From IMG/VR virus record IMGVR_UViG_3300045988_091437: a DNA stretch of 39,751 nucleotides; one strand, given 5' to 3'. The stretch is from a virus. A program made the position numbers and the translations under genes. This document shows positions 1 through 39,751 of the stretch, piece after piece; position 1 is the stretch's first letter; each line of letters begins with the position of its first letter. The notes below the pieces were generated by a model. That model did not search any database and was not told the DNA's origin. It saw only the letters and a program-made list of their open reading frames with translations.

Positions 1-55
1 ATTGACAAATATTTTTGAGTGCCATATAATATACTTATCAAGACAGCCAGTAAGG
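1..55. repeat. Terminal 55-bp exact direct repeat, copy 1 (identical to 39697-39751); circular-closure overlap
   Basis: Read directly: nt 1-55 ATTGACAAATATTTTTGAGTGCCATATAATATACTTATCAAGACAGCCAGTAAGG recur exactly at 39697-39751. Confidence 0.9.
2..30 (+). promoter_or_regulatory. Perfect sigma70-consensus promoter (candidate antitoxin sRNA promoter)
   Basis: TTGACA (2-7), 17-nt spacer, TATAAT (25-30). No ORF or RBS downstream. Also present at 39698-39726 because of the terminal repeat. Confidence 0.6.
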
Positions 56-133
56 GAGGTCAAGGCTCCCTGTCCTGGTGATCTGCACTAAAATAGCCGC
101 CTATCTTTTCCAGAGAGCAGGGCGGCTATTTCT
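37..133 (+). ncRNA. Candidate ~100-nt antisense sRNA (type I antitoxin-like)
   Basis: Bounded by the consensus promoter at 2-30 and the hairpin plus T-run at 91-133. Internal hairpin AGGGAG/CTCCCT (53-58/66-71). Its 3' end is antisense to the stop-codon region of the minus-strand 27-codon ORF. Confidence 0.4.
91..131. terminator. Bidirectional intrinsic terminator shared by convergent transcripts
   Basis: AAATAGCCGCC (91-101) pairs with GGCGGCTATTT (121-131), an 11-bp stem. T-rich tracts follow on the + strand (TTTCTTAT) and, shorter, on the - strand (TTTAG). Confidence 0.55.
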
Positions 134-209
134 TATGTGTGTATGTAAGAATCGAAACGATTAAACTGGCTGTCGTCAGAATGATCATAAATGTTTCATA
201 ATCGCTCAT
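126..209 (-). CDS. 27-aa hydrophobic peptide, type I toxin-like (Hol-Tox-like); absent from the ORF track (<60 aa)
   Basis: ATG at 209, TAG at 126-128. Hand translation MSDYETFMIILTTASLIVSILTYTHKK: one TM-like helix with a KK tail. SD GGGAGGGG (216-223) lies 6 nt upstream. Leader CCCTTCC (235-241) can pair with the SD. Confidence 0.55.
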   Translation of the reverse strand: MSDYETFMIILTTASLIVSILTYTHKK

Positions 210-277
210 AAGCATCCCCTCCCATCAAGTCTCAGGAAGGGAACCACAGCCGCTCTACTGGCTGCCTGGGTAAGTAT

Positions 278-310
278 ATTATATTGTCATGGTGCATTTC
301 TATTTGTCAT
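278..310 (-). promoter_or_regulatory. Weak candidate promoter for the toxin-like ORF
   Basis: TATAAT on the - strand (278-283). The nearest -35-like ATGACA (305-310) is 21 nt away, which is suboptimal. The region is an inverted, imperfect copy of the promoter and leader at 2-52. Confidence 0.35.
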
Positions 311-343
311 AATTTCTTTCATTAATATGAACGGACTCTGCTT

Positions 344-664
344 TTAAACGGTGGAGTCTTTTCTTTTATTCTTCACAAACTCTGCAAACTGGCGGATTTC
401 ATCCAGTTCGTCCTGCGTGTATTCTTCACCGTCGAAGTGGGCGGCGATGGTGGTGGGTTCAGGTTCTGTTCCGAGTAGAATATCGGCAGAAACGTTTAAA
501 GCAGAAGCTATTTTTTTTATTGTATTGACATTTGGCTCACGTTTTCCGCTTTCGTATAACGAATATGTGGACTTTGCAACGCCTATGTTCTCAGAAAGTT
601 CTTTTTGTGATAGTCCAGATTCAAGTCTGGCTTTCTTTAAATTTTCGTTAAAATTTTCACCCAT
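344..664 (-). CDS. XRE-family HTH repressor (CI/ImmR-like)
   Basis: 106 aa. LKKARLESGLSQKELSENIGVAKSTYSLYESGKREPNVNTIKKIASALNVS is a classic HTH_XRE pattern. It diverges from a Cro-like gene. RBS AGGAGGAA is upstream. Confidence 0.9.
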   Translation of the reverse strand: MGENFNENLKKARLESGLSQKELSENIGVAKSTYSLYESGKREPNVNTIKKIASALNVSADILLGTEPEPTTIAAHFDGEEYTQDELDEIRQFAEFVKNKRKDSTV

Positions 665-688
665 AATCTATTCCTCCTGTTAGTTTTG

Positions 689-717
689 ATTATAGTTACA
701 GATTGAAAATGTGTCAA
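689..717 (-). promoter_or_regulatory. Consensus sigma70 promoter for the repressor (leftward)
   Basis: On the - strand: TTGACA (717-712), 17-nt spacer, TATAAT (694-689). It lies about 25 nt upstream of the repressor RBS. Confidence 0.7.
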
Positions 718-722
718 TAAAA

Positions 723-805
723 AGTTTGCAAAATGAAAAGAAAAATTTAAAAAACTATTGACAAGTTTGCAAAAAGCAATTATAGTATAAACGTAGTTTG
801 CATAA
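723..805. promoter_or_regulatory. Three operator-like repeats AGTTTGCA(A/T)AA with palindromic core TTTGCAAA
   Basis: Copies at 723-733, 764-774 (inside the rightward promoter spacer) and 795-805 (around its +1). Spacing is 41 and 31 bp. Partial TTTGC copies occur at 819-823 and 1019-1023. Confidence 0.5.
758..786 (+). promoter_or_regulatory. Rightward early promoter (PR-like)
   Basis: TTGACA (758-763), 17-nt spacer, TATAGT (781-786). It sits back-to-back with the repressor promoter. Confidence 0.7.
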
Positions 806-819
806 TGTAAACATAAAAT

Positions 820-1032
820 TTGCGGACTGCATTGGGGCAGGGTTAATAGTTACCGGAACATTAAAATTCCTTTTCGAGGTGGAATGCTAACGGAGTTTCT
901 CCGAAGCAACCGGTATAAGATAATGCGACGATCTTATATCCGAGCTTTATCCACTTATCGGCAAGAGCCGATGAGTAAACAATTCGTTTCAGACTATCAC
1001 CTCCTTCCCAAGAGGTAATTTGCAGTCCGCAA
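820..1032 (+). ncRNA. Highly structured ~210-nt element in the 5' leader of the early transcript
   Basis: 12-bp closing helix TTGCGGACTGCA (820-831) / TGCAGTCCGCAA (1021-1032). Internal hairpins at 866-885, 891-903, 916-936 and 954-975. ATCACCTCCTT (996-1006) copies the 16S rRNA 3' end (anti-SD). Confidence 0.45.
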
Positions 1033-1052
1033 CAACATTATAACAGAAAGAG

Positions 1053-1256
1053 GTGAAAAAGGTGTTTAGAAATTTGGAAGCTGAACAAGCTAGATTTTCT
1101 TACACAAATCAAGAAATGGCAGGAAAATTAGGACTTTCCAGAACATCATATGAGAACAAAAAGAAAACAGGAAAATTTACTGCACTTGAAGCAAAAAAAA
1201 TGTGCAAGATTTTCAAAGTAAAATTTGATTATCTGTTTGCTACGGAAGATGAATAG
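1053..1256 (+). CDS. Cro-like small HTH regulator
   Basis: 67 aa. YTNQEMAGKLGLSRTSYENKKKTG is HTH-like. It is the first gene of the rightward operon. SD AGAGGTGA (1049-1056) overlaps GTG 1053, so the in-frame GTG at 1062 may be the true start. Confidence 0.7.
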   Translation: MKKVFRNLEAEQARFSYTNQEMAGKLGLSRTSYENKKKTGKFTALEAKKMCKIFKVKFDYLFATEDE

Positions 1257-1270
1257 GAAGGAAGCAGGAA

Positions 1271-1453
1271 ATGAAAGAACCGATGAAATTAGAGGTAAGA
1301 AATGAGGGTATTCGAGGACCGCGTTTAGTACTGGACGGCAAAGAGCTGCACCATGTAATGGAATACGGAATCAAGAGTTCTGACTTTATAGGAAAAGCAG
1401 AACTCTCGTTGAAAATGCTGGTGACGTTTCCGGTTAACCAAGAAAATGTTTGA
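1271..1453 (+). CDS. Hypothetical early protein
   Basis: 60-aa ORF, ATG with GGAAG upstream. No recognisable motif. Its 3' end overlaps the convergent DUF2513-like gene by 20 nt. Confidence 0.5.
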   Translation: MKEPMKLEVRNEGIRGPRLVLDGKELHHVMEYGIKSSDFIGKAELSLKMLVTFPVNQENV

Positions 1454-1799
1454 GAGCTACTTCCTTGGCGATTTCAATAAGGATAGGCAATGATGCATTA
1501 GTACCTTTTTCAAGTACTTTTTTCCACATAGGTTCAGTGCTGATATTGGCAAGAAATTCATGTCCTTGAGGTGTCAGATCTCGAACAAGGACACTGGTAC
1601 CAAAATCGTAATAATGAACAACGTCAATAAGTCCAGATGCTTCGGCTTGACGAATATGGTACAAAATTTCGTTGTGTTCATATCCAGAAAGAAAACCGGA
1701 ATTTGCATCATCAGCATCGTATTCCCAAGGAGTATCGAAGTCGCAAGTGTCTTCGATGGTTAAGAGAATTGCACGGATGCAATTAGGATTAAGCTTCAT
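1434..1799 (-). CDS. DUF2513-like winged-helix protein (reverse-oriented moron)
   Basis: 121 aa. CIRAILLTIED...ILYHIRQAEASGLID...LTPQGHEFLANI...WKKVLEKG resembles DUF2513/YjcQ-type proteins. RBS AAGGAG. Candidate -35 TTGACT lies upstream on the - strand. Confidence 0.7.
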   Translation of the reverse strand: MKLNPNCIRAILLTIEDTCDFDTPWEYDADDANSGFLSGYEHNEILYHIRQAEASGLIDVVHYYDFGTSVLVRDLTPQGHEFLANISTEPMWKKVLEKGTNASLPILIEIAKEVALKHFLG

Positions 1800-1964
1800 G
1801 CGGAATCAACTCCTTTCTTTTGTACTCGGCATGGCAGTGCCTGTACAACAAGGATAAGAGAAAGACGTGGTGAAGTCAATAAAGAAAGCGGGGTGAGGAA
1901 ATGTGGAAAGCATTAGCAATCCTGTTGCTGTTCTGGATCGTGATAGAGAAAGTGAGGTGGCAAA

Positions 1965-2240
1965 ATGGAAGAACTTAAAAATCTGCTTCTGGAAGTAATC
2001 CGGGAGTGCAAGCAGCCAGAGTTCCCGCCTGAACCGGTACCCACAAGGGTAGCCGCAAAGGTTCTGGGAGTGGAACAGAGCACAGTGATCAACCGAATGG
2101 AGTCCGGTGAGCTGGATATCGGGCTGGTGTTCAGATCGAAGCCGACCAAAAGAGGGCAGGCAAGTCGAAGAAGTACATACATCAGTCCCAAAAAGTTATA
2201 CGAGCTGACCGGGTTCGTATGGAAAGGAGACAAGCAATGA
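1965..2240 (+). CDS. HTH DNA-binding protein, excisionase-like
   Basis: 91 aa. TRVAAKVLGVEQSTVINRMESGEL is a MerR/excisionase-type HTH. The function as Xis is inferred only. Confidence 0.55.
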   Translation: MEELKNLLLEVIRECKQPEFPPEPVPTRVAAKVLGVEQSTVINRMESGELDIGLVFRSKPTKRGQASRRSTYISPKKLYELTGFVWKGDKQ

Positions 2241-2458
2241 AAAGAAGAGAAACAGAAGTAACAGAAGAAGCGGAAGAAACAACCGGAGCTGGTGTGATTG
2301 CCCCGATCGTAGCCACAGCCGCCGCGGCGTTCACGTTCTGGTGGTTGGGAAAATACAGTGTAATCTGCGAACGCGATATTATCGGAACTGCCATTACCGT
2401 GTGGTGTGCGGTACTGATCCGTGTGCTGATGTTGGTGAGCAAGGAGGAAGCAGAATGA
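2237..2458 (+). CDS. Small membrane protein (two hydrophobic segments)
   Basis: ATGA overlap with the upstream stop (2237-2240). MKRRETEV...GVIAPIVATAAAAFTFWWLG...IIGTAITVWCAVLIRVLMLV. Confidence 0.6.
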   Translation: MKRRETEVTEEAEETTGAGVIAPIVATAAAAFTFWWLGKYSVICERDIIGTAITVWCAVLIRVLMLVSKEEAE

Positions 2459-3048
2459 AAAAATATGAATTAACAGAGGAAACGGTCACAGTTTACGGGA
2501 AAACACTGTACCGGATCAGAGCAGTGCGTGATTTCGGGTCTGTCAAAACTGGAGAGTTCGGCGGATACATCGAGAAAGAGGAAAATCTTTCACATTTCGG
2601 CAATGCGTGGGTTTCTGGCAATGCGTGGGTTTTCGACAATGCAAGGGTTTACGACAATGCGTGGGTTTTTGGCAATGCGTGGGTTTTCGACAATGCAAGG
2701 GTTTACGACGATACGTGGGTTTACGGCAATGCAAGGGTTTACGACGATGCGTGGGTTTGTGGCGATGCAAAAGTTTACGGCGATGCGTGGGTTTCTGGCA
2801 ACGCAGAAGTTTTCAATACGAGGCATTTCTTTGTACAAGGACCGATCGGAAGCCGAAATGGATTTATTACATTTTACAGGACTAAGGATAATACGGTAGA
2901 AGTAAGATGTGGCTGCTTTTCGGGAAGCCTCCAGAAATTTGTTGATAGAGTGGAGGAAACACATGGAGGCAGTAGATACGAAAAGGAATACAAGCTTGCA
3001 GCGGAGCTGGCAAAAGTATGTATCCGTCTGGAGGGGGAAAGCAGATGA
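2455..3048 (+). CDS. Hexapeptide-repeat (beta-helix-like) protein, unknown function
   Basis: ATG 2455 after AAGGAGGAAG. 12 consecutive G/D-N/D-A-x-V-x hexapeptides (GNAWVS GNAWVF DNARVY ...). The C-terminal domain carries GCFSGSL. Confidence 0.8.
   Translation: MKKYELTEETVTVYGKTLYRIRAVRDFGSVKTGEFGGYIEKEENLSHFGNAWVSGNAWVFDNARVYDNAWVFGNAWVFDNARVYDDTWVYGNARVYDDAWVCGDAKVYGDAWVSGNAEVFNTRHFFVQGPIGSRNGFITFYRTKDNTVEVRCGCFSGSLQKFVDRVEETHGGSRYEKEYKLAAELAKVCIRLEGESR
2599..2814 (+). repeat. 12 tandem copies of an 18-bp in-frame repeat (GGCAATGCGTGGGTTTNC family)
   Basis: Unit boundaries were counted by hand: 2599 + 12x18. An exact 39-nt block recurs at a 54-bp offset (2617-2655 = 2671-2709). Confidence 0.9.
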
Positions 3049-3278
3049 TCTGGGTAAATGAAGGACGCGACCAGGAAGCCAGGGCCATCCTGGAATTGGC
3101 CGGGATTGATTCGGACAAGTACCGGATCTGGCACCATAATAGCATCTATGTGCATGCAATAAATGAAGAGACGAAAGAATCGGTGATCGTTGAGAAAGCG
3201 ACACTCGAGGTAGTGAAAAGTCCCGGTGCTTTGGCGGGCGATCCGGGACACAAAAATAACATTTCAAGCTCATTATAG
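3045..3278 (+). CDS. Hypothetical early protein
   Basis: ATGA overlap with the upstream stop, preceded by GGAGGGGG. Begins MIWVNEGRDQEARAILELAG... Confidence 0.6.
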   Translation: MIWVNEGRDQEARAILELAGIDSDKYRIWHHNSIYVHAINEETKESVIVEKATLEVVKSPGALAGDPGHKNNISSSL

Positions 3279-3301
3279 AGCAAACATAGGAGGTAAATCA
3301 A

Positions 3302-4594
3302 GTGAAAATCAATAAATTAGAGATTGAAAACGTCAAGCGAATTAAAGCGGTCCGATTGGAACCTGCACAGAACGGCCTGACAGTGATCGGTGGAAATAAT
3401 AACCAGGGGAAAACCTCGGTACTGGATTCCATTGCATGGGCTTTGGGCGGTGAAAAATACCGCCCGTCTGAAGCGGCAAGGGCTGGATCAGCAGTGCCGC
3501 CAGCCTTAAAGATTGTAATGGATAACGGCCTGATCGTGGAGCGAAAAGGGAAAAACAGTGCACTGAAAGTAACAGATCCGTCCGGAAAGAAAGCAGGTCA
3601 GCAGCTCTTGAATGAATTTGTGGAGGAGCTTGCACTGAACCTTCCGAAATTCATGGAGGCATCCGGAAAAGAGAAAGCACAGACCCTGCTGAATATCATC
3701 GGCGTGGGGGATAAGCTGGCAAAAATCGAAAAGGAAGAAAAGGATCTGTATAACGAACGTCTCTATGTAGGACGCATTGCAGACCAGAAAGCGAAGTATG
3801 CAAAAGAGCAGCCGTATTACACGGATGCACCAAAAGACCTGGTATCCCCATCGGAGCTGATCAGGCAGCAACAGGAGATCCTTGCAAGGAATGGGGAAAA
3901 CCAGAGAAAAAGAGAACGTGCGGCACAGCTTCAAGAAGAAGTGAAAAGAGCACATGCAGAAGTAAGCAGATTGGCAGAATTACTGGGAGAAGCAAAACAG
4001 AAGCATCTGCAGCTGGTCAAAGACCTGGATATTGCTTCGACCACGGCGAAAGATCTGACAGACCAGTCTACAGCGGAACTGGAAGTTAACATTGCCAACA
4101 TCGAGGAGATCAACCGGAAAGTACGAGCTAACCTGGACAAGGAAAAAGCAGAAGATGATGCTAAAGAGTACCAGAGACAGTACGCAGACCTTACAGGCAA
4201 GATTGAAGGCATGCGTGAAGAAAAGGCGAAGCTTCTGGAACGTGCAGACCTTCCGCTTCCGGATTTGTCAGTTAAAGATGGGGAACTGGTCTACAAAGGT
4301 CAGAAATGGGACAATATGTCCGGCTCTGACCAGCTGAAAGTATCCACGGCAATTGTAAGAAAATTAAACCCGAAATGCGGTTTTGTGCTGCTGGATAAGC
4401 TTGAGCAGATGGATATGGATACCTTAAAAGAGTTTGGTGTGTGGCTGGAGGCAGAAGGCCTGCAGGCGATCGCTACACGTGTCAGCACCGGAGAAGAGTG
4501 CAGCATCATCATTGAAGATGGATATGTAACTGGTCAGGAGATGGTGGCCGAGGCACAGAAAGTAAAAAAAGAATGGAAAGCAGGTGTTTTTTAA
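3302..4594 (+). CDS. SMC/RecF-like AAA ATPase with coiled coil (phage recombination/replication module)
   Basis: 430 aa. The N-terminal IENVKRIKAV...LTVIGGNNNQGKTSVLDSIAWAL is a Walker A region, followed by a long coiled coil and LLDKLEQMD (Walker B-like). GTG start 8 nt after AGGAGG. Confidence 0.8.
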   Translation: MKINKLEIENVKRIKAVRLEPAQNGLTVIGGNNNQGKTSVLDSIAWALGGEKYRPSEAARAGSAVPPALKIVMDNGLIVERKGKNSALKVTDPSGKKAGQQLLNEFVEELALNLPKFMEASGKEKAQTLLNIIGVGDKLAKIEKEEKDLYNERLYVGRIADQKAKYAKEQPYYTDAPKDLVSPSELIRQQQEILARNGENQRKRERAAQLQEEVKRAHAEVSRLAELLGEAKQKHLQLVKDLDIASTTAKDLTDQSTAELEVNIANIEEINRKVRANLDKEKAEDDAKEYQRQYADLTGKIEGMREEKAKLLERADLPLPDLSVKDGELVYKGQKWDNMSGSDQLKVSTAIVRKLNPKCGFVLLDKLEQMDMDTLKEFGVWLEAEGLQAIATRVSTGEECSIIIEDGYVTGQEMVAEAQKVKKEWKAGVF

Positions 4595-5731
4595 ATGGAG
4601 ATTATCAGAGGTAAGATCCCGTGTGCAAAAAAAGTCGTGATCTACGGACCGGAAGGAATTGGAAAATCCACATTTGCAAGTCACTTCCCAGATCCCGTTT
4701 TTATTGATACCGAAGGAAGCACAAATTCTATGGATGTGGCAAGACTGCCGAAAGCATCCAGCTGGCAGATGATCCTGCAGCAGGTCGATTATGTGAGAAC
4801 CCATCCGGAAGTATGCAAAACGCTGGTCATTGATACGATCGACTGGGCAGAAGCCATGTGCGTCCAGCATATCTGCGACAAGCACCGAAAGAACGGCATC
4901 GAAGATTTTGGTTATGGAAATGGTTATGTGTATGTAAAGGAAGAACTTGGCCGTTTCCTGAACAAGCTTTCGGAAGTTGTGGAGGCAAATATCAACGTGG
5001 TACTTACGGCACATGCACAGATCCGAAAATTCGAGCAGCCGGATGAGCTTGGAGCCTATGACAGATGGGAACTGAAACTGGGGAAGAAAACGAGTTCCCA
5101 GACTTCCCCGCTGATTAAGGAATGGGCAGACATGCTGCTGTTTGCAAATTACAAAACTTTTTCTGTGGCAGTCGATGACAAGGGGAAGAAGCGAAAAGCC
5201 CAGGGCGGTGAGCGGGTTATGTATACCTCGCACCATGCATGCTGGGATGCCAAGAACCGTTACGGACTTCCAGAGGAAGTACCATTTTCCTATGCATCCA
5301 TTGTACAGGTGATTGAAGAAGGAAAAACAGAATCATCCCCTGTACCTGTCAAAACTGTGACAGAAGAAAAGAAGCAGGAAGAACCGGCGGCGAAGGCTCC
5401 GGAACCGGTCAAACAGGAAGAACCAACGGGACAGATGACAATGCCGCTTACAACGGAACCAGCACCTCAGAAGACCGAAGAGAAAGGTTATACAGAACCG
5501 GATCCAAGAATCCCGAAAGCACTCAGAGACCTGATGATAAAAGACCAGGTGGATGAGTGGAACGTCAAGAGCGTATGCGAAACAAAGGGCTATGTCCCTT
5601 ATGGGACGGAACTGTGGGAATACGATACCGTAAACCCTGGAATTGTGGACGGCCTTCTGGTGCCATGCTGGCAGCAGGTAAAGGCTGCGATCGATGCAAT
5701 GTTAAACAGTGAAGAAATACCATTTAATTAA
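4595..5731 (+). CDS. Sak4-like AAA_24 RecA-core ATPase with a long C-terminal extension
   Basis: 378 aa. KVVIYGPEGIGKSTFAS, VFIDTEGS and LVIDTI fit AAA_24/Sak4. The C-terminal P/E/K-rich linker is followed by a domain ending in EEIPFN. Confidence 0.8.
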   Translation: MEIIRGKIPCAKKVVIYGPEGIGKSTFASHFPDPVFIDTEGSTNSMDVARLPKASSWQMILQQVDYVRTHPEVCKTLVIDTIDWAEAMCVQHICDKHRKNGIEDFGYGNGYVYVKEELGRFLNKLSEVVEANINVVLTAHAQIRKFEQPDELGAYDRWELKLGKKTSSQTSPLIKEWADMLLFANYKTFSVAVDDKGKKRKAQGGERVMYTSHHACWDAKNRYGLPEEVPFSYASIVQVIEEGKTESSPVPVKTVTEEKKQEEPAAKAPEPVKQEEPTGQMTMPLTTEPAPQKTEEKGYTEPDPRIPKALRDLMIKDQVDEWNVKSVCETKGYVPYGTELWEYDTVNPGIVDGLLVPCWQQVKAAIDAMLNSEEIPFN

Positions 5732-5750
5732 AATTAGGAGGACAATAACA

Positions 5751-6194
5751 ATGAGTGAAGAATCAGGAAGAGAGTTTGGATGGGACGATGTCATCCAGAA
5801 TGACGGACAGGAGTTTGAGCCGATCCCGGAAGGGGATTACGATTTTGTCATTGACAAGTTTGAACGCAGCAGATCATCAGGAAGTGCAAAGCTGCCGCCG
5901 TGTAACATGGCGGTCGTATACTTCCGCATCAACCATAAGGGCAGAGAAGTGACTATCCGTGAGAATTACATCCTGCACAGCAAACTGGAATGGAAACTTT
6001 CTGAACTGTTCTGTGCAGCCGGTCTGAAAAAGAAAGGCGAGCCGCTCAAGATGTGCTGGAACCAGCTCCCAGGAAAGACCGGAATGGCGAAAGTTGGTTT
6101 AAGACCTGGAACAAAGGATGCAAGCAAAATGTTTAACTTTATTGACAAGCTTTATGCGAAAGAGGCACAGGGATTCCAGCCAGGGAGATTTTAA
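5751..6194 (+). CDS. DUF669-like phage protein (often partnered with Sak4)
   Basis: ATG 5751 after GGAGGA. The protein reads MSEESGREFGWDDVIQNDGQEFEPIPEGDYDFVI... Its position directly after the Sak4-like gene is typical. Confidence 0.7.
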   Translation: MSEESGREFGWDDVIQNDGQEFEPIPEGDYDFVIDKFERSRSSGSAKLPPCNMAVVYFRINHKGREVTIRENYILHSKLEWKLSELFCAAGLKKKGEPLKMCWNQLPGKTGMAKVGLRPGTKDASKMFNFIDKLYAKEAQGFQPGRF

Positions 6195-7778
6195 ATGGAA
6201 TTACGACCATATCAGCAGGAGGCAAGAGAAGCCATATTTGAACAGTGGGACAGCGGGGTGAAGAAAACCCTGCTGGTCCTTCCAACCGGATGCGGTAAGA
6301 CGATCGTATTTGCCAAGGTAACAGAGGACTGTGTCCGCAGAGGTGACCGGGTGCTGATCCTGGCACACAGGGGCGAACTGCTTAAACAGGCATCCGATAA
6401 AATACGGAAATCGACCGGGCTTGGCTGTGCACTGGAAAAAGCAGAAGAAACCTGCAAGGACAGCTGGTTCCGTATCGCGGTCGGTTCCGTGCAGACGATG
6501 ATGCGTGAAAAGCGGCTCGGCCAGTTCGCAGAAGATTATTTTAATACGATCATCATAGATGAGGCACATCACTGTATTTCTGACAGTTACCAGCGTGTGC
6601 TGCAGCATTTCCCAGATGCCCATGTACTGGGCGTGACAGCCACACCGGACAGGGGCGATATGCGGAACCTTGGTTCCTATTTTGAAACGCTGGCATATGA
6701 ATACACACTTCCAAAAGCGATCAAAGAGGGTTACCTGACGCCGATCAAAGCCCTGACGATCCCATTAAAGATTGACATGAGCGGCGTAACGGTACAGGCA
6801 GGTGACTTTAAAGCCAGTGACATCAGTACTGCCCTGGATCCGTATCTGCAAGGGATCGCGGAAGAGATGCAGAAGTACTGCAAAGATAAAAAGACGGTGG
6901 TATTTTTGCCACTGGTAAAGACCAGCCAGAAATTCCGGGATCTGTTGAATGAATACGGATTCTGTGCCGCAGAAGTAAATGGAGACAGCCAGGACCGGGC
7001 AGAGATCTTAAAGGATTTTGAAGAAGGGAAATATAACGTATTATGCAATTCCATGTTGCTGACAGAAGGATGGGACTGCCCATCCGTGGACTGTGTGGTT
7101 GTCTTAAGACCTACAAAAGTACGCAGCCTGTACTGTCAGATGGTGGGGCGTGGCACCAGGCTGTCACCGGGGAAAGACCACCTGCTTTTACTGGATTTTT
7201 TATGGCACACAGAAAGACATGAGCTGTGTCACCCGGCAAGCCTGATCTGCGAGAACGAGGAAGTGGCACAGAAGATGACGGAAAATCTGGAAAAGGAAGC
7301 AGGTATGCCGGTTGACATCGAGGAGGCAGAGAAGACGGCATCGGAGGACGTTGTCGCACAAAGAGAAGAAGCACTGGCAAAACAGCTTGCAGAAATGAAG
7401 AGACGCAAAAAGAAACTTGTGGATCCGCTGCAGTTTGAGATGAGCATCCAGGCAGAAGACCTGTCCGGGTATGTGCCAAGCTTTGGATGGGAAATGGGAC
7501 CACCTTCTGATAAACAGAAAAACGCACTTGAGAAGCTGGGGATCATGCCGGATCAGATCGACAACGCCGGGAAGGCAGCTAAGATATTAGACCGCCTGGA
7601 CAAGAGAAAACGGGAAGGCCTTACAACCCCGAAACAGATCCGCTTCCTGGAGGGAAAAGGATTCCAGCATGTCGGTACCTGGCAGTTTGAAAAGGCGAAG
7701 AACCTGATCGACCGCATAGCGGCAAATGGCTGGCGAGTCCCAATGGACATAGATCCTGGAACGTATAAAGGAGTATAA
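6195..7778 (+). CDS. SF2 DEAD/DEAH-box DNA helicase
   Basis: 527 aa. Motifs LRPYQ, PTGCGKT (motif I), IIDEAHH (motif II), GVTATP (motif III), and a helicase C domain with GRGTR. Confidence 0.9.
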   Translation: MELRPYQQEAREAIFEQWDSGVKKTLLVLPTGCGKTIVFAKVTEDCVRRGDRVLILAHRGELLKQASDKIRKSTGLGCALEKAEETCKDSWFRIAVGSVQTMMREKRLGQFAEDYFNTIIIDEAHHCISDSYQRVLQHFPDAHVLGVTATPDRGDMRNLGSYFETLAYEYTLPKAIKEGYLTPIKALTIPLKIDMSGVTVQAGDFKASDISTALDPYLQGIAEEMQKYCKDKKTVVFLPLVKTSQKFRDLLNEYGFCAAEVNGDSQDRAEILKDFEEGKYNVLCNSMLLTEGWDCPSVDCVVVLRPTKVRSLYCQMVGRGTRLSPGKDHLLLLDFLWHTERHELCHPASLICENEEVAQKMTENLEKEAGMPVDIEEAEKTASEDVVAQREEALAKQLAEMKRRKKKLVDPLQFEMSIQAEDLSGYVPSFGWEMGPPSDKQKNALEKLGIMPDQIDNAGKAAKILDRLDKRKREGLTTPKQIRFLEGKGFQHVGTWQFEKAKNLIDRIAANGWRVPMDIDPGTYKGV

Positions 7779-7780
7779 AA

Positions 7781-10009
7781 ATGGAACAGAGAACGAGTCT
7801 GACGGAGATCATAGAATACATAAATCCCGGTGACCTGAACTACCAGGAATGGATCAATGTCGGGATGGCGTTGAAACAGGAAGGTTATTCCATGGACTGC
7901 TGGGACGCATGGAGCCGCAGGGATTCTGGACGCTATCATGCAGGGGAATGTGCAAAAAAATGGAAAAGCTTCTCAGGCTCTTCTTCTCCTGTGACCGGCG
8001 GGACCATCGTACAGATGGCATTGGATCATGGATGGGTTCCGGAACGAGGCCATGAACTGGAATGGGATGACATGATCCAGAACGATGACCATGTCATCGT
8101 GAATAAAGAGTGGCTGGAAGGAATGGAACTGCAGGAACCGCAGGAATGGAACCCGGCTGCAGAACTTGTCCGTTACATTGAAACATTATTTGAGGCAGGG
8201 GACAATGTCGGTTATGTGACTGGCAGCTGGGAGCAGAAAGACGAAAAAGGGACACGCTGGCTTCCACAGAAGGGTAGCTGGGACCGTACGGCAGGGCAGC
8301 TGATTGAACAGCTGAACGGATGCCAGGGGGACATCGGGGCAGTACTTGGGGATTATAACCCGGAGGCAGGAGCGTGGATCCGTTTCAACCCATTGGATGG
8401 AAACGGATGCAAGAACACAAATGTCACAGAATACCGCTATGCATTAGTGGAATCAGACCATATGGAGATTGAAAAGCAGAATGCCATTTTAAGGGAACTG
8501 GAGCTTCCAATCGCATGCCTGGTATTTTCAGGGGGCAAAAGTCTCCATGCAATCGTAAAAGTGGATGCTACGGACTGCAACGAATACCGGAAAAGGGTTG
8601 ACTATCTTTATGAAGTCTGCCAGAAAAACGGGATTGTCGTGGACACACAGAACCGGAACCCTTCCAGGCTTTCCAGGATGCCCGGAGTGATGCGAAATGG
8701 AAAGAAACAGTTCCTGGTTGACACCAACATCGGAAAAGCATCCTGGAATGAATGGTATGAGTGGATCGAGGGAATTAATGATGACCTTCCAGAGCCAGAA
8801 GGCCTGGGCGATGTATGGGATAACCTACCGGATCTTTCACCATGTCTGATTGAAGGCATCCTGAGAAAAGGACATAAGATGCTGATCGCAGGACCGTCAA
8901 AAGCAGGGAAATCTTTCTTACAGATTGAGTTGTGCGTGGCGATCGCAGAGGGGAAGAAGTGGCTGAAATGGGACTGTGCACAGGGAAAAGTGCTGTATGT
9001 CAACCTGGAACTTGACCGGGCAAGCTGTCTGCACCGTTTCAAAGATGTGTATACAGCTATGGGTATAGAACAGCCACAATACCTGCAGAACATTGATATC
9101 TGGAACCTGAGAGGTAAGTCGATCCCTATGGATAAGCTGGCACCAAAACTGATCCGGAGGGCTGCAAAAAAGGACTATGTTGCCATCATCATTGATCCGA
9201 TCTACAAGGTCATCACAGGAGATGAGAACAGTGCGGATCAGATGGCGAACTTCTGTAACCAGTTTGACAAAGTATGTACAGAACTTGGCTGTGCAGTGAT
9301 CTATTGCCACCACCACAGCAAAGGAAGCCAGGGCGGTAAGAAGTCCATGGACCGTGCTTCCGGTTCGGGTGTATTTGCCAGGGATCCAGATGCATTGCTG
9401 GACCTGATCGAACTGGAGCCAACCGAAGCATTGATGCAGCAGGAAGAAAACAAGGCGATTTGTAACGCCTGCAAGATGTACCTGGACAGCCGTTTTGCAT
9501 GGCAGGATGATTTATCACAGGATGATCTTCTGAGCTGCAATGCAATGTGGAATTACTGCGAAAACAACCTGGACAAATGGCAGATGATCGCACTGAGCAG
9601 CATGGTAGAGAAAGAAAAGGCAAAAGTAAGGAGCAAGACAGCCTGGAGAATTGAGGGGACGCTTCGAGAGTTCCCAAAGTTTGAACCGGTCAATCTCTGG
9701 TTTGATTATCCAGTGCACCGCCTGGATGAGATTGGAAGCCTGAAAGATCTCCAGCTTGAGGCACAGGATCCGCCATGGAAAAAGGGAACCAAGAGCAATA
9801 AAAAGAACGCAGCAACGAGAAAAGCAGACCGGAAAAAAGCCCTGGAAACGGCATTGGAGGGAAGTAACTTTGGAGACGAACCGACAGTAAGTGATGTCGC
9901 AGATTATCTTGGCGTATCCGTAAGGACGGCGAGGGATCGTATAAATGAGCATGGTGATTATGTCATTGAAGACGGAATCGTAAGAAAGAAGAGCGGAGGG
10001 GAAGGCTGA
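7781..10009 (+). CDS. Bifunctional primase-polymerase / RepA-DnaB-like helicase
   Basis: 742 aa. It has an N-terminal PriCT-like region, a central primase-like region, a Walker A GPSKAGKS with AIIIDPI (AAA_25-like), and a C-terminal HTH (VADYLGVSVRTARDRI). Confidence 0.8.
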   Translation: MEQRTSLTEIIEYINPGDLNYQEWINVGMALKQEGYSMDCWDAWSRRDSGRYHAGECAKKWKSFSGSSSPVTGGTIVQMALDHGWVPERGHELEWDDMIQNDDHVIVNKEWLEGMELQEPQEWNPAAELVRYIETLFEAGDNVGYVTGSWEQKDEKGTRWLPQKGSWDRTAGQLIEQLNGCQGDIGAVLGDYNPEAGAWIRFNPLDGNGCKNTNVTEYRYALVESDHMEIEKQNAILRELELPIACLVFSGGKSLHAIVKVDATDCNEYRKRVDYLYEVCQKNGIVVDTQNRNPSRLSRMPGVMRNGKKQFLVDTNIGKASWNEWYEWIEGINDDLPEPEGLGDVWDNLPDLSPCLIEGILRKGHKMLIAGPSKAGKSFLQIELCVAIAEGKKWLKWDCAQGKVLYVNLELDRASCLHRFKDVYTAMGIEQPQYLQNIDIWNLRGKSIPMDKLAPKLIRRAAKKDYVAIIIDPIYKVITGDENSADQMANFCNQFDKVCTELGCAVIYCHHHSKGSQGGKKSMDRASGSGVFARDPDALLDLIELEPTEALMQQEENKAICNACKMYLDSRFAWQDDLSQDDLLSCNAMWNYCENNLDKWQMIALSSMVEKEKAKVRSKTAWRIEGTLREFPKFEPVNLWFDYPVHRLDEIGSLKDLQLEAQDPPWKKGTKSNKKNAATRKADRKKALETALEGSNFGDEPTVSDVADYLGVSVRTARDRINEHGDYVIEDGIVRKKSGGEG

Positions 10010-10292
10010 AAGTTTAGGCTTCCCCGCAAAGTGGAAAAGTGAGGGAAAGACTGAAAATAAGACTTCCCCTCCGAGGGTGGATGTTGCGGGAAAGACTGCT
10101 TTTTCAGTCTTCCCCCTGTTGCGGGGAAGACACATATATACTACGTATATATATTCGGGTTCCCCCTCACGGTGTCACGGGGGTAGGAGAGGGACGGGCC
10201 TTAGGGCTGCCCGGCCCCGTCTCCCTTCCCCCTCCCCGATGACAAGGGCACGGACAAAGAAAAAATGAAATTTAAGACTTTAAAGAGGTGAA
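10010..10292. other. Putative origin of replication: iteron/hairpin-rich non-coding region
   Basis: (C/G)TTCCCC occurs at 10019, 10063, 10109 and 10159, with inverted GGGGAAG/GGGAAAG at 10123, 10043 and 10088. An AT-rich block sits at 10133-10155 and GC-rich stems at 10185-10235. The region directly follows the primase/helicase gene. Confidence 0.5.
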
Positions 10293-10298
10293 GTGATA

Positions 10299-10700
10299 AT
10301 GATTCAATTTTTTATGCCAATGGAACCGCCGACCGTAACACACCAGGAACATAAAGTTTCTGTGGTCAATGGCAAACCAGTGTTCTATGACCCGCCGGAA
10401 TTAAAAAGAGCCAGACAGAAGATCATCGGACATCTGTGCAAGTATAAACCGGTAGACATGGAACCGTACCAGGAAGGTGTGAGACTGGTGACAAAGTGGT
10501 GCTTCGCACAGGGAAAAAAACATAAGGACGGAGAATACCGGATCACAAAGCCGGATACCGACAATCTCCAGAAGCTGCTGAAAGACTGTATGACAACCGT
10601 AGGATTCTGGGAAGATGATGCACTGGTAGCCTCAGAGATAGCCGAGAAGTTCTGGGCACGTATCCCTGGGATCTATATCCGGATTGAGAAGCTGCCATGA
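10299..10700 (+). CDS. rusA: RusA-family Holliday junction resolvase
   Basis: KPDTDNLQKLLKDCM...WEDDALV fits RusA. ATG 10299 lies 8 nt after AGAGGTG, whereas the ORF-track GTG 10293 is only 2 nt after the SD. Confidence 0.8.
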   Translation: MIQFFMPMEPPTVTHQEHKVSVVNGKPVFYDPPELKRARQKIIGHLCKYKPVDMEPYQEGVRLVTKWCFAQGKKHKDGEYRITKPDTDNLQKLLKDCMTTVGFWEDDALVASEIAEKFWARIPGIYIRIEKLP

Positions 10701-10936
10701 CAGCGGCAGAAAAACAACAGCATTACCAGATCACAGTGGACTGTTGGAGATTGCTGCTGAAATACCAGGAACCGGTATCAGCACAGGAATACTGGGAGCG
10801 GCTTGTAGAAGACGCCAGGAAGATAGCAGAACGGTACGAGCATCTTCGTTTTGCAGAAAAGACAATCCTGGCTGTCTTAGAAGAAATAGATCGGATTTGG
10901 AGGACGAAAAGTGAAAAGATTAACAACCGCATATGA
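10697..10936 (+). CDS. Hypothetical protein
   Basis: 79-aa ORF. ATGA overlap with the RusA stop. Confidence 0.55.
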   Translation: MTAAEKQQHYQITVDCWRLLLKYQEPVSAQEYWERLVEDARKIAERYEHLRFAEKTILAVLEEIDRIWRTKSEKINNRI

Positions 10937-11498
10937 GCGGGTTTGGACAGATGGAAGTGCAGAAATGCAATACATGGCAAACGCATCAGATCTGGAGGTA
11001 GTAAACAGATTAGGGGCGTACGAAGACGCAGAGGAAGAGGGCAGATTGTTTATTGTGCCATGTAAACCAGGTGATGTGATCTATGAAGTTGAGGTGTTTG
11101 AACATCCTGAATGGAATTGTCACGTTCGCGGATTTATCGTCCAAGACGTATCGACAAAACAGGTCAAGTATTCAGATGATTGGGTAGATTGGGATGCCCC
11201 TTATCTGTACACAGACGAAAAAGAAGCGGAAGCGAAAACAAGACAGTTAAGAAATCAAAGAAAACGTTTGGAATCCGGATGGATTCCGGTGACAGAGAGA
11301 TTGCCGGAAAATGGTGATTATGTGCTGATGTCGTTTGAAAATTTCCCCCTTGCGTCTACTGGGTATTATGTAGGAAATAAAGAAAGAGGCGGTAACTGGT
11401 ATTTAGCTAATTGGATTGATGAATATACCTGTCTGGCAAATGACCTGTTCGTTAATGCCTGGATGCCGCTGCCAGAACCATACAGGGAGGATGAGTAA
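10911..11498 (+). CDS. DUF551-domain protein
   Basis: The C-terminal GWIPVTERLPENGDYVL...VNAWMPLPEPY is DUF551-like. GTG start 6 nt after GGAGGA. Confidence 0.65.
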   Translation: MKRLTTAYERVWTDGSAEMQYMANASDLEVVNRLGAYEDAEEEGRLFIVPCKPGDVIYEVEVFEHPEWNCHVRGFIVQDVSTKQVKYSDDWVDWDAPYLYTDEKEAEAKTRQLRNQRKRLESGWIPVTERLPENGDYVLMSFENFPLASTGYYVGNKERGGNWYLANWIDEYTCLANDLFVNAWMPLPEPYREDE

Positions 11499-11499
11499 C

Positions 11500-11883
11500 A
11501 TGACAATATACCATAAAACATTGCAGTACCACGAAGGTGGGAAACAGCCAGTGCTTCCAGTGCTGAAAAATAATGAACAGCGGAGAGCGTGGCTCAGAAA
11601 ATACAAAGAATGGGGATTGTGGTACGAAGACGAGAATATTGGATGTAAATATTACAAGTACGATTTTGACAACGGGGCAAGATTGATCGCGGAAACATAT
11701 ATCATTCCGGGCAATAAACACACTCCGGAAAGAGAAAGCTGTTATTTCCATCTGGTAGGAGGCCCGGAGGCTGAAAAGAAAAATGGAGTTCCTAAGTGGA
11801 ATGTAAGAGAAGCTTACAGCAAATATCCCAACAGTGAAACGGAACTGGCAGAATTTTTGAAATCATTACAGAAGGGGAAATAA
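11500..11883 (+). CDS. Hypothetical protein
   Basis: ATG 11500 follows the upstream stop. Begins MTIYHKTLQYHEGGKQ... No recognisable motif. Confidence 0.55.
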   Translation: MTIYHKTLQYHEGGKQPVLPVLKNNEQRRAWLRKYKEWGLWYEDENIGCKYYKYDFDNGARLIAETYIIPGNKHTPERESCYFHLVGGPEAEKKNGVPKWNVREAYSKYPNSETELAEFLKSLQKGK

Positions 11884-11886
11884 AAA

Positions 11887-12060
11887 ATGAATTACAACAG
11901 AACGTGTAACACATGCAGATACCACGATGAGGGAATGTGTTATTGCCCGAAGAGTGAAGAGTTCAGAGATGTTACAGTGAACACATACTGCTGTGGACAA
12001 TACGAAAGAAGCTGGAAAAAAGCCATGGTTGAGGCGTTCATGAAAGGGGCAAGAAGATGA
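11887..12060 (+). CDS. 57-aa Cys-rich small protein (absent from the ORF track)
   Basis: Hand translation MNYNRTCNTCRYHDEGMCYCPKSEEFRDVTVNTYCCGQYERSWKKAMVEAFMKGARR. GAAGGGGA lies 8 nt upstream. ATGA overlap with the next gene. Confidence 0.5.
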   Translation: MNYNRTCNTCRYHDEGMCYCPKSEEFRDVTVNTYCCGQYERSWKKAMVEAFMKGARR

Positions 12061-12674
12061 GATATGTGAGATTTATGAGTATCGAAGAGCTAAACAAATA
12101 CCTGAGCGGAGAGAAGTTGAAAAACAATACCGTGTGGAGAGGTAGAGGAGATAAGACGGACTCTGTGGGATTCTGCTTCTTTGACGATTCCGAATCCCCA
12201 GAGGAACGTTTGGAATATTATTCCAGAGGAGTAACCTGTAGTACGGATGTATGGGCGGTGTTCGAACAGATTAGCGGGGAACCGTTGAGACAATGCACAG
12301 GAATATACCGGGATCCGGAAAAAGATAATGCAAGTATTGAACAGAAGATGCTGGAAGCATTTACAGCTGTTCTGTGCGGAAAATTCCCGGATATCCCAAC
12401 AATGGAGGTAACTGAGTACAGTACAACGGAATACAGCCAGGAGACGCTGAAACTGGTGGCAGTTGGACAAGAGAGCCACCATGGTATACACTGGCTGTCG
12501 CGTGCAGAAGTGAATGAGTTATTGCCCAGGAAACCACTGACTGTATTTGGAAATTTTGGTGTGGTGGGATATGAATGTAGAAACTGCGGCGTCGTACTTA
12601 TAAAAAATAGCTTGACCTGTCCATTGTGCGGACAGGCACAGGATTGGAGTGATGTGTGCGATGAAAGCAGCTGA
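12057..12674 (+). CDS. Hypothetical protein with C-terminal zinc ribbon
   Basis: 205 aa. CRNCG...CPLCG sits near the C-terminus. Confidence 0.6.
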   Translation: MRYVRFMSIEELNKYLSGEKLKNNTVWRGRGDKTDSVGFCFFDDSESPEERLEYYSRGVTCSTDVWAVFEQISGEPLRQCTGIYRDPEKDNASIEQKMLEAFTAVLCGKFPDIPTMEVTEYSTTEYSQETLKLVAVGQESHHGIHWLSRAEVNELLPRKPLTVFGNFGVVGYECRNCGVVLIKNSLTCPLCGQAQDWSDVCDESS

Positions 12675-12720
12675 GAAGAACGCCAAACGGCGGGCACATT
12701 ATAACCATCTGTAGCGTGCA

Positions 12721-12912
12721 GTGGATGCTGAGGCGGCTAAACGATTCCAGGAGCCGACCTATTCACAGCGGATCCCTCACTATGTGAAACAGGTATATGA
12801 ACAGCTGGAACTGGCAGCAGGCCTGAGCGGGTTCGAGATTGTCGGTCTGAGGGACAGACGGACCGGCAGGGAATACTATAAGGCAGATAACGAAGTACAT
12901 GAAAGAAAATAA
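12721..12912 (+). CDS. Hypothetical protein
   Basis: 63-aa ORF with a GTG start. An in-frame 17-codon ATG ORF lies just upstream, separated by one TAG. Confidence 0.4.
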   Translation: MDAEAAKRFQEPTYSQRIPHYVKQVYEQLELAAGLSGFEIVGLRDRRTGREYYKADNEVHERK

Positions 12913-12939
12913 TAGCAAGGAAATGCATGAGGGGAGGCG

Positions 12940-13362
12940 ATGCCGGTGGAGATGACAGAAAACGACAAGAAAAAAGCGTTCCTGCGAAGATACCGGGAAT
13001 GTGAACGGAGGGAGCAGGAGATCCTGGAAGAGATCCAGAGGCTCCGGATGGATCAGATGTTTCCATCCAGTGTAAATGACGGGATGCCGAAAGGCAGCCA
13101 GCAGTCCGATCTGTCGGATTATGTGGTAGCTATGGAAAGACAGATCGGTCGGTTGAAACGGGAACGGCTGAAAAAAGCAAGGACACGTGAACAGATCGAC
13201 CTGGCGATCAGACGGATGGAAAACCCGGATGAACAGAGGGTGTTGCGACTGAGGTATCTGTGGGGGCTTAAGTGGGAAGAAGTAGCAGTAAAAATGAGTT
13301 ACAGCTGGAAACAGATACATAGATTGCATAGTTCTGCGTTGGATAATTTTGAGATGACATAG
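12940..13362 (+). CDS. DUF1492/ArpU/RinA-like late-gene transcriptional activator (sigma region-4-like)
   Basis: DEQRVLRLRYLWGLKWEEVAVKMSYSWKQIHRLHSSAL is a sigma70 region-4-like HTH. The gene sits just upstream of the terminase genes. The start could also be GTG 12946. Confidence 0.75.
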   Translation: MPVEMTENDKKKAFLRRYRECERREQEILEEIQRLRMDQMFPSSVNDGMPKGSQQSDLSDYVVAMERQIGRLKRERLKKARTREQIDLAIRRMENPDEQRVLRLRYLWGLKWEEVAVKMSYSWKQIHRLHSSALDNFEMT

Positions 13363-13488
13363 AATGACACACTCCACCTGTGATATAGTGTAATCAGTTC
13401 AGTTTGGGAATGATGCTGACATGATTGGTTCTTTTCATTTACCTCTAAGTATTTTGGCAACTGCCGGGTCTCAACAGCCCGGCAGCAT

Positions 13489-13560
13489 CGGAACATAGCT
13501 CAGCGGCGAGAGCAGTCTCATGAGTAGACAAGGGCGAAGGTTCGAGTCCTTCTGTTCCGA
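13489..13560 (+). tRNA. tRNA-like gene with an irregular anticodon arm (anticodon formally UGA; identity unresolved)
   Basis: The acceptor stem is CGGAACA/TGTTCCG followed by A. The D arm is GCTC-AGCGGCGA-GAGC and the T arm is GAAGG-TTCGAGT-CCTTC. The anticodon arm has only 4 bp (GTCT/AGAC) with loop CATGAGT, which puts A at position 33. The variable loop is short. Confidence 0.6.
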
Positions 13561-13620
13561 TTTCCCTGATGGGGACATATAAGAATCCTTTCTCAAAAAG
13601 AATACTACATTTTCCGCAAA

Positions 13621-13652
13621 AAGACATCTGGCAATGCTGGGTGTCTTTTTGT
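13621..13652 (+). terminator. Rho-independent terminator upstream of terS
   Basis: AGACATCTGG / CTGGGTGTCT forms a stem with G-U pairs and is followed by TTTTTGTG. Confidence 0.65.
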
Positions 13653-13687
13653 GTACTTACAAAACGACGAATAAGAGGTGGTGAGGC

Positions 13688-14407
13688 TTGGCAAGAGCAC
13701 CGGATAAACGAATAGAACAAGCAAAACAGATGTATTTGCAGGGACAGAAATTAGTTGAGATTGCAAGTCAACTAAATATCCCGGAAGGGACAGTCCGAAG
13801 ATGGAAATGCACGCACAAATGGGAAAACGAGCGTTCGGATATAAAAAGCGAACGTTCGAAAAAGAGAAAAAAAGGCGGTCAGCCGGGGAACAGAAATGCG
13901 ACCGGGCCGCCTGGGAATAAGAATGCTGAGAAGTATGGATTCTTCCGGAAATACCTGCCGGAGGAAACACAGGAGATCTTTTCAGCGATTGAACAGGCTG
14001 ACCCGCTGGATCTTCTATGGCATCAGATTCAGATCGCATACGCTGCCATTATACGTGCACAGCGTATTGCCTACGTGAAGGATCAGCAGGACAAGACGAT
14101 CGAAAAAATAGAAAACAAAGAAGGAAACGTTTTCGGAGAGAAATGGGAAGTACAACAGGCATGGGACAAGCAGAATGAGTTCCTGAAAGCCCAGGCAAGG
14201 GCACAGGGCGAGCTGAGGAACATGATCAAGCAGTATGACGAGATGCTGCATAAAAACTGGGAGGCAGCCAGTGAGGAACAAAAGGCACGCATCCAGCAGT
14301 TAAAGGCACAGGCAGACAAAATCAGCAGGGAAAACGGAAACGAAGACCAGGAAGACGGGGTGGAGATTATCAATGACGCACCAAAAGAAACAGGTACGGA
14401 TATCTGA
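13688..14407 (+). CDS. terS: Terminase small subunit
   Basis: TTG start after AAGAGGTGGTGAGG. N-terminal HTH (LVEIASQLNIPEGTVRRWK). The GGQPGNRNATGPPGNKNAEKYGFF motif is typical of Firmicutes TerS. Confidence 0.85.
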   Translation: MARAPDKRIEQAKQMYLQGQKLVEIASQLNIPEGTVRRWKCTHKWENERSDIKSERSKKRKKGGQPGNRNATGPPGNKNAEKYGFFRKYLPEETQEIFSAIEQADPLDLLWHQIQIAYAAIIRAQRIAYVKDQQDKTIEKIENKEGNVFGEKWEVQQAWDKQNEFLKAQARAQGELRNMIKQYDEMLHKNWEAASEEQKARIQQLKAQADKISRENGNEDQEDGVEIINDAPKETGTDI

Positions 14408-15725
14408 TATTGTGATCCCGAAATATCTGCCGGTGTTCAATGACAGGAAGTACAGACACATTATCCTGACATCAGGGCGAGCCGGTACGAAATCCAGTTT
14501 TGTGGCGATCCGTGCCAACTATCAAATCATAGCGGACAGTCATGGTTCAGTAGTGGTGCTGCGAAAGCATCACAATAAGCTGAGAAAAACGGTGTATAAA
14601 GAAATGCTTCGTGGAATTGGCAGACTGCAAATACCGAAGAACCGCTTTCGGATCACAAAGTCACCGATGGAGATTAGCTACCGGAAGAACGGTTCGACCA
14701 TATACTTTTCCGGATCAGATGGCATTGACGATACCAAAGGTATCATTGATGAGGACAAGCCGATCAAACTGGTCATCCTGGACGAGCTGACAGAGTTTTT
14801 TGAGGACGGTGAAGGAGAAGATGAACTGCAGAACATTGAAGCAACGTTCATCCGCGGCAACAGTTCCGGGTTTCAGATGATCTACCTGTTCAATCCACCC
14901 AAGAACCCGAATGCCCCGATCATGGAATGGCTGAAGAAGATGGAAGAACGCCCGGACTGCATCCACATTCACACAGATTACAGGGATGTACCGGAAGAAT
15001 GGCTGGGGCGTGACCTGATCGAGACTGCCGAGACCATGATGCGTCTGGATAAAAAACAATACAGCTGGGTATGGCTGGGAGAGTGTATCGGCGTTGATGA
15101 ACTGATTTATTATATGTTTTCCGGACGGCACAAAGGCAGGCCGGAAGAAGGACAGAAATATAACCTGATCGGCATCGGGGCAGACTACGGACAGCAGAAC
15201 GCAACGACCTATCAGGCCTGCGGTATCAACGAATATCAGTGCCGTCTGGATGGCTTACAGGAGTACTACCATTCGGGCAGGGAAACCGGAAAGCAGAAAT
15301 CACCATCAGAGTATGCGGCTGATTTTGCAGACTTCGTGGAATCCCTGCAAGAGGCATATGGTTGCAACATCTTCTACCTGTACTTAGACCCATCGGCACG
15401 GGGACTGCAGGAAGAAATCAAGAGAACCTGCCGACAGAGAGGCCTGGCCATACATTTCAAGGATGCACAGAATGAGGTCGCACTTGGGATTGCCAGGGTT
15501 CAGAAACTGCTGACTTATGGGATTTTGCGGATATCGCCGGAGCAGAAGCACTTGATCGAAGAATTTGGCTTATATGAATACGACAGGAAACTATTAGATA
15601 AGGGCATAGAAGTACCGGTAAAAGAGCACGACCATTGCCTCGATGCCCTGAGGTATCTGGTCATGGGGCTCTGGAACAGGGTGAAGCGGTTCCTGCCAAA
15701 GGAAGAAAGGGAGGACAGAAATTGA
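14373..15725 (+). CDS. terL: Terminase large subunit (PBSX-type)
   Basis: 450 aa. Walker A-like TSGRAGTKSS, LVILDELTEF (Walker B), and a C-terminal nuclease with HDHCLDALRY. Confidence 0.9.
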   Translation: MTHQKKQVRISDIVIPKYLPVFNDRKYRHIILTSGRAGTKSSFVAIRANYQIIADSHGSVVVLRKHHNKLRKTVYKEMLRGIGRLQIPKNRFRITKSPMEISYRKNGSTIYFSGSDGIDDTKGIIDEDKPIKLVILDELTEFFEDGEGEDELQNIEATFIRGNSSGFQMIYLFNPPKNPNAPIMEWLKKMEERPDCIHIHTDYRDVPEEWLGRDLIETAETMMRLDKKQYSWVWLGECIGVDELIYYMFSGRHKGRPEEGQKYNLIGIGADYGQQNATTYQACGINEYQCRLDGLQEYYHSGRETGKQKSPSEYAADFADFVESLQEAYGCNIFYLYLDPSARGLQEEIKRTCRQRGLAIHFKDAQNEVALGIARVQKLLTYGILRISPEQKHLIEEFGLYEYDRKLLDKGIEVPVKEHDHCLDALRYLVMGLWNRVKRFLPKEEREDRN

Positions 15726-17143
15726 ATATTTTTCAATATTTTCGAAAGAAGGGAATCAATACGCTCCCTTCTTCTTTTTACGGAAAAATAGTGGAGTGGG
15801 AGAGCTGGTATAACGGAAATGTGAAACGGTTCACTTTCTACCGTGTGTATACCGGCAGGGGATGCTATAGCAGATGCAAGCGTCACAGCCTCGGCATGGC
15901 GAAGAAAGTCTGTGAGGATATGGCAGATCTGCTGCTGAACGAACGTGTGACGATCGTACTGGATGACCAGAGAACGGATGCATTTGTTCGTCAGATCTTG
16001 CAGGACAACCATTTTGACACACTTGGAAATGAATACCAGGAACGAAAGGCGTGCTCTGGAACCGTTGCCTATGTTCCGTGTATCGAGGACTTGCAGAGCG
16101 GTCTGCTGGGCGAAGTGACCGGCGGAAGAATCAAGATCAATTATGTGACTGCAAAAAATATCTTCCCGGTCAGTTGGGAAAACGGAAAGATTCAGGAAGT
16201 AATATTTGCATTTCCGAAAACCTATTGCACAAAGAGATATCTGCACTTGCAGCATCACAAGGTCGGCGGGGATGGAAATTACCGCATTGAAAATACCGTA
16301 CTGCTGGTGACGGCAGGTTCGACCTGCGGGCAGGAGCTTACCGAAGAAGAGTGGCAGGAGGTTCCAATCTTTGCCGGGCTTCCGGAAGAGATCGAGACAG
16401 GATCAGCAGAGCCGCAATTTGTGATCGACAGGCTGAACATGGTCAACAATGCCGATATGGAAGACGAGGAGAACCCAATGGGTATCAGTCTTTTTGCGAA
16501 CAGCATCGACATACTGCGGAAGATCGACACAGAATATGATTCTTATGCCAACGAGTTCGGGCTTGGACGTAAGAGGATTTTTGTAGCTCCGGAGATGCTG
16601 ACGGATGAGAACGGCAACAAGGTCTTTGATGAGAATGACACGGTATTCTATAGCCTGCCGGAAGAAACCTTGAAAGACACAAACCCGATCTATGAAGTCA
16701 ACATGGAGCTGCGTACAGAGCAGCACAGCAAGGCTTTAAACGATGACCTGAATTACCTGTCCATGAAATGCGGATTCGGGACAGAACGCTATAAGTTCGA
16801 AAAGGGGACGGTTGCAACGGCAACGCAGGTGATCTCGGAAAACAGCGATATGTACCGGAGCTTGTGCAAGCATGAAATCGTGCTTCAGAGTGCCCTGGAA
16901 GAACTGATTCGCATCATCATCCGTCTTGGCATTGCCCTCGGTGAACCACTGAGAGAAGACGTAGAAGTCACAATCAACTTCGATGATTCCATCATCGAGG
17001 ATAAGGAGGCAGAACGCCAGAGAGACCGGCAGGATGTCTCCATGGGAGCCATGGGGGTAGATGAGTACCGGGCAAAATGGTTCGGCGAAACACTGGAACA
17101 GGCCAGGAAGAACCTGCCAGTGCAGAACAACGTGATGGAGTGA
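15722..17143 (+). CDS. Portal protein
   Basis: Position is directly after TerL, and size is about 474 aa. TTG 15722 lies 9 nt after GGGAGG and overlaps the TerL stop. The ORF-track start 15635 lies inside TerL. Confidence 0.8.
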   Translation: MNIFQYFRKKGINTLPSSFYGKIVEWESWYNGNVKRFTFYRVYTGRGCYSRCKRHSLGMAKKVCEDMADLLLNERVTIVLDDQRTDAFVRQILQDNHFDTLGNEYQERKACSGTVAYVPCIEDLQSGLLGEVTGGRIKINYVTAKNIFPVSWENGKIQEVIFAFPKTYCTKRYLHLQHHKVGGDGNYRIENTVLLVTAGSTCGQELTEEEWQEVPIFAGLPEEIETGSAEPQFVIDRLNMVNNADMEDEENPMGISLFANSIDILRKIDTEYDSYANEFGLGRKRIFVAPEMLTDENGNKVFDENDTVFYSLPEETLKDTNPIYEVNMELRTEQHSKALNDDLNYLSMKCGFGTERYKFEKGTVATATQVISENSDMYRSLCKHEIVLQSALEELIRIIIRLGIALGEPLREDVEVTINFDDSIIEDKEAERQRDRQDVSMGAMGVDEYRAKWFGETLEQARKNLPVQNNVME

Positions 17144-17147
17144 TGCC

Positions 17148-18869
17148 ATGGCGAGCAAAAAGGAGAAACCGGATAAAGAACGGATGGGGCTGGTTGCGGA
17201 GAGGATCTGGCGGGGTGCAGAGCTGCGTATCATGGAGGATGTTGTCCGCAGGATAAAAAAGGCCGGCGAGATCACATCAACGGCAGACTACCAGATCAAC
17301 CGCCTGATCGAGATGGGCAGATCCCGGGAGGAAGTCGAGCGGATCATCAAAGAATCGCTGGATGCAACCTGGCCGGAAATGTTCGAGATGTATGACAAGG
17401 TGGCTGAATGGGAATATGTCCGCAACCAGGAAGTCTATGAGCAGATCACGGACGAGTTTATCGCACCGGAGGATAACGAGTGGCTCATACAGCTGACAGA
17501 AGCCATAAGGAAACAGACACAGGACACCATGGTGAACCTGTCCCAGAGCTGCGGATTTTCGGTCATGATGGGCGGCAGGCGTGTATTCACACCATTTGCC
17601 GAGTACTACCAGAAATATGTGGATACGGCCATCCAGGACGTTGTGACAGGTGCCACAGATTACAACTCAGCGATCCGGAAAGTCGTCACACAGATGACGA
17701 ACAGCGGGCTGAGGGTAGTGGATTACGCTTCCGGCCATACCAACCGGGCAGACGTAGCAGCACGCAGAGCCGTCCTTACAGGCGTGAACCAGATTACGGC
17801 ACAGATCAGTGAGCACAACGCTGAAAAACTCGGCACAGACCAGTTTGAAGTGTCCTGGCATCCATGTGCGAGGCCGGATCACCAGACATGGCAGGGCAAG
17901 GTGTTCAGCAAGGAAGAACTGCGGACGGTCTGCGGATACGGAACCGTCACAGGATTGTGTGGTGCCAACTGCCGGCATACGTTCCACCCATTCATTCCTG
18001 GCGTTTCTGAAAGACTCTATCCGGATGACTGGCTGGAAGAGCAGAACAAAAGGGAAGCCCAGACAAAAGAATGGAACGGTAAGCAGCTCAATGCCTACGA
18101 ACAGACCCAGCAGCAGAGGAAGATGGAGACCGCCATGCGTGCCCAGCGTCAGAAGATTCGGCTGTTGCAGGAAGCCGGAGCTGACAAGGATGACATCATG
18201 CTGGAAAAAGCAAAGTACCAGGGACAGCTGAACGAGTACAAGCAGTTCAGCAAGAAGATGGGACTTCTGGAACAGCGTGAACGAATCTATCAGGACGGAC
18301 TGGGCAAGGTAGCGACCAACACGAAACAGCAGAACGCACGCTATACGCCGGAAATGATGCGGAATGCAAAGATTGATTCAAACCAGTACGAACGGTACCG
18401 GGAAGTGCTGAAAGAAGATGCTGGAAGTCTTGCGGATTTCAGGCAGATGAAGTATAATGACCCTGAAAAATGGAAGTTCGTCGAAATGGATTATCAAAGA
18501 CAAAAGGAGCTTCTGGAACATCCAGAGCTTAAACTACCGAATGCAGAAACGGCTATTTTACCAGAGCCTAAGTTTACGAAATATCTTTTTGATGAAAACA
18601 GTCAAAAAGGGTATCCAAAGGGAAGAGCCTTTACAGATCGCTTGGGCTATGAAATGGGAAATTGGCAGGAACTTCAAAAAGCGTTAAAACAGGGAGCTGT
18701 GAAATATCCGGCTCAGTATGTTGATAATAATGGATACGGCGACAGATATGTCCAGAAGATGATTCTTTATGGTAAAAAAGAAACACCAGCAAATGTAGTT
18801 GTAGCATGGCTCAGAACGGAAGATGGCACAACAAAGTTGACTAGTGCGTACATTAAGGAGGCGAAGTAA
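17148..18869 (+). CDS. MuF-like minor head protein (minor capsid protein 2 family) fused to a C-terminal DUF6883-like domain
   Basis: 573 aa. LCGANCRHTFHPFIPG is the minor-capsid/MuF signature. The last ~116 aa (LKLPNAETAILPEPKFTKYLFD...GRAFTDRLGY...VVVAWLRTEDGTTKLTSAY) resemble free-standing DUF6883 proteins. Confidence 0.75.
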   Translation: MASKKEKPDKERMGLVAERIWRGAELRIMEDVVRRIKKAGEITSTADYQINRLIEMGRSREEVERIIKESLDATWPEMFEMYDKVAEWEYVRNQEVYEQITDEFIAPEDNEWLIQLTEAIRKQTQDTMVNLSQSCGFSVMMGGRRVFTPFAEYYQKYVDTAIQDVVTGATDYNSAIRKVVTQMTNSGLRVVDYASGHTNRADVAARRAVLTGVNQITAQISEHNAEKLGTDQFEVSWHPCARPDHQTWQGKVFSKEELRTVCGYGTVTGLCGANCRHTFHPFIPGVSERLYPDDWLEEQNKREAQTKEWNGKQLNAYEQTQQQRKMETAMRAQRQKIRLLQEAGADKDDIMLEKAKYQGQLNEYKQFSKKMGLLEQRERIYQDGLGKVATNTKQQNARYTPEMMRNAKIDSNQYERYREVLKEDAGSLADFRQMKYNDPEKWKFVEMDYQRQKELLEHPELKLPNAETAILPEPKFTKYLFDENSQKGYPKGRAFTDRLGYEMGNWQELQKALKQGAVKYPAQYVDNNGYGDRYVQKMILYGKKETPANVVVAWLRTEDGTTKLTSAYIKEAK

Positions 18870-19037
18870 ATGCTCATAAAGGAATATGACACAATTCTTC
18901 TAAAAGATGGACGAAAAGCAGCAGTTGTGGAGATATTAGACGATACGCATTTTCTGGTAGATGTGGGTGATTCGCCTACAGATTGGGATACTATTGATGC
19001 AACTATTGATGATATAGTGAAAGTTATTGACAACTAA
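18870..19037 (+). CDS. 55-aa DUF4926-like protein (absent from the ORF track)
   Basis: ATG 18870 lies 9 nt after AAGGAGG. Hand translation MLIKEYDTILLKDGRKAAVVEILDDTHFLVDVGDSPTDWDTIDATIDDIVKVIDN. Confidence 0.6.
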   Translation: MLIKEYDTILLKDGRKAAVVEILDDTHFLVDVGDSPTDWDTIDATIDDIVKVIDN

Positions 19038-19051
19038 GAAAAATAAGTATT

Positions 19052-19082
19052 TACCACTGGTCTTTCGACTGGTGGTATTTTT
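19052..19082 (+). terminator. Rho-independent terminator inside the late region
   Basis: TACCACTGGTC / GACTGGTGGTA forms an 11-bp stem (2 G-U pairs) with loop TTTC, followed by TTTTTG. Confidence 0.7.
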
Positions 19083-19100
19083 GTACCCATTTTTAAGGAG

Positions 19101-19919
19101 GTGAGAAACATAAAAAGCAAAACTTACGAGGAATTTGTCGAAAAATTCAAACCGAAGAAAACGACAGACGACTGCTATACGCCGCCGGAAATATACGAAG
19201 TCATAAAGGACTGGGTTTGCAAACGTTACAATATCGATCCTGGGAACGTGATTCGCCCATTCTGGCCGGGCGGCGATTACGAAAAAGACGAGTACCCGCC
19301 GGGATGTGTGGTGGTGGACAACCCACCTTTTTCCATCCTGAAAAACATATGTGAATTTTATCTGGAACGGGGCATCCCGTTCTTTTTGTTTGCCCCGTCA
19401 CTCACGGCATTATCCGGCAAGACTACCTGGGACAGAATGAACCACATTGTGTGTGACTGTTCGATCGTGTACGAAAACGGGGCAACTGTGAGAACATCGT
19501 TTATTACCAGCTTCGAACCGGAAACGGTAGCGGAGACATCACCGGAGCTGACAAAGCTGGTGAATGATACAGTGGAAAAGCTGAAGCAGGAAAAGACACG
19601 GAAATTGTCAAAGTATGATTATCCGGATCATATCGTCACCGCTGCCATGATGCAGAAAATGGCACACTACGGCGTACATTTCAGGGTAAGGCGTGAAGAA
19701 TGCCAGCTTGTGCGAAGCCTGGACGCCCAAAGATCCATGAAAAAAGAGATTTACGGGGCAGGGCTTCTGCTGTCAGACCAGGCGGCAGCCAGGAAGCAGA
19801 ACGCAGAAAAGCAGGCAGCAGAAAATGCCAGAAAGCAGGCAGAGGATGCCATCTGTTATGAACTTTCAGAACGTGAGAGGGAACTGGTGGAAGCATTAAA
19901 TAAATCAATATTAGATTAA
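19101..19919 (+). CDS. Orphan DNA N6-adenine methyltransferase (EcoRI-methylase-like family)
   Basis: 272 aa. It carries DDCYTPPEIYE and the catalytic-type VVDNPPFS motif. GTG 19101 is itself part of AAGGAGGTG, so the exact start is uncertain. Confidence 0.65.
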   Translation: MRNIKSKTYEEFVEKFKPKKTTDDCYTPPEIYEVIKDWVCKRYNIDPGNVIRPFWPGGDYEKDEYPPGCVVVDNPPFSILKNICEFYLERGIPFFLFAPSLTALSGKTTWDRMNHIVCDCSIVYENGATVRTSFITSFEPETVAETSPELTKLVNDTVEKLKQEKTRKLSKYDYPDHIVTAAMMQKMAHYGVHFRVRREECQLVRSLDAQRSMKKEIYGAGLLLSDQAAARKQNAEKQAAENARKQAEDAICYELSERERELVEALNKSILD

Positions 19920-19937
19920 GAAAGCGAGGATAAGAAC

Positions 19938-20375
19938 ATGAAAAGATACATTGGAACCAAAATTATAAAAGCAGAGCCTATGACAAGAGGGGATTATAAT
20001 AAGTATAGAGGATGGCAGATTCCTGTAGATGAAGAACCGACAGAAAAAGGGTATCTGGTTAAATATTCAGATGGATACGAGAGTTGGACACCATTAAAGC
20101 AGTTTGAGGAAGCATATAGAAGATGCGACAATATGCCATTTGGACTTGCTATTGAAGCATTGAAGAAAGGGAAAAAGGTTGCAAGAAAAGGCTGGAACGG
20201 TAAAGGAATGTATCTGTTTCTTGCGGATGGACAGGACTTAACTTCTTGTTTTTCTTCTGGGGACTTCCAGTGTGCAAGTTCCGTGTGTATGAAAACAGCA
20301 CAGAATAATATCTGCGTAGAGTGGCTCGCTTCGCAGGCTGATATGCTGGCAGATGACTGGATGTTTGTGGAATGA
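19938..20375 (+). CDS. DUF2829 (Tad2-like) domain protein
   Basis: The C-terminal half FGLAIEALKKGKKVARKGWNGKGMYLFL...CMKTAQNNICVEWLASQADMLADDWMFVE matches the DUF2829 pattern. Confidence 0.7.
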   Translation: MKRYIGTKIIKAEPMTRGDYNKYRGWQIPVDEEPTEKGYLVKYSDGYESWTPLKQFEEAYRRCDNMPFGLAIEALKKGKKVARKGWNGKGMYLFLADGQDLTSCFSSGDFQCASSVCMKTAQNNICVEWLASQADMLADDWMFVE

Positions 20376-20581
20376 TAGAGCACTACACCGTCACAAAAGA
20401 CGCGGACAGGCTTGCACCGAACTGGCTGGCGAGCCGGATCAATTACAAAACGGTCAAATTATTATACCGGGACATTGACGGACACGCAGAGCTGAAGGGG
20501 GTGAAGATTGGCGATGAAGTGGCACAGATTGGCGACACGCTACAGTTCAACGGCAGACGGTTATCCGTAGGAAGGCGGTGA
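20372..20581 (+). CDS. Hypothetical 69-aa protein
   Basis: ATGA overlap with the upstream gene. No recognisable motif. Confidence 0.5.
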   Translation: MIEHYTVTKDADRLAPNWLASRINYKTVKLLYRDIDGHAELKGVKIGDEVAQIGDTLQFNGRRLSVGRR

Positions 20582-20588
20582 GAAAAGC

Positions 20589-20876
20589 ATGATAACCATT
20601 AAAATGACGGAGCACAGTATCCGGATGACCGGTCACGCCGGGACACATTCCGAGAGCGGTGCTGACCGTGCATGTGCGGCGGTATCCGCACTGACCTGCA
20701 ACCTGGTCAATTCACTGCATGATCTGACGCAGGACAAGATACGGGCGGAATTAAGCAGTGGAGATGCAGACATCCGGTGGGATCGCCTGTCAGAACAGGG
20801 AAAGCTGTTGATGGATTCGTGGTTTCTTGGAATCACGGAGATCAACCGGGAATACAACTGCATACAGTTTCAGTAA
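20589..20876 (+). CDS. prp: Prp-like cysteine protease (ribosomal-processing protease family)
   Basis: 95 aa. GHAGTHSESGADRACAAVSALT is the Prp His/Cys motif. It lies directly upstream of the scaffold and capsid genes, as in 80alpha-type phages. Confidence 0.75.
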   Translation: MITIKMTEHSIRMTGHAGTHSESGADRACAAVSALTCNLVNSLHDLTQDKIRAELSSGDADIRWDRLSEQGKLLMDSWFLGITEINREYNCIQFQ

Positions 20877-20880
20877 CGGG

Positions 20881-20900
20881 CACCCTGTGAGGTGCTTTTC
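20881..20900 (+). terminator. Weak hairpin plus T-run upstream of the scaffold gene
   Basis: GCACC-CTGTGA-GGTGC followed by TTTTCTT. The stem is only 5 bp. Confidence 0.35.
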
Positions 20901-20959
20901 TTATGCCCAAAACATGAAGGCGTTAAAAGCTTGGGAAAATCTCGAAGGAGGAAAACACA

Positions 20960-21562
20960 ATGTATAAAAAAATGAATTTAAGGCTCTTTGAGGACGGCAA
21001 TGCAGGAGGAGCCGGCTCTGCTGGACAGGGTGACGGTGCCGGGAATGGAGACGGCGGCCATACGGGAAACGCCGGGGCAACATATAGTTATGAACAGGCG
21101 GAAGAGATTGCAAACGCAAGGGCAGGCAAAGCGGAACGTGCGGCACTTGCCAATTATTTCAGACGCCAGGGCATGACGGAGGAAGAAATCACGACAGCAA
21201 TCAGTGATTTCAAAGCAAAGAGACAGGCGAGTAAGCCGGATGTGGCTGCCATCGAAAAAGAACGCGATGACGCAAAAAAAGAACTGGAATCGTACAAACA
21301 GAAAGACATCCTGAAAGAAAACGGTGTAGATGCAAAGTACACAGATTTTGTGTTGTTTGAGGTATCGAAGAAAGTGGATGACAAGACCGATTTCAAAACA
21401 GCTTTAAAAGCGTTTCTGAAAGATAACCCGCATTATGCAGGTGGCGGTTATCGTGTGAACACACAGACAAAACAGAATGGGGCGGCAGGATCCGGAGGCA
21501 CAGCCGGAAACAATACCAATGATTTTGTTAATTCCTTAATCAGAAAGGCGGCAAGAAGATGA
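20960..21562 (+). CDS. Scaffolding protein
   Basis: 200 aa. G/A-rich N-terminus, charged helical core, directly upstream of the capsid gene. N-terminus MYKKMNLRLFED. Confidence 0.8.
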   Translation: MYKKMNLRLFEDGNAGGAGSAGQGDGAGNGDGGHTGNAGATYSYEQAEEIANARAGKAERAALANYFRRQGMTEEEITTAISDFKAKRQASKPDVAAIEKERDDAKKELESYKQKDILKENGVDAKYTDFVLFEVSKKVDDKTDFKTALKAFLKDNPHYAGGGYRVNTQTKQNGAAGSGGTAGNNTNDFVNSLIRKAARR

Positions 21563-22530
21563 GAAAAAGAATGAATTTAAGACTGTTTGATTTAGATGCA
21601 TCCCTGATCGACCGCAGCGGTGCAGAATCCCTGATCCCGGAGCAGTATGCAAGGGAGATCATCCAGGGCGTTGTATCAGAATCAGCAGTACTGAGAATGG
21701 GCAGAAGACTGCCGAACATGAGTTCCAACAAGCACCGCATGCCGGTACTGGACATGCTCCCGATGGCATATTTTGTGAATGGGGACAACGGACAGAAACA
21801 GACCACAAAGATGTCATGGGATAAGAAATACATCACTGCGGAAGAAATTGCAGTCATTGTACCGATCCCGGAAGCAGTTCTGGAAGACGCAGACTACGAT
21901 ATCTGGGGCGAGGTAAGACCGAGGGTACAGGAAGCTTTTGGAAAGGTGATTGACGGTGCAGTACTTTTTGGAGTTGAAAAACCGGCATCCTGGAGGGATG
22001 ACCTGGTAGCAACCGCAACGAAAGCCGGAAGCGTTGTAAAAACAACGGCTGACCTGTATGCGGATATCATGGGTGAGGATGGTGTCATTGCAAAGGTAGA
22101 ACAGTCCGGCTATTTTGTGAACGGACACGTTGCAGATATTTCCGTAAGGGCGAAACTCAGAGGTCTGAAAGATACGACCGGACAGCCAATTTTCAAAACC
22201 GATATGCAGTCCGGCACAAATTACACGCTGGACGGTTCCGGTATGTATTTCCCGAACAACGGAACTTTTGATAAAACGAAAGCACAGATCATCACAGGCG
22301 ATTTCTCGCAGCTGGTTTATGCGATGCGTCAGGACATTACATTCAAACTCTTCACCGAGGGTGTTGTCCAGAATACAGACGGCACGATCGCTTATAACCT
22401 GATGCAGAACGACATGGTGGCACTGCGTGCAGTTATGCGTCTGGGCTGGGAGATCCCGAACCCGATCAATTCCCAGCAGAAAGACAAGGCAAAACGTTGT
22501 CCGTTTGCAGTCCTTGCACCTGCAGTATGA
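21559..22530 (+). CDS. Major capsid protein (HK97 fold)
   Basis: 323 aa, ATGA overlap with the scaffold stop. N-terminus MRKRMNLRLFDL. The body has a typical phage capsid-family pattern. Confidence 0.85.
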   Translation: MRKRMNLRLFDLDASLIDRSGAESLIPEQYAREIIQGVVSESAVLRMGRRLPNMSSNKHRMPVLDMLPMAYFVNGDNGQKQTTKMSWDKKYITAEEIAVIVPIPEAVLEDADYDIWGEVRPRVQEAFGKVIDGAVLFGVEKPASWRDDLVATATKAGSVVKTTADLYADIMGEDGVIAKVEQSGYFVNGHVADISVRAKLRGLKDTTGQPIFKTDMQSGTNYTLDGSGMYFPNNGTFDKTKAQIITGDFSQLVYAMRQDITFKLFTEGVVQNTDGTIAYNLMQNDMVALRAVMRLGWEIPNPINSQQKDKAKRCPFAVLAPAV

Positions 22531-22553
22531 AAAGAACAGGGAGGCGGTGAAGC

Positions 22554-22931
22554 ATGGCACACTACGCAGAGTTTGGGTACTACCGGGATGAATACGAAGG
22601 CGGTATCGAAAAAGAAGCAGATTTCAAAAAATGCAGACGCATTGCAGAAAGCTATATTGACCAGTACACACTGAACCGGATCACCGATCCGGAAACCGTG
22701 CCTGGATTAAAGGACTGTACCTGTGAAATGACAGAAGCGGTCTTTGATGTGTGCTATAAGGATGACGGGCAGGTTAAGAAGTCCGAAACGACAGACGGGT
22801 ATTCTGTCACCTACGTGACGGAAGTGTCGGACGGAACAGATTGGACAGCTCTGCTTGGACAGAAGATGTACCAGATCTGCAGGCGTTACCTGCTCCATAC
22901 CGGTCTGCTCAGCAGGAGCCTGAAATGCTGA
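22554..22931 (+). CDS. Head-tail connector/adaptor protein
   Basis: 125 aa. Assigned from its position after the capsid gene and its size. Confidence 0.6.
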   Translation: MAHYAEFGYYRDEYEGGIEKEADFKKCRRIAESYIDQYTLNRITDPETVPGLKDCTCEMTEAVFDVCYKDDGQVKKSETTDGYSVTYVTEVSDGTDWTALLGQKMYQICRRYLLHTGLLSRSLKC

Positions 22932-23263
22932 CCAACACTGACGCAACCCTCTACCACCGCCGTTATAATCCAGTTACCCGTCTGGATGAATGGGGGTGTA
23001 CATACATCCCGGCTATTTGGTGGTATGAGGCAGAACAGTCCAGTGTCACCACGGAAGGCAGGAAGACCGCGGACACTTTCACGGTCCGCATCCCAGATAT
23101 AACAGTCCTGGTGAAAAAGGATGATTACCTGGTAAAAGGGCAGTGCAGCGTGCAGATGAAGACGGCGAAAGACCTGGCCGGCACAGAACACTTCAAGGTG
23201 TCGGCGGCAAATTATAACCGGTACGGAGGAAATCCGCACATCAAGGTGACAGGGGGTGCATGA
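22925..23263 (+). CDS. Head closure / head-tail joining protein
   Basis: ATG 22925 overlaps the upstream stop. 112 aa. Assigned by position. Confidence 0.55.
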   Translation: MLTNTDATLYHRRYNPVTRLDEWGCTYIPAIWWYEAEQSSVTTEGRKTADTFTVRIPDITVLVKKDDYLVKGQCSVQMKTAKDLAGTEHFKVSAANYNRYGGNPHIKVTGGA

Positions 23264-23649
23264 TGGCAGAGACCAGGAAAACGTTCCAGATCCGGCAGCC
23301 GCAGGACGTCCGTTACAGCGGACATGGCAGCGGCGGATTCACAGCAAGCCTAGAATGGGATGCCGGGCTTGCAGCAAGGCTTAACGGAAATCTTGCCAGG
23401 GCACAGACCTACGTGGATCAGACATGTATAGACCGTATGGAACCGGAAACACCGTTCCGGAGCGGTGTACTGAGGGAAGCGGCAACGCTTGGCACGGTTA
23501 CCGGTTCCGGTCTGATCGTGCAGTCCACACCATATGCCAGAAGACAGTACTATGAGCACAAAAAGCAGTCCAAATGGTTCGAACGTATGAAGAACCGGCA
23601 CAAGGACAGTATCCAGAAGGAGGCGGGTAAAATTGCATGCGGAAAGTAG
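23260..23649 (+). CDS. Tail/neck component (HK97 gp10-like minor capsid family)
   Basis: 129 aa. Carries TPYARRQYYEH. Assigned mainly by position. Confidence 0.55.
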   Translation: MMAETRKTFQIRQPQDVRYSGHGSGGFTASLEWDAGLAARLNGNLARAQTYVDQTCIDRMEPETPFRSGVLREAATLGTVTGSGLIVQSTPYARRQYYEHKKQSKWFERMKNRHKDSIQKEAGKIACGK

Positions 23650-24064
23650 CATCATCGAGAGCATCCGCACATTCTTCCTGACCTGTCCGTTTTTACATGA
23701 CGGCCGGGTCAACGTGGATTACCTGGGGGAGGAGATGAGTTATTCCATCGACCCGCTCCCATGTGACCCGGTGATCCAGAAATATGTGGATGGCGGGAAA
23801 AAGAAACAGTACCAGTTTGCGGTCTGTTCCAAGGAAGTTTATGACGAGGACGCCAGGGTGAATATCGAGAACAGCGGCTTCTACCAGGAGCTTCAGGAGT
23901 GGCTGGAAGAGTCCTCGGACAATGGGGAACTTCCAGAACTGGCAAACGAAAAACAACATGCAACAGCAGTTGAAACCTTAAACAGCGGTTACTTGTACGA
24001 TGCCGAGGCAAACTTGGCGACCTACCGTATCGAGTGCCGCTTGATTTATGAACAGGAGGCTTAA
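23633..24064 (+). CDS. Tail completion/terminator-like protein
   Basis: 143 aa. Lies immediately upstream of the major tail protein. Confidence 0.5.
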   Translation: MHAESSIIESIRTFFLTCPFLHDGRVNVDYLGEEMSYSIDPLPCDPVIQKYVDGGKKKQYQFAVCSKEVYDEDARVNIENSGFYQELQEWLEESSDNGELPELANEKQHATAVETLNSGYLYDAEANLATYRIECRLIYEQEA

Positions 24065-24067
24065 ATT

Positions 24068-24598
24068 ATGACAGGAAAAAATAATAAAACGAAATTAGTA
24101 AAGAGAACCGGCAGGGTGTCCTTCTACGGCGTTCCAGCAGGAAATGGGGAGGAACCAACGGAATACACCCGCATGGAGAAGTTCACGACATTATCAGAGT
24201 CCAAGAACCCGACCACCTATGAACGCCAGTACGTGGACAAGGATTCCAGCGACAGCGACGTGACCGGTTACGGCACCTCATGGTCCTATAACTTCGACAT
24301 GCACGAGAACAACCCGATCCTGATGGACATCGCATCCGTGCACGATGACGAGCTGACCGGGGAGACCAGGAACATCGTGGTCGTGGACTTCTTCGACAAG
24401 GGCGAAGCGACCAAAGAGGATGAATTCGTGGCAAGAAAACGTGAATTCTCCATCCTCCCGGATGCATCCGGTGACGGAACCGATGCACTGCAGTATTCCG
24501 GGTCGTTCGGCGTGAAGTCCGAACCGGTCAAGGGCTATGCCAAGGTTGCGGCAGACGGCAAGAGCTGCACGTTCCTGGAAAAGCCGACCGTAGGCTGA
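24068..24598 (+). CDS. Major tail protein
   Basis: 176 aa. Lies upstream of the chaperone and tape measure genes. Confidence 0.7.
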   Translation: MTGKNNKTKLVKRTGRVSFYGVPAGNGEEPTEYTRMEKFTTLSESKNPTTYERQYVDKDSSDSDVTGYGTSWSYNFDMHENNPILMDIASVHDDELTGETRNIVVVDFFDKGEATKEDEFVARKREFSILPDASGDGTDALQYSGSFGVKSEPVKGYAKVAADGKSCTFLEKPTVG

Positions 24599-24604
24599 TG
24601 ACCT

Positions 24605-25171
24605 GTGAACCCATTATATGAACCACTGCCGAAAAGCGTTGAGGTTGGGGGCGTCCTGTACCCGGTCAAGACGGACTTCCGGGCAGTGCTGAAGCTGATC
24701 GGGGAAGTGAAGCAGGCAGGGGAGCCGGGCAGCCGGCTCTTTCTGATCCTGCGGTTATACAAAAAAGAGATTCCGCCGGACATCCAGGGGGCCGTCCAGG
24801 CAGTCACGGATTTCATTGCCGGCATCCGGTCAGCAGAAAAGGAAAAAGAGCGTGAAGGCAGTGGAAAGCAGACATTCAGCTACGAGAAGGATGCACCGTA
24901 TATCGTCAGCGATTTCCAGAACTATTACGGCATCGACCTGCTGGCTTGTAAATATCTGCACTGGCAGAAGTTCCAGATGCTGCTGGAAGGCCTGCCAGAT
25001 GATTCCGGCACGAAAACCCGCATCGGCTACCGTTCGATCGATGCCGGAAAGATCAGGGACAAACAGGAACGCCAGCGGATCCAGAAGATCCAGCGGGCAA
25101 TATCCCTGGAAGACGAGCGGGATGAGGAACAGATCGGCGACCTGTTCGCAGCTGCGATGTGGGGCGATTGA
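24605..25171 (+). CDS. Gp15-like tail assembly chaperone
   Basis: 188 aa, GTG start. YPVKTDFRAVLKL...FQNYYGIDL...LHWQKFQMLLEGL resembles the A118 gp15 family. Confidence 0.65.
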   Translation: MNPLYEPLPKSVEVGGVLYPVKTDFRAVLKLIGEVKQAGEPGSRLFLILRLYKKEIPPDIQGAVQAVTDFIAGIRSAEKEKEREGSGKQTFSYEKDAPYIVSDFQNYYGIDLLACKYLHWQKFQMLLEGLPDDSGTKTRIGYRSIDAGKIRDKQERQRIQKIQRAISLEDERDEEQIGDLFAAAMWGD

Positions 25172-25192
25172 TAAGAAGATGGGAGGCAGGAA

Positions 25193-28100
25193 ATGGCAGA
25201 CGGAACATTAAGATTTGATACTGAGATCGACGAAAGTGGATTTCAGAAAGGCCTGAAGCGGATCGAGCAGGCAGCCAAAGGGGCAACGCAGCAGACTGCC
25301 TCCGATGCACAGGACGCAGCAAAACAGGCAGAGCAGGCCGTTTCCCAGGCGGCAGAGGAAGCAGGGAAAGACGCAGAAAAAGCGGCAAAGCAGGTGGAAA
25401 ATGCACTGGAAGATGTGCAGGACGCAGCAGAAGATGCGGCGGATGCGGTCACAGATGCGGCGGAAGATGCCGGACAGGATGCCGCAGAGTCCGTGCAGGA
25501 CGCTGTGGACAACATTGTGGAATCTGTGGAAGAAGCAGGCGAGAGTGCAGCGGAAGCAGTAGAGGATGCCATGTCGGATGTTGCGGACAGCGTTTCGGAT
25601 GCGGCGAAAGATGTCGGGGACAGTGCATCTGACATAGGTGACAGCATCGGGGACGGATTCGAAGAAGGGACCGACCAGGCAAGCACCGCCATTGATGCCC
25701 TTGCACAGGCTCTGCTGGCTGCCGGGGTAACTGCATCTGTCAAGGCGATCACGGACGCACTCATGGACTGCACACAGGCAAGCATGGAGTTTGAGACGGC
25801 GATGGCGAAGGTTGGCACGATCGCAGACGAATCACAGAAGCCGCTTGGTGATATGCGAAACGAGATCCTGGCATTGTCCAGCGAGACCGGTAAGAGTGTC
25901 GGGGAACTGGCAGAAGCGACCTATCAGGCTATTTCAGCATCGGTAGCGACCGAGAGTGCAGTTGATTTTGTCGGCACAGCGAATAAGTTGGCTGTTGGTG
26001 GATTTTCCGACACCACGACCGCCGTGGACATCCTGACGACCGCCATCAATGCCTATGGCATGTCGGCGGATGATGCTTCGAAGATCTCAGACGTTCTGAT
26101 CACAACGCAGAACTTAGGAAAAACATCCGTTGCACAGTTAGGTGCCAGCATGGGCATGGTCATCCCACTGGCGGCGGCGTACAACATGAACCTGGAAGAC
26201 CTGGCAGCCAGCTACGCATTGCTGACCGCCAACGGTACGCAGACCGCACAGGCAACGACCTACGTCAAGGCGGCACTGAATGAGCTTGGAAGCACAAGTT
26301 CCGTTGTTGGATCAACGCTCAAGAAGCAGACCGGCAAGACTTTCGCGGAATTGATGGCAGAGGGCAATTCACTTGGAGATGTGCTGCAGGTACTGGCGGA
26401 CAGCGTGGACGGTGACACGACCGCATTCAACAACATGTGGTCGAGTTCCGAGGCCGGCGTCGGTATGCTGTCCATCCTGAACAGCGGAACGTCCAAATAC
26501 AACAGCCTGGTGCAGGCGATGGAAGGAAGCACCGGGGCGGCAACCACTGCATTTGAGAAGATGTCAGAAACTGGGGAATTTGCCCAGCAGCGTTTCCAGA
26601 ACGCCACTGAGAACCTGAAAATAGCGATCGGTGATGAGCTTGCACCGGTGCTGATGGAACTCCAGCAGAGCGGGGCAGATGCGATGGAATGGGCAACGGA
26701 GTTCGTCAAGGAACACCCGGAATTAGTGGCGGCAGTCACGGCACTGGCAGCAGCCCTTGCAGTACTGGCAGCAGCCCTGGTCGGGTTGCTGGTCGTTCAA
26801 CAGGTTACAACAGCATTTACGAAGTTTTCAGCGGCACTCCTTGCGAATCCAGTCGGTGCGGTGGCAGTAGCCCTTACAGCCCTTACAGCGGCGGCCGTTG
26901 CATTTGGTGCGGTCATGAAAGACCGGACATCGGAGTCCGTTAAGAACCGGAAGGCAATCGATCAGTGCAAAGATTCCTACGATGAACTGAAAGACAGCAT
27001 GGAAGAGCATGCGAAAGAGCGAAAAGAAAGCATCAAGAGTGCGAAAACAGAAGCGGCTACCTACCAGAACCTTGCGGACAAACTCTACGAGCTGGCGGAT
27101 AAAACAAATAAAACAGCCTCAGACAAAGCACAGATGAACACGATCGTCGACCAGCTCAACGGGGCCATGCCGGAGCTTGGGCTTTCCATTGATGAAACAA
27201 CCGGGGCACTGAACAGGGAGAAATCCGCAGTGGATGCCGTGATCGATTCCATGAAGCAGCAGGCACTTGCAAATGCTTATCAGGAACAGGCAAACAAGGC
27301 GGCTTCTGATCTGGCAGAGGCACAGATCCAGCTGTCAGAAGCGGAAGAAGTGCTCAACGACCTGCGGTCACAGGCAGTAAAGAAGATTAACGAACATAAC
27401 GCTGCAGTACAGGACGGCACGGAATCCGTGCAGGAAATGGCGAGCAGTTACGCAGCAGCCGGTGAACCGGTTGATAAATATGCATTGCAGCTGAACGCCC
27501 TGAAAGGCCAGATAAAAGAACAGAAAGAAGTCGTTGCCGGCTTACAGGGGACAACTTCGGAAGCAGATGAAAGATACAACAAAATAGCGGAGAAAGCTTA
27601 CGAGTATAAAACCGCTGTTGAAGAATCAAACCAGGGCGTATCAGATTCGAGTACAGAGATGTCTGACGAGGTTAAACAAGCCTACGAGGACATGAAAACG
27701 TCCATTCAGAACAGCTTAGAGGGTGCAACGGATGCATTCAAGAAGTTTTCCGGAGGCGAAGAGATTGACAAAGGCGAAATCGTAGCAAATCTGAAAAGTC
27801 AGGCTGAAGGAGTAGAAGAGTGGGGGCAAAACCTGAAAGCTCTTGCAGGACGGGCAGGAGAGGGAATGACCAAAGAATTGTATGATTACCTGGTCAAATT
27901 AGGACCTCAAAGTGCAAATCTGGTCAAATCCTTCACCCAGATGACAAGTGATGAATTACAAGATGCAGCAACGGCATTTTCGCAGGCTGGTGGTGAACTT
28001 TCAGAAGGCATCACGAGTGAACTGGCCACTGCATCTGCCAACTGGGAGAATGCAGGGCAGGAAATTGCCCAGAAAGCAGGCGAAGCCGGAGAGAAGAGCG

Positions 28101-30079
28101 GCAAGGAGCATACAGAAAAGGCAAAAAACGGGATCGAATCCGGCCAGAAGGAAGTCACGGAGGCGGCTAAAAAAGGCGGAGAGGAAGCCGGAAAAGAGTC
28201 GCAGAAAGCAACCGCGGACGGAATCCAGCAGAATTCCGGGCAGGTGTCACAGGCGGCTGGGGATTCCATGAAAAAAGCAGCAGACACGGCAAGGACTTAC
28301 CGAAGTTCTTTCGAAAGTGTTGGCCAGAGCATGTCAGAAGGTGTTGCAGTTGGAATCAACAGGGGATCACCTTTTGTACAGAATGCGGTAAACAGCGTCC
28401 TCCAATCGGCTGTAAATGAAGCGGAGAAAAAAATAAAAAAGAACAGCCCGTCCCATGTATGGCGTGATGAAATCGGACTCAGCATGGCTGAGGGTGCCGC
28501 AGTCGGAGTTGAACGCGGTGAAAAAATAGTAAATGACAGTGTTGTAGCTATGGCGGACTCATCACTGGAAACCGCAAAGGATACACTTGAGATCCATTCA
28601 CTGTCCAAGGTTTTCAAGGACGAGATCGGTAAACACATCGTCGGAGGTGTGATCAAGGGCATTGAAGCCGAAGTCCCGAAGCTGAAAAAAACCATGAAGA
28701 AGATGTCCGAGGAAGCTGTCAAGGCAGCCGGTGAAGTGGATGCGGCAAAGGGCGGTTATTCCGATGCGGCGTCTGCGATCATGGAATCCATCACCAGCGG
28801 GCTTGACAAGCGTCAGGAGCTCCTGGTTTCCAAGCTGGATAACAAGATTGACGGCTATGTGGATAAAGTTGTAAAAAAATACGAAAAACTGGCCGAAGAC
28901 AAGAAAACAGAGGCGGGCAACACCACGGATGCAACGCAGAAGAAAAAGCTCCAGGAAGAAGCAAAAAAGCTCCGGAAGAACGCCAAAAAGATCAAGAACT
29001 ATGCCAACAAATACACATCAACGTTCATGGATGCCCTGAAAGAAGGGACAGAGAAAGCTTACAGTAAGATCGAAGACGACTTAGACAAGAAGCTGGACGA
29101 GATCGCAGACAAGTACCAGAAAGCTTACGACAAGATCATCTCATTTCGGGACGACATGAAAAAGAAGATGTCAGAGCCGGCCAATATGTACGACCTGGAC
29201 ACCCAGCTGACACAAGTCGAGCGGTACCAGGAAGGCCTGAAAAAGCTCAAGGACAAGATACCGGAAAGCCTGATGGACCAGATCCTCGGCATGGATCTGA
29301 ACGAGGCAGACAACTTCGTGGAGCACCTGAATGCGATGTCGGAAGAGGAGCTGGAGGCGTACAAGAAGAAATGGGAACAGCTGCAGAGTTCGTCCGAAAC
29401 CTTTTCGAAAGATTTCTTCGAACAGCGTCTGACAGATGTAAAAGCCGGATGGACGAAAGAAGTGGAAGAGGCAGCCAAAACCGCACAGGAAGCAGCCGAA
29501 GAAGCCGGAAAGAAGATCACCAAGAGCCTGATCAAGAGTCTGAATGGCGAAAAAGAAACGCTGAAAAAATCCATGCGGGGCATTGCAAAGGATATGATCG
29601 AAGCGTTTAAAAAAGCGTTTGGGCTTGGAAAAGACGGCAAAAAAGCAGAAGGCAGCAAAACGACAGCAGAGGCAAAGGGCACTGGAACTGCAGCTTCGGG
29701 CAAGACATCAGCAAAGAAAAAGAAAACGACTGCCAAAAACAAAAAGGAAGAAAAAGAATGGCAGGTATACCGGGAAACAAAAGAATATGAAAAAGCCAGG
29801 AAGAAAATCGAGCAGGGCACCCAGGCGGAAATGCAGGCAGTCATGGCAGAAGTGGAAAGGATGCAGAACACAATTGCAAGCCTGGAATCCATGGGTGCAA
29901 GCCCGACGGTCAACGTGTCATCACCACAGATCAGCCTGGCAAATAATCAGCCGGTGCAGTTACAGGCTGAGATCCATACCACGGTCGACCTGGATGGTAG
30001 GACGGTGGGCAAGGCGGTCACACCATACGTCAATGAAAACATGAACACAATACGGAACCGGCAGAGGAGGGGAAGCTGA
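25193..30079 (+). CDS. Tail tape measure protein
   Basis: 1628 aa. Acidic Ala/Asp/Glu-rich N-terminus, a TP901-type TMP core (LGDMRNEILALSSETGKSVGELAEATYQAISA), two hydrophobic segments, and a long coiled coil. Confidence 0.9.
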   Translation: MADGTLRFDTEIDESGFQKGLKRIEQAAKGATQQTASDAQDAAKQAEQAVSQAAEEAGKDAEKAAKQVENALEDVQDAAEDAADAVTDAAEDAGQDAAESVQDAVDNIVESVEEAGESAAEAVEDAMSDVADSVSDAAKDVGDSASDIGDSIGDGFEEGTDQASTAIDALAQALLAAGVTASVKAITDALMDCTQASMEFETAMAKVGTIADESQKPLGDMRNEILALSSETGKSVGELAEATYQAISASVATESAVDFVGTANKLAVGGFSDTTTAVDILTTAINAYGMSADDASKISDVLITTQNLGKTSVAQLGASMGMVIPLAAAYNMNLEDLAASYALLTANGTQTAQATTYVKAALNELGSTSSVVGSTLKKQTGKTFAELMAEGNSLGDVLQVLADSVDGDTTAFNNMWSSSEAGVGMLSILNSGTSKYNSLVQAMEGSTGAATTAFEKMSETGEFAQQRFQNATENLKIAIGDELAPVLMELQQSGADAMEWATEFVKEHPELVAAVTALAAALAVLAAALVGLLVVQQVTTAFTKFSAALLANPVGAVAVALTALTAAAVAFGAVMKDRTSESVKNRKAIDQCKDSYDELKDSMEEHAKERKESIKSAKTEAATYQNLADKLYELADKTNKTASDKAQMNTIVDQLNGAMPELGLSIDETTGALNREKSAVDAVIDSMKQQALANAYQEQANKAASDLAEAQIQLSEAEEVLNDLRSQAVKKINEHNAAVQDGTESVQEMASSYAAAGEPVDKYALQLNALKGQIKEQKEVVAGLQGTTSEADERYNKIAEKAYEYKTAVEESNQGVSDSSTEMSDEVKQAYEDMKTSIQNSLEGATDAFKKFSGGEEIDKGEIVANLKSQAEGVEEWGQNLKALAGRAGEGMTKELYDYLVKLGPQSANLVKSFTQMTSDELQDAATAFSQAGGELSEGITSELATASANWENAGQEIAQKAGEAGEKSGKEHTEKAKNGIESGQKEVTEAAKKGGEEAGKESQKATADGIQQNSGQVSQAAGDSMKKAADTARTYRSSFESVGQSMSEGVAVGINRGSPFVQNAVNSVLQSAVNEAEKKIKKNSPSHVWRDEIGLSMAEGAAVGVERGEKIVNDSVVAMADSSLETAKDTLEIHSLSKVFKDEIGKHIVGGVIKGIEAEVPKLKKTMKKMSEEAVKAAGEVDAAKGGYSDAASAIMESITSGLDKRQELLVSKLDNKIDGYVDKVVKKYEKLAEDKKTEAGNTTDATQKKKLQEEAKKLRKNAKKIKNYANKYTSTFMDALKEGTEKAYSKIEDDLDKKLDEIADKYQKAYDKIISFRDDMKKKMSEPANMYDLDTQLTQVERYQEGLKKLKDKIPESLMDQILGMDLNEADNFVEHLNAMSEEELEAYKKKWEQLQSSSETFSKDFFEQRLTDVKAGWTKEVEEAAKTAQEAAEEAGKKITKSLIKSLNGEKETLKKSMRGIAKDMIEAFKKAFGLGKDGKKAEGSKTTAEAKGTGTAASGKTSAKKKKTTAKNKKEEKEWQVYRETKEYEKARKKIEQGTQAEMQAVMAEVERMQNTIASLESMGASPTVNVSSPQISLANNQPVQLQAEIHTTVDLDGRTVGKAVTPYVNENMNTIRNRQRRGS

Positions 30080-30765
30080 TGGATGTACAGATCGGAAAGT
30101 ATAAAATGGGCGATTTTGGGCTGAAACTGCTGGGTGTGGACCTTGGTACGCCGTCCGTCCGGAAAAGTACCGTGACCATCCCCGGCAGGAACGGTGCACT
30201 GGACTTGACGGAAGCCATTACCGGTTTCCCAGTGTACGACAATGCAACACATAAGCTGACGTTCGACTTCAAGGACGGGACTTACAGCACCTGGCTGTCA
30301 AAAGCCAGTGACATCCGTGGGAAACTGCACGGCAGGCGGCTCCCGGTCATCTTCGGGGATGACGACTATTATTACGATGCCAGGGTAAGCGTGGACAGCA
30401 GCAAGCTCAACCAGCACTACAGTCAGATCGTGGTCACACTGGATGCAGAGCCGTACAAGCTGGCACGGAAAACGTCACTGGATGACTGGGAATGGGACAG
30501 CTTCAATTTTGAAACGGATATCATCAGAGACTATAAAAACATCCCGGTACCGGGTGAAATCACGGTCGTAGGGGATGTGATGCCGACGGGGTGTGTTTTT
30601 GAAGCTTCGGCGGCGGTCACAGTGACATATGACGGAAAAAGCTACCAGATCCCAAAAGGGCACAGCACGGTGCCTGATATCCTGATCACAGAGGGCAGCC
30701 ATACCATGCAGTTCGAAGGGGATGGCGGCACGGTTTCCGTAGAATACAGAGGAGGCAGGTTCTAA
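30079..30765 (+). CDS. Distal tail protein (Dit)
   Basis: 228 aa. Directly follows the tape measure gene. Contains IPGRNGALDLTE. Confidence 0.75.
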   Translation: MDVQIGKYKMGDFGLKLLGVDLGTPSVRKSTVTIPGRNGALDLTEAITGFPVYDNATHKLTFDFKDGTYSTWLSKASDIRGKLHGRRLPVIFGDDDYYYDARVSVDSSKLNQHYSQIVVTLDAEPYKLARKTSLDDWEWDSFNFETDIIRDYKNIPVPGEITVVGDVMPTGCVFEASAAVTVTYDGKSYQIPKGHSTVPDILITEGSHTMQFEGDGGTVSVEYRGGRF

Positions 30766-31934
30766 TGTATAAGATCACGCTGGATGGTTCCTACCTGTAC
30801 CATCCGTGGATAAGAGGCCGCTGCATTACGGAAGGGGCACTGACTCAGGAAGTCAACAAAAACGGCTCCTGTGATGTTTCGATTGTCCTGGATCATCCGC
30901 TTGCGGCATCCGTCCTGCGGCGAAAGTCCATGCTGGAAGTAGTCCGGTTCGACCTGACGGGCAGTGAGAAGACGATCTACCGGGGCGTTGTGATGAACAC
31001 CGTCGAAGACAGGAACCTTGAGATGGAGATCCAGACAGAAGGCGACCTGGTATTTTTTCAGGACAGCATCATCCGTCCATTCCACAAGACCGGCACGGAT
31101 GTACCGGGAAAGACAACGCCAGGAAATTATTTCAAGTGGCTGGTTAAGAAACACAACGGACAGGTGGATGATTTCAAGCAGTTCCTGATCGGTCAGGTGA
31201 CTATTACCGGGGAAGCGGCAGACCGGGAGCGGAACGATTACAGCACCACGAGGGACATTCTGGATGAACTCGTCACAGAAAGCGGCGGGTATATCCGGAC
31301 ACGAACCGTCGGCGGTGTGCACTATATTGATTACCTGGCAGAATATGAACAGGCAGGCGGCCAGGATATACGGCAGGGGCAGAACATAATTGATGTTACC
31401 AAGAACGTCAAGACGGATGACCTTGCAACGCGTCTGATCCCGCTCGGGTCATCGACGTCAAACAACGAATGGCCGGTCACAATCGCAAATGTAAACGGTG
31501 GCAAGGATTACCTGGAAGACGCGGCAGCCGTGAAAGAATACGGCATCATCACGAAGACCGTGGAGTTTTCCGAAATACAGAACCCCACGAAGCTGAAAGA
31601 AGAAGGCGAAAAGGCGTTTAAAAAGATCAACGGGGCAAATCTGGTAACAGAATTATCTGCAATCGACCTGTCGGATGCCGGTTATGATGTGGATATGCTG
31701 CGGATCGGTGAAAAGGTTTTTTGTGCAGCACCCACGTACAACATACAGCAGCAGCTGCAGATCACGAAGAAGGTGACAGACCTGTTAAAACCGGCAAACA
31801 GCAAGGTCACGCTTGGCGGTACGGCATTAACATACACACAGCAACAGCTGCAGGCAGGGCAGGGGCGTGTGAAGTACACAACAATAACAGCGATAACAAA
31901 TGGGCAGATTGATGAAATCTGTATTTATAGTTAA
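30765..31934 (+). CDS. Tail-associated protein (Tal-like, short form)
   Basis: 389 aa. Assigned by its position after Dit. Confidence 0.65.
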   Translation: MYKITLDGSYLYHPWIRGRCITEGALTQEVNKNGSCDVSIVLDHPLAASVLRRKSMLEVVRFDLTGSEKTIYRGVVMNTVEDRNLEMEIQTEGDLVFFQDSIIRPFHKTGTDVPGKTTPGNYFKWLVKKHNGQVDDFKQFLIGQVTITGEAADRERNDYSTTRDILDELVTESGGYIRTRTVGGVHYIDYLAEYEQAGGQDIRQGQNIIDVTKNVKTDDLATRLIPLGSSTSNNEWPVTIANVNGGKDYLEDAAAVKEYGIITKTVEFSEIQNPTKLKEEGEKAFKKINGANLVTELSAIDLSDAGYDVDMLRIGEKVFCAAPTYNIQQQLQITKKVTDLLKPANSKVTLGGTALTYTQQQLQAGQGRVKYTTITAITNGQIDEICIYS

Positions 31935-31953
31935 AAGAAAAGGAGAAAATATT

Positions 31954-32784
31954 ATGGCAAAATTTTTGGATACAGCGGGATTAACTTATCTTTGGGGCAA
32001 GATCAAGGACGCACTGTTTGAGAAAGTAGACAAAGTAAACGGTAAAGGACTGTCTACGAACGATTACACGACAGCAGAGAAGAACAAACTGGCTGGAATT
32101 GAAGCCGGTGCGAATAAGTACACGCATCCGAGCTATACGGCAAAAACAAATGGACTCTATAAAATGACGGTAGATGCGAACGGGCACGTATCTGCCGCAA
32201 ACCCAGTTACAAAAAAAGATCTCACTGACCTGGGTATCCCAGGAAGTAATACAACCTATTCCGATTTCAAAGGAGCAACCGCAAATGCAGCGGGTACACA
32301 CGGACTGGTACCAGCACCAGCGAAAGGTGACACCGGTAAAATCCTTAGTGGCAAGGGAACGTGGGAAGCTATGACAATGACCTACGCCGAGGAAAATTAC
32401 AGCATGGCATCTATTGGAATTACTTTTGCTGATAGTACCGTAAAAGCAAATATTCCAGTTGCAACTACTGGTAATATGGGTCTCATGCCTCCAGTGATGT
32501 TTACAAAACTGAATGACTTGCCAACAAATGCAGATTTATCTGGTATCTATGCGAAGAAATCCGACATCACAGGCGTGTACAAGTACAAGGGTTCCCTGGC
32601 AGATGCAACAAAACTGCCGACTACAGGGCAGGTTACCGGTGATGTGTACAACCTGGAAGCGGCATCTGATTACGGGCCGGCAGGAACGAACGTGGCCTGG
32701 GACGGCAAGGCATGGGATGCACTGGGCGGATTGTTTGTGGTCGATGCACTTACCAATGCCGAAATTGATGCAATCTGCGTGTAA
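31954..32784 (+). CDS. Tail fibre protein 1
   Basis: ATG 31954 after AGGAGAAAA. Contains GKGLSTNDYTTAEKNKLAGIEAGA. Its N-terminus is paralogous to the next gene. Confidence 0.7.
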   Translation: MAKFLDTAGLTYLWGKIKDALFEKVDKVNGKGLSTNDYTTAEKNKLAGIEAGANKYTHPSYTAKTNGLYKMTVDANGHVSAANPVTKKDLTDLGIPGSNTTYSDFKGATANAAGTHGLVPAPAKGDTGKILSGKGTWEAMTMTYAEENYSMASIGITFADSTVKANIPVATTGNMGLMPPVMFTKLNDLPTNADLSGIYAKKSDITGVYKYKGSLADATKLPTTGQVTGDVYNLEAASDYGPAGTNVAWDGKAWDALGGLFVVDALTNAEIDAICV

Positions 32785-32811
32785 AGTGAATTGATATAAG
32801 GAGGAAGGAAC

Positions 32812-33582
32812 ATGGCATATCTAGATAAGACGGGGCTTACTGAGTTATGGAAGAAAGTGAAAAGTTATGTGGATGCCAATGGCGGAGGAACACCGACAAC
32901 GATTACAGGAAATGCAGGAACAGCTACAAAACTCCAGACAACACGGGCAATAGATGGCGTTAATTTCAATGGTACGACTGACATTGCCCATTATGCCGTG
33001 TGTTATACGACAGGATCGACCGCCGCAAAGACGGTCAGCCTGTCGAACTTCAAGCTGACAGCTGGTGCAAGAGTGTTCGTGCGGTTCAGCTATGCGAACA
33101 CGGCCGGCAATCCTACACTGAATGTCAACAGTACCGGAGCGAAAGCGATCCAGTACAGAAACAGTGCGATACCGGCAAACCTGATCAAACAGTATGCAGT
33201 ATTGGAGCTGGTGTACAGCGGATCGTATTGGTACGTGGTCGGGGATATTGATGCAGCAGTGCTTCTGTCGACGACAGCAGTAACGCCGTCATCGATAACG
33301 ACGTGGACATATTCTTCAGCAGTCAGTTCCCTGGCGAATTATGATGAAATTCGTGTATGGCTGGAAATTGTGGATGGCCAGAAAGGCTGGGTTACACTTA
33401 ACAGGAGCAATCCGGCAGAGACAGTAATTACTCTGTATCTTACAGCATCCTATAATGCTCGTGTTCAGTTGAAATGGGATACCAGCAACAATAAAGTGGG
33501 TGTATATGTCCGCAATATTGGATCCGGTTGGACAGTGAACCAGGTAAGTATCAAGCGTATTGAAGGGTTGAAACTGAAATAG
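32812..33582 (+). CDS. Tail fibre / receptor-binding protein 2
   Basis: GNAGTATKLQTTRAIDGVNFNGTTDI matches the phage tail-fibre repeat motif. The N-terminus MAYLDKTGLTELWKKVK parallels MAKFLDTAGLTYLWGKIK in fibre 1. Confidence 0.7.
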   Translation: MAYLDKTGLTELWKKVKSYVDANGGGTPTTITGNAGTATKLQTTRAIDGVNFNGTTDIAHYAVCYTTGSTAAKTVSLSNFKLTAGARVFVRFSYANTAGNPTLNVNSTGAKAIQYRNSAIPANLIKQYAVLELVYSGSYWYVVGDIDAAVLLSTTAVTPSSITTWTYSSAVSSLANYDEIRVWLEIVDGQKGWVTLNRSNPAETVITLYLTASYNARVQLKWDTSNNKVGVYVRNIGSGWTVNQVSIKRIEGLKLK

Positions 33583-33592
33583 GAGGGTGAAA

Positions 33593-34255
33593 ATGGCAAG
33601 TATTACAGAGAACTTAAAAAAGATACTGGCGGCAGTTTACGGGCGTGATGTCCGGCAGGCAATCCATGATGGGATTGCAGGGTGCGATGAGAATATCAAA
33701 GCAGAATGCAGCAATCGAGAAAAGGCAGAACAAGAGTTCGCAACAGAAATACAGAATCTGGAGAAAAAGGAAAAGGAATCGAGTACCAAAATCCAGGATC
33801 TGGAAAATCAGTTAACAAAAAGTATCCAAAACTTGGAAGATAAAATCGCAATCGTAACAGCCGGTATTTTCGAAACAGTAGAAGCAGCAACAATAAATGC
33901 ATTAAAAGATTGCAGATGGTATAAACATCCAACAACGTCAATACTTACCTCTATGCCGGCATCTCCTAGTAGGGGATATTATTATCAGAACACAAAAATC
34001 AGTGCAACACCTGGTAGTACATACAGAATAACAGTCTATGTAATGAATGCTGAACAGGACACAGAAAATATCATTGCTGTTGCAAGTGGTTCCGGAACGG
34101 ACAGTTCCTATTCAGATTTCCGGGGATTGGATGTAACTCTGGAAGAGGGAATGCATGATTATTATGTGACTATACCACAAGGATACAATCTGTTGCTGGT
34201 TACTACAGAAAATTATGTTGCTGGAAATATTGCCATCAGCAAATTAAGATTATAA
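33593..34255 (+). CDS. Tail-associated coiled-coil protein with C-terminal beta-rich domain
   Basis: ATG 33593 lies 5 nt after AGGAGGG. N-terminal AAVYGRDVRQAIHDGI, then a coiled coil. Confidence 0.55.
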   Translation: MASITENLKKILAAVYGRDVRQAIHDGIAGCDENIKAECSNREKAEQEFATEIQNLEKKEKESSTKIQDLENQLTKSIQNLEDKIAIVTAGIFETVEAATINALKDCRWYKHPTTSILTSMPASPSRGYYYQNTKISATPGSTYRITVYVMNAEQDTENIIAVASGSGTDSSYSDFRGLDVTLEEGMHDYYVTIPQGYNLLLVTTENYVAGNIAISKLRL

Positions 34256-34276
34256 CAGCAAGAAAGGAAACGAAAC

Positions 34277-34705
34277 ATGAAAAAAGAAATGGTTTGTACT
34301 ATTACAGGAGCAGTCGGTGGAGCGATTGCGTCATTTTTTGGCGGATGGGATTCCGCACTGTACACGCTCATTATTTTCATGGCAATCGACTACTTATCCG
34401 GTCTGATTGTTGCCGGGGTATTCCACAACAGTAAGAAAACGTCAACAGGGACATTAGAAAGTCGGACAGGCTGGAAAGGTCTGTGCAGGAAATGCATGAC
34501 ACTGCTGTTCGTGCTGGTGGCGTACCGGCTGGATTTGGCAATCGGTGTGGATTACATTAGAGATGCAGTGATCATCGGGTTTATTGCCAACGAACTGATT
34601 TCAATCGTCGAAAATGCCGGATTGATGGGCATACCGCTGCCGGCAGTGATTACTGGGGCGATCGATATACTGACACAGAAAGCAGACAAGAAGGGGGACG
34701 CGTGA
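34277..34705 (+). CDS. Holin (phage_holin_4 / toxin-secretion holin family)
   Basis: 142 aa with several TM segments. Contains DYLSGLIVAG...IANELISIVENAGLMGIP. Confidence 0.85.
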   Translation: MKKEMVCTITGAVGGAIASFFGGWDSALYTLIIFMAIDYLSGLIVAGVFHNSKKTSTGTLESRTGWKGLCRKCMTLLFVLVAYRLDLAIGVDYIRDAVIIGFIANELISIVENAGLMGIPLPAVITGAIDILTQKADKKGDA

Positions 34706-34739
34706 GCGTTCCCTCGATTAAAAAAAATAAAAATAACTC

Positions 34740-34780
34740 TTGACTTTTGTACGTACATGAATTAGTATATACGTACGGAC
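34740..34780 (+). promoter_or_regulatory. Promoter with two TACGTAC operator-like repeats
   Basis: TTGACT (34740-45), 17-nt spacer, TAGTAT (34763-68). The palindrome TGTACGTACA (34749-58) lies in the spacer, and a second TACGTAC (34770-76) lies 20 bp downstream. Confidence 0.6.
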
Positions 34781-34797
34781 AAAAGTGAGGTGATAAA

Positions 34798-34986
34798 ATG
34801 TCCCCGAGAACTGGAAGACCTACAGATAATCCTAAAAATATTCGCTTTGAGGTTCGTTTGACAGAAGAACAGGCAAGGATGCTTGCAGAATGTGCAGAAA
34901 GTTTAAACACAACCAAAACAGATGTGATTATCAGAGGAATTGAAAGTATTCATCAAATAGCAGGTCGTATAAACAGAAAAAAATAA
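34798..34986 (+). CDS. Ribbon-helix-helix (CopG/Arc/MetJ-like) small regulator
   Basis: 62 aa. GRPTDNPKNIRFEVRLTEEQARMLAECAESLNTTKTDVIIRGI is RHH-like. SD GAGGTG lies 6 nt upstream. Confidence 0.65.
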   Translation: MSPRTGRPTDNPKNIRFEVRLTEEQARMLAECAESLNTTKTDVIIRGIESIHQIAGRINRKK

Positions 34987-35108
34987 AGAAACAGGTTTCA
35001 GACTACCAATCACACAAACCTGTTTCTCAACAGAAGTTTCCTTCTGTAAATATTATAATGCAGGTGGAAACTTCTTTCAAGAACCAAAATTTGAAAGGGG
35101 TTTAAATT

Positions 35109-35837
35109 ATGAATTTACCACAGATCGTAGAAGTCAAAGGAATTAGAGTATTAACTACAAGACAGATTGCAGAAGCATACGAAGTTAAAGAAATACAGAT
35201 ACATCAGAATTTCAAAAATAATAGAGTTCGATTCGTAGAAGGAAAGCATTATATATCTTTGACCGGAGATGAATTGAAGGAAGTTAAGAAGCACCTAGAA
35301 AAAATCGAGGTGGTCAAAAATAGAACTTCACACCTGTATCTCTGGACTGAAAAAGGAGCTTTGCTCCATGCGAAATCCCTTAACACGGACAAGGCATGGC
35401 AGGTATATGATTATCTGGTTGACTTCTATTTCAGAGTTAAGGAAAAAGAACCGGAGATTCCAGAAAAGAAAGAAGTAGTTCCGGCACAAGTAAAAACAGA
35501 ACCAGTTAAAAGACGAGTTGCAATTCCATATATGGAAGAACCAGTATTTATTTTTAAAAATCTGCTGGCATTGGCAGAAGATCAGGATGTTGTTTTAAAG
35601 ATTAAGGACATTCCGGGATATGACAGCATGTTAAAAGGGAAAAGGATTGCAGTTCATAAAAATCAGATGTTTGAGAAAGTGGTTTATGAAATGGCATATG
35701 AGCTGGCACATTATTTTGTGCATTATAATGCCGGGAATATCATAAATAGTCCTTTGGCAAAAGATTATAATGAACAGGCAGAACGTGCAGCTTTTATGAT
35801 GATTCGTATGTTAGATATTAAAGCAAAACAGAAATAG
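35109..35837 (+). CDS. ORF6N (KilA-N-like) DNA-binding domain fused to an ImmA/IrrE (M78)-like domain with a variant metal motif; antirepressor-like
   Basis: The N-terminal GIRVLTTRQIAEAYEVKEIQIHQNFKNNRVRFVEGKHYISLTGDEL is ORF6N-like. The C-terminal RIAVHKNQ...VVYEMAYELAHYFVH...EQAERAAFMM is M78-like, with YELAH in place of HExxH. Confidence 0.65.
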   Translation: MNLPQIVEVKGIRVLTTRQIAEAYEVKEIQIHQNFKNNRVRFVEGKHYISLTGDELKEVKKHLEKIEVVKNRTSHLYLWTEKGALLHAKSLNTDKAWQVYDYLVDFYFRVKEKEPEIPEKKEVVPAQVKTEPVKRRVAIPYMEEPVFIFKNLLALAEDQDVVLKIKDIPGYDSMLKGKRIAVHKNQMFEKVVYEMAYELAHYFVHYNAGNIINSPLAKDYNEQAERAAFMMIRMLDIKAKQK

Positions 35838-35864
35838 GAGCGACATATATAAATTTAAATCAAT

Positions 35865-35892
35865 GGAGAGCTTGGAAACAGGCTCTCTTTTT
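35865..35892 (+). terminator. Rho-independent terminator between the island and the endolysin gene
   Basis: GGAGAGC (35865-71) pairs with GCTCTCT (35882-88), followed by TTTTT. Confidence 0.55.
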
Positions 35893-35922
35893 GTATACAA
35901 AAACGAAAGGCAGGTAGAGAAT

Positions 35923-36801
35923 ATGAGTTACAAAATCACAAACGCTATATCATCGAACCGAGTCCCGGCATGGGGCAACAAAAAGAAGTATATTGCAGTG
36001 CATTATCTGGGTGTGGTCGGCCAGAACCATGATCTGGCATCTGATGGCTGTGGTGCCCATTTCTATATCTATTGGGACGGCACTATCTACCAGCGTTGCA
36101 GTCTGGATGCGGTACCGTGGGCAGTAGGAACGGCAGGTTATTATGCACAGAAGCACCCGGAAGCCAACAACTATAACACGATCAGCATCGAGATGTGTTG
36201 CAAGTGTGACGGCAATGCCGCAAGTGCGAATGATCCAACATGGTATTTCACGCAGGAAACTCAGGAGGCGTGTGTTTGGCTGGTCAAGCAGCTGATGGGG
36301 CAGCTTGGAATCGCTGCAGACCATGTCCTTCGGCATTATGATATTGTCAACAAGGTATGCCCGGCACCGTATGTGCACAACAACCACTATAATACCAGTT
36401 GGACGTGGAATGAGTTCAAGAAAAAAATTGCCGGATCCGGCGACATTCTTCCGGCAACCACGAAACCATGGTACCGTGTCCGCAAGACCTGGAAGAACGC
36501 CAGCAGCCAGATCGGGGCATTTAAGACGATCAAGAAAGCCAAGCAGTGTGCAGATCAGCATGCCGGTTATCATGTCTACAACGATGCCGGTAAAAAGGTG
36601 TACACATCCGCAAAACTCCCATACAAGGTGCGGCCGAAAACCACAAATGTTCCAATCAGGACAGGACCGGCCAAAACATACAGTGCTGCCAGAACATTTT
36701 TGCAGTCAGGTAAGTACGAGATCGTAGAAGAAAAGAACGGATTCGGCAAGCTGAAAAGCGGTGCAGGATGGGTGTATTTGAAGAAAGTGGAGAGAGTATA
36801 A
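35923..36801 (+). CDS. Endolysin: N-acetylmuramoyl-L-alanine amidase (Amidase_2/PGRP) with C-terminal SH3-like binding repeats
   Basis: ATG 35923. YIAVHYLG...GAHFYI...ISIEMC...LRHYDIVNKVCPAP are Amidase_2 motifs. The C-terminal WYRVRK... and VRPKTTNVPIRTGP...GWVYL segments are SH3-like. Confidence 0.85.
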   Translation: MSYKITNAISSNRVPAWGNKKKYIAVHYLGVVGQNHDLASDGCGAHFYIYWDGTIYQRCSLDAVPWAVGTAGYYAQKHPEANNYNTISIEMCCKCDGNAASANDPTWYFTQETQEACVWLVKQLMGQLGIAADHVLRHYDIVNKVCPAPYVHNNHYNTSWTWNEFKKKIAGSGDILPATTKPWYRVRKTWKNASSQIGAFKTIKKAKQCADQHAGYHVYNDAGKKVYTSAKLPYKVRPKTTNVPIRTGPAKTYSAARTFLQSGKYEIVEEKNGFGKLKSGAGWVYLKKVERV

Positions 36802-36862
36802 AGAGTCAGAAAAGGCTTGACAATACAAGAAAAAAATATATAGAATAGTAGCAGATTAAAAA

Positions 36863-36881
36863 GTAGTCAAAAAAGTAGTCA
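36863..36881 (+). repeat. Two direct GTAGTCA repeats (candidate integrase arm-type sites, left arm)
   Basis: AAGTAGTCA at 36861-69 and 36873-81. The same heptamer recurs twice at 37117-37134. Confidence 0.5.
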
Positions 36882-36915
36882 GAAGCAATAAAGATAAAAG
36901 AAAACCTGATAAAAT

Positions 36916-36987
36916 CAAGCTGTAACGATGAGTGTCATCCTCACTCGTAATGAAGGGGTCGAGGGTTCAAGTCCCTTTTCCAGCTTG
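36916..36987 (+). other. tRNA-like segment (T arm plus acceptor-like closing helix); candidate attP core
   Basis: CAAGCTG (36916-22) pairs with CAGCTTG (36981-87). The T-arm-like segment is GAGGG-TTCAAGT-CCCTT (36961-77). A hairpin GAGTG-TCATCCT-CACTC sits at 36930-46. There is no D arm, so this is not a canonical tRNA. Confidence 0.4.
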
Positions 36988-36998
36988 ACAGAAAAAAT

Positions 36999-37038
36999 AC
37001 CGGAAATCCAGTAAAATCAAGGGTTTCCGGTGTTTTTT
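36999..37038 (+). terminator. Strong rho-independent terminator ending the late/lysis transcript
   Basis: ACCGGAAATCC (36999-37009) pairs with GGGTTTCCGGT (37021-31), followed by GTTTTTT. Confidence 0.75.
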
Positions 37039-37116
37039 GCGTTTTGAAACAGCTATTTTTCTGATGCATAAAAACCGCCTGAAACAGTGCGAAAAAGTGT
37101 AAAATGTTTGGAAAGT

Positions 37117-37134
37117 GTAGTCAAAATGTAGTCA
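37117..37134 (+). repeat. Two direct GTAGTCA repeats (candidate arm-type sites, right arm) overlapping the int 3' end
   Basis: GTAGTCA at 37117-23 and 37128-34, in the same orientation as the left pair. Confidence 0.5.
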
Positions 37135-38293
37135 CTTTTTCAGTGCTGTCAGAAGTATTATTTTGATATGATTTTTTTGCGAAATCGTTCAGCTTCTGGA
37201 TGGATTTTCCTTCCTGCCTCCGCAGTTCTGCGTAGGTATCCAGTAACATCTTCGAATTACTATGCCCCATGATCTCCACCGCTTCCATGATATCAATGCC
37301 GGAATAATACAGCATGGTTGCATATTCATGCCGGAATGTATGCGATCCCAGCCCCGGACACATATCTAGATCGAACTTGATGCGGCCGTTTTCATAGTGA
37401 TGTGTGCCGCCGCAGGCAGTGTTCAATGTCCGCTTGATCCGCTCGAACAGCCTGCGATACTGCGACTTTTTCAGATAGCTGCCATCAGTTCCGGGAAACA
37501 GAAGATTACCCTGTAATGTAGACAGATACTTTTTCAGGACGTCCGCCAGTGGATCCAGCAGATAGATCTCACGCTCTCCACTGTCTGTTTTCGTGTCTTT
37601 GAGCACGGCAGTTTCTCCAACGAACTTAACTGCCTTGTTGACAGTGATCTTTTTCCGGGCAAAATTGATATCAAACCGTGTCAGAGGGATGATCTCCTGT
37701 CGCCGCATTCCGGTATACAGCAACATATGCAGCAGTGTACTTGCCTGCGGATCCAGCTCTAAGTCTTCTAGGTGGATACGTTCCAGCTCTGTCAGTGCCC
37801 GTTTTTTCTTCTTCGGTGCAGGATCTTTTTCGATATTTTCCGCAACATTCTTGAACAGCAGGCCGTCATCAATGGCAGCACGCATGATCTGGTTGACTGT
37901 CTGGTAGTAACGACGCTGCAGATCGGCGTGACCTTTTAGTGCATTGTATCCGGTCTGAACATCTGTTTTTTTAATCTGCAACAGTTTCAGACCATCCAGT
38001 GCGGCAGTGTGGTTTTTCAGAATGTTCCGATAACCTTCGATCGTGTTCGTTTCACGCCCGGATTTGTACAGTTCTAACCACTTCCATTTATACGCCCCGA
38101 ATATCACGTTCTTTTCTGATACATAGATGCCTTTGCTGGTCTGCTCGATCACCTCGGCTTTCTTGCGTTCCAGCTCAGCAACACTACGACCATATACCTG
38201 TATACGGACTCTTTTTCCGTTTTCCGGATTTATTTCATCGGTAGTTACCCATGCGGCGTACCTGCCGTCTTTTCTCTTTTTGTATTTTGCCAT
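37121..38293 (-). CDS. int: Tyrosine integrase
   Basis: 390 aa. N-terminal arm-binding-type domain (KRKDGRYAAWVT). Catalytic motifs TGMRRQE, HTFRHEYAT and GHSNSKMLLDTYAE. Confidence 0.9.
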   Translation of the reverse strand: MAKYKKRKDGRYAAWVTTDEINPENGKRVRIQVYGRSVAELERKKAEVIEQTSKGIYVSEKNVIFGAYKWKWLELYKSGRETNTIEGYRNILKNHTAALDGLKLLQIKKTDVQTGYNALKGHADLQRRYYQTVNQIMRAAIDDGLLFKNVAENIEKDPAPKKKKRALTELERIHLEDLELDPQASTLLHMLLYTGMRRQEIIPLTRFDINFARKKITVNKAVKFVGETAVLKDTKTDSGEREIYLLDPLADVLKKYLSTLQGNLLFPGTDGSYLKKSQYRRLFERIKRTLNTACGGTHHYENGRIKFDLDMCPGLGSHTFRHEYATMLYYSGIDIMEAVEIMGHSNSKMLLDTYAELRRQEGKSIQKLNDFAKKSYQNNTSDSTEKVTTF

Positions 38294-38353
38294 AATATAT
38301 CATCCTCCTTAAAAATGAGTATAAAAAATACACCTGTACAGGTGCTGGAGGAT

Positions 38354-38364
38354 TGTGGTATAAT
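38354..38364 (+). promoter_or_regulatory. Extended -10 promoter candidate (TGgTATAAT)
   Basis: TG at 38356-57 and TATAAT at 38359-64. It lies antisense to the int leader. The 14-bp palindrome CACCTGTACAGGTG (38331-44) sits in the -35 position. Confidence 0.4.
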
Positions 38365-38370
38365 CAGCTT

Positions 38371-38454
38371 GCTTAGAGATGATCATACCGGTCTCCAGAC
38401 CTGTATAGATTCGCTGATCCGCTTCGGTGCTGGTAACACTGGGGCGGATTTTTT
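38371..38454 (+). ncRNA. Candidate ~85-nt sRNA antisense to the lipoprotein-int intergenic region
   Basis: Bounded by the extended -10 promoter and a 13-bp-stem terminator (38417-38449) followed by TTTTTT. No ORF or RBS. Confidence 0.35.
38417..38454 (+). terminator. Rho-independent terminator on the + strand
   Basis: ATCCGCTTCGGTG pairs with CACTGGGGCGGAT (13 bp, 3 G-U pairs), loop CTGGTAA, then TTTTTT. No + strand CDS lies upstream. Confidence 0.65.
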
Positions 38455-38467
38455 GCTTTGATTTTAT

Positions 38468-39148
38468 TTATTCTGAAAATTTCATATTGTCGATAGTATC
38501 TACAAATTCATCATATACACTGTTATCAACAATTTCTTCACCATAGCCATTTGTCTTAGGTATTGCGATATAAATATATACAATTCTATGTCCAGTATCT
38601 ATAGATACAAGATTCATGAAAGTGTTTTTGTAATAGTACATTGTTGATTGAGCAGTTTTGCCATCTACTGAAATATTGTCTGTATAAAATTCTGAATATG
38701 AATCATCATCTTTCAGAGACGAAAGTGGAGCACCTAAAAATGTTTCGGATACGGATGAAATAGATTCGGCGTATTCAAAAAAATTTATCATGATGGGGGT
38801 ATCCTGACAGCGATAAGTTACGCTCGGAAGCTCTGCATCAAGATCAGATTTTATTATTTTCCAGTCATCTGGTATATCTATATCAATTCCGAAATCCTCA
38901 AAAGGAAACGAAAGAGAAGCATCAGATACAGCAAGCGTTTCGGTCTGAGCTGTTGTTTCTGTCTGCACTACGCTTTCTGTTTGTGATTCAGTTTCAGAAG
39001 ATTCATTCTCGGTCTCAGAAAAGCTTTCAGTTTGTTGCTGTGTTTCAGACGAAACGGTCTCTGTGCTGGATGTATTTTTGCTTCCACAGGATGTTGCAGC
39101 AAAAACAGTCAGGCATAATAAAAATGTGGTTAAAATTTTCTTTTTCAT
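38468..39148 (-). CDS. Lipoprotein (candidate superinfection-exclusion moron)
   Basis: 226 aa. Signal peptide plus lipobox-like FAATSC. S/T/E/Q-rich linker. The gene is visibly more AT-rich than its neighbours. Confidence 0.75.
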   Translation of the reverse strand: MKKKILTTFLLCLTVFAATSCGSKNTSSTETVSSETQQQTESFSETENESSETESQTESVVQTETTAQTETLAVSDASLSFPFEDFGIDIDIPDDWKIIKSDLDAELPSVTYRCQDTPIMINFFEYAESISSVSETFLGAPLSSLKDDDSYSEFYTDNISVDGKTAQSTMYYYKNTFMNLVSIDTGHRIVYIYIAIPKTNGYGEEIVDNSVYDEFVDTIDNMKFSE

Positions 39149-39176
39149 ATTTCATTTTCTCCTTTATATGTTTGCA

Positions 39177-39665
39177 TCAAAGGCTTTCGCCTGTGACTTC
39201 ACTTTTCTCCATCACCGCCAGTGACGGCTCAAAGAATACAACATAATTATCTACTTCGACACACACACCATACTTAGAACGGTAGCGGTCAATCGCATCC
39301 TGAAAAAATTCTTCGGTAACTCCAAGATATTCAGCGGCTTCGTGCCTTGAATGACAGCCTTGCTTATATGCATTTACCAGTCCGATCAGACCGATCTGCT
39401 GGTTGTATGCCCAGAGTCTGCCTTTTAATTCCTGTTTGCGGTTCTCTACATCGCTCTGATCGGTGATATCCCCAACGGCGGTGTGATAGTGTCCAATTTC
39501 CTCAGCAAGAACACAGGCTTTTTCAACGGATGTGTCGATTTTGTTGCTGATGGCAACCATTCCATCACAATACAGTCCTTTAATTCTATCACTCTGAAAA
39601 TTGTAGTCTACTATATCTATACCTTCCTTGCAGGCTTGCTCTTGCAATTCTTCATAAGTGTTCAT
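39177..39665 (-). CDS. ImmA/IrrE-like (M78, DUF955) peptidase
   Basis: ATG 39665 after GGGAGG. KACVLAEEIGHYHT...ENRKQELKGRLWAY is M78-like, with EEIGH in place of HExxH. It belongs to the int/repressor lysogeny module. Confidence 0.7.
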   Translation of the reverse strand: MNTYEELQEQACKEGIDIVDYNFQSDRIKGLYCDGMVAISNKIDTSVEKACVLAEEIGHYHTAVGDITDQSDVENRKQELKGRLWAYNQQIGLIGLVNAYKQGCHSRHEAAEYLGVTEEFFQDAIDRYRSKYGVCVEVDNYVVFFEPSLAVMEKSEVTGESL

Positions 39666-39696
39666 TGTAAAAACCTCCCACTCTTGTATATTTGAA

Positions 39697-39751
39697 ATTG
39701 ACAAATATTTTTGAGTGCCATATAATATACTTATCAAGACAGCCAGTAAGG
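39697..39751. repeat. Terminal 55-bp exact direct repeat, copy 2
   Basis: Identical to nt 1-55. Confidence 0.9.

Follow-up and report, generated by a model that had tools for sequence, protein, structure and literature searches.

A candidate type I toxin-antitoxin cassette of the TxpA/BsrG family in phage genomes and Lachnospiraceae

Related type I systems and family assignment

The closest described counterpart of the locus analysed here is bsrG/SR4 of the Bacillus subtilis prophage SPbeta (toxin mRNA, Rfam RF01412), in which nucleotides 1–35 of the bsrG mRNA pair with nucleotides 232–262, and binding of SR4 opens this helix, P1, and extends the helix that holds the Shine-Dalgarno (SD) sequence (PMC3834814). 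Two further systems, txpA/RatA (B. subtilis skin element) and EF3263 of Enterococcus faecalis with its ~110-nt antisense RNA, fall by PSI-BLAST and Pfam into the same toxin family as the cassette described below; as in the cassette, their antisense RNAs reach across the 3' end or 3' UTR of the toxin gene. RatA is 222 nt long, and the Bacillus type I antitoxins as a group are complementary to their toxin mRNAs over 100–140 nt (PMC6562991). EF3263 is the E. faecalis homologue of BH0344, a 27-aa member of this 'holin-like toxin' group (Fozo et al. 2010), and it is toxic in E. coli (PMC2887945). For Lachnospiraceae, a dominant gut family, the record had consisted of in silico matches to "TxpA-like" peptides only, such as those predicted in Clostridium bolteae (PMC6563280); in the literature searched we found neither an RNA partner nor a promoter-inclusive inverted repeat described for these members, and no paper on the present subfamily. 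Experiments on type I modules of Clostridioides difficile prophages (for example CD0977.1-RCd11 in phiCD630-1) indicate that they help to maintain the element (PMC7699646); they resemble the cassette in belonging to prophages of gut Clostridia and in the element maintenance that we infer as its role. Their toxins, in contrast, are 34–59 aa long, belong to unrelated families, and show no sequence similarity to those of B. subtilis (PMC6563280), and their RNA architecture differs from that of the cassette.

The DNA analysed here, IMG/VR virus record IMGVR_UViG_3300045988_091437 (39,751 nt; hereafter the window), is a circular contig of a gut Lachnospiraceae phage whose first 55 nt are identical to its last 55 nt. 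A preliminary description had read positions 1–310 as a type I toxin-antitoxin-like cassette. The six features it listed are present at the coordinates given, and the core anatomy (small hydrophobic ORF, leader that sequesters the SD, strong convergent promoter with a structured ~100-nt RNA, and common terminator at the 3' end of the ORF) is conserved or co-varies over more than 100 homologous cassettes. We consider it probable that these ~300 bp form a self-contained type I cassette of the TxpA/BsrG (Hol_Tox) family in which a helix like P1 explains an inverted repeat. Like bsrG/SR4, the cassette is prophage-borne, its Hol_Tox-family candidate toxin starts with M-x-x-Y-E-x-[LF]-M-I and ends in lysines, its SD lies in a predicted stem, and its convergent antitoxin carries a terminator over the toxin stop, with Lys codons encoding the U-tract. 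The toxin is shorter than BsrG (27 versus 38 aa), the antitoxin has ~100 nt and two hairpins versus 183 nt and four hairpins in SR4, one central hairpin serves both strands whereas bsrG and SR4 have two separate terminators, and the guaranteed antisense overlap is ~45 nt as against 123 nt in bsrG/SR4 and 100–140 nt in the Bacillus systems. The cassette departs from bsrG/SR4 in lacking both separate terminators and, for the short toxin mRNA, 100 nt or more of complementarity between the antitoxin and the 3' part of that mRNA.

In the par locus of Enterococcus pAD1 (Fst; RNA I/RNA II), the toxin mRNA and a short antitoxin converge on a shared bidirectional terminator, and extra, repeat-derived complementarity of the 5' ends lies near the toxin ribosome-binding site. 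The cassette has a similarly compact layout and, in the window, a possible contact between the 5' tail of the antitoxin and the SD loop. Its repeats, however, are inverted in the DNA and give same-sense RNAs, whereas the direct repeats of par give complementary RNAs; par-like extended 5'-5' pairing lacks statistical support in the cassette, and Pfam and NCBIfam scans at E up to 1 returned no match to an Fst-family toxin. Among the systems that had been named as parallels, bsrG/SR4 and txpA/RatA are true relatives, and par/Fst is an analogue in architecture alone.

At the sequence level, membership in Pfam Hol_Tox (PF16935; gathering cutoff 23.3 bits) is carried by the cassette family and not by the window sequence in isolation. 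The window peptide scored 19.3 bits in a 29-aa form and 19.5 bits in its 27-aa form (E ~1e-3), below the cutoff, whereas BsrG scored 34.5 bits and cassette homologues passed, MSDYETFMIMLTFANLIVAILTYAHKK (81% identical) with 30.9 bits and MSTYEELSLIVSVALLIVAILNLTHKK with 23.7 bits. Matches at E < 0.01 were obtained for 13 of 32 family peptides, and most peptides of type B (MVTY...) do not match. The resemblance to Hol-Tox peptides that had been suggested thus holds for the family, with the window's own peptide short of the threshold. BsrG and the cassette peptides have the N-terminal motif in common; pairwise BLASTP against BsrG found nothing, and hhalign gave a probability of only 5.7%. NCBIfam contained no match for the window peptide, and PHROGs gave weak matches only, to families of unknown function. 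The earlier label "unannotated" does not hold for the peptide gene: an exact look-up in NCBI nr returned the 29-aa form, identical in sequence, under the name 'Hol-Tox'. At the RNA level, the Rfam BsrG model (gathering cutoff 55 bits) aligned to 283..25 on the minus strand over model positions 1–231 of 259 with a sub-threshold 19.7 bits (E = 0.009), its outer helix falling on the window's inverted repeat. Four other cassettes (in three of seven further loci scanned) scored 19.3–30.2 bits, and the SPbeta control scored 210 bits. These matches are resemblance, not membership, and no Rfam family reached its gathering score anywhere in the region, sRNA included. The family is TxpA/BsrG (Pfam Hol_Tox), and the cassette extends this known family while leaving concepts as they were.

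The candidate toxin gene and its putative antisense RNA

The minus-strand ORF that had been reported, 27 codons plus TAG at 126..209 (ATG at 209, stop at 128..126), is present and encodes MSDYETFMIILTTASLIVSILTYTHKK, a 27-aa peptide with a hydrophobic core forming one predicted transmembrane helix and an HKK tail. The full frame spans 215..126; a second in-frame ATG, at 215, sits right against the SD and probably does not serve as the start codon, the ATG at 209 being the SD-proximal start. The ORF is under purifying selection (synonymous to nonsynonymous differences ~3:1), and third-position differences are 2–2.6 times those at other codon positions, a coding signature. By these measures the ORF is a real gene, for a 27-residue peptide of the small hydrophobic membrane type.

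The same cassette occurs at more than 110 phage and Lachnospiraceae loci. The conserved motif on the toxin side, TGACAATATAATATACTTACCCAGG (265..289, minus strand), when used as a search pattern, retrieved 55 viral and 60 genome loci, which comprise 89 unique cassettes and ~60 peptide variants of 25–31 aa with a conserved frame. The loci lie in Blautia, Dorea, Acetatifactor, Hungatella, and Anaerostipes and in their phages, and a 100% identical locus is found in cultured Hominisplanchenecus faecis CLA-AA-H246 (contig NZ_JAJEQE010000082.1). BLASTN of the cassette against phage records and against plasmids gave no match, and tblastn of a family peptide against phages gave insignificant matches only, with E values of at least 5. 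Alignment of homologous loci, the check proposed in the preliminary description, found the ORF and the hairpins conserved or co-varying over more than 100 cassettes. Decayed copies and tandem arrays also occur, a pattern typical of toxin-antitoxin loci.

This pattern bears on whether the peptide is a toxin. It might instead be a conserved but non-toxic membrane peptide, involved for example in superinfection exclusion or membrane regulation, with a level tuned by a cis-antisense RNA. Such a function would suit a gene that sits in a lysogeny module beside a lipoprotein-like moron gene, and some family members are mildly toxic or toxic in certain hosts only: BsrE, and probably BsrH, need overexpression to be toxic (PMC6562991), and in E. 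coli TxpA lacks toxicity (PMC2887945). We regard a non-toxic peptide as quite unlikely, given that BsrG, TxpA, and EF3263 are experimentally toxic (PMC2887945, PMC6562991), that toxin-antitoxin loci typically include pseudogenised and tandem copies, and that the regulatory layers typical of toxins (SD sequestration, a consensus antisense promoter opposed to a weak sense promoter, and overlap of the transcripts) are conserved.

On the toxin side, the conserved motif contains a -10 box TATAAT (283..278) and a probable transcription start at ~271, with the mRNA beginning (A)CCCAGG. No -35 element is conserved in relatives; the window has an ATGACA at 310..305, upstream of the -10 box at a distance of 21 nt. 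We propose that this weak, -10-only promoter, probably together with read-through from the repressor gene, would generate the toxin mRNA. In the leader, the anti-SD UUCCCUUCC (235..243, minus strand) pairs with the SD GGGAGGGG (216..223, minus strand) in both MFE and centroid folds, a pairing that had been anticipated and that gains support from probabilities and covariation. In the window the SD is predicted to be unpaired with a probability of 0.00, versus 0.33–0.35 with a shuffled leader, the mean over cassettes is 0.22 versus 0.42 for shuffled leaders, and SD and anti-SD co-vary across cassette subtypes. Type A toxin leaders were too heterogeneous in MAFFT for a full consensus fold, and the SD helix alone was recovered. 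These structure predictions would place the SD in a stem of the toxin mRNA, as in bsrG/SR4, and the folding of the anti-SD (243..235) onto the SD (223..216) would limit translation of the 27-residue product, presumably a toxin in the form of a single-helix membrane peptide with a Lys-Lys tail.

Convergent to this gene, the sRNA promoter (2..30, plus strand) consists of TTGACA (2-7), a 17-nt spacer, and TATAAT (25-30). It matches the consensus at 12 of 12 positions, exactly as first described, and appears again at 39698-39726 through the terminal overlap of the contig. The 39.7-kb genome contains two unique perfect sites (chance expectation 0.00), of which the other is the repressor promoter (717..689), and a perfect TTGACA-N16–18-TATAAT stands at the equivalent convergent place in 69 of the 89 unique cassettes. 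This promoter would drive a ~100-nt non-coding RNA, the candidate antitoxin (38..137, plus strand), in which a tail and a hairpin at the 5' end are followed by a linker and an efficient terminator. A covariance model built from 37 homologues matches 38-137 at 77 bits and identifies 90 copies across 100 cassette loci, opposite the toxin; it found no copies in cassette-free ImmA loci or in SPbeta and did not detect SR4. We found no annotation or description of the cassette RNA.

The 5' hairpin (41..84, plus strand) comprises an inner stem, 53-58/66-71 (AGGGAG/CUCCCU), with compensatory changes in 5 of 5 pairs, and an outer stem, 46-50/75-79, with compensatory changes in 2 of 3; 98% of the cells in alignment A2 are paired. 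Over the whole sRNA, 95.8% of cells are paired and 19 of 25 pairs are compensatory, which none of 500 shuffles matched, while slid controls gave 40–54%. RNA 36-145 folds into the 53-71 hairpin and the terminator with z = -4.6, and together with the covariation this bears out the earlier prediction of a ~100-nt RNA with a hairpin at 53-71. In its sequence, the locus has what a gene for an RNA antisense to the toxin mRNA would show: a convergent consensus promoter and a structured, co-varying ~100-nt RNA that overlaps the toxin stop codon and 3' end.

Both transcripts meet at a central hairpin (91..131, both strands), an 11-bp perfect inverted repeat (91-101/121-131) that overlaps the toxin stop codon and is followed by U-rich tails on both strands, in agreement with the preliminary description. 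In relatives the stem has a 13-bp consensus with 10 of 13 pairs compensatory, and its G-U pairs favour folding on the plus (sRNA) strand. U occupies at least 6 of the 9 positions after the stem on the sRNA strand at all times and 3–7 of 9 on the toxin strand (6 of 9 in the window; at least 6 in 25 of 37 loci). The Lys-Lys-stop codons have the sRNA U-tract (~129-140) as their reverse complement, and the sRNA terminator is complementary to the toxin stop codon and 3' end. The hairpin is a putative terminator for the sRNA and a weaker one for the toxin strand. Because the U-tract on the toxin strand is adequate, a short toxin mRNA, in which P1 is impossible, may dominate; for the long toxin transcript no terminator is visible. 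Perfect RNA-RNA complementarity over the central hairpin amounts to at least 45 nt and reaches ~100 nt only for read-through transcripts, since toxin transcripts reading past the hairpin would match the sRNA by complementarity over its full length. If bsrG/SR4 and txpA/RatA are a guide, pairing of the two RNAs would lead to RNase III-type decay and/or locking of the SD helix.

The inverted repeat

Two arms, 24..52 and 256..284, form an inverted repeat of 29 nt with 90% complementarity. On the plus strand, the left arm contains the -10 box and 5' end of the sRNA, and on the toxin strand it is the would-be 3' strand of P1; the right arm contains the toxin -10 box and mRNA 5' end, the corresponding 5' strand. 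The earlier view that the promoter itself is duplicated in inverted orientation stands for the -10 box and ~22 nt, with ATGACA 21 nt off in the window; the -35 element lies outside the repeat, and on the toxin side none is conserved in relatives. The three same-sense copies of the 10-mer GACAGCCAGT are where they had been reported, at 42-51 (plus strand), at 174..165 (minus strand), and, with one mismatch, at 266..257 (minus strand), and the motif has 12 matches genome-wide at no more than one mismatch versus 2.4 expected. The copy within the ORF is confined to cassettes with the same peptide variant as the window (2 of 54 unique cassettes); it was rejected as a conserved regulatory element on this ground and is probably a lineage-specific coincidence.

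The preliminary description had left the same-sense 10-mer unexplained. It likely represents the two arms of a P1-like helix closing a read-through toxin mRNA, an explanation to which the covariation of the arms and the parallel with bsrG both point. In alignment A3, 13 consecutive pairs are kept between the arms, 7 of them compensatory, with a covariation score reached by none of 500 shuffles. Transitions between the arms give tolerated G-U pairs with a bias of 107:24 towards the toxin strand. Arm covariation and G-U bias both appear to favour the toxin strand, although the asymmetry could instead reflect other constraints on each RNA. The 244-nt long toxin form is predicted to fold with a P1-equivalent helix (-88.7 kcal/mol, z = -4.6), and formation of the helix would depend on read-through, its 3' arm lying beyond the plausible terminator. 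In the proposed mechanism, the 5' end of the read-through toxin mRNA would pair with its own 3' region; as this 3' strand is antisense to the sRNA 5' end, both RNAs would share a same-sense, co-varying 5' segment. Binding of the sRNA would then displace the toxin mRNA 5' end, as in SR4/bsrG. The helix is proven for bsrG and predicted for the cassette. In the cassette, the 3' arm is located past the hairpin, at the site of the sRNA 5' end, and the inverted repeat is therefore formed by the two promoters themselves; a repeat of this kind is absent from the SPbeta locus.

A type I mechanism might also operate without P1, through the sRNA 5' domain acting in trans on the 5' UTR of the short toxin mRNA by the SD, as par RNA II/RNA I and SprA1AS/SprA1 do. 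A tentative contact of this kind is possible, as CUUGAU (224..229, minus strand), a loop sequence immediately 5' to the SD, complements the sRNA 5' tail AUCAAG (37-42, plus strand). A Watson-Crick complement of 4–7 nt links sRNA nt 1–9 to the SD-adjacent loop in 29 of 29 type A cassettes, window included (mean 5.17 versus 3.17 for shuffled loops), and the states co-vary; column scans yield toxin-V × sRNA-antiV' pairs with covariation, and most loci have an adequate toxin-strand U-tract. Type B cassettes, on the other hand, lack the tail-loop complementarity yet keep the same-sense V segment, and the strand that would pair on the sRNA side is already taken up by that RNA's well-supported hairpin. 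An extended duplex of the sRNA 5' domain with the toxin 5' UTR has an RNAduplex energy of -32 kcal/mol, but against dinucleotide-shuffled controls it is as composition predicts (mean z = -1.35; ~0 for the window and its type), and the net gain from cofolding after intramolecular folding is only -2.9 kcal/mol. This duplex was rejected as the main explanation of the 10-mer, and we consider action in trans without P1 unlikely.

The repeat could alternatively function in DNA, either as MITE-like ends or as the borders of an invertible segment that swaps a strong and a weak promoter. Its 29-nt arms bound the unit, TGACAA begins both ends, and the cassette is facultative and found in varied contexts. 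The internal segment, however, is inverted in 0 of 89 unique cassettes, no target-site duplication is present at the window flanks, the differences between the arms (CCCAGG versus ACAAGA) are fixed at all loci, and the cassette has no associated recombinase; moreover, most differences between the arms are transitions, which preserve G-U pairing of the RNA on one strand and indicate selection at the RNA level. An inversion switch or MITE was rejected for want of inverted variants and target-site duplications, and a DNA-level role for the repeat seems to us extremely improbable.

Placement between repressor and ImmA genes

Since the 55-nt terminal overlap makes the ImmA gene contiguous with position 1, the cassette does lie between the two immunity genes as first proposed, with ImmA directly to the left of position 1 and the repressor on the other side. 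Upstream of the toxin gene and co-oriented with it is an XRE/cI-type repressor gene (344..664, minus strand; Pfam HTH_3, E = 3.5e-19); downstream and likewise co-oriented, across the circular junction, is an ImmA-like M78 metalloprotease gene (39177..39665, minus strand; Peptidase_M78, E = 2.5e-5). The lipoprotein-like moron gene that adjoins in the lysogeny module has its best PHROG match to a family of unknown function (E = 3.8e-05) and also weakly matches a PHROG superinfection-exclusion family (E = 0.021).

In 53 of 116 instances a repressor homologue lies upstream and ends 27–79 nt before the cassette, and in 41 of 116 an ImmA homologue starts ~320–368 nt past the toxin motif. The immR-immA junction is occupied by 41 of 116 cassettes, always in the orientation of the junction genes; in cassette-free relatives the repressor stop and the ImmA start are 5–55 nt apart, and the cassette thus splits a tight operon junction. 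More than half of the cassettes lie elsewhere, beside integrases, in other places, or in tandem arrays, with no immA near, and among related phages the cassette is facultative and its contexts varied. In the window, the ImmA start codon follows the cassette after just 33 nt, with no sign of a promoter of immA's own; immA transcription therefore probably requires passage through the cassette. The literature searched contained no description of immR-immA placement for cassettes of the holin-like toxin group and no paper linking ImmA to a type I toxin.

This placement raises the question of whether the cassette serves mainly as a transcriptional insulator or attenuator, in which the bidirectional hairpin and the strong opposing promoter would limit anti-repressor and integrase expression in lysogens, with the peptide secondary. 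The interruption of an otherwise tight junction, the 41 of 116 cassettes placed exactly there and always co-oriented, and the want of an evident separate immA promoter would all accord with such a function. Yet purifying selection acts on the peptide, over half of the cassettes lie away from any immA, and a bare terminator needs no conserved ORF, SD/anti-SD pair, or sRNA 5' hairpin, and we judge an insulator very unlikely.

A further view, which we hold to be unlikely, is that the toxin-antitoxin RNA pair gates or times the supply of ImmA, and hence prophage induction, as a co-opted post-transcriptional lysis-lysogeny switch. Given the co-oriented placement in the junction in at least 41 diverged phages, immA, and possibly genes downstream, would in such a scheme be read through the toxin gene, a leaky hairpin, and the antisense region of a very strongly expressed sRNA, and what becomes of the read-through immA mRNA would be determined by the P1/inverted-repeat helix together with binding of the sRNA. 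In our preferred reading, a self-contained type I toxin-antitoxin cassette, expression from the immunity region in the lysogen would serve prophage addiction (stabilisation) or abortive infection.

For Lachnospiraceae, these results add to the earlier peptide matches a widespread subfamily with more than 110 loci, a candidate RNA partner with a covariance model, a compact architecture, and a testable account of a co-varying inverted repeat. The cultured lysogen with an identical locus makes the predictions directly testable. The cassette may be of use for annotating lysogeny modules of gut phages and as a part for counter-selection or RNA devices in Lachnospiraceae genetics, and its recurrent placement between repressor and ImmA genes could uncover a connection between prophage induction and control by toxin-antitoxin RNAs.

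Genomic setting and distribution of the cassette

The first 55 nt of the window are identical to its last 55 nt (39697-39751), indicating a circularly closed contig of 39,696 unique bp in which the end of the window leads directly into position 1. In the minus-strand gene order, the 310-nt region under study lies between genes for an XRE/cI-type repressor (664..344; HTH_3, E = 3.5e-19) and an ImmA-like M78 protease (39665..39177; Peptidase_M78, E = 2.5e-5), the latter followed by a lipoprotein-like gene (39148..38468) and a tyrosine integrase gene (38293..37121), all on the minus strand. The cultured Lachnospiraceae isolate Hominisplanchenecus faecis CLA-AA-H246 carries an identical locus.

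Elsewhere in the genome, the immunity switch region (683-815) contains the repressor's perfect promoter (717..689, minus strand), a near-perfect plus-strand promoter (758-786) facing a cro-like HTH gene (1053-1256), and three direct repeats of AGTTTGCA(A/T)AA (723, 764, and 795) that are likely operators. The phage also encodes a tRNA (13489-13560, plus strand; Rfam tRNA, 48.5 bits) and, in the early region, a protein rich in degenerate tandem repeats of the GNAWVFDNARVYD type (2341-3048, plus strand). A GC-rich hairpin (…CCGC…GGTGCTGGTAACACTGGGGCGG…) after the integrase (38416-38450) resembles hairpins adjoining cassettes in two other collected loci (L009, ~4826-4860, and L153), and may be a terminator associated with an element end or attachment site.

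Using ImmA as query, we collected 70 loci; the toxin peptide was unchanged in the ten closest. A Blautia MAG with an ImmA of just 59% identity has a diverged copy, MSDYETFMIMLTFANLIVAILTYAHKK, at the same site, and another copy was found at a different location in a second Lachnospiraceae MAG; the layout is the same in all three loci compared. The conserved toxin-side motif TGACAATATRATATNYTTACCCAGG retrieved 55 IMG/VR contigs and 60 genome stretches, mostly Lachnospiraceae-named (Blautia, Dorea, Acetatifactor, Hungatella, Anaerostipes, Roseburia, and others), which yielded 113 instances and 89 unique cassettes. A co-oriented repressor homologue ends 27-79 nt upstream of the cassette in 53/116 instances, a co-oriented ImmA homologue begins about 320-368 nt downstream in 41/116, and a co-oriented integrase adjoins the cassette in 11/116. 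The flanking repressor and ImmA proteins share only 31-95% identity, yet their co-orientation is constant. Because repressor stop and ImmA start usually lie 5-55 nt apart in cassette-free ImmA loci, the cassette is an optional insertion into a tight operon junction.

Of the 89 unique cassettes, eight have decayed (truncations, stop-codon loss, ATG to ATT, deletion of toxin and terminator), and tandem arrays of two or three cassettes were found; both decay and arrays are typical of toxin-antitoxin loci. Across the decayed copies in L114 (~10410), L071/L085/L125, and L129/L159/L153, the changes comprise a start ATG turned to ATT, ORFs cut after 5-10 codons, and stop loss giving products of at least 41 aa. 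A remnant in L096 (11197-11320) and L111 lacks the toxin ORF and central hairpin and fuses the toxin promoter and 5' segment to a mirror of the sRNA hairpin and the sRNA promoter, an arrangement consistent with deletion between short direct repeats; this derivative exposes the underlying direct-repeat relation. Arrays lie in L159 (4228-5207), L131 (7154-7573), L167 (2591-3025), L171, and L178, often with mixed subtypes, and several genomes carry cassettes on more than one contig. In an Acetatifactor MAG (L148, 2148-2365, minus strand), a match to the Streptococcus sRNA SpF66 (Rfam, 40.5 bits versus a cutoff of 42) lies, just under threshold, ~90 nt from a cassette.

The putative toxin ORF and its predicted antisense RNA

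The preliminary description listed six sequence observations for this region, all of which we recovered where it had placed them. Translation from the SD-proximal start at 209 (minus strand) gives MSDYETFMIILTTASLIVSILTYTHKK. The family comprises ~60 distinct peptides of 25-31 aa in two subtypes, MS[TD]YE.. and MVTYSDLF.. (the latter type B). Differences among their genes by codon position (for example 1569/1206/3114), together with a synonymous:nonsynonymous ratio of ~3:1, indicate purifying selection on the protein; the toxin ORF is a real gene. An SD-sequestering leader had also been proposed, and in predicted folds the SD, GGGAGGGG (223..216), indeed pairs with an anti-SD, UUCCCUUCC (243..235). 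The two co-vary between subtypes (CCAGCUUCC/GGAGCUGG, CAGCCGCC/GGAGGCUG, CCACUCC/GGAGUGG, and UUCCCUUCC/GGGAGGGGA), and the mean predicted probability of an unpaired SD is 0.22, versus 0.42 with shuffled leaders (0.00 for the window type).

The genome has only two unique perfect promoters (chance expectation 0.00): the convergent one proposed for the opposite strand (TTGACA-17-TATAAT, 2-30) and the one driving the repressor. In 69/89 unique cassettes, a perfect opposite-strand TTGACA-N16-18-TATAAT lies 247-277 nt from the point where the toxin motif begins. The predicted fold of plus-strand RNA 36-145 consists of a 5' hairpin and a terminator (z = -4.6). When 37 non-redundant sRNAs were aligned, 95.8% of cells were paired and 19/25 pairs showed compensatory changes, a result matched by 0/500 shuffles, with slid controls at 40-54% pairing. 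Conservation of ORF and hairpins, which the preliminary description had left for comparison with related loci, is evident for both. A covariance model built from this alignment matches 38-137 of the window at 77 bits and finds 90 sRNA copies in 100 cassette loci, with no match in cassette-free ImmA loci or SPbeta. The candidate antisense RNA has a conserved structure.

The terminator's G-U pairs favour the fold of the sRNA strand, whose U-tract has at least 6 U per 9 nt in every case; the toxin-strand tail is more variable (3-7 U). In reverse complement, this U-tract forms the toxin's Lys-Lys-stop codons (126-140), and the conserved KK tail may be under constraint both as protein and as RNA. 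The same dual coding occurs in bsrG/SR4 (SPbeta locus, 555-566).

The inverted repeat and the shared 10-mer

The arms of the inverted repeat (24-52 and 256-284) are 29 nt long and 90% complementary. The same-sense 10-mer GACAGCCAGT, which the preliminary description had left unexplained, is present in three copies within 230 nt of cassette; the ORF copy is limited to the window's own peptide variant. Within a locus, the stretch after CCCAGG in the toxin RNA is near-identical to the one after ACAAGA/G in the sRNA; between loci these stretches differ, while the differences between the adjoining hexamers are fixed. Genome-wide, GACAGCCAGT has 12 matches with up to one mismatch (e.g., 6984, 10867, 11543, 12490, 14263, 20421, 22181, and 30290) versus 2.4 expected from dinucleotide shuffles, 0/100 of which reach 12; codon usage is one possible source of this excess.

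A trans 5'-5' duplex between the sRNA and the toxin mRNA was energetically marginal and no better than shuffles (mean z = -1.35, window ~0). The bsrG mRNA offers another model: its helix P1 pairs nt 1-35 with nt 232-262, the region antisense to the antitoxin SR4, and SR4 binding releases the mRNA 5' end and lengthens the SD helix from 4 to 8 bp (PMC3834814). Since the 3' strand of P1 is antisense to SR4, the antitoxin is necessarily same-sense to the toxin 5' end. The outermost helix of the Rfam BsrG model falls on the cassette's inverted repeat, and the P1-equivalent 3' arm lies past the central hairpin (91-131), coinciding with the sRNA 5' end. A toxin mRNA reading through this hairpin would pair its 5' end with its own 3' region as a P1-like helix, the likely explanation of the same-sense 10-mer.

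Such read-through is plausible on two counts: the hairpin is better optimised for the sRNA strand than for the toxin strand, and the ImmA start codon follows the cassette after a gap of only 33 nt in which no promoter is evident. The predicted fold of the 244-nt read-through transcript (274..31) includes a P1-like helix (-88.7 kcal/mol, z = -4.6). Across 35 distinct arm pairs, 13 consecutive pairs are kept, 7 of them compensatory, with a covariation score reached by 0/500 shuffles; arm differences are mostly transitions that stay G-U on the toxin strand (107 versus 24 on the other strand). P1 would form in the read-through transcript; a short toxin mRNA ending near 85 may predominate. In type A cassettes, the loop immediately 5' of the SD contains 4-7 nt complementary to the sRNA 5' tail, with co-varying states, making this a possible trans contact; type B cassettes lack this complement.

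Family relationships and possible biological role

The suggested Hol_Tox resemblance held for relatives more clearly than for the window peptide, which scores 19.3-19.5 bits against the Pfam model (cutoff 23.3), whereas a cassette homologue 81% identical to it reaches 30.9 bits and BsrG, the proven type I toxin of prophage SPbeta (sequence verified), 34.5 bits. NCBI nr already lists the identical 29-aa peptide under the name "Putative Holin-like Toxin (Hol-Tox)", with relatives entered as "putative holin-like toxin". At permissive thresholds, toxin strand 283..25 aligns to positions 1-231 of the Rfam BsrG mRNA model at 19.7 bits and E = 0.009, against a cutoff of 55. A scan of seven further cassette loci gave scores of 19-30 bits for four other cassettes, distributed over three of those loci; the SPbeta control scored 210 bits. 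These resemblances lie under curated thresholds and are consistent in strand and register. The TxpA family includes "holin-like toxins", among them BH0344 (27 aa) and its homologue in E. faecalis, EF3263, the latter with a demonstrated ~110-nt antisense RNA and toxicity (Fozo et al. 2010, PMC2887945); TxpA-like matches in Clostridium bolteae are in silico only (PMC6563280).

The conserved ORF, structured antisense RNA, SD/anti-SD pairing, and TxpA/BsrG resemblance support the type I reading of the preliminary description, and specifically that of a compact TxpA/BsrG-family toxin-antitoxin cassette. Four features set it apart from bsrG/SR4: a short antitoxin, a single central hairpin, an inverted repeat that takes in the promoters, and a preference for the immR-immA site. 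Our literature search found no paper describing this subfamily or linking ImmA with type I toxins, and the ~100-nt antisense partner is previously undescribed. The cassette would be transcribed, with a toxic peptide restrained by its antitoxin, and would serve in prophage addiction, abortive infection, or ImmA gating.
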